Source of the DNA: Ruminococcus albus 7 = DSM 20455
Lineage (GTDB): Bacteria; Bacillota; Clostridia; Oscillospirales; Ruminococcaceae
NCBI RefSeq assembly: GCF_000179635.2
Contig: NC_014833.1
Coordinates: forward strand, 660,001 to 692,000
DNA length: 32,000 nt
Direction: 5' to 3'
Below the pieces are notes generated by a model. It did no database searches and was not told the origin of the DNA. It saw only the letters and a program-made list of their open reading frames with translations. Below are positions 1 to 32,000 of this stretch, piece by piece. Made by a program: the position numbers and the translations under genes. Position 1 is the first letter of the stretch, and every line of letters begins with the position of its first letter.

Positions 1-33
1 AGTAAAGACATCTGCGGTAAAGGATCACTATGC

Positions 34-62
34 AAAAAGCGCTCACGAACGGGCGTGAGCGC
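34..62 (-). terminator. Rho-independent terminator downstream of glmU
   Basis: Stem GCGCTCAC (39-46) pairs with GTGAGCGC (55-62), with an 8-nt loop. On the minus strand the stem is followed by a U-run (plus-strand AAAAA at 34-38). It lies about 27 nt after the glmU stop. Confidence 0.6.
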
Positions 63-88
63 TTAGGATATGCATTTTACCGCATTTA

Positions 89-1504
89 TCAGTCTTTATG
101 AGCATCCTCGAATTTCTTGGTGCGGGCTGCCAGCTTTTTCTTGGCATAGTCTTCTTTAATGACAGCCTGACCGCGTTCGATAGCAAGTGCATCTGCCGGG
201 ACATCGCCTGTAATGGTTGAACCTGCAGCTGTATACGCACCTTTGCCGATGCATACGGGCGCAACCAGATTGGTATTGCAGCCGATGAATGCATTGTCCT
301 CAACTACTGTGCGGAATTTTTTCTCGCCGTCATAATTGGCTGTAGCCACACCGCAGCCGAAGTTAACGTTGCTGCCCACATCGGAATCGCCTACATAAGT
401 AAGGTGGGATACTGCAGTGCCTTCACCGATAGTGGAATTTTTGATCTCCACAAAATCGCCTATCTTTACGCCCTTGCATATATGAGAATCGGGGCGCAGC
501 TGAACGAAGGGACCTATCTTGGCATTGTCATCAACTATGGCATCGTAAGCCTGAACATTGTTGAGTACCACGCCGTTGCCGATCGTTGTGTTTTCAAGTA
601 TACAGTTCCTGCCGATAATGCAGTCTTCACCGATGACGGTATTGCCGCGAAGTTCAGTACCGGAGTCTATGCGGGTGCCTCTGCCGATGGTAACGTTCCT
701 TCCGACGGATACACCGTCAAGACAGGTAAATTCTATGCCGTCATCGAGCCACCTGTTGATGATCTCCATCCTTGCGATATCGTTCAGTTTCAGCAGACCG
801 CGTCTGTCATTAGCACCGAGAGCCACGTTGGGATTGAGGGATATGAAGGCATCAGCTGCCTTGCCCTTGTTTATCATAAGCTCAACGCAGTCTGTCAGGT
901 AGTACTCGCCCTGGGAATTATTGGGCTTGATCTCGAACAGCACTTCCAGCAGATCTGAGGTCTTGAACCAGTAGCAGCCCGAATTGATCTCCTTTACAGA
1001 GAGCTGGTCGGCGTTGCAGTCCTTATGTTCAACTATACCCGATATCCCGTGTTTGGTGCGGATAACCCTGCCATAGCCTGTTGCATCTTCTACTACGGAA
1101 GTAACTACAGTAACACCGCAGTTATTCTGGATATGAAGCTTGAGAGCGCCCTCGATGGTAGCTGCATCGACAAAGGGAGCATCACCGCAGAGAACAAGGG
1201 TATTTCCGTCATAATTAGCACGAAGGAATTCCTCAGCCATCATAACGGCATGACCTGTACCAAGTCTTTCAGACTGTAGTACGGTGCACACCTTTGCTTT
1301 TGATGATCTGTTTTCAACAAAAGCATCTATCTGCTCGCCTGCAAATCCTTTGACTATACATATCTCATCGAGTCCTGCTTTTTCGCAGGCGCTCATTACC
1401 CATTCTATCATGGGCTCGCCAAGCACACTGCAGAGTGCTTTGGGCGAATTTATCTTCATGCGCTTGCCCTGGCCGCCTGCCAGTATGATAACGTTATTTG
1501 ACAT
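89..1504 (-). CDS. glmU: Bifunctional UDP-N-acetylglucosamine pyrophosphorylase / glucosamine-1-phosphate N-acetyltransferase
   Basis: N-terminal nucleotidyltransferase motif IILAGGQGKRMK. The C-terminal half is left-handed beta-helix hexapeptide repeats. Total length is about 471 aa. The ORF track starts at a TTG (1510). The ATG at 1504 sits 6 nt after GAGAAGGTGA, so I prefer it as the start. Confidence 0.9.
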   Translation of the reverse strand: MSNNVIILAGGQGKRMKINSPKALCSVLGEPMIEWVMSACEKAGLDEICIVKGFAGEQIDAFVENRSSKAKVCTVLQSERLGTGHAVMMAEEFLRANYDGNTLVLCGDAPFVDAATIEGALKLHIQNNCGVTVVTSVVEDATGYGRVIRTKHGISGIVEHKDCNADQLSVKEINSGCYWFKTSDLLEVLFEIKPNNSQGEYYLTDCVELMINKGKAADAFISLNPNVALGANDRRGLLKLNDIARMEIINRWLDDGIEFTCLDGVSVGRNVTIGRGTRIDSGTELRGNTVIGEDCIIGRNCILENTTIGNGVVLNNVQAYDAIVDDNAKIGPFVQLRPDSHICKGVKIGDFVEIKNSTIGEGTAVSHLTYVGDSDVGSNVNFGCGVATANYDGEKKFRTVVEDNAFIGCNTNLVAPVCIGKGAYTAAGSTITGDVPADALAIERGQAVIKEDYAKKKLAARTKKFEDAHKD

Positions 1505-1569
1505 ATTCAATCACCTTCTCCTGATTTTTGCCGTCAACCACCCTTTCACGGACGGCATATCACACATCT

Positions 1570-1598
1570 ATTATAATACTTTCAAACTGTGAAGTCAA
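1570..1598 (-). promoter_or_regulatory. Putative sigma-A promoter of glmU
   Basis: On the minus strand: TTGACT (1598..1593), a 17-nt spacer, then TATAAT (1575..1570). This is about 60 nt upstream of the glmU start. Confidence 0.5.
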
Positions 1599-1661
1599 TA
1601 TTAAATTTTATCGAATTTTGTGCCTTATAAGCCCATGTTTCCGTTATAATAATGCTTTGGT

Positions 1662-1733
1662 ACAGTACACTGCAGGGTGGTGTACTGTGGGTGTACTACA
1701 TGGTGTACTATGCTGTGGGCGGTGCAGTACACC
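1662..1733. repeat. Array of five GTGTACT/AGTACAC motifs (three phased direct copies flanked by inverted copies)
   Basis: ACAGTACAC lies at 1662-1670. GGTGTACT starts at 1679, 1690 and 1702, a spacing of 11 and 12 bp. AGTACACC lies at 1726-1733. Segment 1662-1670 pairs with 1680-1688 (9 bp, 9-nt spacer). Segment 1702-1709 pairs with 1726-1733 (8 bp, 16-nt spacer). Confidence 0.7.
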
Positions 1734-1846
1734 TGTGATGAGGCAGAAATGTTTGATACGAGGTATAACTTTTGTGCGATGTGCTGTATTGTTCAAAGTT
1801 TACAACATTGTCGATTGTGTGTAGTGCTGAAAATGCATGAAGGGTA

Positions 1847-1875
1847 TTGACAAATTGAGGCAGTGGTGGTAAACT
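1847..1875 (+). promoter_or_regulatory. Putative sigma-A promoter (extended -10) driving the small-ORF / lipoprotein / gntR-ABC cluster
   Basis: TTGACA (1847-1852), a 17-nt spacer, then TGgTAAACT with the -10 at 1870-1875. Confidence 0.45.
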
Positions 1876-1879
1876 CTAA

Positions 1880-1911
1880 GTGTACTACTACAGATAATAC
1901 ACCTAGTACAC
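1880..1911. promoter_or_regulatory. Dyad GTGTACTA-N16-TAGTACAC overlapping the predicted transcription start (candidate operator or 5' hairpin)
   Basis: Perfect 8-bp inverted repeat at 1880-1887 and 1904-1911. It has the same half-site and the same 16-nt spacer as the 1702/1726 pair. It begins 5 nt after the -10 element. Confidence 0.5.
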
Positions 1912-1984
1912 GCAGGACAAATGAAACGAAACAACAAGACAGCGCCCTCTATAAAAAGATGACAGGGCAGAAAGGCAGGACAAC

Positions 1985-2113
1985 ATGAGAGAACTTATGA
2001 TATTTGCAGTGAGCGTTCTGGGAGTTTGCATACTTCTGGCAGGACAGGAATTCAGAAAGGTACGCGAATGGAAGATGACGGAAGAGGACAGCGAAGAAGA
2101 AATGGGGATATGA
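1985..2113 (+). CDS. Possible 42-aa small membrane protein (MRELMIFAVSVLGVCILLAGQEFRKVREWKMTEEDSEEEMGI)
   Basis: Hand-translated ORF, below the 60-aa cutoff of the supplied track. It has one hydrophobic helix followed by a charged tail. A weak RBS (AGGA) sits 4 nt upstream. It lies inside the purine-rich leader downstream of the 1847 promoter. Confidence 0.3.
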   Translation: MRELMIFAVSVLGVCILLAGQEFRKVREWKMTEEDSEEEMGI

Positions 2114-2313
2114 CATACTGATGTTGAACACGGTATACTGAGAGAAAAAAAGAGAAAAGACACAAGCGCCGATGTGACAGAAAATAAAGATAACAGCATT
2201 ACATCGGCTTACAAGACGGGAGACAACAAAACGAAAAATAATGTGAGCATGAGAAGACAGAACTCATCAGCGATGAAAGCTGAAGGGTGCAGAATGAAAG
2301 AACGGAGATAAGT

Positions 2314-2757
2314 ATGAAAATAGCAGCATTATCAGCAGCAGTGATCATGGCGTTCACGCTTACAGGTTGCGGAGAAAAGACCAGTGTTGATATAGATGTA
2401 TCATCTGAAAAATATGTCGGAAATGAATTACCGCATACGGTACACAGTCTGGAGGTCACTCTCGAAGCACAGGGCAAGATACCCGACAAGATAAGATATT
2501 TCGGGGATAAGAACTGTGATGATGAGATGCTGAAGAAACTCAAGGAAGAAGGAGCACTTGAGGAGGACAGCAAAGCTGTGGAATGCATAGGCTACGAGGT
2601 GGATTATCATTACTCCAAAAACCCGATAGTGATGCTGAGGGGAACATTGGGCGGAAAATATGATACTGATAAGCACGAAGGCACGCAGTTCTGGTTCGCG
2701 AGAGAAAAAGACGGCGAATGGGAGTGTGTAAGTTCGGAAACAGTTATTTTGGAATGA
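2314..2757 (+). CDS. Small lipoprotein, unknown function
   Basis: Signal peptide plus lipobox: MKIAALSAAVIMAFTLTGC. The ATG at 2314 is preceded by GGAG. The GTG at 2287 given in the track has no RBS. Confidence 0.7.
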   Translation: MKIAALSAAVIMAFTLTGCGEKTSVDIDVSSEKYVGNELPHTVHSLEVTLEAQGKIPDKIRYFGDKNCDDEMLKKLKEEGALEEDSKAVECIGYEVDYHYSKNPIVMLRGTLGGKYDTDKHEGTQFWFAREKDGEWECVSSETVILE

Positions 2758-2791
2758 TGCCCGGCAGGCGGCTGATAAGGAGAAAAATGAT

Positions 2792-3199
2792 ATGAAAAAA
2801 GTAATGCGATATGTAAAACTTTACGCGCTTGTGATGGTAATGATAACGGCAGTACTTATGACCGGATGCTATGCAGACGGCAGGGGAACATATTTTCCTG
2901 ACAGCGCTGAGATGCAGAAAAATCTTTCAGGCAAAGGGTATGATGTGAGCGTGGAGAAAACCGACAATGGCGAACACCTTATTGGCGGCAGGAAAGACAC
3001 GTTCATAGAGTTCTACTGGCTTGATTCTGCTGATGATGCAAAAACGCTCTCCGATGAACTGGCATCGCGTCACTCCGACTATAAGGAGCTTCGCAGTATC
3101 ACCAACAGCCAAGAATACGGCAACATAGTGTTCTGCTCAAATGGTTCGGCGATGGACGATGCAGGCATACAGATAATTGAAGTTAAAGTGGATGACTGA
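2792..3199 (+). CDS. Small lipoprotein, unknown function
   Basis: Signal peptide plus lipobox: ITAVLMTGC. An AAGGAGAAA RBS lies upstream. Confidence 0.7.
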   Translation: MKKVMRYVKLYALVMVMITAVLMTGCYADGRGTYFPDSAEMQKNLSGKGYDVSVEKTDNGEHLIGGRKDTFIEFYWLDSADDAKTLSDELASRHSDYKELRSITNSQEYGNIVFCSNGSAMDDAGIQIIEVKVDD

Positions 3200-3340
3200 A
3201 GTCACCGATATAAGGATCAACCTGAGTATACACTATATAAAGAGATCGCTGAACGCAATAGTTATATCAGTTCGGCGGGCGTGTACGCAGGTGTTAAAAT
3301 GTTAACAGACAACAAAACATAAACGAGAGGAGGAAAGCTC

Positions 3341-3703
3341 TTGATAAATATAGACCTTACAGGCAGAGTGCCCATATACGAGCAGATATGCAACGGCTTC
3401 GCGGAACTTATAGGAAACGGAGCTCTGCAGGAGAATGACAAGCTGCCCGGGGCGAGAACGCTGGCGAAGGAACTGGGATTGAATCCCAATACCGTAGCTA
3501 AGGCTTACAGCAGGCTTGAGCATGACGGGATAATCTATTCCGTTGCGGGCAAGGGCTGTTTTGTAGCCAAGCAGAAAGGGCATATAGAAAGAAAGCTTTT
3601 TGAAGATTTTGATGCAGCGGCATCTGCGGCACTGAGGGCGGGTGTGACCGTCGTAGAGCTGAAAGACAGACTGGACGCTTTGCAGAAGGAGGATAACAAA
3701 TGA
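3341..3703 (+). CDS. GntR-family transcriptional regulator, short YtrA-like subtype
   Basis: Winged-HTH sequence LPGARTLAKELGLNPNTVAKAYSRLEHDGIIYSVAGKGCFV. At 120 aa it has only a short C-terminal extension, as in YtrA-type regulators. TTG start, 6 nt after GAGAGGAGGA. Its stop overlaps the next gene's start (ATGA). Confidence 0.85.
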   Translation: MINIDLTGRVPIYEQICNGFAELIGNGALQENDKLPGARTLAKELGLNPNTVAKAYSRLEHDGIIYSVAGKGCFVAKQKGHIERKLFEDFDAAASAALRAGVTVVELKDRLDALQKEDNK

Positions 3704-4632
3704 TAGACATTAAAGATGTCACGATGGTATTTGAGAAGGGCAGGGATGATAAAGAAAATTTTGTTGCCCTCGATCATATATCCATCGAGATACCCGAGGG
3801 GTGCATATACGGATTTCTCGGTTCAAACGGCGCAGGCAAATCCACGCTGATGAGAATGATGTGCGGGGTATACCCCTGCAGCAGCGGAAGTGTCAGGATT
3901 GATGATACTGAGGTATACGACTCCCCTGAAGCCAAGGGAAAGATATTCTTCGTGAACGATGAAACGATACAGTATGCAAACTTCACCCTTAAAGACCTGA
4001 AAAACTACTACGCGAGCTATTATCCTGAGTTTTCCGAGGAAGTGTTCGACAGACTTACAAGCAAGCTGGAACTTCCGCTGAACAAGAGAATGTCACAGTT
4101 CTCAAAGGGTATGAAAAGACAGGCGGTAGTTGTGGCGGCACTTAGCTGCAAGACCAAGTACATAATGCTGGACGAAGCTTTTGACGGACTTGACCCTGCT
4201 ATGAGAAAGATAATCAAGACCATGATAGTCGATGAGCTTATGGACAGGGGAGCTACGATGATAGTATCTTCCCATAACGTAGCCGAGATAAACGAGCTTT
4301 GCGACAGGGCGATGCTGATACATAAGGGACACCTGATATTTGCCGATGAGATAGATGAGATCAAGAGTGGTTTCTGCAAGATTCAGCTGGCGCTGAAGGA
4401 CAGGCAGATGACAAAGGAAATGGCGGAGCAGTCAGGGCTGGAGATAATGCAGTTCTCTTGCATCGGCAGTGTGGCACAGATGATAGTGCGCGGCGCTGCG
4501 GATGAATGCCTTGCAAAGCTGAAGGGACTGTCACCCATACTGCTTGAAGCAGTACCGCTGACATTAGAGGAGATATTCATATACGAGCTGGAGGTGAGAG
4601 GCTATGGCGCAGACATACTTAAAGAAAATTGA
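3700..4632 (+). CDS. ABC transporter ATP-binding protein
   Basis: Walker A GSNGAGKST. Signature-like FSKGMKRQ. Walker B IMLDEAFDGLD. Appears translationally coupled to the GntR gene. Confidence 0.9.
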   Translation: MIDIKDVTMVFEKGRDDKENFVALDHISIEIPEGCIYGFLGSNGAGKSTLMRMMCGVYPCSSGSVRIDDTEVYDSPEAKGKIFFVNDETIQYANFTLKDLKNYYASYYPEFSEEVFDRLTSKLELPLNKRMSQFSKGMKRQAVVVAALSCKTKYIMLDEAFDGLDPAMRKIIKTMIVDELMDRGATMIVSSHNVAEINELCDRAMLIHKGHLIFADEIDEIKSGFCKIQLALKDRQMTKEMAEQSGLEIMQFSCIGSVAQMIVRGAADECLAKLKGLSPILLEAVPLTLEEIFIYELEVRGYGADILKEN

Positions 4633-6190
4633 GCTGGCCTCAAAGGCGGAATACCGCAACGGACGCAAGATAAGGCTGATGATACTGATAATCACTATTG
4701 CTGCAGCATTGTTTGAAGCAAGTGATTTCACGGTAAGTAATAATTATGAATATGGTGCAGTGACAAAGTATTCTCCCAATTTTGACGGATTTTTCGGACT
4801 TTTCCTGATGTTCGTTGCAGCAGCCTTCGGTGCGTTTGCGGTATTCGGAGTTTTCAGTGATCTTACCAACAAGCAGACCGCGGATGTTCAGCTCTCACTG
4901 CCCATGAGCGCTAAGGACAGATATCTTTCAAAGCTGCTGGCTGTGGCAAAGCTGCATATACTGCCTTTGCTTGGTGCGGGTATATTCGTTATCATAGCAG
5001 GTGCGATAAAGGGCGACGTGATAATGGGTCAATGTATATCGTATCTGTTACAGCTGCACTGTGTGATACTGGCTGAGGCACTGTTCGTTGATGCGATATG
5101 CATATTCTGCATGAGCTGCTGCGGCGCTAAGGCAGAGGGTGTATATACCTCGATCATAACAGGACTTTGTGCGAGCATGACCCCGTTTTTGGTATTCAAT
5201 TTCACGATAGAAAGATTTTCGGGCGTATATCTGGGCGACGATGAAAGCGGAAAATATTTTGCATCCTTCGGCGCACTGGTAGGAATGTGCATACCTGATA
5301 CGGGGATATTTGATGCAACGGCTGAGCGTATAACTGTTCTGTTTATCAATATTTTACTCAGCTGTCTGCTGATATTTGTCACATTCTTTATTTACCGCAA
5401 GCGTGACGGAAGACATGTCGGTAAGCCTATGGTATATGACTTGTTCATGGAGCTTTTCATGTTCACGGGTCTGTTCACACTGTTTACCATGTTCTCGTAC
5501 GCAAAAAAATGGGGCATCGGACTCACTGTTGCGCTGATAATCTATCTTGTGATAAGGATCGTTGCTGCAAGGGCTAAGATAACTCCCGTGACATTCTTGA
5601 CATGGCTTCTAAAATACGGTGTCAGTCTAGCGGCGTTCGTGATAATAATGGCTGTGGGCTTTTTCACAGGCGGTTTCGGACACTATAAGCTGCGCATAAA
5701 GAACACATTGAACGATACTGTAAGGCTCAGTGCAAATTACTACTCAGACGATATTTGTTCATTCTATCAGTCATATCATATAGAAGAGAAATACAGAGAA
5801 AACATGGGCTCGAACAATAATGTCGTTATCGATGGTGAGCCTTCTGATATGATAAGTCAGGCTGAAATGGATGAGAAGATCACTAAGCTGAATGCGCTGA
5901 TAGACAAGTATTACGACATCACCGACAGAGATTTTGAAGATTTCAAAGGAGTGATGTTAAATGGAAGTAATTACTATGACGACAGACTGAGAGAAAGGAC
6001 TAATGTAAATATAAGCATAAGTGATGACAGTGACTTTGATTCTAGAAGAAAAATTATTCACCGAAATGATTTCAGTGTTTTATTCGATATCCCTGAGGAG
6101 AAGCAAGATGAATTTATCAGAGAGGTCGGAGAGATAATACCTCAGACAGAGGTTGACTCCAACCGGCGTATTTACGAAGATGAGTATTGA
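4604..6190 (+). CDS. Multi-pass membrane protein, putative permease partner of the ABC ATPase, with a long charged C-terminal soluble region
   Basis: The first ~360 aa carry many hydrophobic helices. The last ~170 aa are D/E/K/R/N/Y-rich. It overlaps the ATPase gene by 29 nt and has a GAGGTGAGAGG RBS. I recognised no diagnostic family motif. Confidence 0.6.
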   Translation: MAQTYLKKIELASKAEYRNGRKIRLMILIITIAAALFEASDFTVSNNYEYGAVTKYSPNFDGFFGLFLMFVAAAFGAFAVFGVFSDLTNKQTADVQLSLPMSAKDRYLSKLLAVAKLHILPLLGAGIFVIIAGAIKGDVIMGQCISYLLQLHCVILAEALFVDAICIFCMSCCGAKAEGVYTSIITGLCASMTPFLVFNFTIERFSGVYLGDDESGKYFASFGALVGMCIPDTGIFDATAERITVLFINILLSCLLIFVTFFIYRKRDGRHVGKPMVYDLFMELFMFTGLFTLFTMFSYAKKWGIGLTVALIIYLVIRIVAARAKITPVTFLTWLLKYGVSLAAFVIIMAVGFFTGGFGHYKLRIKNTLNDTVRLSANYYSDDICSFYQSYHIEEKYRENMGSNNNVVIDGEPSDMISQAEMDEKITKLNALIDKYYDITDRDFEDFKGVMLNGSNYYDDRLRERTNVNISISDDSDFDSRRKIIHRNDFSVLFDIPEEKQDEFIREVGEIIPQTEVDSNRRIYEDEY

Positions 6191-6207
6191 TAACAGCATA
6201 TAAAGAT

Positions 6208-6235
6208 ACCCCCGCGGTCTGCTGACCACGGGGGT
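6208..6235. terminator. GC-rich hairpin between convergent genes (probable bidirectional terminator)
   Basis: ACCCCCGCGGTC-tgct-GACCACGGGGGT forms 11 bp with one mismatch. U-runs are weak on both strands. Confidence 0.5.
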
Positions 6236-6254
6236 ATTAGCATTTAAGTTATCA

Positions 6255-7838
6255 TTACTTGTAGCACTCGAATGCAGCTTCGGCAGCTTTCTTGTCCTCG
6301 TCGTTGGACTTAGTGATAAGGCTCACAACAGGAACAACTATCAGACCGAACAGCATCGCAAATGCACCTGCGTTAACAGGTGAAGCCAGTGCAAGACCGC
6401 CAAGTGTCTTGGGTGCATCGGGGATAACACCGAAGGTGTAGATCATCATGTGAACAACAGTTATGCCCACGCCGCAGATGAAGCTTGCCATAACAGCCGC
6501 CTTGGTAACGCCTTTCCAGAACAGACCGTACATGAAAGGTGCAAGGAATGCGCCTGCCAGTGCGCCCCAGCTTATGCCCATCAGTGAGGATATCACCAAC
6601 TCGTCCTTCTTCTGCTCTGAGTATATCGCGATAGCAACGGATATTATCAGGAACACTGCGATGAATATACGCATGATGCATACTTCGCCCTTTTCGCTCA
6701 TTTTCTTTTTCATGGGCTTGATAAGGTCGATGGTCAGTGTCGAGCTGGAAGTCAGCACCAGTGAAGACAGTGTAGACATTGAAGCCGAAAGTACCAGCAC
6801 GATTATCAGTGCGAAAAGTGCACTGGGCAGAGAATCCATCATAGCAGGAACGATAGCGTCAGAGCCATCAATGGGTTCACCATTCTCTTTCTTCTCCATG
6901 AACAGTCTGCCGAATCCGCCCAGGAAATAGCAGCCGCCTGCAACCACAACAGCAAATATGGTGGAAACTACAGTACCTGTAACAATGGCCTTGTTATCCT
7001 TGATAGCATAGAACTTCTGTACCATCTGAGGAAGTCCCCATGTACCGAGAGAAGTCAGTATAACAACGCCTATCAGGTTTATGGGGTCGGGACCTATTAT
7101 AGAGTTGAACACACCTGTGTTGCCCTTTGCATCGGGGATAGCGCCCATAGCCTCCATGGAGCCCGAGAATCCGCCGTTTACTTTAAGCACAGCCACAACA
7201 ACAGCTGCAATTCCTATCAGCATGATTATGCCCTGAATGAAATCGTTGAGGGCAGTAGCCTTGTATCCGCCCAAGATAACGTATATCGCGGTGAACACAG
7301 CCATAGCCACAATACACCATTCGTATCCGATATTGAAACTCTTCTCGAACAGTCTTGAAAGACCTTTGTAAACAGAAGCGGTGTAGGGGATAAGGAATAT
7401 GAAGATTATCAGTGCTGACACCGTTTTCAGGGTCTTTGAGTTGTATCTCAGTTCAAAGAACTCCGGCATTGTCTTAGCGTCCAGATGCTTTGTCATCGTA
7501 CGTGTGCGCTTGCCGAGTATCAGCCATGCCAGAAGTGAACCGATAAGCGCGTTGCCTATGCCGATCCAAGTCGAAGCCACACCGTAAGCCCAGCCGAATT
7601 TTCCTGCGTATCCCACGAATATAACCGCCGAGAAATACGAAGTACCGTAAGCGAAAGCTGTGAACCAAGGGCCCAGACCTCTGCCGCCGAGGACGAAGTC
7701 ATTAACATTCGCTGTCTTTTTGCGGTAGTACGCGCCGATACCTATCATCAGCATAAGGTACACCACAAGAATGATCCATCTTAATACCAATATGAACACT
7801 TCCTTAAAAAAATTGACGGCTTCGATATGGTACATCAA
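6255..7838 (-). CDS. Sodium:solute symporter (SSS family; substrate unknown)
   Basis: SSS-type N-terminus: DFVLGGRGLGPWFTAFAYGTSYFSAV. About 13 hydrophobic helices. The true start is probably the TTG at 7790 (MVLRWIILVV...), which follows AAGGAAG by 8 nt, rather than 7838/7835. Confidence 0.85.
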   Translation of the reverse strand: MMYHIEAVNFFKEVFILVLRWIILVVYLMLMIGIGAYYRKKTANVNDFVLGGRGLGPWFTAFAYGTSYFSAVIFVGYAGKFGWAYGVASTWIGIGNALIGSLLAWLILGKRTRTMTKHLDAKTMPEFFELRYNSKTLKTVSALIIFIFLIPYTASVYKGLSRLFEKSFNIGYEWCIVAMAVFTAIYVILGGYKATALNDFIQGIIMLIGIAAVVVAVLKVNGGFSGSMEAMGAIPDAKGNTGVFNSIIGPDPINLIGVVILTSLGTWGLPQMVQKFYAIKDNKAIVTGTVVSTIFAVVVAGGCYFLGGFGRLFMEKKENGEPIDGSDAIVPAMMDSLPSALFALIIVLVLSASMSTLSSLVLTSSSTLTIDLIKPMKKKMSEKGEVCIMRIFIAVFLIISVAIAIYSEQKKDELVISSLMGISWGALAGAFLAPFMYGLFWKGVTKAAVMASFICGVGITVVHMMIYTFGVIPDAPKTLGGLALASPVNAGAFAMLFGLIVVPVVSLITKSNDEDKKAAEAAFECYK

Positions 7839-7883
7839 CGTTTTAACGCTTTTATGCTTTTACCCAATAAAGCCGACTTTTAT

Positions 7884-7912
7884 ATTATATAACATTTTCC
7901 TGTTGCTGTCAA
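7884..7912 (-). promoter_or_regulatory. Consensus sigma-A promoter of the symporter gene
   Basis: On the minus strand: TTGACA (7912..7907), a 17-nt spacer, then TATAAT (7889..7884). Confidence 0.55.
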
Positions 7913-8040
7913 CCGCGGCAGAGTTTTTTGACTGAAGAATACCAAACAAAATTGATCCGCGGCTTTTATGCAAATTTACCATAGCAAACTCGGGGCTTCC
8001 ACAATATGTAAATATGGCTGCCCCTTCAACACATCACAGC

Positions 8041-8090
8041 AAAAAGTTGCCGCCCGCAGATGTATCCGTAAGGATAACGCCTGCGGGCGG
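8041..8090 (-). terminator. Rho-independent terminator of the tetR-GPH-alpha-galactosidase operon
   Basis: 10-bp stem CCGCCCGCAG (8050-8059) pairs with CTGCGGGCGG (8081-8090). An inner TATCC/GGATA pair extends it. A U-run follows on the minus strand (plus-strand AAAAA at 8041-8045). It lies 45 nt after the stop at 8136. Confidence 0.6.
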
Positions 8091-8135
8091 TTTACCGAGA
8101 AATTTAGGAGGTGAGGAATTAGCAATACATTAGTG

Positions 8136-9812
8136 TTACGGCAGAAGCTTTTTCACGGGCAGCGAAAGGATATCCCTCATATCATAGGTGAGAATCTCCT
8201 TTTTGTCGTCACGGAGTATCTGCAGTACGAGTTCCTTTCTGTTGAGCTCGGCGGATATCACCTTGCAGCCAGAAAGTGCGATCGCATCCTGATACATCTT
8301 TTTCTGCTCATCGCCGTAGTCTTTGGCATTGTCAGAAGTGAACCATACACTGCCTGTAAGAGCATTTATCTCCGCGAGACAGCGCCGCTGTGCCGCGGTC
8401 ATGGTGTTTTCGGTATCGCGAAGAAGATATACATCCGGGTCACAGCCGAAGGCTCTGCCATTCAGCTGTCTTCTGAAGACCGAGTTGAGTATGCAGTTCA
8501 TTGTGCTGGGACGTTCGCGGTGCATCAGCTTCATATATGGCTTGTCGTCCCAGTCAAGGCTGACATCGCAGCCCACACGACAGTACTCAACTTTGCCGAA
8601 TACAGATGCGAGAGGCACGCCGCAGCCAAGTATAGCCGTATCACCTGCCAGTTCACGAAGAAGGTCTATTGCATCTGCCATTATCATGCCGCGGGTCTTG
8701 TCCCTGCGGGGAACTATGCAGGCGGCATAGAGAAAGTCCAGTTTCAGCAGTCTGCCAAAGCCCCATTTGTTTATAATAGTATCAAAAACTTCTTTCAGAT
8801 AAGCGCGGAATCCCTCATTGTAGATATCCAGCGCATAGAATCCTGACCAGTTGCTTCCTCCTTTTACGACTCTGCCGTTCTTGTCTTTCAACAGCCAGTC
8901 CTTGTGACTTTTGAAAAGTTCTGATTTCTCCTCGCATACGAAAGGTGCCAGCCATATCCCGGCTTTGCCTTTACCGAGTTCAGCTATCCTGTCGGTCACA
9001 GCTTTCAGACCGCTCGGGAACTTTTTTTCATCAATGCTCAGCCAGTCACCCACGGCAGTCTGCCAGCCGTCATCTATCTGGAAAATATCATCTTCACCGA
9101 TGTCGCTCTGTTCAAGGTCTTTTATGAGTATCTCCTCGCTGATATCCTGATAATGTCTGTACCAGCTGGTATAGCCGTGTATTTTTGGGATATCACGCTT
9201 TGGTATATCCATCAGCTCAAACCATCTGTCGAAGACTTCTTCTTCACTGCCGCTTCCGATGTAAAGCTTCAGACCTTCAAAATGATCCTCGATATGCAGC
9301 TCACTGCATTCCTTGAAAGCAAGGACACGTCCGAAGCCGCAGTCGGTGCGTATAGTTGTAAAGCCGCTGTTTTCATTCAGCGAACCTATAAAGTCATACA
9401 TATCATAGCTGCGTATATACCCGTAGGTAAAGCCATGCATAACGCCTTTTTTGGAACTGTATCTTGTGAAAGTGTAGTCACCGTACTGCGAGAAGGCGTA
9501 TTTGTCGGCTATGGGCTTGGGGATATGGTCAACACTCCGAAGCCTGCCGTTTATCGGATGTTCAACACTGTCTGTCCATGACTGATAACCATTCAGGTAT
9601 ACGCGGCTGACACTTTTGAATTCGTACTCAAATTCTGCTGACAGCCTGAGAAGCTCTATGGGTGTTGCCGAGGAAACGGATGCTGAGATGACCCCGTCCT
9701 TGTTGGTGACCGTCAGCTTTACGCGCTGATTTTCCACTGTCTTGTCAGTGGTTACGGAATACACCTTTCCGCCTGTGATGTAGGCGAATTTTATATGTCT
9801 GAACCTGAGCAT
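8136..9812 (-). CDS. Alpha-galactosidase-like glycoside hydrolase (clan GH-D, GH36-like)
   Basis: IFQIDDGWQ resembles the (F/L)xxDDGW motif. KLDFLYAA is a candidate KxD nucleophile. CRVGCDV is a candidate RxGxD acid/base. It is adjacent to a GPH sugar symporter. An AAGGAGG RBS lies in the 3' end of the upstream gene. Confidence 0.65.
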   Translation of the reverse strand: MLRFRHIKFAYITGGKVYSVTTDKTVENQRVKLTVTNKDGVISASVSSATPIELLRLSAEFEYEFKSVSRVYLNGYQSWTDSVEHPINGRLRSVDHIPKPIADKYAFSQYGDYTFTRYSSKKGVMHGFTYGYIRSYDMYDFIGSLNENSGFTTIRTDCGFGRVLAFKECSELHIEDHFEGLKLYIGSGSEEEVFDRWFELMDIPKRDIPKIHGYTSWYRHYQDISEEILIKDLEQSDIGEDDIFQIDDGWQTAVGDWLSIDEKKFPSGLKAVTDRIAELGKGKAGIWLAPFVCEEKSELFKSHKDWLLKDKNGRVVKGGSNWSGFYALDIYNEGFRAYLKEVFDTIINKWGFGRLLKLDFLYAACIVPRRDKTRGMIMADAIDLLRELAGDTAILGCGVPLASVFGKVEYCRVGCDVSLDWDDKPYMKLMHRERPSTMNCILNSVFRRQLNGRAFGCDPDVYLLRDTENTMTAAQRRCLAEINALTGSVWFTSDNAKDYGDEQKKMYQDAIALSGCKVISAELNRKELVLQILRDDKKEILTYDMRDILSLPVKKLLP

Positions 9813-9814
9813 GG

Positions 9815-11203
9815 TCAGTCCTCCTTATTCGCACTTTCAAGCTTAGCTATAATGTCCTTTTCGTTGTAACGGAAGAATATAAATCCACCGATAAGACAAA
9901 GCACAGTAGCCAGTATCGCAGTGATCCTCAGACCGAGACCGTAACCGCTCTCGCCCGAGGGTACGTCCGAATTGATGGTCTTTATACTGGTGAACAGCAG
10001 CATAGCCAGCGACTGTCCCATTTTGAAGGCGAAAGTTCTTGCCGCGTAGAACATACCCTGACGGCTCTCACCTGTTTCTATCTTGTCAGCCTCGGATATA
10101 TCAGCTACCACTGCCTGCGGAAGTATGCCGAGTATTGCCATAGGTATAGCTGCCAGTGCTGCTATGATGAATCCGTAAGCCACACCCGGTATGGGCAGTA
10201 TGCCTGCCAGTGCAGTTACAAGGAAAGTCACGGAGAAGAACATGAAAGCGAAAGCGATAAGTTTCTTCTTGCCCATCTTCTTGGCGAAGATATTAACGGG
10301 CGCATAGCACAGCAGCGAGAAGAAAGTCATAGCCGCAAACATGGGGAATGCCCATGTATCTTTAAGTCCCAGCAGAGTAGTGATGTAGAAGGGGAGTCCT
10401 GTCTGGAACATTGTAAGTCCTATCCAGTAGAATATATCCGAAGCCACAAAGGTACGGAAATCGCCGTTTTTAAAAGTTGCCATCAGAGATGAGAAAGCTG
10501 TGCCCTCGGTAGGGGTGGTGTCGGCATAGGTATTCTCGTCTATCAGGAAAGCGGGTACCAGCATACACACAACGGCTATGGCTGAAAGGATGCCCACCGT
10601 CAGCCTGAAGCTGTTTGTGTAGCCCATAGACCCCGAGAATATCCCTGCGATGTTCGGTACAAGATAAGATATGCCCGAACCGAAGAAGTAAGTCACGGAA
10701 ATATAGGTGGAAAGATTTATCCTCGTTTCCTGTGTTCTGCCAAGTTCGGGGATAAGTGCGTTGTAGGGTGTGCAGTAAGCAGTCATACACAGGTAGAACA
10801 GCATACAGAACAAAAACAGCAGTCCGAAATTGCCATAGCTTTCACCCTTGAAGGGCAGAGTGAATATCAGCACTGTCATTACTCCGAATGGTATCGCTGC
10901 AACTCTCATAAAGGGTATGCGTCTGCCGAGACGATGCTTGAAGCTGTCGGATTTTCCTGCGATATACGGGTCTGTCACTGCATCGAATATACGTCCTGCA
11001 GCGGCTATAACTCCCATTGCCGTCAGAAGTCCAAGTACTATCCTGCCCTGGGGTGTAAAGTAGCTGTGACCCTCTGGAAGTTTATCGGGTTCGTAGAATT
11101 TTACCATCCAGTTTGTGATTATGCCTGCCAGAGTTGACCAACCCAGCTGACCTATTGCAAATATCCATAGTATCTTGTTTGAAGCTATCTTTTTGTTATC
11201 CAT
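9815..11203 (-). CDS. Glycoside-pentoside-hexuronide (GPH)/MFS cation symporter, MelB-like
   Basis: 12-TM profile. GPH-like N-terminus ILWIFAIGQLGWSTLAGIITNWMVKFYEP, plus DAVTDPYIAGKSD. AAGGGGGTG RBS. Confidence 0.8.
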   Translation of the reverse strand: MDNKKIASNKILWIFAIGQLGWSTLAGIITNWMVKFYEPDKLPEGHSYFTPQGRIVLGLLTAMGVIAAAGRIFDAVTDPYIAGKSDSFKHRLGRRIPFMRVAAIPFGVMTVLIFTLPFKGESYGNFGLLFLFCMLFYLCMTAYCTPYNALIPELGRTQETRINLSTYISVTYFFGSGISYLVPNIAGIFSGSMGYTNSFRLTVGILSAIAVVCMLVPAFLIDENTYADTTPTEGTAFSSLMATFKNGDFRTFVASDIFYWIGLTMFQTGLPFYITTLLGLKDTWAFPMFAAMTFFSLLCYAPVNIFAKKMGKKKLIAFAFMFFSVTFLVTALAGILPIPGVAYGFIIAALAAIPMAILGILPQAVVADISEADKIETGESRQGMFYAARTFAFKMGQSLAMLLFTSIKTINSDVPSGESGYGLGLRITAILATVLCLIGGFIFFRYNEKDIIAKLESANKED

Positions 11204-11242
11204 ATCCGCACCCCCTTGTGGGAATATTCTTTATCTCATCTA

Positions 11243-11899
11243 TTATGCTCTTAGATAGCTGACACCCGAGTCTATCAGTATCTGCAGCTCTTTGACAGCG
11301 TATGCACGGTTATCCGATGGAAGTATCTCTCTGCCGACAAATTTCTTACACAGCTCAAGAAGTGCATGGGCGTATGTCAGGTAAAACAGCTTGAAACTTT
11401 CTATCCTGCGTACAGTACCGTCTTTAAGACCCTTTTCGTAAGCGCGTACCAGTACGGGATAGAAGTTTATTATAGCCTGCTCGTATTTAACAAGCTCTTC
11501 CTTGGGTATCTGTTCACGCACTATATAATTGTCAAATTCTCCCAGTAAACGCATGAAATCGCTGTGTGCCTCATATAGCACTATGAACATACGCATAAGG
11601 TCATTTATCTGCTTTATGCCGGGCTGCTGCATGAATTCCCTTGTATCGAACACTCCTGCAAAAAGCTCGTTTATCTCCTCCCAGAGATATGTCATCACTT
11701 CTGTTACCATATGGGGCTTAGTGCCGAAGTAACGGTATAGAGTAGCCACACCGACACCGCTTGCATCTGCTATGTCTGTCATCTTGATCTCCTCGATGCC
11801 GTGTTTGAGAAAAAGCTGCGAGGCTGTGATGACTGCACGGTCGGTGCGCTGAAGTTTTAAACTTTTTCTGGAAAGATCTGAATATATCTCATTACCCAC
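11243..11899 (-). CDS. TetR/AcrR-family transcriptional regulator
   Basis: N-terminal HTH MTDIADASGVGVATLYRYFGTKPHMV. 218 aa. GTG start 8 nt after AGGAGG. Confidence 0.85.
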   Translation of the reverse strand: MGNEIYSDLSRKSLKLQRTDRAVITASQLFLKHGIEEIKMTDIADASGVGVATLYRYFGTKPHMVTEVMTYLWEEINELFAGVFDTREFMQQPGIKQINDLMRMFIVLYEAHSDFMRLLGEFDNYIVREQIPKEELVKYEQAIINFYPVLVRAYEKGLKDGTVRRIESFKLFYLTYAHALLELCKKFVGREILPSDNRAYAVKELQILIDSGVSYLRA

Positions 11900-11928
11900 T
11901 TGACAAACCTCCTAAAATATGATAGACT
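11900..11928 (+). promoter_or_regulatory. Putative promoter for the divergent GT-B-like gene
   Basis: TTGACA (11900-11905), a 17-nt spacer, then TAGACT (11923-11928). The -10 lies inside the left operator. Confidence 0.4.
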
Positions 11929-11956
11929 ATCTATCAACTGATAGTTAGTCTATCAT
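11919..11956. promoter_or_regulatory. Tandem palindromic operators TGATAG-N5-CTATCA x2 (likely TetR-family binding sites)
   Basis: The arms ATGATAGACTATCTATCA and TGATAGTTAGTCTATCAT match in 17 of 18 positions as an inverted repeat, with a 2-nt centre. Each arm is itself a TGATAG-N5-CTATCA palindrome. The central CTATCA-ac-TGATAG resembles tetO. Confidence 0.6.
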
Positions 11957-11975
11957 ATAAATGGTCATTTGTCAA
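11947..11975 (-). promoter_or_regulatory. Putative promoter for the tetR-GPH-alpha-galactosidase operon
   Basis: On the minus strand: TTGACA (11975..11970), a 17-nt spacer, then TAGACT (11952..11947). It mirrors the plus-strand promoter, and its -10 lies inside the right operator. Confidence 0.4.
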
Positions 11976-12057
11976 GAGTTTTTTGATAATATTAAAAGTT
12001 ACGACACAATTTTTAGCATCAGACACAAAGGGTTCAGGATACAATGGAGGTACAGAT

Positions 12058-13512
12058 ATGGAAAGATCAAAGGTAATATTCGGTAATAAGATGTCAGATT
12101 CAGCTTACAGGAAGGCAGTGAAGGGGAAGGAGAAGTTCATTAAAAAGTACGGCAGTGATATGGACAGGGTATACCACCTGAGTGCTGCCCCCGCACCTGC
12201 AATAGGCGATATCCTCGGGGTGCAGGAACTGAAGATATCGGGAAAAACAGGTGTTACATTCAATGACAGGAGCCTTGTGATCGGAAATATACGCATGGGC
12301 TTCGGGCACTACCGCATATCTATGGCGATAGCATCTGCGGCAAGATCTATGGGGTATGATCCCTATTGGTTCGATCTGTGCTCATTCAGCGATACCACCT
12401 GCGGCAAGATCATAGCAGGTCAGAATCAGCTGTATTCACTGGGCTCGCGTATATCTCAGAAGTCTGCGCTGTTCAACAAGCTTGTATGGGAGCCTCTCAA
12501 CAGCGAGGGATTCCGTCAGCTGACCTACAACTGCTCCGACCAGAAGACTGCGGAGCTCATGACCCCTGTGTTCCGAGATCTTCCGAAGGATATACCCTAT
12601 GTTGCCACACACGTATGGCCGTCACAGGCGGCAGTTCATGCAGGGCTGACCCATGTTGTCAATGCTGTTCCCGATAACTGGCCTATGGCGCTGCATTTGT
12701 CGGAGGGTGCTGTACATACTGTACAGACTCCGTCATCCTATCTTGGTTATCGTGCTCTCCGCGGCATGGACAAGCACCGCTTGTTGAAGCCCATGCCAAA
12801 GGATTCCATAGTGTATACCGGTCATTATATCGACCATGAGCTGGTTAGCAATATTGAGTACGATTGTGCAAAGCGTATCGAGAGGGTGCGAAACGGAAAA
12901 GCCGTCCGCTGGATGATGTCAGTCGGCGGTGCGGGCGCACAGAAGGATATATTCGTTTCACTGATACGCAGGATGCTCCCCGAGATAAAAAAAGGAAAGG
13001 CAGTGCTTTTCATAAACGTTGGGGATCACAAAAAAGTCTGGGAGCAGCTAAGGACCGAGCTGCCGCATATTGCTGAGTATGTTACCGAGCATATAGATGA
13101 TCTTACGGAAACAGCAAGGTTTGCGGCTGATGCAATAGACGGTGAGGTGAGCGGTATACACGTTTTCTGTCACAGCGATATATTTGCGGCGGTATACTCC
13201 ACCAACCTGCTAATGCGCTGCTCTGATGTGCTTATCACCAAGCCCAGCGAGCTTGCATTCTATCCCATACCCAAACTGATGATAAAGCGGGTGGGCGGTC
13301 ACGAAGCCTGGGGCGCTGTGCGTGCAGCGGAGGTCGGTGACGGTACCTATGAATGCACTTCTACCTCAGAGATCTGCGGAATGATGAAGCTTATACAGCA
13401 TAACGGTGATATCATTGAAAAGATGTGTGGGAATATCATGACCGCTAAGAATGCAGGTATATATGACGGTGCATATAAGGTGGTCAGACTGGCAGTTCTT
13501 GGCAATAAATAG
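12058..13512 (+). CDS. Uncharacterised GT-B-fold-like protein (weak resemblance to the MGDG-synthase/UgtP GT28 family)
   Basis: The ATG at 12058 follows GGAGG, whereas the track's TTG at 11983 has no RBS. GNIRMGFGHYRISMAIASAA resembles the G-x-G-H loop of GT28 enzymes. SVGGAGAQ and ITKPSELAFYP resemble the C-terminal nucleotide-sugar binding half. The function call is tentative. Confidence 0.55.
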   Translation: MERSKVIFGNKMSDSAYRKAVKGKEKFIKKYGSDMDRVYHLSAAPAPAIGDILGVQELKISGKTGVTFNDRSLVIGNIRMGFGHYRISMAIASAARSMGYDPYWFDLCSFSDTTCGKIIAGQNQLYSLGSRISQKSALFNKLVWEPLNSEGFRQLTYNCSDQKTAELMTPVFRDLPKDIPYVATHVWPSQAAVHAGLTHVVNAVPDNWPMALHLSEGAVHTVQTPSSYLGYRALRGMDKHRLLKPMPKDSIVYTGHYIDHELVSNIEYDCAKRIERVRNGKAVRWMMSVGGAGAQKDIFVSLIRRMLPEIKKGKAVLFINVGDHKKVWEQLRTELPHIAEYVTEHIDDLTETARFAADAIDGEVSGIHVFCHSDIFAAVYSTNLLMRCSDVLITKPSELAFYPIPKLMIKRVGGHEAWGAVRAAEVGDGTYECTSTSEICGMMKLIQHNGDIIEKMCGNIMTAKNAGIYDGAYKVVRLAVLGNK

Positions 13513-13713
13513 TAATTCACTATATATTATGTTAATATATAATGAACAAATAACTAAAAAATATCAGTACTTGCTGCCATTTACAGCTTTCGACTTGATT
13601 TTTTACGAGGGGTATGTTAAAATAATCAAGTATAGGTTATGTAAAATGATAACGCTGCATTAAATATACTGCAGATATTGTCTTGCAGATGCAGCGGAAA
13701 CAGTGAGGAAGAT

Positions 13714-14769
13714 ATGATCGAAAACAATAACAGGGATGTTCCCGGCGAGGAGCAGACTGTTAATAACAATGTACCTGTCATAGACTACGATCTGTCCAGG
13801 TATGAACTGACTCCCGAAGAAAAAGCCTACGAAGAAATGATAAGGCAGCGTATCAGGGACAGAAGGCGTGCAGCTGAGCGCAGACGCATCAAGCGAAACC
13901 GTACCGTTCTGCTGATAATAGTTGTTGTGATATTGTTTATCGTATGCAGAGGCTGCTACGCATCACACAGAAAAAAGCGTGATGAACAGAAGGCAAATGC
14001 CAAGACGACGGAGAGCAGAGCTGAGATCCCGGCAAAGAAGACCGAAGATGAGGAAAGCTCCGTGGAGGAGCAGCAGGAAGTAGGTCACAAGATACAGCAG
14101 GTGGATGGTCTTACTTATGTGGACGGTATACTTATCGTAAACAAGACCTATTCTCTGCCGCAGGATTATGCACCCGGCATAAACTCCGCGGCACAGGCTG
14201 CATTTGATGATATGGCAGCGGCTGCTGTCAATGACGGACTGTATCTTTATGTCAATTCGGGATACCGCAGCTATGATGAGCAGTATATGCTGTATTATAA
14301 CTATGCCCTGGAAAGAGGTGTGGCTGAGGCGGACAGAGTTTCTTCACGTCCGGGACATTCTGAGCATCAGTCAGGCTTGTGCTTTGATGTGAATTCTACG
14401 GATTTTTCTTTCAACGGTACCGCCGAGGCGAGATGGATAGCAGCAAACTGCGCGGATTACGGTTTCATCATACGCTTCCCGAAGGGAAAAGAAGATATCA
14501 CCGGGTATGAGTATGAGTCATGGCACATAAGGTATGTGGGCGTTGATATCGCAAAGGATATGACCTCAAAGGGATTGTGTCTGGAGGAATACCTGGGTGT
14601 GACATCGAACTATGACGATGCAGCTGACGGGATATCCCAGCAGGACTATGCTGCACAGCTGGGTGTAACAGTAGATGCCCCCGACGGCAGCAGCGATAGT
14701 GATGAGAGCAGTGATGATCAGGGCGGATATGATGATACCGTCTATGACGATCAGGGCTACGGATACTGA
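13714..14769 (+). CDS. VanY-type D-alanyl-D-alanine carboxypeptidase (peptidase M15B), membrane-anchored
   Basis: Motifs SGYRSY, RPGHSEHQSGLCFD and ESWHIRYVG. It has an Arg-rich cytoplasmic N-terminus, one TM helix (VLLIIVVVILFIV) and an acidic low-complexity C-terminal tail. The ATG at 13714 follows GAGGAAG. Confidence 0.85.
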   Translation: MIENNNRDVPGEEQTVNNNVPVIDYDLSRYELTPEEKAYEEMIRQRIRDRRRAAERRRIKRNRTVLLIIVVVILFIVCRGCYASHRKKRDEQKANAKTTESRAEIPAKKTEDEESSVEEQQEVGHKIQQVDGLTYVDGILIVNKTYSLPQDYAPGINSAAQAAFDDMAAAAVNDGLYLYVNSGYRSYDEQYMLYYNYALERGVAEADRVSSRPGHSEHQSGLCFDVNSTDFSFNGTAEARWIAANCADYGFIIRFPKGKEDITGYEYESWHIRYVGVDIAKDMTSKGLCLEEYLGVTSNYDDAADGISQQDYAAQLGVTVDAPDGSSDSDESSDDQGGYDDTVYDDQGYGY

Positions 14770-14777
14770 CAGCTTTT

Positions 14778-14807
14778 CGCCTCTGCATAACTGCGGGGGC
14801 GATTTTT
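14778..14807 (+). terminator. Rho-independent terminator after the VanY-like gene
   Basis: CGCCTCTGCA-taac-TGCGGGGGCG forms 10 bp including two G-U pairs. It is followed by ATTTTT. Confidence 0.55.
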
Positions 14808-14829
14808 AAACAGATGGCAGGGGTATATT

Positions 14830-15318
14830 ATGAAGAAAAAGTTTACCTTCAAAAGCGCATATTATTTTACCATTGCTATGGTTGGTGCCGCAGCAGTGGT
14901 GCTTTTGCCTGTCATTGCGGCTGTATCAATGGGTTCTACGGTGACGGGACTGATAGTGCTTGTATTTGCACTTGCACTGCATATATCCTCACTGCATCTG
15001 GCGGCGTGTGTCCCATGCAGTATAAGTGCGGATGACAATGAACTGCGCGTCAGGGTGCTGTTCAGAAAATATGTTTTTCCGTATCAGGATATAGAGAGTG
15101 TCGCAGTCGGTCATGAGTTTGTGGAAACGCTTATGCTGAGGGAAGTTCCGTATTATATCGAAACGCTGACGATAACCGCAAAGTCGGGTACATACAGCTT
15201 TATGAGCAAGACCCGTGCTTCAATGCAGGAGGACGGCAGACCTCACCCCTTCGAGGACGGCAGATTACAGGAGATAAGGAACTATATCGTACCGCGGATC
15301 AATGGCGGCGAAAAGTAA
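14830..15318 (+). CDS. Small membrane protein (two N-terminal TM helices plus a soluble C-terminal domain), unknown function
   Basis: The N-terminus MKKKFTFKSAYYFTIAMVGAAAVVLLPVIAAV...LIVLVFALALHISSL is hydrophobic. A GGCAGGGG RBS-like element lies upstream. No catalytic motifs were recognised. Confidence 0.6.
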   Translation: MKKKFTFKSAYYFTIAMVGAAAVVLLPVIAAVSMGSTVTGLIVLVFALALHISSLHLAACVPCSISADDNELRVRVLFRKYVFPYQDIESVAVGHEFVETLMLREVPYYIETLTITAKSGTYSFMSKTRASMQEDGRPHPFEDGRLQEIRNYIVPRINGGEK

Positions 15319-15430
15319 AATTTATTCCGTTTACAATGATCGGTCACTCAGAATACACATTGTGGTATTAATATGACAAGTGGCAATTATTTCCGCGTCA
15401 GGCGGAATTATGAAAAGGAGCTGAAAACTG

Positions 15431-16105
15431 ATGGCAAAGATACTGGCAGTGGACGATGAGGCGAAGATACGCACTATCATCAGGGAATATGCTGAGTTTG
15501 AGGGCTACGAGGTAGCTGAAGCGGCAGACGGCATGGAGGCTGTTGAAATGGTCAAGAACGACGATTTCGATATCATCGTAATGGATATCATGATGCCCAG
15601 ACTCGATGGATATTCTGCCTGCAAGGAGATACAGAAGATCAAGAAGATACCCGTGATAATGCTTTCAGCAAGGGGAGAGGAATACGATAAGCTTTTCGGC
15701 TTTGAGATAGGTATAGACGATTATATGGTCAAGCCCTTTTCACCAAAGGAGCTCATGGCGAGAGTAAGGGCTGTTCTCAACCGCGCAAAGGCTTCGGGCA
15801 ATACCGAGGATATCATAAAGTATCAGGGTCTGGAGATAAACTTTACCGCAAGGGAAGTAAAGATCGACGGTGAAAAGGTATCCATGACACCAAAGGAGTA
15901 CGATCTGCTGTTCTATCTTGTGAGAAATATGAATATCGCTCTTTCAAGAGAGAAGCTGCTGGAAGAAGTTTGGGGCTTTGATTTCTACGGTGATGACAGA
16001 ACGATAGATACTCACATAAAGATGCTGCGAAACTCTCTGGGACCGTACCGCAACCTTATAGTCACCCTCAGAGGAATGGGGTATAAGTTTGAAAAGATCC
16101 AGTAA
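15431..16105 (+). CDS. OmpR/PhoB-family response regulator
   Basis: Receiver domain with ILAVDDE and the phospho-acceptor context IIVMDIMMP. C-terminal winged helix TIDTHIKMLRNSL...LRGMGYKF. AAAGGAG RBS. Confidence 0.9.
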   Translation: MAKILAVDDEAKIRTIIREYAEFEGYEVAEAADGMEAVEMVKNDDFDIIVMDIMMPRLDGYSACKEIQKIKKIPVIMLSARGEEYDKLFGFEIGIDDYMVKPFSPKELMARVRAVLNRAKASGNTEDIIKYQGLEINFTAREVKIDGEKVSMTPKEYDLLFYLVRNMNIALSREKLLEEVWGFDFYGDDRTIDTHIKMLRNSLGPYRNLIVTLRGMGYKFEKIQ

Positions 16106-17558
16106 GAAGCGCAGAGGCTTCCGCAGGGGAGTGTCTGATATCGCAAAGGGCAAGCGCAGTATGCAGACCTATGTCTGGATATATTTTGTGCTTTTTGCTA
16201 TACTCATACTTGTGGTTTTATGGCTGGGACAGTACGTATTTTTGTACAATTACTATAAATCTGCTAAGGTGAACAATATAAGCCACGAGGCAAACCGTAT
16301 CATACAGGCATACGGTACTGAGGAGCAGGGTCACGTTAACAGGACGGTCGCATACGAAAACAGTATGTGTATAGTCATAACCGATGCAGACGGAAATCCC
16401 CTGACCTCGGAGAACAATCTGGGATCCTATTCAAAGCTTTACGACGATATCGAGCATAACTATTCGATGTATATCTATGAGCTTAAAAGCGATCTTGAAA
16501 AGCAGGATGATAACTGCTATACTGTCACCTTTGACAATGATGATCTCCATGTTAAGGAGATGATATACTGCGCAAAGGTCTATACTGACGATTCACCTGT
16601 GCAGGCATACCTGTTCATCGAATCAACTATCGAACCTATAGATTCAACAGTCAAGATCATCAGGGAACAGCTTGTGTTCATTTCCATAATACTGTTCGAG
16701 CTTGCGATAATCGTGGGTACCCTTGCGGCTATGAGGCTGTCGCGCCCCATAGTCAGCATAACCAAAACTGCAAAACAGTTCGGTGAGGGTGACTTCGATG
16801 TTAAATTCAGGGGCAAGGGCTACAAGGAAACCGAAAAACTTGCAGAGGTACTTAACGATGCCAAAAATGAGATACGCAAGGTAAGTGACCTCAGAAAAGA
16901 CCTTATAGCAAATATCTCCCATGATCTGCGCACACCCCTTACAATGGTTAAAGCCTATGCCGAGATGATACGTGATCTTTCAGGCGATAACCCTGTAAAA
17001 AGGGCTGAACACGTTCAGGTCATAATAGACGAGGCGGACAGACTGTCGAACCTTGTTAACAATCTGCTGGAACTCTCAAAGCTGGAAAGCGGCAATATGG
17101 AGCTCAACAGACGCAAGTTCTCTATTGTCGATAAGATCAATGACTACATGACAAGATATCAGCTGGTCATCGAACAGAACGGCTATGATATGAAGTATGA
17201 ACCCGATGAGGACAGGCAGGTGGATGCTGATCCCGATAAGCTTGATCAGGTGATATATAACTTCATAAACAATGCCATAAACTATACGGGCGATAACAAG
17301 GTCATCCGCATCAAACAGATAAATACCGAGAAGTCGGTTCGCATTGAAGTATCCGATAACGGCAAGGGTATCGCCAAGGAACTTCTTCCTAAGGTGTTCG
17401 ACAGATACTACCGTGATGCCAAGATAAAAAGGGATGTTGTCGGTACAGGACTCGGTCTTGCTATATGCAAGGAGATACTGAAGTGTCACGATTTTCCATT
17501 CGGCGTTCGTTCAGAAGAAGGCAAAGGCTCCACCTTCTGGTTCGAGATACCGCTATGA
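16089..17558 (+). CDS. Sensor histidine kinase (HisKA + HATPase_c)
   Basis: H-box SHDLRTPLT. N-box YNFINNAINY. G1 SDNGKGI. G2 GTGLGLAICK. Two TM helices flank an extracellular loop of ~140 aa. The TTG start overlaps the regulator gene. An alternative ATG exists at 16161. Confidence 0.9.
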   Translation: MKRSSKKRRGFRRGVSDIAKGKRSMQTYVWIYFVLFAILILVVLWLGQYVFLYNYYKSAKVNNISHEANRIIQAYGTEEQGHVNRTVAYENSMCIVITDADGNPLTSENNLGSYSKLYDDIEHNYSMYIYELKSDLEKQDDNCYTVTFDNDDLHVKEMIYCAKVYTDDSPVQAYLFIESTIEPIDSTVKIIREQLVFISIILFELAIIVGTLAAMRLSRPIVSITKTAKQFGEGDFDVKFRGKGYKETEKLAEVLNDAKNEIRKVSDLRKDLIANISHDLRTPLTMVKAYAEMIRDLSGDNPVKRAEHVQVIIDEADRLSNLVNNLLELSKLESGNMELNRRKFSIVDKINDYMTRYQLVIEQNGYDMKYEPDEDRQVDADPDKLDQVIYNFINNAINYTGDNKVIRIKQINTEKSVRIEVSDNGKGIAKELLPKVFDRYYRDAKIKRDVVGTGLGLAICKEILKCHDFPFGVRSEEGKGSTFWFEIPL

Positions 17559-17602
17559 TCGTTATATGATATCGCTCGGAAGTATGATCTGAAAATAATT
17601 TG

Positions 17603-17648
17603 GCGGAGGATAGCTGTACTCTTACAGTGCGGTCATCCTCCGCGTTTT
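17603..17648 (+). terminator. Rho-independent terminator of the two-component operon
   Basis: GCGGAGGAT (17603-17611) pairs with ATCCTCCGC (17635-17643). An inner CTGTA/TACAG pair extends the stem. GTTTT follows. Confidence 0.7.
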
Positions 17649-17745
17649 CATGTCAGAAAAGGTGTGTTATGATAAGGCGGATAAATATGTGTGAGGGATA
17701 ATTGGCAACTGCCCACATATACCCCGATGCTTTTGATCTGACCTC

Positions 17746-17774
17746 TTGACAACCGCGTTACAATATTGTATAAT
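17746..17774 (+). promoter_or_regulatory. Consensus sigma-A promoter of ilvB
   Basis: TTGACA (17746-17751), a 17-nt spacer, then TATAAT (17769-17774). This leaves a leader of only ~40 nt. Confidence 0.6.
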
Positions 17775-17822
17775 AAGTAATTGGTTACAATAATTTTTGA
17801 GATCATAAAGGAGAGATCCATC

Positions 17823-19520
17823 ATGCAGCTTAACGGTTCTGACGTTATCGTTGAATGCCTTGTAGAACAGGGTGTTGACACTATTTTCGGTTACCCGGGC
17901 GGTGCAGTGCTGAATATCTATGATGCACTTTATAAAAATTCCGACAGGATAAGACATATCATTACAGCTCACGAGCAGGCAGCCTGCCATGCAGCGGACG
18001 GTTATTCACGTACCACAGGTAAAACAGGCGTTGTTCTGGCTACCTCAGGCCCCGGTGCCACAAACCTTGTTACAGGTATCGCTACCGCTTATATGGACTC
18101 TGTTCCCATGGTAGCAATAACAGGTAATGTAACAAGAAATCTGCTGGGTCTTGACTCTTTCCAGGAAGTGGATATATGCGGCATAACTATGCCTGTTACC
18201 AAGCATAACTTCATCGTCAAGGATCCCGAAAAGCTGCCTGACACTATCAGAGAAGCTTTCCGAATTGCCAATGAGGGCAGAAAGGGTCCTGTGCTTATAG
18301 ATATCCCCAAGGATATAACTGCAGCGATGATTGAATATGAGAAGAAAGAACCTCTGAAGTCCGAGTATAAGGATCCCGATACTTTTGAGGCTGAGATAGC
18401 TGAGGCTGCTGAGCTTATCAAGAAGTGTGAAAGACCTTTCATATATGCAGGCGGCGGTGTGGTAGCTGCTGATGCAGTTGATGAGATGAAGGAGTTCGTC
18501 CGCAAGTGCAACGCACCCGTAGCTCTGTCGCTGATGGGTCAGTGCGCTTATGATAATACCTCGGAGAATTATATCGGTATGCTGGGTATGCACGGCACAA
18601 AGGCTGCAGCAAAGGCTGTCAGCGGCTGTGACCTTATGATAGTGCTGGGCTCACGTTTCTCTGACAGAGTTCTCTGCAACCCAAATACATTCGCTAAGAA
18701 TGCACATATAATCCATATAGAGATAGACCCTGCCGAGATAGGCAAGAACATCGAAGTGTACCACCATGTAACAGGAGATGTTAAAAAGGCGATCGCAAGG
18801 CTGAATGAACTTCTGCCCGATATGACCCACCCCGATTGGTTCGAGGAAGTTATGGGCTGGAAGAAGAAGTACGCACTGCGTATGGTACCTATCGAGAGTG
18901 AGGATGAAGTACTTCCTGACCAGGTTATAAGTACTCTGGACAGACTGACTGACGGCAAGGCTATAATCTCTACCGAAGTTGGTCAGCATCAGATGTGGGC
19001 TGCACAGTACTACGATTTCAAGTGCGCAAGAAGCTTTGCTTCCAGCGGCGGACTTGGCACTATGGGCTACGGACTTGGCGCAGCTATCGGCTGTAAGATA
19101 GGCAACCCTGACAGAACAGTAGTCAATATCGCAGGTGACGGCAGTTTCTTTATGAACTGCAACGAGCTTTCAAGTCTTGCAAAGCATAAGCTGCCCCTTA
19201 TCGAGCTTGTGTTCGAGAATGACGTTCTCGGCATGGTTCGCCAGTGGCAGAGACTTTTCTACGGCAAACGTTTCAGCCAGACGAATATCGAGCGCGGAAC
19301 AGATTTCATGAAGCTTGCAGATGCTTTTGGTATTGAGGGCGTTCGCATAACCAAAAAGGATGAGATCGAACCTCAGCTGAAAAAGGCTCTTGAATACGCA
19401 GCAGCAGGCAGACCTGTACTGGTAGATGTTGTCATCAACAAGGATATCAACGTACTGCCAATGGTACCTGCAGGTGCAGATGTAAGCCAGCCTATCATGG
19501 AGATCGACCTGGAAAGCTAA
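17823..19520 (+). CDS. ilvB: Acetolactate synthase large (catalytic) subunit, biosynthetic type
   Basis: N-terminus GVDTIFGYPGGAVLNIYDAL. ThDP motif GDGSFFMNCNEL. About 565 aa. The ATG at 17823 follows AAAGGAGAG. Confidence 0.9.
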   Translation: MQLNGSDVIVECLVEQGVDTIFGYPGGAVLNIYDALYKNSDRIRHIITAHEQAACHAADGYSRTTGKTGVVLATSGPGATNLVTGIATAYMDSVPMVAITGNVTRNLLGLDSFQEVDICGITMPVTKHNFIVKDPEKLPDTIREAFRIANEGRKGPVLIDIPKDITAAMIEYEKKEPLKSEYKDPDTFEAEIAEAAELIKKCERPFIYAGGGVVAADAVDEMKEFVRKCNAPVALSLMGQCAYDNTSENYIGMLGMHGTKAAAKAVSGCDLMIVLGSRFSDRVLCNPNTFAKNAHIIHIEIDPAEIGKNIEVYHHVTGDVKKAIARLNELLPDMTHPDWFEEVMGWKKKYALRMVPIESEDEVLPDQVISTLDRLTDGKAIISTEVGQHQMWAAQYYDFKCARSFASSGGLGTMGYGLGAAIGCKIGNPDRTVVNIAGDGSFFMNCNELSSLAKHKLPLIELVFENDVLGMVRQWQRLFYGKRFSQTNIERGTDFMKLADAFGIEGVRITKKDEIEPQLKKALEYAAAGRPVLVDVVINKDINVLPMVPAGADVSQPIMEIDLES

Positions 19521-19532
19521 ATAAAAGATCAA

Positions 19533-19564
19533 CAGCCCGTGAGCGTGAACTCACGGGCTGTTTT
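19533..19564 (+). terminator. Rho-independent terminator of ilvB
   Basis: CAGCCCGTGAG-cgtgaa-CTCACGGGCTG forms 11 bp and is followed by TTTT. Confidence 0.75.
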
Positions 19565-19570
19565 CATATC

Positions 19571-19598
19571 AAAAAAGCGAGAGTGATACAACTCTCGC
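19571..19598 (-). terminator. Rho-independent terminator of the ktr operon
   Basis: GCGAGAGT and ACTCTCGC form an 8-bp stem with a 6-nt loop. A U6 run follows on the minus strand (plus-strand AAAAAA at 19571-19576). Confidence 0.6.
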
Positions 19599-19624
19599 CT
19601 ATGACTATTATTTTTACTTGTGAA

Positions 19625-20269
19625 TTACTTTCTCATCTTGCGTATGTTCTCCATAGTACCCATAACGAGAAGTCTTTCGTCTTCTGTAAAGCGGTGGTCA
19701 ATAGTCGCCATCTTGAAATCGTTGTCCTGCTTTACCGCAAGCACGTTGATATGGTACTTCTGACGAACGTTGCTTTCAAGCAGGTTCTTGCCTATCCAAC
19801 TGTCGGGAACGCTTATCTCGTAGATCGCGTACTTATCATTCAGGTTGAAATAGTCAAATACACCCTCCGAGCCGAAACGCACCGCGAATCTCTCAGCAGT
19901 TTCTTTCTCTGCGTATATTACTTCATCAGCGCCGTTGCGAAGCAGGAATTTTTTGTGTATATCCCTGTTTGCTCTTGCAAAAACATAGCTGGCACCGAGT
20001 TCGTGCATAAGGCAGGTGGTTTCAAGCGAAGCCTGAAAATTATCACCTATGGCACATATACATACATCGAAATTGTTTATACCCAGCTCCTTTAAAAACT
20101 GCGCATCGGTAGCATCGCCTATACGTGCATCCGTAACGTATTTCAGCGCAGCGTTAACTCTGTCCTCGTTGATGTCTATTGCCAGTACCTCATTACCCAT
20201 GGCTGTAAGTGATTTAGCCATGTGCTTTCCGAAACGACCCAGACCAACTATCAGAAACGATCTTGCCAT
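19625..20269 (-). CDS. ktrA: K+ uptake system peripheral NAD-binding subunit (TrkA/KtrA family)
   Basis: RCK-N Rossmann motif FLIVGLGRFGKHMAKSL. 214 aa. AAAGGAGAA RBS. Confidence 0.85.
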   Translation of the reverse strand: MARSFLIVGLGRFGKHMAKSLTAMGNEVLAIDINEDRVNAALKYVTDARIGDATDAQFLKELGINNFDVCICAIGDNFQASLETTCLMHELGASYVFARANRDIHKKFLLRNGADEVIYAEKETAERFAVRFGSEGVFDYFNLNDKYAIYEISVPDSWIGKNLLESNVRQKYHINVLAVKQDNDFKMATIDHRFTEDERLLVMGTMENIRKMRK

Positions 20270-20304
20270 ATATATTCTCCTTTTTCATATCTTTCCTTGC
20301 ATTA

Positions 20305-20952
20305 CTATATTTCGGCTTCGTTGAGCACCCATTCCATCAGTTCTTCATACTCACTTCTACTTTTTCCGTTTTGAGCTTCTACTCTTTCCTTGTGTTCTTT
20401 GTCTCTGTAATATAATCCGATCGCTACATCTGCTGTTACCAGCATATTGTCTTTAAGAAGGTAAAAGCTATGAATGGATGCATCTAAAACTCCTGTTTCC
20501 CAGCCGGAAATAAAGTTGAACGGTTCCTCGTCATCGGTGTCTTTGCCGAAAATATAGTCGTATATCCCTTTTGTATCCTCTTCTTTTTTATATATGGAAC
20601 TTTTACGTTCAAATACTTTACGTGCGGTTGCAGGTGAGTCTAACAGCATATATTCTAACCGCTGATAATTGTTCTGCGAAGTTGCCGGATTTGAAGGATA
20701 ACATTGCGTGTATTCTATGTCATATATCTGGTCCGTCCTTACGATCATGGTAACACCGGTAGTGTGTTCGTCGATCTCTTTTCTTGGAGTCAGGTTAGTG
20801 CCGGTCAGGCGTTCAATGTCCTCTTCGGTGTACACTCTATTGCTTTCTGAATCCCTGTATTTCAGAAAGTCTATCTTTGAAGGGATGAGTGACACCATTG
20901 TGATAACCAGTATAGTTATCACCGATGTTTCAAGGATCTTGTTTATATTCAT
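20305..20952 (-). CDS. Hypothetical membrane-anchored protein (one N-terminal TM helix, ~185-aa extracytoplasmic domain)
   Basis: N-terminal helix ILETSVITILVITMVSLIP. AAAAGGACAG RBS. It is tightly packed between ktrB and ktrA on the same strand. No recognisable motifs. Confidence 0.65.
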   Translation of the reverse strand: MNINKILETSVITILVITMVSLIPSKIDFLKYRDSESNRVYTEEDIERLTGTNLTPRKEIDEHTTGVTMIVRTDQIYDIEYTQCYPSNPATSQNNYQRLEYMLLDSPATARKVFERKSSIYKKEEDTKGIYDYIFGKDTDDEEPFNFISGWETGVLDASIHSFYLLKDNMLVTADVAIGLYYRDKEHKERVEAQNGKSRSEYEELMEWVLNEAEI

Positions 20953-20972
20953 ATATCTGTCCTTTTTATGAT

Positions 20973-22370
20973 TTACAGCATTATCTTCTCCTCAGGCAGC
21001 TGGCTCCTGTTCGATGCATAGTTGTTGTGCAGGGATACTATAAACGATATGCCGCCTATACGCCCGAAGAACATTATCATTATGACTATTATAATACTTA
21101 TATCCGAAAGGGAAGTGGTTATCCCCATGGAAAGTCCTGTAGAACTTATGGCGCTCACCAGCTCGAATACCACAGGGGTAAGCGCAAGTCCGTCAACGCC
21201 CGTTATTATCATGGCTGATACTATGACAAGTACCAGGTAAAGGGTAGTTATGCAGCAGGCGTTTCGCACCGTGGTATCGTCTACACGTCTGCCAAAAAAT
21301 TCCACGCTTTTTTTCTTCCTGAATACAGTGGATATTGTCATCATCATTACCGCGAATGTGGTGACTTTTATACCGCAGGCGGTAGATCCCGGAGAACCTC
21401 CCACGAACATGAAGCATATAAGCAGCATTATGGAAGTCTGTCTGAGATTTGCCACTGTAACAGATGCAAAACCCGCATCACGGCCGGATGTTACCAGCAT
21501 GGATGAAGCTATGATCTTGCCGCCTGTACCCAATTCTCCCATAGTGCCGCTGTTTTTCCACTCAAGCAGAGCCATATCCAGCATACCGAATACATAGAAT
21601 ACTATTGTCACGACAAGTATTATTTTGGTCTGTGCAGAGTATTTTTTTATGTGATGTTTGTGGTCAACGATATCCGACCACGTGAAAAATCCTATGCCGC
21701 CCACTACCAGCAGTATTATGATAGGCAGATTCAGCAAGACACTGTCATTGGCTGTTACCAGTGAGCTTCCGGGTTCAAAGTATCCCATAAGGTCAAGTCC
21801 TGCAGTGCAGAAAGCTGATATGGAATGGAAAAGGGAGAAATATATACCCTTAGCCCAGCCGAGCCGTGGTACGAACCAGAAGCAGAGCGCTGCCGTACCC
21901 AGTGATTCAAACAATACCGTACCTTTCAGTATGAATCTGGACATCTTCACTACGCCGCCCGATGATACGCTTCCTATTGATTCTCTCATGGTCGCACGCT
22001 GTTTAAGACCTATCTTCTTTCCCATGAAGCTCAGAGCGAAAAGTCCGATGCTCATGAAACCTACGCCGCCGATCTGGATTATTATGAGTATCACTATCTG
22101 CCCGAAAAGTGACCAGTAGGTGTATGTATCATGGAGTGTCAGTCCTGTGCCGCTGAGTGCAGATGTGGTAGTAAAAATGCAGTGGTGCAGTGGGGTGTAT
22201 ACTCTTTCCGTGCTGCTTACCGGCAGGCACAGCAGTGCTGCACCGATAAGTATCACCAGAGAATACCCGAACATAAGGAACTGAGAGAATGACAGCTTTC
22301 TCAGTATACTGTGTCCGAACAAATGGGGAAAGGGAGTGTCATCGTTTTCATTTTTTCTAAATATCTTCAT
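20973..22370 (-). CDS. ktrB: K+ transporter membrane subunit (TrkH/KtrB family)
   Basis: Four selectivity-filter-like pore loops: SALSGTGLT, SAFCTAGLD, STACGIKVT and ISSTGLSMG. 465 aa and polytopic. Confidence 0.85.
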   Translation of the reverse strand: MKIFRKNENDDTPFPHLFGHSILRKLSFSQFLMFGYSLVILIGAALLCLPVSSTERVYTPLHHCIFTTTSALSGTGLTLHDTYTYWSLFGQIVILIIIQIGGVGFMSIGLFALSFMGKKIGLKQRATMRESIGSVSSGGVVKMSRFILKGTVLFESLGTAALCFWFVPRLGWAKGIYFSLFHSISAFCTAGLDLMGYFEPGSSLVTANDSVLLNLPIIILLVVGGIGFFTWSDIVDHKHHIKKYSAQTKIILVVTIVFYVFGMLDMALLEWKNSGTMGELGTGGKIIASSMLVTSGRDAGFASVTVANLRQTSIMLLICFMFVGGSPGSTACGIKVTTFAVMMMTISTVFRKKKSVEFFGRRVDDTTVRNACCITTLYLVLVIVSAMIITGVDGLALTPVVFELVSAISSTGLSMGITTSLSDISIIIVIMIMFFGRIGGISFIVSLHNNYASNRSQLPEEKIML

Positions 22371-22736
22371 TCTATTCTTTCCTCAGTAAAGCATCTTCTG
22401 CCAGTCCCATTAACGGACAGAAGGCAGGATGTAAAAAACGATATGGTCATCCCTTTGGTATACCATATTATGGTTGACAATAATACATCGGTATAGATCA
22501 TCACCGGTCATTGTCCGTCGAAAGACTGCCTGATGTGGTATGTCATGAGGATAACCATAAAAACTAATATATTGTAGCATATTATTATGTATAAAGTATT
22601 ACCTTTGATGAATATTCCATTAACAATAGAAGTGTGGCCTTTGTTGGATTATGTTAAAAATACTTCAATAACTGAACGGTTGGTCAATTTTTCAGAACAA
22701 TAAATACATAATAAATCAAAATAACTGAAAAAACTC

Positions 22737-22765
22737 TTGAATATTGGAGAATAGTATGATATAAT
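22737..22765 (+). promoter_or_regulatory. Putative sigma-A promoter (extended -10) for the binding-protein/GGDEF operon
   Basis: TTGAAT (22737-22742), a 17-nt spacer, then TGaTATAAT with the -10 at 22760-22765. Confidence 0.5.
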
Positions 22766-22822
22766 ATAAACAACTTTGAGATAGTATATTTCAGATATCT
22801 TAATTACGGGGGGCGACAGTTT

Positions 22823-23866
22823 TTGAAAAGGATCATATCCACAGTACTGTGTGTATCGGTTCTGTTATGTATGACAGGTTGTGAAAAGAAAAAAGAATCT
22901 GCCGTTGCTTTTGATCCTGCTCCGCCATTCTCGGCACTTACTGAGATCAAGGAAGGCAGAAAGGACGTATATCTCATAATCAAGGATCTTGAAAGCAGCT
23001 ATTGGCGTATAGTGGTAGAAGGTGCAAAGGCAGGCAGTGTCGATTTCGACTGCAACCTGTATTACAGCGGCTGTAATAATGAGAGCGACTGGGAATCCCA
23101 GAGCAGACTTATGGATGAAGCAGTTACCGCAGGTGCTGATGCTATACTCCTATCACCTAATGATTCCGTAAAGCTTTCGGAAAAGATAGATGAAGTGTAC
23201 TCAAAGGGCGTAAGGATAGTACTTGTTGATACAGCAGCCAATACCGAGCACTATGATGTGTGCTATATGACTGATAACCTGATGGCAGGTCAGCTTGCTT
23301 CGGAAGAGATGATGAGGCAGCTTCGCAGCAAGGGATATTCCGATGATGAGAAGCTGGAAATAGGTGTGCAGGTAATAACCACCACATCCCAGACCATCAA
23401 TGAACGTCTTGCAGGATTCCTTCAGTACTGGGCAAGATATGCCCCTGATAACTGGACGATCATATCCGATATAAAGTATAATGACGGTGATATCGAAAAA
23501 GGCTATGAATGTGCGGAAGAACTTCTCAGGGATTACCCTGCTATGAAAGGTGTTTTCGGGACCAATAACAGCTCTGCCTTTACGCTTGCATCCGTACTTA
23601 AAAAACATAACAGGAAGGATATCGCCCTGGTGGGATTTGACTATTCCGCTGAGATAGCCGAGCTTATAGAAGACGGTGATTATGCTGTATCTACTGTACT
23701 GCAGAGACAGTATGAAATGGCTTATGAGGGTATTAAGACAGCCCTTGAACTTACAGAAGGCAAAGAGATCGAACAGAAATTTGTCGATACTGGTATAGTT
23801 GTTGTAAACGCAGAAAACTACAATGATCCTGATGTTCTGGAAGCACTGGATCATAACCGAGGATAA
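22823..23866 (+). CDS. Sugar-binding lipoprotein, periplasmic-binding-protein type 1 (RbsB/LacI-like fold)
   Basis: Lipobox VLLCMTGC. PBP1-like blocks ADAILLSPNDS, GVRIVLVDT, AMKGVFGTNNSSA and ALVGFDYS. TTG start after a GGGGGG RBS. Confidence 0.8.
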   Translation: MKRIISTVLCVSVLLCMTGCEKKKESAVAFDPAPPFSALTEIKEGRKDVYLIIKDLESSYWRIVVEGAKAGSVDFDCNLYYSGCNNESDWESQSRLMDEAVTAGADAILLSPNDSVKLSEKIDEVYSKGVRIVLVDTAANTEHYDVCYMTDNLMAGQLASEEMMRQLRSKGYSDDEKLEIGVQVITTTSQTINERLAGFLQYWARYAPDNWTIISDIKYNDGDIEKGYECAEELLRDYPAMKGVFGTNNSSAFTLASVLKKHNRKDIALVGFDYSAEIAELIEDGDYAVSTVLQRQYEMAYEGIKTALELTEGKEIEQKFVDTGIVVVNAENYNDPDVLEALDHNRG

Positions 23867-23867
23867 T

Positions 23868-25367
23868 ATGAATAAAACGATCACGGAGACAGGTGAACTT
23901 AAAAGCACAGGTTCTTTTATCAGGATGATGATCGTATACTTTACAGTATGTCTTTTGGGACTGGCTGTGATGATAACTGCTATCAATTCACTGATGAGGG
24001 AGCATGATAAAAAGCTCACAGGACAGATCTGCGACCTGGTCGCAGAAAAGATGAACAATTCAATAAAATATATGACGACCTCAGCGCAGAATATGTCTGC
24101 CATGCTGACAGCGCAGAAGCACAGTGATATACAGCTGCTTTATAACGAGTTCAGCGATCTTAAGGGTGACGGATATATAAGTATGGGACTTATTGACAGC
24201 AGGGACAAGGTGTATGCCACAGATACCGAGCTTGATGAGTTCAGGAAATGGAGACTTCTCGAGATCGCCCGCAAGGCCGATCCTGTGTCCATATCCTCAC
24301 CTTACCGTTCGGGATTTTCAGGTGAACCTGTCATAACGCTGTTTGCCGAATTCAGATACGGCAAAGAAGAGAAAGGCTGCCTGTTCCTGACATATCCGCT
24401 GAAAGAGATACAGAATATGGCATCTACCGAAACTCTTGCGGATGATACGGAGATATGGCTGATGGATTCGGAGTCCGATAATGTTATACAGTGTGCAGGA
24501 AAAAACAAGTACGCTATAGGCAGCTGGGCAAATGCCATGCTTATCTTTGACAGCAAGATCGAGAAAAAAGATGTTGTTGCATTTGAAAAATGGAAGGAAT
24601 CCATGCACAATGATGAAAGGGCTACGGGTGTGGTATACAGGATAGGAGATGTCACCTATTCACAGGTATATGCAGATATAAATTTCATGCATGGCTGGAA
24701 CGTAGTTGTAAGGATGCCGAGCAGTGCTATGTCATCTGCGATGGAGCGTTTCAGGAGTATAGTGATACTGTATATAGTACTTCTTCTGTTAGCTACTATT
24801 GTAATGTTCCTGCTTACCCACAGACGTGATGTGGCAGACAGAGAGATACTCAAAAATCTTTCCATACATGATCCCCTTACGGATGTAATGAACAGACGTG
24901 CTCTGGATGTTGCGGCAAATAATTATTTCCAGCGTATGCTCAGACCAGAATGTGCAGTGCTGTTCATAGATGTTGATTACTTCAAGCAGGTAAATGACCG
25001 TTACGGACATGATGCAGGTGACAAGGTGCTCAAGGAGTTTGCTGCACTGCTGAAAGATCTGTTCGGTGATATCGGACTTATATCGCGGTACGGCGGTGAT
25101 GAGTTCCTTGTGTTCATAAAGAATGCGGATAAGCAGAAGATAGAAGAAAAGCTTGCAGAACTGACATTAAGGGCGCATGAGATCCGTCCTATCACCCGAA
25201 GGGAAGATGATTATTACAGTTTGAGCTGCAGCTGCGGCGGTGCTATGTGCTCGGATAATGCAAAGAACTTTGAACAGCTCAAAGCCTGCGCGGATGCCGC
25301 ACTATATGAAGTCAAGGATCATGGCAGAGACGGCTATGGCTGGTATGAGAGCTCGGGCAGCAGATAA
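23868..25367 (+). CDS. Membrane diguanylate cyclase: TM, ~280-aa extracytoplasmic sensor (Cache-like), TM, GGDEF domain
   Basis: Intact active site RYGGDEFLVF, with upstream DVDYFKQVNDRYGHDAGD. Two TM helices. The ATG at 23868 follows GAGGA and lies 1 nt after the binding-protein stop. I did not see an RxxD I-site at the usual position. Confidence 0.85.
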   Translation: MNKTITETGELKSTGSFIRMMIVYFTVCLLGLAVMITAINSLMREHDKKLTGQICDLVAEKMNNSIKYMTTSAQNMSAMLTAQKHSDIQLLYNEFSDLKGDGYISMGLIDSRDKVYATDTELDEFRKWRLLEIARKADPVSISSPYRSGFSGEPVITLFAEFRYGKEEKGCLFLTYPLKEIQNMASTETLADDTEIWLMDSESDNVIQCAGKNKYAIGSWANAMLIFDSKIEKKDVVAFEKWKESMHNDERATGVVYRIGDVTYSQVYADINFMHGWNVVVRMPSSAMSSAMERFRSIVILYIVLLLLATIVMFLLTHRRDVADREILKNLSIHDPLTDVMNRRALDVAANNYFQRMLRPECAVLFIDVDYFKQVNDRYGHDAGDKVLKEFAALLKDLFGDIGLISRYGGDEFLVFIKNADKQKIEEKLAELTLRAHEIRPITRREDDYYSLSCSCGGAMCSDNAKNFEQLKACADAALYEVKDHGRDGYGWYESSGSR

Positions 25368-25380
25368 TAGGATCCTCAAA

Positions 25381-25405
25381 ACGGCGCATTGATGCGCCGT
25401 TTTTT
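25381..25405 (+). terminator. Rho-independent terminator of the binding-protein/GGDEF operon
   Basis: ACGGCGCA-ttga-TGCGCCGT followed by TTTTT. An A-run lies upstream, so it may act in both directions. Confidence 0.75.
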
Positions 25406-25419
25406 ATGTTTTCAAATCG

Positions 25420-25448
25420 TTGACATTTTCTTAAAATAGTGGTATAAT
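25420..25448 (+). promoter_or_regulatory. Consensus sigma-A promoter (extended -10) dedicated to the giant helicase gene
   Basis: TTGACA (25420-25425), a 17-nt spacer, then TGgTATAAT with the -10 at 25443-25448. A GGAAGGAG RBS precedes the ATG at 25494. Confidence 0.6.
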
Positions 25449-25493
25449 CTTAACTAAGTATAAATAAATTGTATCCTTGGAAGGAGCAGCTTT

Positions 25494-28400
25494 ATGGAAC
25501 AGCTAGTAACATTCAGCGCAGCCATGACAGCGCATATCAATTATGCCATGCAGCAGAATGCTGTACCTGTCATACGCAGTATAATAATGACCAATATTTC
25601 GGACAGAAAACTCAAAAATGTATTTTTAAGACTTACCTTCGACCCTGATTTTGCTGAGGGGTATGAGTCTGCTGTTATAGACCTTGAACCTGATACCCCC
25701 GCTGAGATATCGCCTGTAGGGGCTGTTATGCGTCCGGAGGTCTTTCTTGCCATTGACGGGAACTCCGAGGGCTATGTACGCATAGAAGCTGTTACACTCA
25801 CAGATGAGGGTGAAGTCATTCTCGGCAGAGAGGTCAAAAAACTTGAACTGCTGGCAAGGGATACGTGGACAGGTGTGAACTTCATGCCTGAACTGGCTGC
25901 AGCGTTCATAACCCCTAATCATCCCGCGGTACGCGAGGTGCTGTCAAAGGCTTCGGCGATAATGGCAAAGCAGGGAGGAGAGCCTTCGTTCACAGGATAT
26001 CTGACACGTAATCCGAATATCGTCAGACAGCAGATAAATGCCATATATACGGCTATATCGAATGAGAACATCACCTGTATACAGCCTGCCTCAGGCTTTG
26101 ATAAGGTACAGAAAGTCACCATGCCGAATGAGGTGCTTTCAGGAAGAAGCGGTACATCCCTTGATCTTGCACTGCTGTTCTGTTCGTGCTTTGAAGCCGC
26201 AGGTCTTAACAGTCTGCTCGTTATGACTTCCAACCATGCTATAGCGGGGTGCTGGCTTGAAGAGGATTCTTTTCCCGACAGCCTGCAGTACGATATGACC
26301 GCACTTACAAAGCGTATGGCAAACGGTGTGGATGAGATATCACTTATCGAATGTACGGATATTTGTACAGAAAATGATGGTGAGGCATCAGCTGTGCACG
26401 CAGCTGATGTCCTGGCAAAGGCGGCTGATTTCTGTTTTGCCATAGATGTGAGCCGTACCCGCAGCAGCGGTATAAAGCCGGTACCTTCATTTGAACCCGA
26501 CGGGAACGGTGGGTTCAGGATCGTGGATCACGGTCTGCCTGAAAGGCGTGATACTCCTGCTGACGGTGTTTCACCGGATAATATCCCTGATGTCGGCAGT
26601 CCGCGGGAGATAACCAAGCAGATGGTCTGGGAGAGAAAGCTCCTTGACCTCAGCCTGCGCAACAGCCTGCTTAACTTCCGCCCCACCTCATCGAATGTGC
26701 AGCTTATGGTGAATGATCTCGCATCACTTGAAGACGAGATAGCTGCAGATGAAACTTTCAGGATAATGCCTGTCCCCTCTGATCTCAAAATGGAGATGGA
26801 CGAGAATAAGATATATGAAACAGATACTCAGCGCGAGAAGATATCTGAGATAGCAGCGGGAGAATTCCGCTCAAAGCGCCTGCGCACCTTTATGACCGAA
26901 GCCGAACTTGAAAAGACCATGAAGAAACTGCACCGTATGGCAAAGGTCAGCATGGAAGAAAATGGTGCAAACACTGTGTATCTTGCACTCGGTTTCCTGC
27001 GCTGGTATGAAACCGACAAGAGCGAGCGTCCGCGCTATGCGCCCCTTGTTCTGGTACCTGTGGATATCATCAAAAAGGTTCAGGACAAGAGTTTCTCCAT
27101 ACGCGTCCGCGATGAGGATACCCAGGTAAATATTACTTTGCTGGAAATGCTCAGGCAGTCCTTCGGCATAGATATAAAAGGTCTTGACCCTGTCCCGGTG
27201 GATGAGAGCGGTGTGGATATCCCTCAGATATTCAGCATTGTACGCAAGGGCGTTATGTCCCGAAGCCGCTGGGACGTTGACGAATACGCATTTATCGGAC
27301 AGTTCAGCTTCAACAGGTTTATAATGTGGAACGATATCCGCAACCGTGCAGATGAACTGGCACAGAACAAAGTTGTTGCAAGCCTTATCTCGGGAAGAAC
27401 AGAATGGGAGGGCAGAGATATCACCGTTTCGCCCAATGATCTTGATGAGATAGCCCCATCGGATATGGCAGTGCCTGTTGCGGCAGACTCATCTCAGCTT
27501 GCAGCGGTGGTAGCATCAGGTCAGGGTCAGAGCTTCGTTCTCCACGGTCCTCCCGGCACAGGCAAGTCCCAGACCATAACCAATATGATAGCCAACGCTC
27601 TCTATCACGGACGAACTGTCCTGTTCGTAGCGGAGAAGATGGCTGCGCTGTCGGTGGTTGAAAAAAGGCTGGCAAAGATAGGTCTCGGACCTTTCTGTAT
27701 AGAACTGCATTCCAATAAATCCCAGAAGCGTGCTGTTCTTGATCAGCTGAATGAAACGCTCAACGTTGGCAAGATCAAAAAGCCCGAAGATTATCAGGCT
27801 CAGGCGGATAAGCTGAAAGCTCTCCGTGCAGAGCTGAATGGTACCATGGACGAGATACATAAAGTACGCAATTACGGGATCTCCATGTACGATGCAGCTG
27901 TGCGCTACGAACAGAACAGAGCATTTGACGGCAGGATGTCGTTCACGGATGCCCAGATAAGCGCCATGACCTCCGATACCTATACTGTATGGAAAGAACT
28001 GGCAGAAAGCCTTGCCAACCTCGGCGGACAGTTCGGTGAGATAGGCGATACTCCCCTCAGATACTGCCGCCTTACTGAGTGCGGCATATCCACAGCGGAT
28101 GATTTCCGCACAAAGCTTACAGAACTTGATACTGAACTCACAAAGCTGGAACAGGGCGGCGTTTCAGCCCTTGCGGGCATAGATGAACCAACCTTTGAAC
28201 AGCTGATGAGCCTTATGGATATATGTGCTGCTGTCGGGAATGACGAGGGATTCGTTCTGCCTGCAGTGCTTACAGGCAATAAATGGGATATGTCAAGACC
28301 CGCGATAGAAAAGACTATGGCTTCGCTGAACAGCCTGCAAAGCTGTAAAGCGGAGATATCTGAAATATTCGAGGATGCCGTTTTCGGTTACGATGCCGCA

Positions 28401-31241
28401 AAGGCACAGACCGAGTGGAAGACGGTACAGGCTAAATGGTTCATACCCAAGTATTTCGGCAGCAAAAAACTGGTAAGGGAACTTGCGGTTTACGCAAAGA
28501 AAGCTGATGCTGTCACCAAAGAGAATATCACCGATTATTATACCAAGCTGATAAACGCATCACAGCTTAAAGCCGAAATCGAAAACGGTCAGACGGCTTC
28601 GCAGGAGATATTCGGTGCACTATGGCAGGGTGAGGGTACGCAGTATAACACACTATCAGCCTCACTTAATAAGTCCCTGAACGTGCGTGCTAAGCTCGAT
28701 TCAGCTCCCCTTGATGCAGAACAGAAAGCTTCTGTTGCTGCAAAACTCGGTGCAGGTGAACTTCCTGCATACAAAAAAGACAGTCTGGCAAAAGTACTGG
28801 ATGAACTTGAAAAGAACTACAAAACAGACACCATGAGCCTTGCTAATGGTACTCTGAACGATGCACGCGGACGTATCTCCGCACTTATTGCAGAACTTCA
28901 CCGCCTGAAAGATTGGTCTGTCATAATGAGTTTCATTGATAAGCTGGAAAAAGCAGATGCCGCCAATATAGCGAAAGCTTATCTGGGCGGAAAAACGGAC
29001 AGCAGCGAGCTTATCCCTGCTTTTGACTGCGCAGTGGCAAAAGCCGAAGTCAGCCTCACTGTAAGAAACAGCAAAGCGCTGACCGCATTCACAGGCACGT
29101 TGTTTGAAGATACTGTACGCCGCCTTAATGATGCCCATGAAAGCTTCAAAAAGCTGACTATACAGCAGCTGGCGGCAGAGCTTTCTGCAAAAGTACCTGC
29201 GCCCGGTGACGGAGCAAAAAGCAGTGAGCTTGGCATTCTTCAGCGTGCTATCAAGAGCGGCGGCAGGATGATGAGCATACGAAAACTCTTTGACAGCATA
29301 CCGAATCTGCTGCGAAGGATATGCCCCGTCATGCTCATGTCACCTATCTCAGTGGCGCAGTATATCGACCCTTCATATCCCAAGTTCGACCTTGTTATAT
29401 TCGATGAGGCTTCTCAGCTGCCCACCTGCGAAGCTGTAGGCGCTATTGCACGCGGTGAGAACGTCATAGTTGTAGGTGACCCCAAGCAGATGCCGCCTAC
29501 CAGCTTTTTCTCCTCAAATCAGGTGGACGAGGAAAACTACGATAAGGAAGACCTTGAAAGTGTGCTGGACGACTGTCTGGCTCTCTCCATGCCCCAGAAG
29601 CATCTGCTGTGGCACTACCGTTCCCGTCACGAGAGCCTTATTGCGTACAGCAATTCAAAGTATTACGAAAACAAGCTTTATACTTTCCCCTCGCCTGACG
29701 ATCAGATAAGCGAGGTGAGCTGGGTGAACGTTGAGGGCTTCTATGACAAGGGAAGCACCAAGACAAACCGCGCCGAAGCGGAAGCTGTTACAGCCGAGAT
29801 ATGCCGACGTCTGCGAGATCCTCAGCTGATAAAGCATTCCATAGGTGTGGTAACTTTCAGTCTGCCTCAGCAGAATCTGGTGGAGGATGTCCTGGCAGAC
29901 GCTTTCCGCGCAGAACCACAGCTTGAAGAACTGGCAAATTCCATGTATGAACCTATACTCATCAAGAACCTGGAAAATGTTCAGGGCGATGAGCGTGATG
30001 TTATACTATTTTCTATCGGCTACGGTCCGGATAAGGAAGGCAAAGTCAGCATGAACTTCGGTCCTCTCAACCGTGACGGCGGCTGGAGAAGACTCAACGT
30101 TGCCATATCCCGTGCAAGAGAGAAAATGATAGTATACTCTGTTATACGTCCCGAGATGATAGACCTGTCCCGAACCCGTTCCGAGGGCGTTGACGGTCTT
30201 AAAGGCTTTCTTGAATTCGCTGCAAAGGGAAGGGCGGCACTTCCTGTGCGTGCAGGCAGCGGAAGTCTTGGTACGGGCTTTGAAAAGCTCGTTGCAGCCG
30301 AACTTGAACAGCGGGGCTACAGGGTGAAGTGCAGCGTGGGCTGCTCCGATTATAAAGTAGATGTAGCAGTAGCAGATCCCGAGGACGAAAATACCTATAT
30401 CATCGGCATCAACTGCTGCGGAAGAAAATACTATGAGAACGGTACTGCCTATGACCGTACAATATCTCAGCCCGGTGTGCTGAAAGGTCTTGGCTGGAAC
30501 GTTGTGAGCGTTTATATACTCGACTGGCTCACGGATAAAAACAAGTGTATGACCTCTATAATAAACGCGATAAATGAAGCTATAGAAGCTAAGAACGCTC
30601 CTGCTCCCGCTGAAGAAGAGCCTCCCAAAAAGGCTGAGCCGCTGCAGTTTGAGCGCGAAGAGGTTTCCTCACTTGCCGATGAATGCGCTGAATATGTTCC
30701 GTTCATACCGCCTGTTCAGGGCAAGTCTGAGGACTTCAACGAGCTTGCCTCCGATAAGATAGCAGCCTGCATAGATACCGTCCTTGAAGCCGAAGCTCCG
30801 ATCAGCAGGGAAGTGCTTCAGAAGCGCATACTGACAGCCTGGGGCGTGGCAAGGCAGAGCAATCTCACTAAAGCAGCATTTGATATAGCTCTTGTTAAAT
30901 CAAACGGAAAGTCTGTGGTTTCGGGTGATAACGAATTTATATGGCGCCGTGATCAGGATCCTGCTGCCTATGATATCTGCAGGGCAAAGTGCGATCACGA
31001 TTCACGACGTGATATCAAGGATATCCCACCCGAAGAGCTTGGCAGCGGTATCATACTTATACTGTCAAGACAGATAGCTATGCAGCGTGATGATCTTCTG
31101 CGTGAAACTGCTCATCTGTTTGGCTTTACAAGGGTGACTCCTGCACTGGAGGTCGCAGTATCTCTTGGAATAAAGGCGGCAAAGCAGCGTGGCAGGTTAG
31201 CTTTTGCCGAGGATGGTAAGGTGACTTATGTTGAAGAATAA
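25494..31241 (+). CDS. 1,915-aa DUF4011-type Upf1-like SF1 helicase with an N-terminal transglutaminase-like region, a degenerate restriction-endonuclease-like fold and a DUF3320-like C-terminus
   Basis: DUF4011-like block VWERKLLDLSLRNSLLNFRP from aa 378, plus NTVYLALGFLRWYE and YAPLVLVPV. Walker A GPPGTGKS (aa 685-692, nt 27546-27569). Walker B VIFDEASQ (aa 1301-1308, nt 29394-29417). Motif III VVGDPKQMPP. Motif V VQGDERDVILFS. Motif VI RRLNVAISRAREK (around aa 1532). Nuclease-like fold from aa ~1596 to ~1690. C-terminal ISREVLQKRILTAWGV. Confidence 0.9.
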   Translation: MEQLVTFSAAMTAHINYAMQQNAVPVIRSIIMTNISDRKLKNVFLRLTFDPDFAEGYESAVIDLEPDTPAEISPVGAVMRPEVFLAIDGNSEGYVRIEAVTLTDEGEVILGREVKKLELLARDTWTGVNFMPELAAAFITPNHPAVREVLSKASAIMAKQGGEPSFTGYLTRNPNIVRQQINAIYTAISNENITCIQPASGFDKVQKVTMPNEVLSGRSGTSLDLALLFCSCFEAAGLNSLLVMTSNHAIAGCWLEEDSFPDSLQYDMTALTKRMANGVDEISLIECTDICTENDGEASAVHAADVLAKAADFCFAIDVSRTRSSGIKPVPSFEPDGNGGFRIVDHGLPERRDTPADGVSPDNIPDVGSPREITKQMVWERKLLDLSLRNSLLNFRPTSSNVQLMVNDLASLEDEIAADETFRIMPVPSDLKMEMDENKIYETDTQREKISEIAAGEFRSKRLRTFMTEAELEKTMKKLHRMAKVSMEENGANTVYLALGFLRWYETDKSERPRYAPLVLVPVDIIKKVQDKSFSIRVRDEDTQVNITLLEMLRQSFGIDIKGLDPVPVDESGVDIPQIFSIVRKGVMSRSRWDVDEYAFIGQFSFNRFIMWNDIRNRADELAQNKVVASLISGRTEWEGRDITVSPNDLDEIAPSDMAVPVAADSSQLAAVVASGQGQSFVLHGPPGTGKSQTITNMIANALYHGRTVLFVAEKMAALSVVEKRLAKIGLGPFCIELHSNKSQKRAVLDQLNETLNVGKIKKPEDYQAQADKLKALRAELNGTMDEIHKVRNYGISMYDAAVRYEQNRAFDGRMSFTDAQISAMTSDTYTVWKELAESLANLGGQFGEIGDTPLRYCRLTECGISTADDFRTKLTELDTELTKLEQGGVSALAGIDEPTFEQLMSLMDICAAVGNDEGFVLPAVLTGNKWDMSRPAIEKTMASLNSLQSCKAEISEIFEDAVFGYDAAKAQTEWKTVQAKWFIPKYFGSKKLVRELAVYAKKADAVTKENITDYYTKLINASQLKAEIENGQTASQEIFGALWQGEGTQYNTLSASLNKSLNVRAKLDSAPLDAEQKASVAAKLGAGELPAYKKDSLAKVLDELEKNYKTDTMSLANGTLNDARGRISALIAELHRLKDWSVIMSFIDKLEKADAANIAKAYLGGKTDSSELIPAFDCAVAKAEVSLTVRNSKALTAFTGTLFEDTVRRLNDAHESFKKLTIQQLAAELSAKVPAPGDGAKSSELGILQRAIKSGGRMMSIRKLFDSIPNLLRRICPVMLMSPISVAQYIDPSYPKFDLVIFDEASQLPTCEAVGAIARGENVIVVGDPKQMPPTSFFSSNQVDEENYDKEDLESVLDDCLALSMPQKHLLWHYRSRHESLIAYSNSKYYENKLYTFPSPDDQISEVSWVNVEGFYDKGSTKTNRAEAEAVTAEICRRLRDPQLIKHSIGVVTFSLPQQNLVEDVLADAFRAEPQLEELANSMYEPILIKNLENVQGDERDVILFSIGYGPDKEGKVSMNFGPLNRDGGWRRLNVAISRAREKMIVYSVIRPEMIDLSRTRSEGVDGLKGFLEFAAKGRAALPVRAGSGSLGTGFEKLVAAELEQRGYRVKCSVGCSDYKVDVAVADPEDENTYIIGINCCGRKYYENGTAYDRTISQPGVLKGLGWNVVSVYILDWLTDKNKCMTSIINAINEAIEAKNAPAPAEEEPPKKAEPLQFEREEVSSLADECAEYVPFIPPVQGKSEDFNELASDKIAACIDTVLEAEAPISREVLQKRILTAWGVARQSNLTKAAFDIALVKSNGKSVVSGDNEFIWRRDQDPAAYDICRAKCDHDSRRDIKDIPPEELGSGIILILSRQIAMQRDDLLRETAHLFGFTRVTPALEVAVSLGIKAAKQRGRLAFAEDGKVTYVEE

Positions 31242-31710
31242 AGCATTGATAAAGCTGGGCGCGTTGCTGCTCCTGGCAGCTGCCATAAGAACGAAACTCT
31301 GCGTATACAGGGTTACTGGCAGCAGTATGGCACCCTCACTGCATGACGGTGATCTTGTGATATGTATGAGATCGCACCGCCCCGGAAAGGGCAGCATAGC
31401 GCTGCTTCACCGCGGCAGCAGCCTGATGATAAAACGTGTGATAGCTATAGGCGGAGAGCATCTGCGTATCGATGGCACAGGCAGGGTCTATGTGGATTCT
31501 GTCCTTTTGAAAGAACCATATCTGCGCGGAAGGCGCACACCTGATATACCGCTGTCACTAACTGTGCCGAATGGATGTGTATTCGTCATGGGCGATAACA
31601 GGGCTGACTCCGTTGACAGCCGTTCACCGCTGATAGGATTTCTTCATCACAGCCGTACATTTGCCGTTGCATTTGCTGTGCTTTCCCCGAAAGGGCTTGA
31701 TCTTCTGTGA
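31228..31710 (+). CDS. lepB: Signal peptidase I
   Basis: Catalytic Ser box GSSMAPSL. Lys box IKRVIAIGGE. GDNRADSVDSR box. N-terminal TM anchor. The ATG overlaps the helicase 3' end by 14 nt. Confidence 0.85.
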   Translation: MLKNKALIKLGALLLLAAAIRTKLCVYRVTGSSMAPSLHDGDLVICMRSHRPGKGSIALLHRGSSLMIKRVIAIGGEHLRIDGTGRVYVDSVLLKEPYLRGRRTPDIPLSLTVPNGCVFVMGDNRADSVDSRSPLIGFLHHSRTFAVAFAVLSPKGLDLL

Positions 31711-31764
31711 TATTTGATAAAAGGCAAAAAATGATTGCAAAATTATTAAACTTCTTCTAAAAGG

Positions 31765-31793
31765 TTGAATATCATATCTTTGTGTGCTATAAT
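31765..31793 (+). promoter_or_regulatory. Putative sigma-A promoter (extended -10) of the downstream binding-protein gene
   Basis: TTGAAT (31765-31770), a 17-nt spacer, then TGcTATAAT with the -10 at 31788-31793. Confidence 0.5.
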
Positions 31794-31828
31794 AGGCGAA
31801 GTAAAAAATATTGAAAGGAAATGGTCAA

Positions 31829-32000
31829 ATGAAGAAGATATTTGCGACAATGGCAGCGGTAGTTATTTCAGCAGCTGTGATGACAGCCTGCGGCGGTAAA
31901 GTTCCCGAGAATACAGTACATTCCATTGATGACCTTAACGGCAAGACGATAGGTGTGCAGCAGGGTACAACAGGTGATACTCTGGCAAGTGATATCGATG
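31829..32000 (+). CDS. Amino-acid ABC transporter substrate-binding lipoprotein (5' part only; runs off the window)
   Basis: Hand translation: MKKIFATMAAVVISAAVMTACGGKVPENTVHSIDDLNGKTIGVQQGTTGDTLASDID. It has the lipobox MTAC and the GxxIGVQxGTTG block typical of PBP3-type amino-acid binding proteins. AAAGGAAA RBS. Confidence 0.6.
   Translation, partial: MKKIFATMAAVVISAAVMTACGGKVPENTVHSIDDLNGKTIGVQQGTTGDTLASDID

Follow-up and report, generated by a model that had tools for sequence, protein, structure and literature searches.

A ProA-family Upf1-like helicase protein, probably nuclease-disabled, in Ruminococcus albus 7

The window, that is, the whole 32,000-nucleotide stretch of the Ruminococcus albus 7 chromosome that was analysed, contains a gene at 25494..31241 (forward strand, as are all other features described here) that, as judged from profile matches, is an ortholog of ProA, a family of single-gene proteins of ~1,900-2,300 residues annotated as anti-phage by NCBI. 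Within this known defence family, the R. albus 7 protein is probably a helicase-driven, nuclease-disabled member. Taking all the evidence as a whole, the best explanation, in which we have moderate confidence, is that this ProA ortholog would provide helicase-based protection without cleavage of its own and that it is a core gene in the R. albus clade. Membership in ProA also makes the gene largely ordinary, given that this family of single-gene anti-phage proteins has already been named.

The coding sequence corresponds to 1,915 aa and is identical to WP_013497351.1 / ADU21160.1 from Ruminococcus albus 7 (DSM 20455). The deposited name of this R. albus 7 protein is "DUF3320 domain-containing protein / putative DNA helicase". 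The practical result of this work is thus a corrected annotation, in which this DUF3320/putative DNA helicase entry is moved to the anti-phage family ProA.

Family assignment and helicase core

The NCBIfam equivalog NF058533.1, "anti-phage protein ProA", matches the R. albus 7 protein end to end with 2,133.1 bits (cutoff 1,500 bits; residues 16-1880 on model positions 1-1903 of 1903), and homologues from Bacteroides, a Klebsiella conjugative plasmid and other Clostridia have similar scores (2,077-2,224 bits). A PADLOC search, which the earlier note had proposed, matched PDC-S37, a single-gene phage defence candidate of PADLOC-DB v2 (PDLC05009; E = 0, 1,224 bits, residues 378-1904, model positions 12-1540 of 1550). 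The DUF4011, helicase, endonuclease fold and DUF3320 parts all lie within this match, but the 1,550-position model leaves the N-terminal 377 residues uncovered. PDC entries in PADLOC are candidates predicted from defence-island association and not validated systems. The proposed Pfam searches also bore out the predicted composition, with matches to DUF4011, AAA_11, AAA_12, MTES_1575 (REase) and DUF3320. However, the view that no function has been assigned to the DUF4011/DUF3320 architecture is outdated, since there are two named anti-phage families, Hhe and ProA. For ProA, the "anti-phage" label rests on the naming by curators and on family context, since our literature searches found neither a primary report behind the name nor a published experiment on any ProA protein.

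From the N- to the C-terminus, the protein contains a beta-sandwich, a transglutaminase-like core, DUF4011, an SF1B helicase with a 440-residue insert, a Vsr-like endonuclease fold and tandem winged helices. It shares with the family of NF058533.1 its length class, its seven-part architecture, including the N-terminal beta-sandwich and transglutaminase-like module, and its nature as a solitary gene. It differs in having Ser at the near-invariant Cys222 position, in an endonuclease fold that lacks the second Asp and the trailing acidic residue, and in its fixed chromosomal synteny, as opposed to a location on a mobile element or in a defence island.

ProA is the sister family of Hhe (NCBIfam NF042953.1), known as Gao_Hhe in DefenseFinder. 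Both are single-gene families, Hhe being annotated as anti-phage on Klebsiella plasmids, and the core formed by DUF4011, the Upf1-like SF1B helicase and the Vsr-like endonuclease can be aligned over residues ~460-1690 with ~34% identity. Nevertheless, the R. albus 7 protein was rejected as an Hhe member, with 758 bits, far below the cutoff of 2,000, and Hhe lacks the beta-sandwich and transglutaminase-like module of ProA. The earlier note missed this 335-residue N-terminal module, which is what sets ProA apart from Hhe.

The nearest solved relatives by sequence are IGHMBP2 (1.4e-7), Sen1 (1.2e-6) and Upf1 (2.6e-3), and TIGR00376 (IGHMBP2 family) gives a partial match. The helicase motifs are common to all of these Upf1-like SF1B helicases, but the likeness is confined to the RecA core; the flanking domains of ProA are entirely different, and it is ~460 residues longer at the RecA1 insertion site. 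The N-terminal part of RecA1 (27459..27893) carries the Walker A motif GPPGTGKS at 27546-27569, including Lys691, and is followed by a poorly conserved RecA1 insert of ~440 aa (aa 801-1240, 27894..29213) in the position of the Upf1-type accessory domains, so that the gap between the two matched RecA1 blocks is ~570 aa versus ~112 aa in IGHMBP2. The insert has a conservation of 0.25-0.55 and a dN/dS of ~0.15. The C-terminal part of RecA1 together with RecA2 (aa 1241-1560, 29214..30173) has a dN/dS of 0.00-0.05 and contains DEASQ, GDPKQMPP, QGDERD and NVAISRAR. As the earlier note had read them, the SF1B motifs are complete, and each occurs once: GPPGTGKS at 685-692, DEASQ at 1304-1308, GDPKQMPP at 1328-1335, QGDERD at 1497-1502 and NVAISRAR at 1535-1542. 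Lys691 is invariant (121/121 sequences), and the catalytic residues that we examined (Lys in motif I, DE in II, Q in V and R in VI) are invariant or nearly so among the 121 relatives and are all present in R. albus 7. Judging by its residues, the helicase core is the only fully intact catalytic centre of this protein.

In general terms, ProA resembles Mokosh and Nhi, which also couple an SF1 helicase to a nuclease for defence against phages. MkoA and MkoC give ~90-bit partial matches on the RecA2 region in PADLOC, but we rejected an assignment to Mokosh, with which only the helicase core is common; neither a PLD nor any other nuclease of the Mokosh type is present, and the window has no partner gene of Mokosh. 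The PADLOC hits of the protein do not include Nhi.

Accessory domains and mode of protection

The N-terminal ~380 residues form a folded module in an AlphaFold2 model (pLDDT 84.6, pTM 0.82). It begins with a beta-sandwich domain (aa 1-120, 25494..25853; pLDDT ~85-95), for which Foldseek found Ig-like sandwiches, that at the N-terminus of factor XIII among them. This is followed by a transglutaminase-like (papain-fold) core (aa ~130-335, 25881..26498), recognised through Pfam Transglut_core, DUF553 and the model; in 20 homologous N-terminal segments, Transglut_core was matched in 19 (best 1.5e-5) and DUF553 in 18. Searching with a profile of the module gave 1,725 clusters (50% identity level) at E <= 1e-30; among the 150 best that were listed, the majority are proteins of 1.9-2.3 kaa. 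Residue 222 is Ser in R. albus 7 (codon TCC, 26157-26159) and Cys in 118 of 121 relatives, while His248 is kept. In the model, a helix has Ser222 at its N-terminus, and His248 lies directly before the strand 249-254. Ser is able to act as the nucleophile in some papain-fold enzymes. The Cys or the His has been lost independently three times (window + P0001, P0003, P0011), at least two of them within the R. albus clade. The finding that ProA has a transglutaminase-like module, in which a Cys-His pair is near-invariant, is a modest comparative gain. The module is followed by the DUF4011 domain (aa 382-553, 26637..27152), a full-length match to its model with E = 3.3e-49.

At the other side of the helicase, both the restriction-endonuclease-like fold and the DUF3320-like tail that had been predicted were found with Pfam, but most of the catalytic residues of the former are gone. 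The tail (aa 1745-1915, 30726..31238) is predicted to form tandem winged-helix domains (pLDDT ~90), with the DUF3320 match at aa 1752-1787 (4e-8). Its best structural matches are the ESCRT-II chain 3cuq_B and the cullin winged-helix B domain, and the 172 aligned columns with 3cuq_B are consistent with a tandem winged-helix unit. The Vsr-like endonuclease-fold domain (MTES_1575, 2.5e-23; aa 1596-1693, 30279..30572) has a degenerate active site, in which the canonical D-E-D-H reads D-N-C-Y: Asp1623 is kept, and the other three positions are Asn1640, Cys1642 and Tyr1647. Hhe and the Klebsiella ProA present the complete motif D...ECDG..YH...RDRD, versus D...NCCG..YY...YDRT in R. albus 7 (for instance, Klebsiella Hhe has FIDLAV...IECDGAAYH where R. 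albus 7 has KVDVAV...INCCGRKYY). Asp1654 is kept, and the trailing acidic residue is replaced by Thr1656.

These residues bear directly on the model of the earlier note, which is also the mode assumed for Hhe, namely a classical helicase-nuclease effector in which the helicase tracks foreign DNA and the protein's own REase-fold domain cleaves it. We consider this model unlikely for R. albus 7, although several observations are in its favour. The domain is clearly present, folds like the catalytic domain of I-Bth0305I (3r3p; TM 0.73 normalised to the target) and evolves under purifying selection, with a dN/dS of 0.02-0.15. All 121 relatives share Asp1623 and Arg1655, almost all have Asp1654 and K/R at position 1621 (Lys1621 in R. 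albus 7), and most broad ProA representatives keep the two Asp and RDR(E/D), the second Asp being found in 76/82 and the trailing E/D in 61/82. Given this selection and these retained residues, the domain may have an unconventional active site. Nevertheless, in addition to the replacements in R. albus 7 itself, the canonical Glu is missing from 120 of the 121 close relatives (kept in just one), and the second position is acidic in just 35 of them. Going by these residues, the "nuclease" is already non-canonical in most ProA members. The proposal of a single-polypeptide defence or surveillance protein agrees with the full-length NF058533 match, with PDC-S37 and with the lack of a conserved partner, but the nuclease effector that it included lacks the canonical Glu, Asp and His. 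Because three of the four canonical nuclease residues are lost and Ser replaces the transglutaminase-like Cys, protection would most likely not come from cleavage by ProA itself.

In the helicase-based protection that we favour, the strong conserved promoter described below would keep the protein present constitutively, and the helicase core would load on foreign or aberrant nucleic acid and translocate 5'->3' driven by ATP, with a polarity and substrate taken by analogy from its Upf1-like relatives. The insert, the N-terminal module and the winged helices could serve for target recognition or regulation. In canonical ProA members, cleavage by the Vsr-like domain would follow. In the R. albus 7 copy, any defence activity would most likely consist of the ATP-driven remodelling or blocking of replication or expression intermediates of the invader, or of their transfer to another nuclease, with no cleavage by ProA itself. 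If the helicase alone still protects, it would be informative on the working of Hhe/ProA-type proteins and would offer a clean natural separation-of-function allele for experiments.

Inheritance and transcription unit

Within the R. albus clade, ProA occupies a single chromosomal site, has been inherited vertically and behaves like a core gene. The order ALS-TrkA-TrkH-(PBP-GGDEF)-ProA is found in the window and in 8/8 informative genomes of the clade; in L019, this synteny survey did not detect the PBP-GGDEF pair. The identity ranking of ProA across the clade parallels that of the flanking genes, all copies are intact, and every domain is under purifying selection, with the fastest evolution in the RecA1 insert and the terminal modules. 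The R. albus 7 window was found to contain neither a defence island nor an integrase nor any further defence gene. Outside the clade, the family is found in unrelated contexts. Across eight different genomic contexts, ProA has no neighbour in common, in agreement with the absence of a partner gene proposed previously; one homologue lies in a defence island, among NERD, McrBC, DUF2726 helicase and conflict-system genes, and another on a conjugative IncF plasmid, adjoining AbiJ-NTD4 and IS elements. The earlier note had stated that conserved core synteny would count against a role in defence, and this was found in part, with housekeeping flanks and co-divergence in all R. albus-clade genomes examined but different contexts in other clades. 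As a comparative gain, the rumen Ruminococcus provide a ProA that is vertically inherited and in which both accessory active sites are eroded.

Among defence genes, such a fixed, core-like position is uncommon, and this, like the lack of other defence genes in the window, speaks against the defence reading favoured here. One could propose that an ancestral defence gene has been domesticated in the R. albus lineage for housekeeping, acting in DNA repair or in R-loop or transcript surveillance and not in immunity. The single site in nine of the nine clade genomes examined, with metabolic and ion-transport neighbours and co-divergence, would fit this proposal, as would the selection on every domain, the conserved strong promoter and the erosion of both accessory catalytic centres, with three independent Cys/His losses, next to an intact helicase. 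Similarly, all P. aeruginosa isolates carry a DUF4011 gene as a core flank gene (PMC10250203). We nevertheless regard this proposal as rather improbable, as the ProA family is patchy, its context varies by clade, and some members lie in a defence island or on conjugative plasmids. The insert and terminal modules evolve fastest, as in immune sensors. Moreover, core, vertically inherited defence genes do exist. A further reading, which we put forward as a tentative possibility, is that the R. albus lineage has disarmed an immune helicase of the ProA family and fixed it as a core chromosomal gene, with the nuclease residues gone, the transglutaminase-like dyad repeatedly lost, and the helicase, folds and promoter kept by selection; it would be a pure translocase-type restriction factor or co-opted nucleic-acid quality control. 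If true, this would be a naturally occurring case of a defence helicase that works without a nuclease of its own.

Returning to the core ProA gene with helicase-based protection, its transcription unit was described in the earlier note as an autonomous 5.7-kb unit, which applies to the ORF, the perfect promoter and the upstream terminator, but not to the 3' end. The flanks are as described there, with a pair encoding a periplasmic-binding protein and a GGDEF protein upstream and an S26 signal peptidase downstream. The intrinsic terminator of the GGDEF gene (25378..25403; an 11-pair stem, 6 of the pairs being GC, with a T run after it) lies between that gene and the ProA promoter, which is thus isolated from read-through. 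This sigma-70-type promoter, TTGACA-17-TGnTATAAT (25420..25448), has an extended -10 and is the only 12/12 match within 10 kb; its TTGACA and TATAAT hexamers are invariant and the extended -10 TG is kept in 8/8 R. albus-clade orthologs. The ribosome-binding site, GGAAGGAG (25479..25486), lies 7 nt 5' of the ATG, and A/GGAGGAG-type sites are conserved among these orthologs.

The S26 signal peptidase I gene (31228..31710, 160 aa) has its ATG inside the ProA coding end, so that the two genes share 14 nt, and we found no terminator either between them or downstream of both. The ProA 3' end is thus not autonomous, and the S26 gene is probably co-transcribed with ProA. The peptidase is not a conserved ProA partner, and we find it very improbable that both form a two-gene module in which, for example, the peptidase processes or activates a component: the overlap recurs in five of eight clade orthologs (R. 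albus SY3, KH2T6 and AR67 and MAG RUI259 among them), but two others, R. albus 8 and MAG RGIG4311, have a terminator-like hairpin in its place and no peptidase after ProA, the peptidase is displaced by ~0.9 kb in RUG10798, is absent from all ProA contexts examined outside the clade and has no PADLOC hit, and it is of a membrane-anchored secretory type, while ProA has no signal peptide features. The peptidase also diverges faster, with identities of 55-58% versus 81-84% for ProA.

The gene and its family

The open reading frame at 25494-31241 on the forward strand (1,915 codons) corresponds, by exact-sequence look-up, to WP_013497351.1 / ADU21160.1 of Ruminococcus albus 7 (DSM 20455), which carries the deposited name "DUF3320 domain-containing protein / putative DNA helicase" and is encoded on the 3.69-Mb chromosome. 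Its ATG is preceded at a distance of 7 nt by a ribosome-binding site (GGAAGGAG) and, further upstream, by a sigma-70 promoter (TTGACA, 17 nt, TGnTATAAT; 25420-25448) that is the sole perfect match in the 10 kb scanned, and by the strong terminator of the upstream gene (25378-25403). An earlier note had described a single gene between a strong terminator and this promoter, with a c-di-GMP module and lepB as flanks, and had proposed a DUF4011-type Upf1-like helicase. These elements were found, the flanks being a periplasmic-binding-protein/GGDEF pair on one side and an S26 signal peptidase on the other. Each helicase motif that the note quoted occurs exactly once, with the Walker A lysine at residue 691, and Pfam recovers DUF4011 (3e-49), AAA_11/AAA_12, the MTES_1575 restriction-endonuclease fold (2.5e-23) and DUF3320. 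This bears out the observation. The Upf1-like SF1B assignment is confirmed by the closest solved structures by sequence, IGHMBP2, Sen1 and Upf1; the hits in that search were all distant Upf1-like helicases, and none was a ProA or Hhe structure.

The architecture, which the earlier note took to have no assigned function, already has a name. The protein matches the NCBIfam equivalog NF058533.1, "anti-phage protein ProA", with 2,133 bits over model positions 1 to 1903, against a curated cutoff of 1,500, while it scores only 758 bits with the model for the sister family Hhe, well under that model's cutoff of 2,000. Homologues from Bacteroides finegoldii, a conjugative IncF plasmid of Klebsiella variicola and other Clostridia score 2,077-2,224 bits with the ProA model; by score, therefore, the window protein is a typical member. 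PADLOC assigns it to the single-gene candidate PDC-S37 (1,224 bits across residues 378-1904), while its matches to Mokosh proteins are weak and confined to the helicase region. The core idea of a single-gene defence or surveillance module thus agrees with the current view of the family in curated databases and, being already present there, is not new; the gene is a new member of a family already annotated as anti-phage.

The name "ProA" could not be traced to a publication by full-text literature searching. DefenseFinder has a system called "Prometheus", a name that appears in recent papers (PMC12390725, PMC12629846, preprint 10.64898/2026.02.13.705702); a search of supplements found no link between the two names, and ProA as the gene of Prometheus is at most a possible lead.

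Domain folds, catalytic residues and selection

The N-terminal 372 residues were modelled confidently by AlphaFold2 (pLDDT 84.6, pTM 0.82) as a beta-sandwich (about 1-120) that leads into an alpha/beta core, in which residue 222 lies at a helix N-terminus and His248 directly before strand 249-254; in the model, this layout is that of the papain/transglutaminase arrangement. Of 20 homologous N-terminal segments, 19 matched Pfam Transglut_core (best 1.5e-5) and 18 matched DUF553; the window protein's own segment reached only 0.047. Foldseek returned mostly generic beta-sandwiches, including that of factor XIII, and the transglutaminase assignment therefore rests mainly on the consistency of sub-threshold Pfam matches and on the Cys/His geometry. 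Among 1.84 billion representatives, a profile of the module found 1,725 clusters (50% identity) with E <= 1e-30, and most of the best 150 listed are proteins of 1.9-2.3 kaa that carry it at or near the N-terminus. Since the module is common in proteins of ProA size and absent from Hhe, it is the signature that separates the two families. Among 121 relatives, the cysteine of the putative pair is present in 118 and the histidine in 119. Ser222 takes the place of the cysteine in the window protein and in its 99%-identical relative, through a single-base change (TCC); in R. albus SY3 the histidine is Asn, and one further relative lacks both residues.

At the other end, the C-terminal model (pLDDT 80.8) contains a Vsr-like nuclease fold, matched by I-Bth0305I (3r3p) with a TM-score of 0.73 normalised to the target, and a high-confidence tail whose best matches are the ESCRT-II chain 3cuq_B and cullin winged-helix B domains, and which we read as predicted tandem winged helices. 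The restriction-endonuclease-like fold proposed in the earlier note is thus present, but most of the canonical nuclease residues are not: Hhe and the Klebsiella ProA have D...ECDG..YH...RDRD, whereas the window protein has KVDVAV...INCCGRKYY...AYDRT. Among the 121 close, mostly Ruminococcus, relatives, one retains the Glu and 35 have Asp or Glu at the second acidic position. In an anchored domain alignment of 82 broad representatives, 12 have the Glu, 76 the second Asp and 61 the trailing acidic residue, and 9 have the complete D-E-D-H set; thus, most ProA proteins are already non-canonical. The window protein has lost two further positions beyond this family norm, retaining just Asp1623 and Asp1654.

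Among the 121 relatives, the helicase residues vary little or not at all. Compared with IGHMBP2, RecA1 of ProA is longer by about 460 residues between motifs I/Ia and II, and conservation along the window protein is lowest in the corresponding segment (801-1240). Within the R. albus clade, all domains are under purifying selection, with dN/dS values of 0.00-0.05 for the helicase, 0.02-0.15 for the endonuclease fold, 0.05-0.22 for the transglutaminase-like core and about 0.15 for the insert, and all eight orthologs are intact (1,913-1,927 codons). The domains are still needed, though probably for something other than their ancestral chemistry. The promoter is also kept in all eight. Directly downstream of its -10 hexamer, the 5′ untranslated region contains a block, TTAACTAAGTATAAA (25449-25475, forward strand), that is conserved in most of the eight, with a surrounding spacer that varies by about 45 nt in length; it could represent a regulatory element or just the region where the transcript starts.

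The family membership, architecture, residue states, selection and synteny of the window protein are results of this analysis, whereas its helicase polarity, substrate and defence phenotype are what we infer, and the reading that we consider moderately probable is that of a constitutively expressed surveillance helicase of the ProA family with an intact motor and a Vsr-like domain that no longer cuts. The protein would be present constitutively, its Upf1-like motor would engage foreign or aberrant nucleic acid, and the variable insert, the N-terminal module and the winged helices would serve recognition or control. If cutting has been lost in the R. albus lineage, protection, if any, would be due to ATP-driven remodelling or blockage, or to the handing over of the nucleic acid to other nucleases. 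It is also conceivable, though we think it rather unlikely, that the domain is a still-active unconventional nuclease: its fold is under purifying selection and two aspartates persist, while the canonical Glu, second Asp and His are replaced. The one aspect of the gene that might repay experiments is that catalytic residues have been lost, in this lineage specifically, from a vertically inherited copy.

Inheritance and genomic setting

We scanned GTDB species representatives, anchoring on the neighbouring TrkH gene and placing other genes by tblastn. ProA occupies the same site in all informative R. albus-clade genomes (KH2T6, AR67, R. albus 8 and SY3, and the MAGs RUI259, RGIG4311, RUG10798 and CAMHRZ, the last truncated), in the order ALS-TrkA-TrkH-(binding protein-GGDEF)-ProA. 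Its identity to the window protein is 71-84% and ranks the genomes as the flanking ALS and TrkH do, as would be expected for vertical descent. A defence island in the window was rejected, as the remaining ORFs are metabolic, transport or regulatory genes, with no defence or mobility genes and no specific PADLOC hits among them.

Outside the clade, the context differs every time. ProA lies between a histidine operon and MurT/GatD in one locus (L003), adjoins large serine recombinases in three (L004, L005, L031) and sits amid unrelated housekeeping genes in two (L030, L033). In a 6.7-Mb metagenomic genome (L006, 1-25829), a 47%-identical ProA is surrounded by a clear, dense defence island with NERD/HRDC, RNase_T-BRCT, an AAA_11/12 helicase with DUF2726, McrBC, CTD1/MComp1 conflict-system genes and an SMC-like ATPase, and on the conjugative plasmid pLY161 of K. 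variicola it adjoins AbiJ-NTD4 and IS elements. L006 and pLY161 are thus a defence-island and a mobile-element setting, whereas the site in the R. albus clade is a fixed chromosomal one. No neighbour recurs across these contexts, so the single-gene reading, with no obvious partner, holds. In B. finegoldii 'plasmid 29' (L026), a reverse-transcriptase family gene (13837-14967) directly follows the ProA homologue in convergent orientation; this record carries rpsA and glutamine synthetase and thus looks chromosomal.

Phages are essentially without the gene: among 2.9 million viral contigs, no close ProA relative was found, and the family profile gave one weak hit only. The unannotated GenBank record MT836269, "Bacteriophage sp.", contains a full-length homologue with 40.1% identity to the query, but this resembles the B. 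finegoldii match (40.3%), and the record may be bacterial DNA. The Klebsiella ProA gene found no match in a megablast search of E. coli genomes.

Fixed synteny and eroded active sites favour domestication to a housekeeping role, which is a serious possibility, although we judge it considerably less probable than surveillance; other family members occur in a defence island and on a conjugative plasmid. A DUF4011 gene has been reported to flank, as a core gene, the defence hotspot cDHS1 in all P. aeruginosa isolates (PMC10250203), and Prometheus is reported to be vertically inherited in Lokiarchaeum strains (preprint 10.64898/2026.02.13.705702); by analogy, both may echo the core-like behaviour of R. 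albus ProA.

Genes beside ProA in R. albus

The S26 signal peptidase I gene (31228-31710, forward strand, 160 aa) starts inside the last ProA codons (ATGTTGAAGAATAA), 14 nt before the stop codon, and no terminator was detected after either gene. This overlap, also seen in four other clade genomes (five of eight), might suggest a functional pair, which we regard as very improbable: the peptidase evolves faster than ProA (55-58% vs 81-84% identity), never accompanies it outside the clade, is missing from R. albus 8 and RGIG4311, where a terminator-like hairpin follows ProA, and in RUG10798 is a distant copy about 0.9 kb away. An obligatory partnership was rejected on these phyletic grounds, and the peptidase is most likely a passenger in the ProA transcript.

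On the 5′ side, the periplasmic-binding-protein and dCache/GGDEF diguanylate cyclase genes (22823-25367, forward strand) overlap by 44 nt and, at 55-76% identity, diverge much faster than their Trk and ALS neighbours (85-98%). In the MAG RUG10798 no such pair was detected, and ProA is separated from TrkH there by about 450 nt. Between trkH and trkA, a 215-aa ORF (20305-20952, reverse strand) has no Pfam or PADLOC match, and this slot is variable, being empty in SY3 and RUI259 and filled in other strains by unrelated or only 39%-identical sequence. Elsewhere in the window, a 509-aa protein (11983-13512, forward strand) consists of the uncharacterised DUF6937 and DUF6938, both very strong Pfam matches, and its gene adjoins a divergently transcribed TetR regulator.
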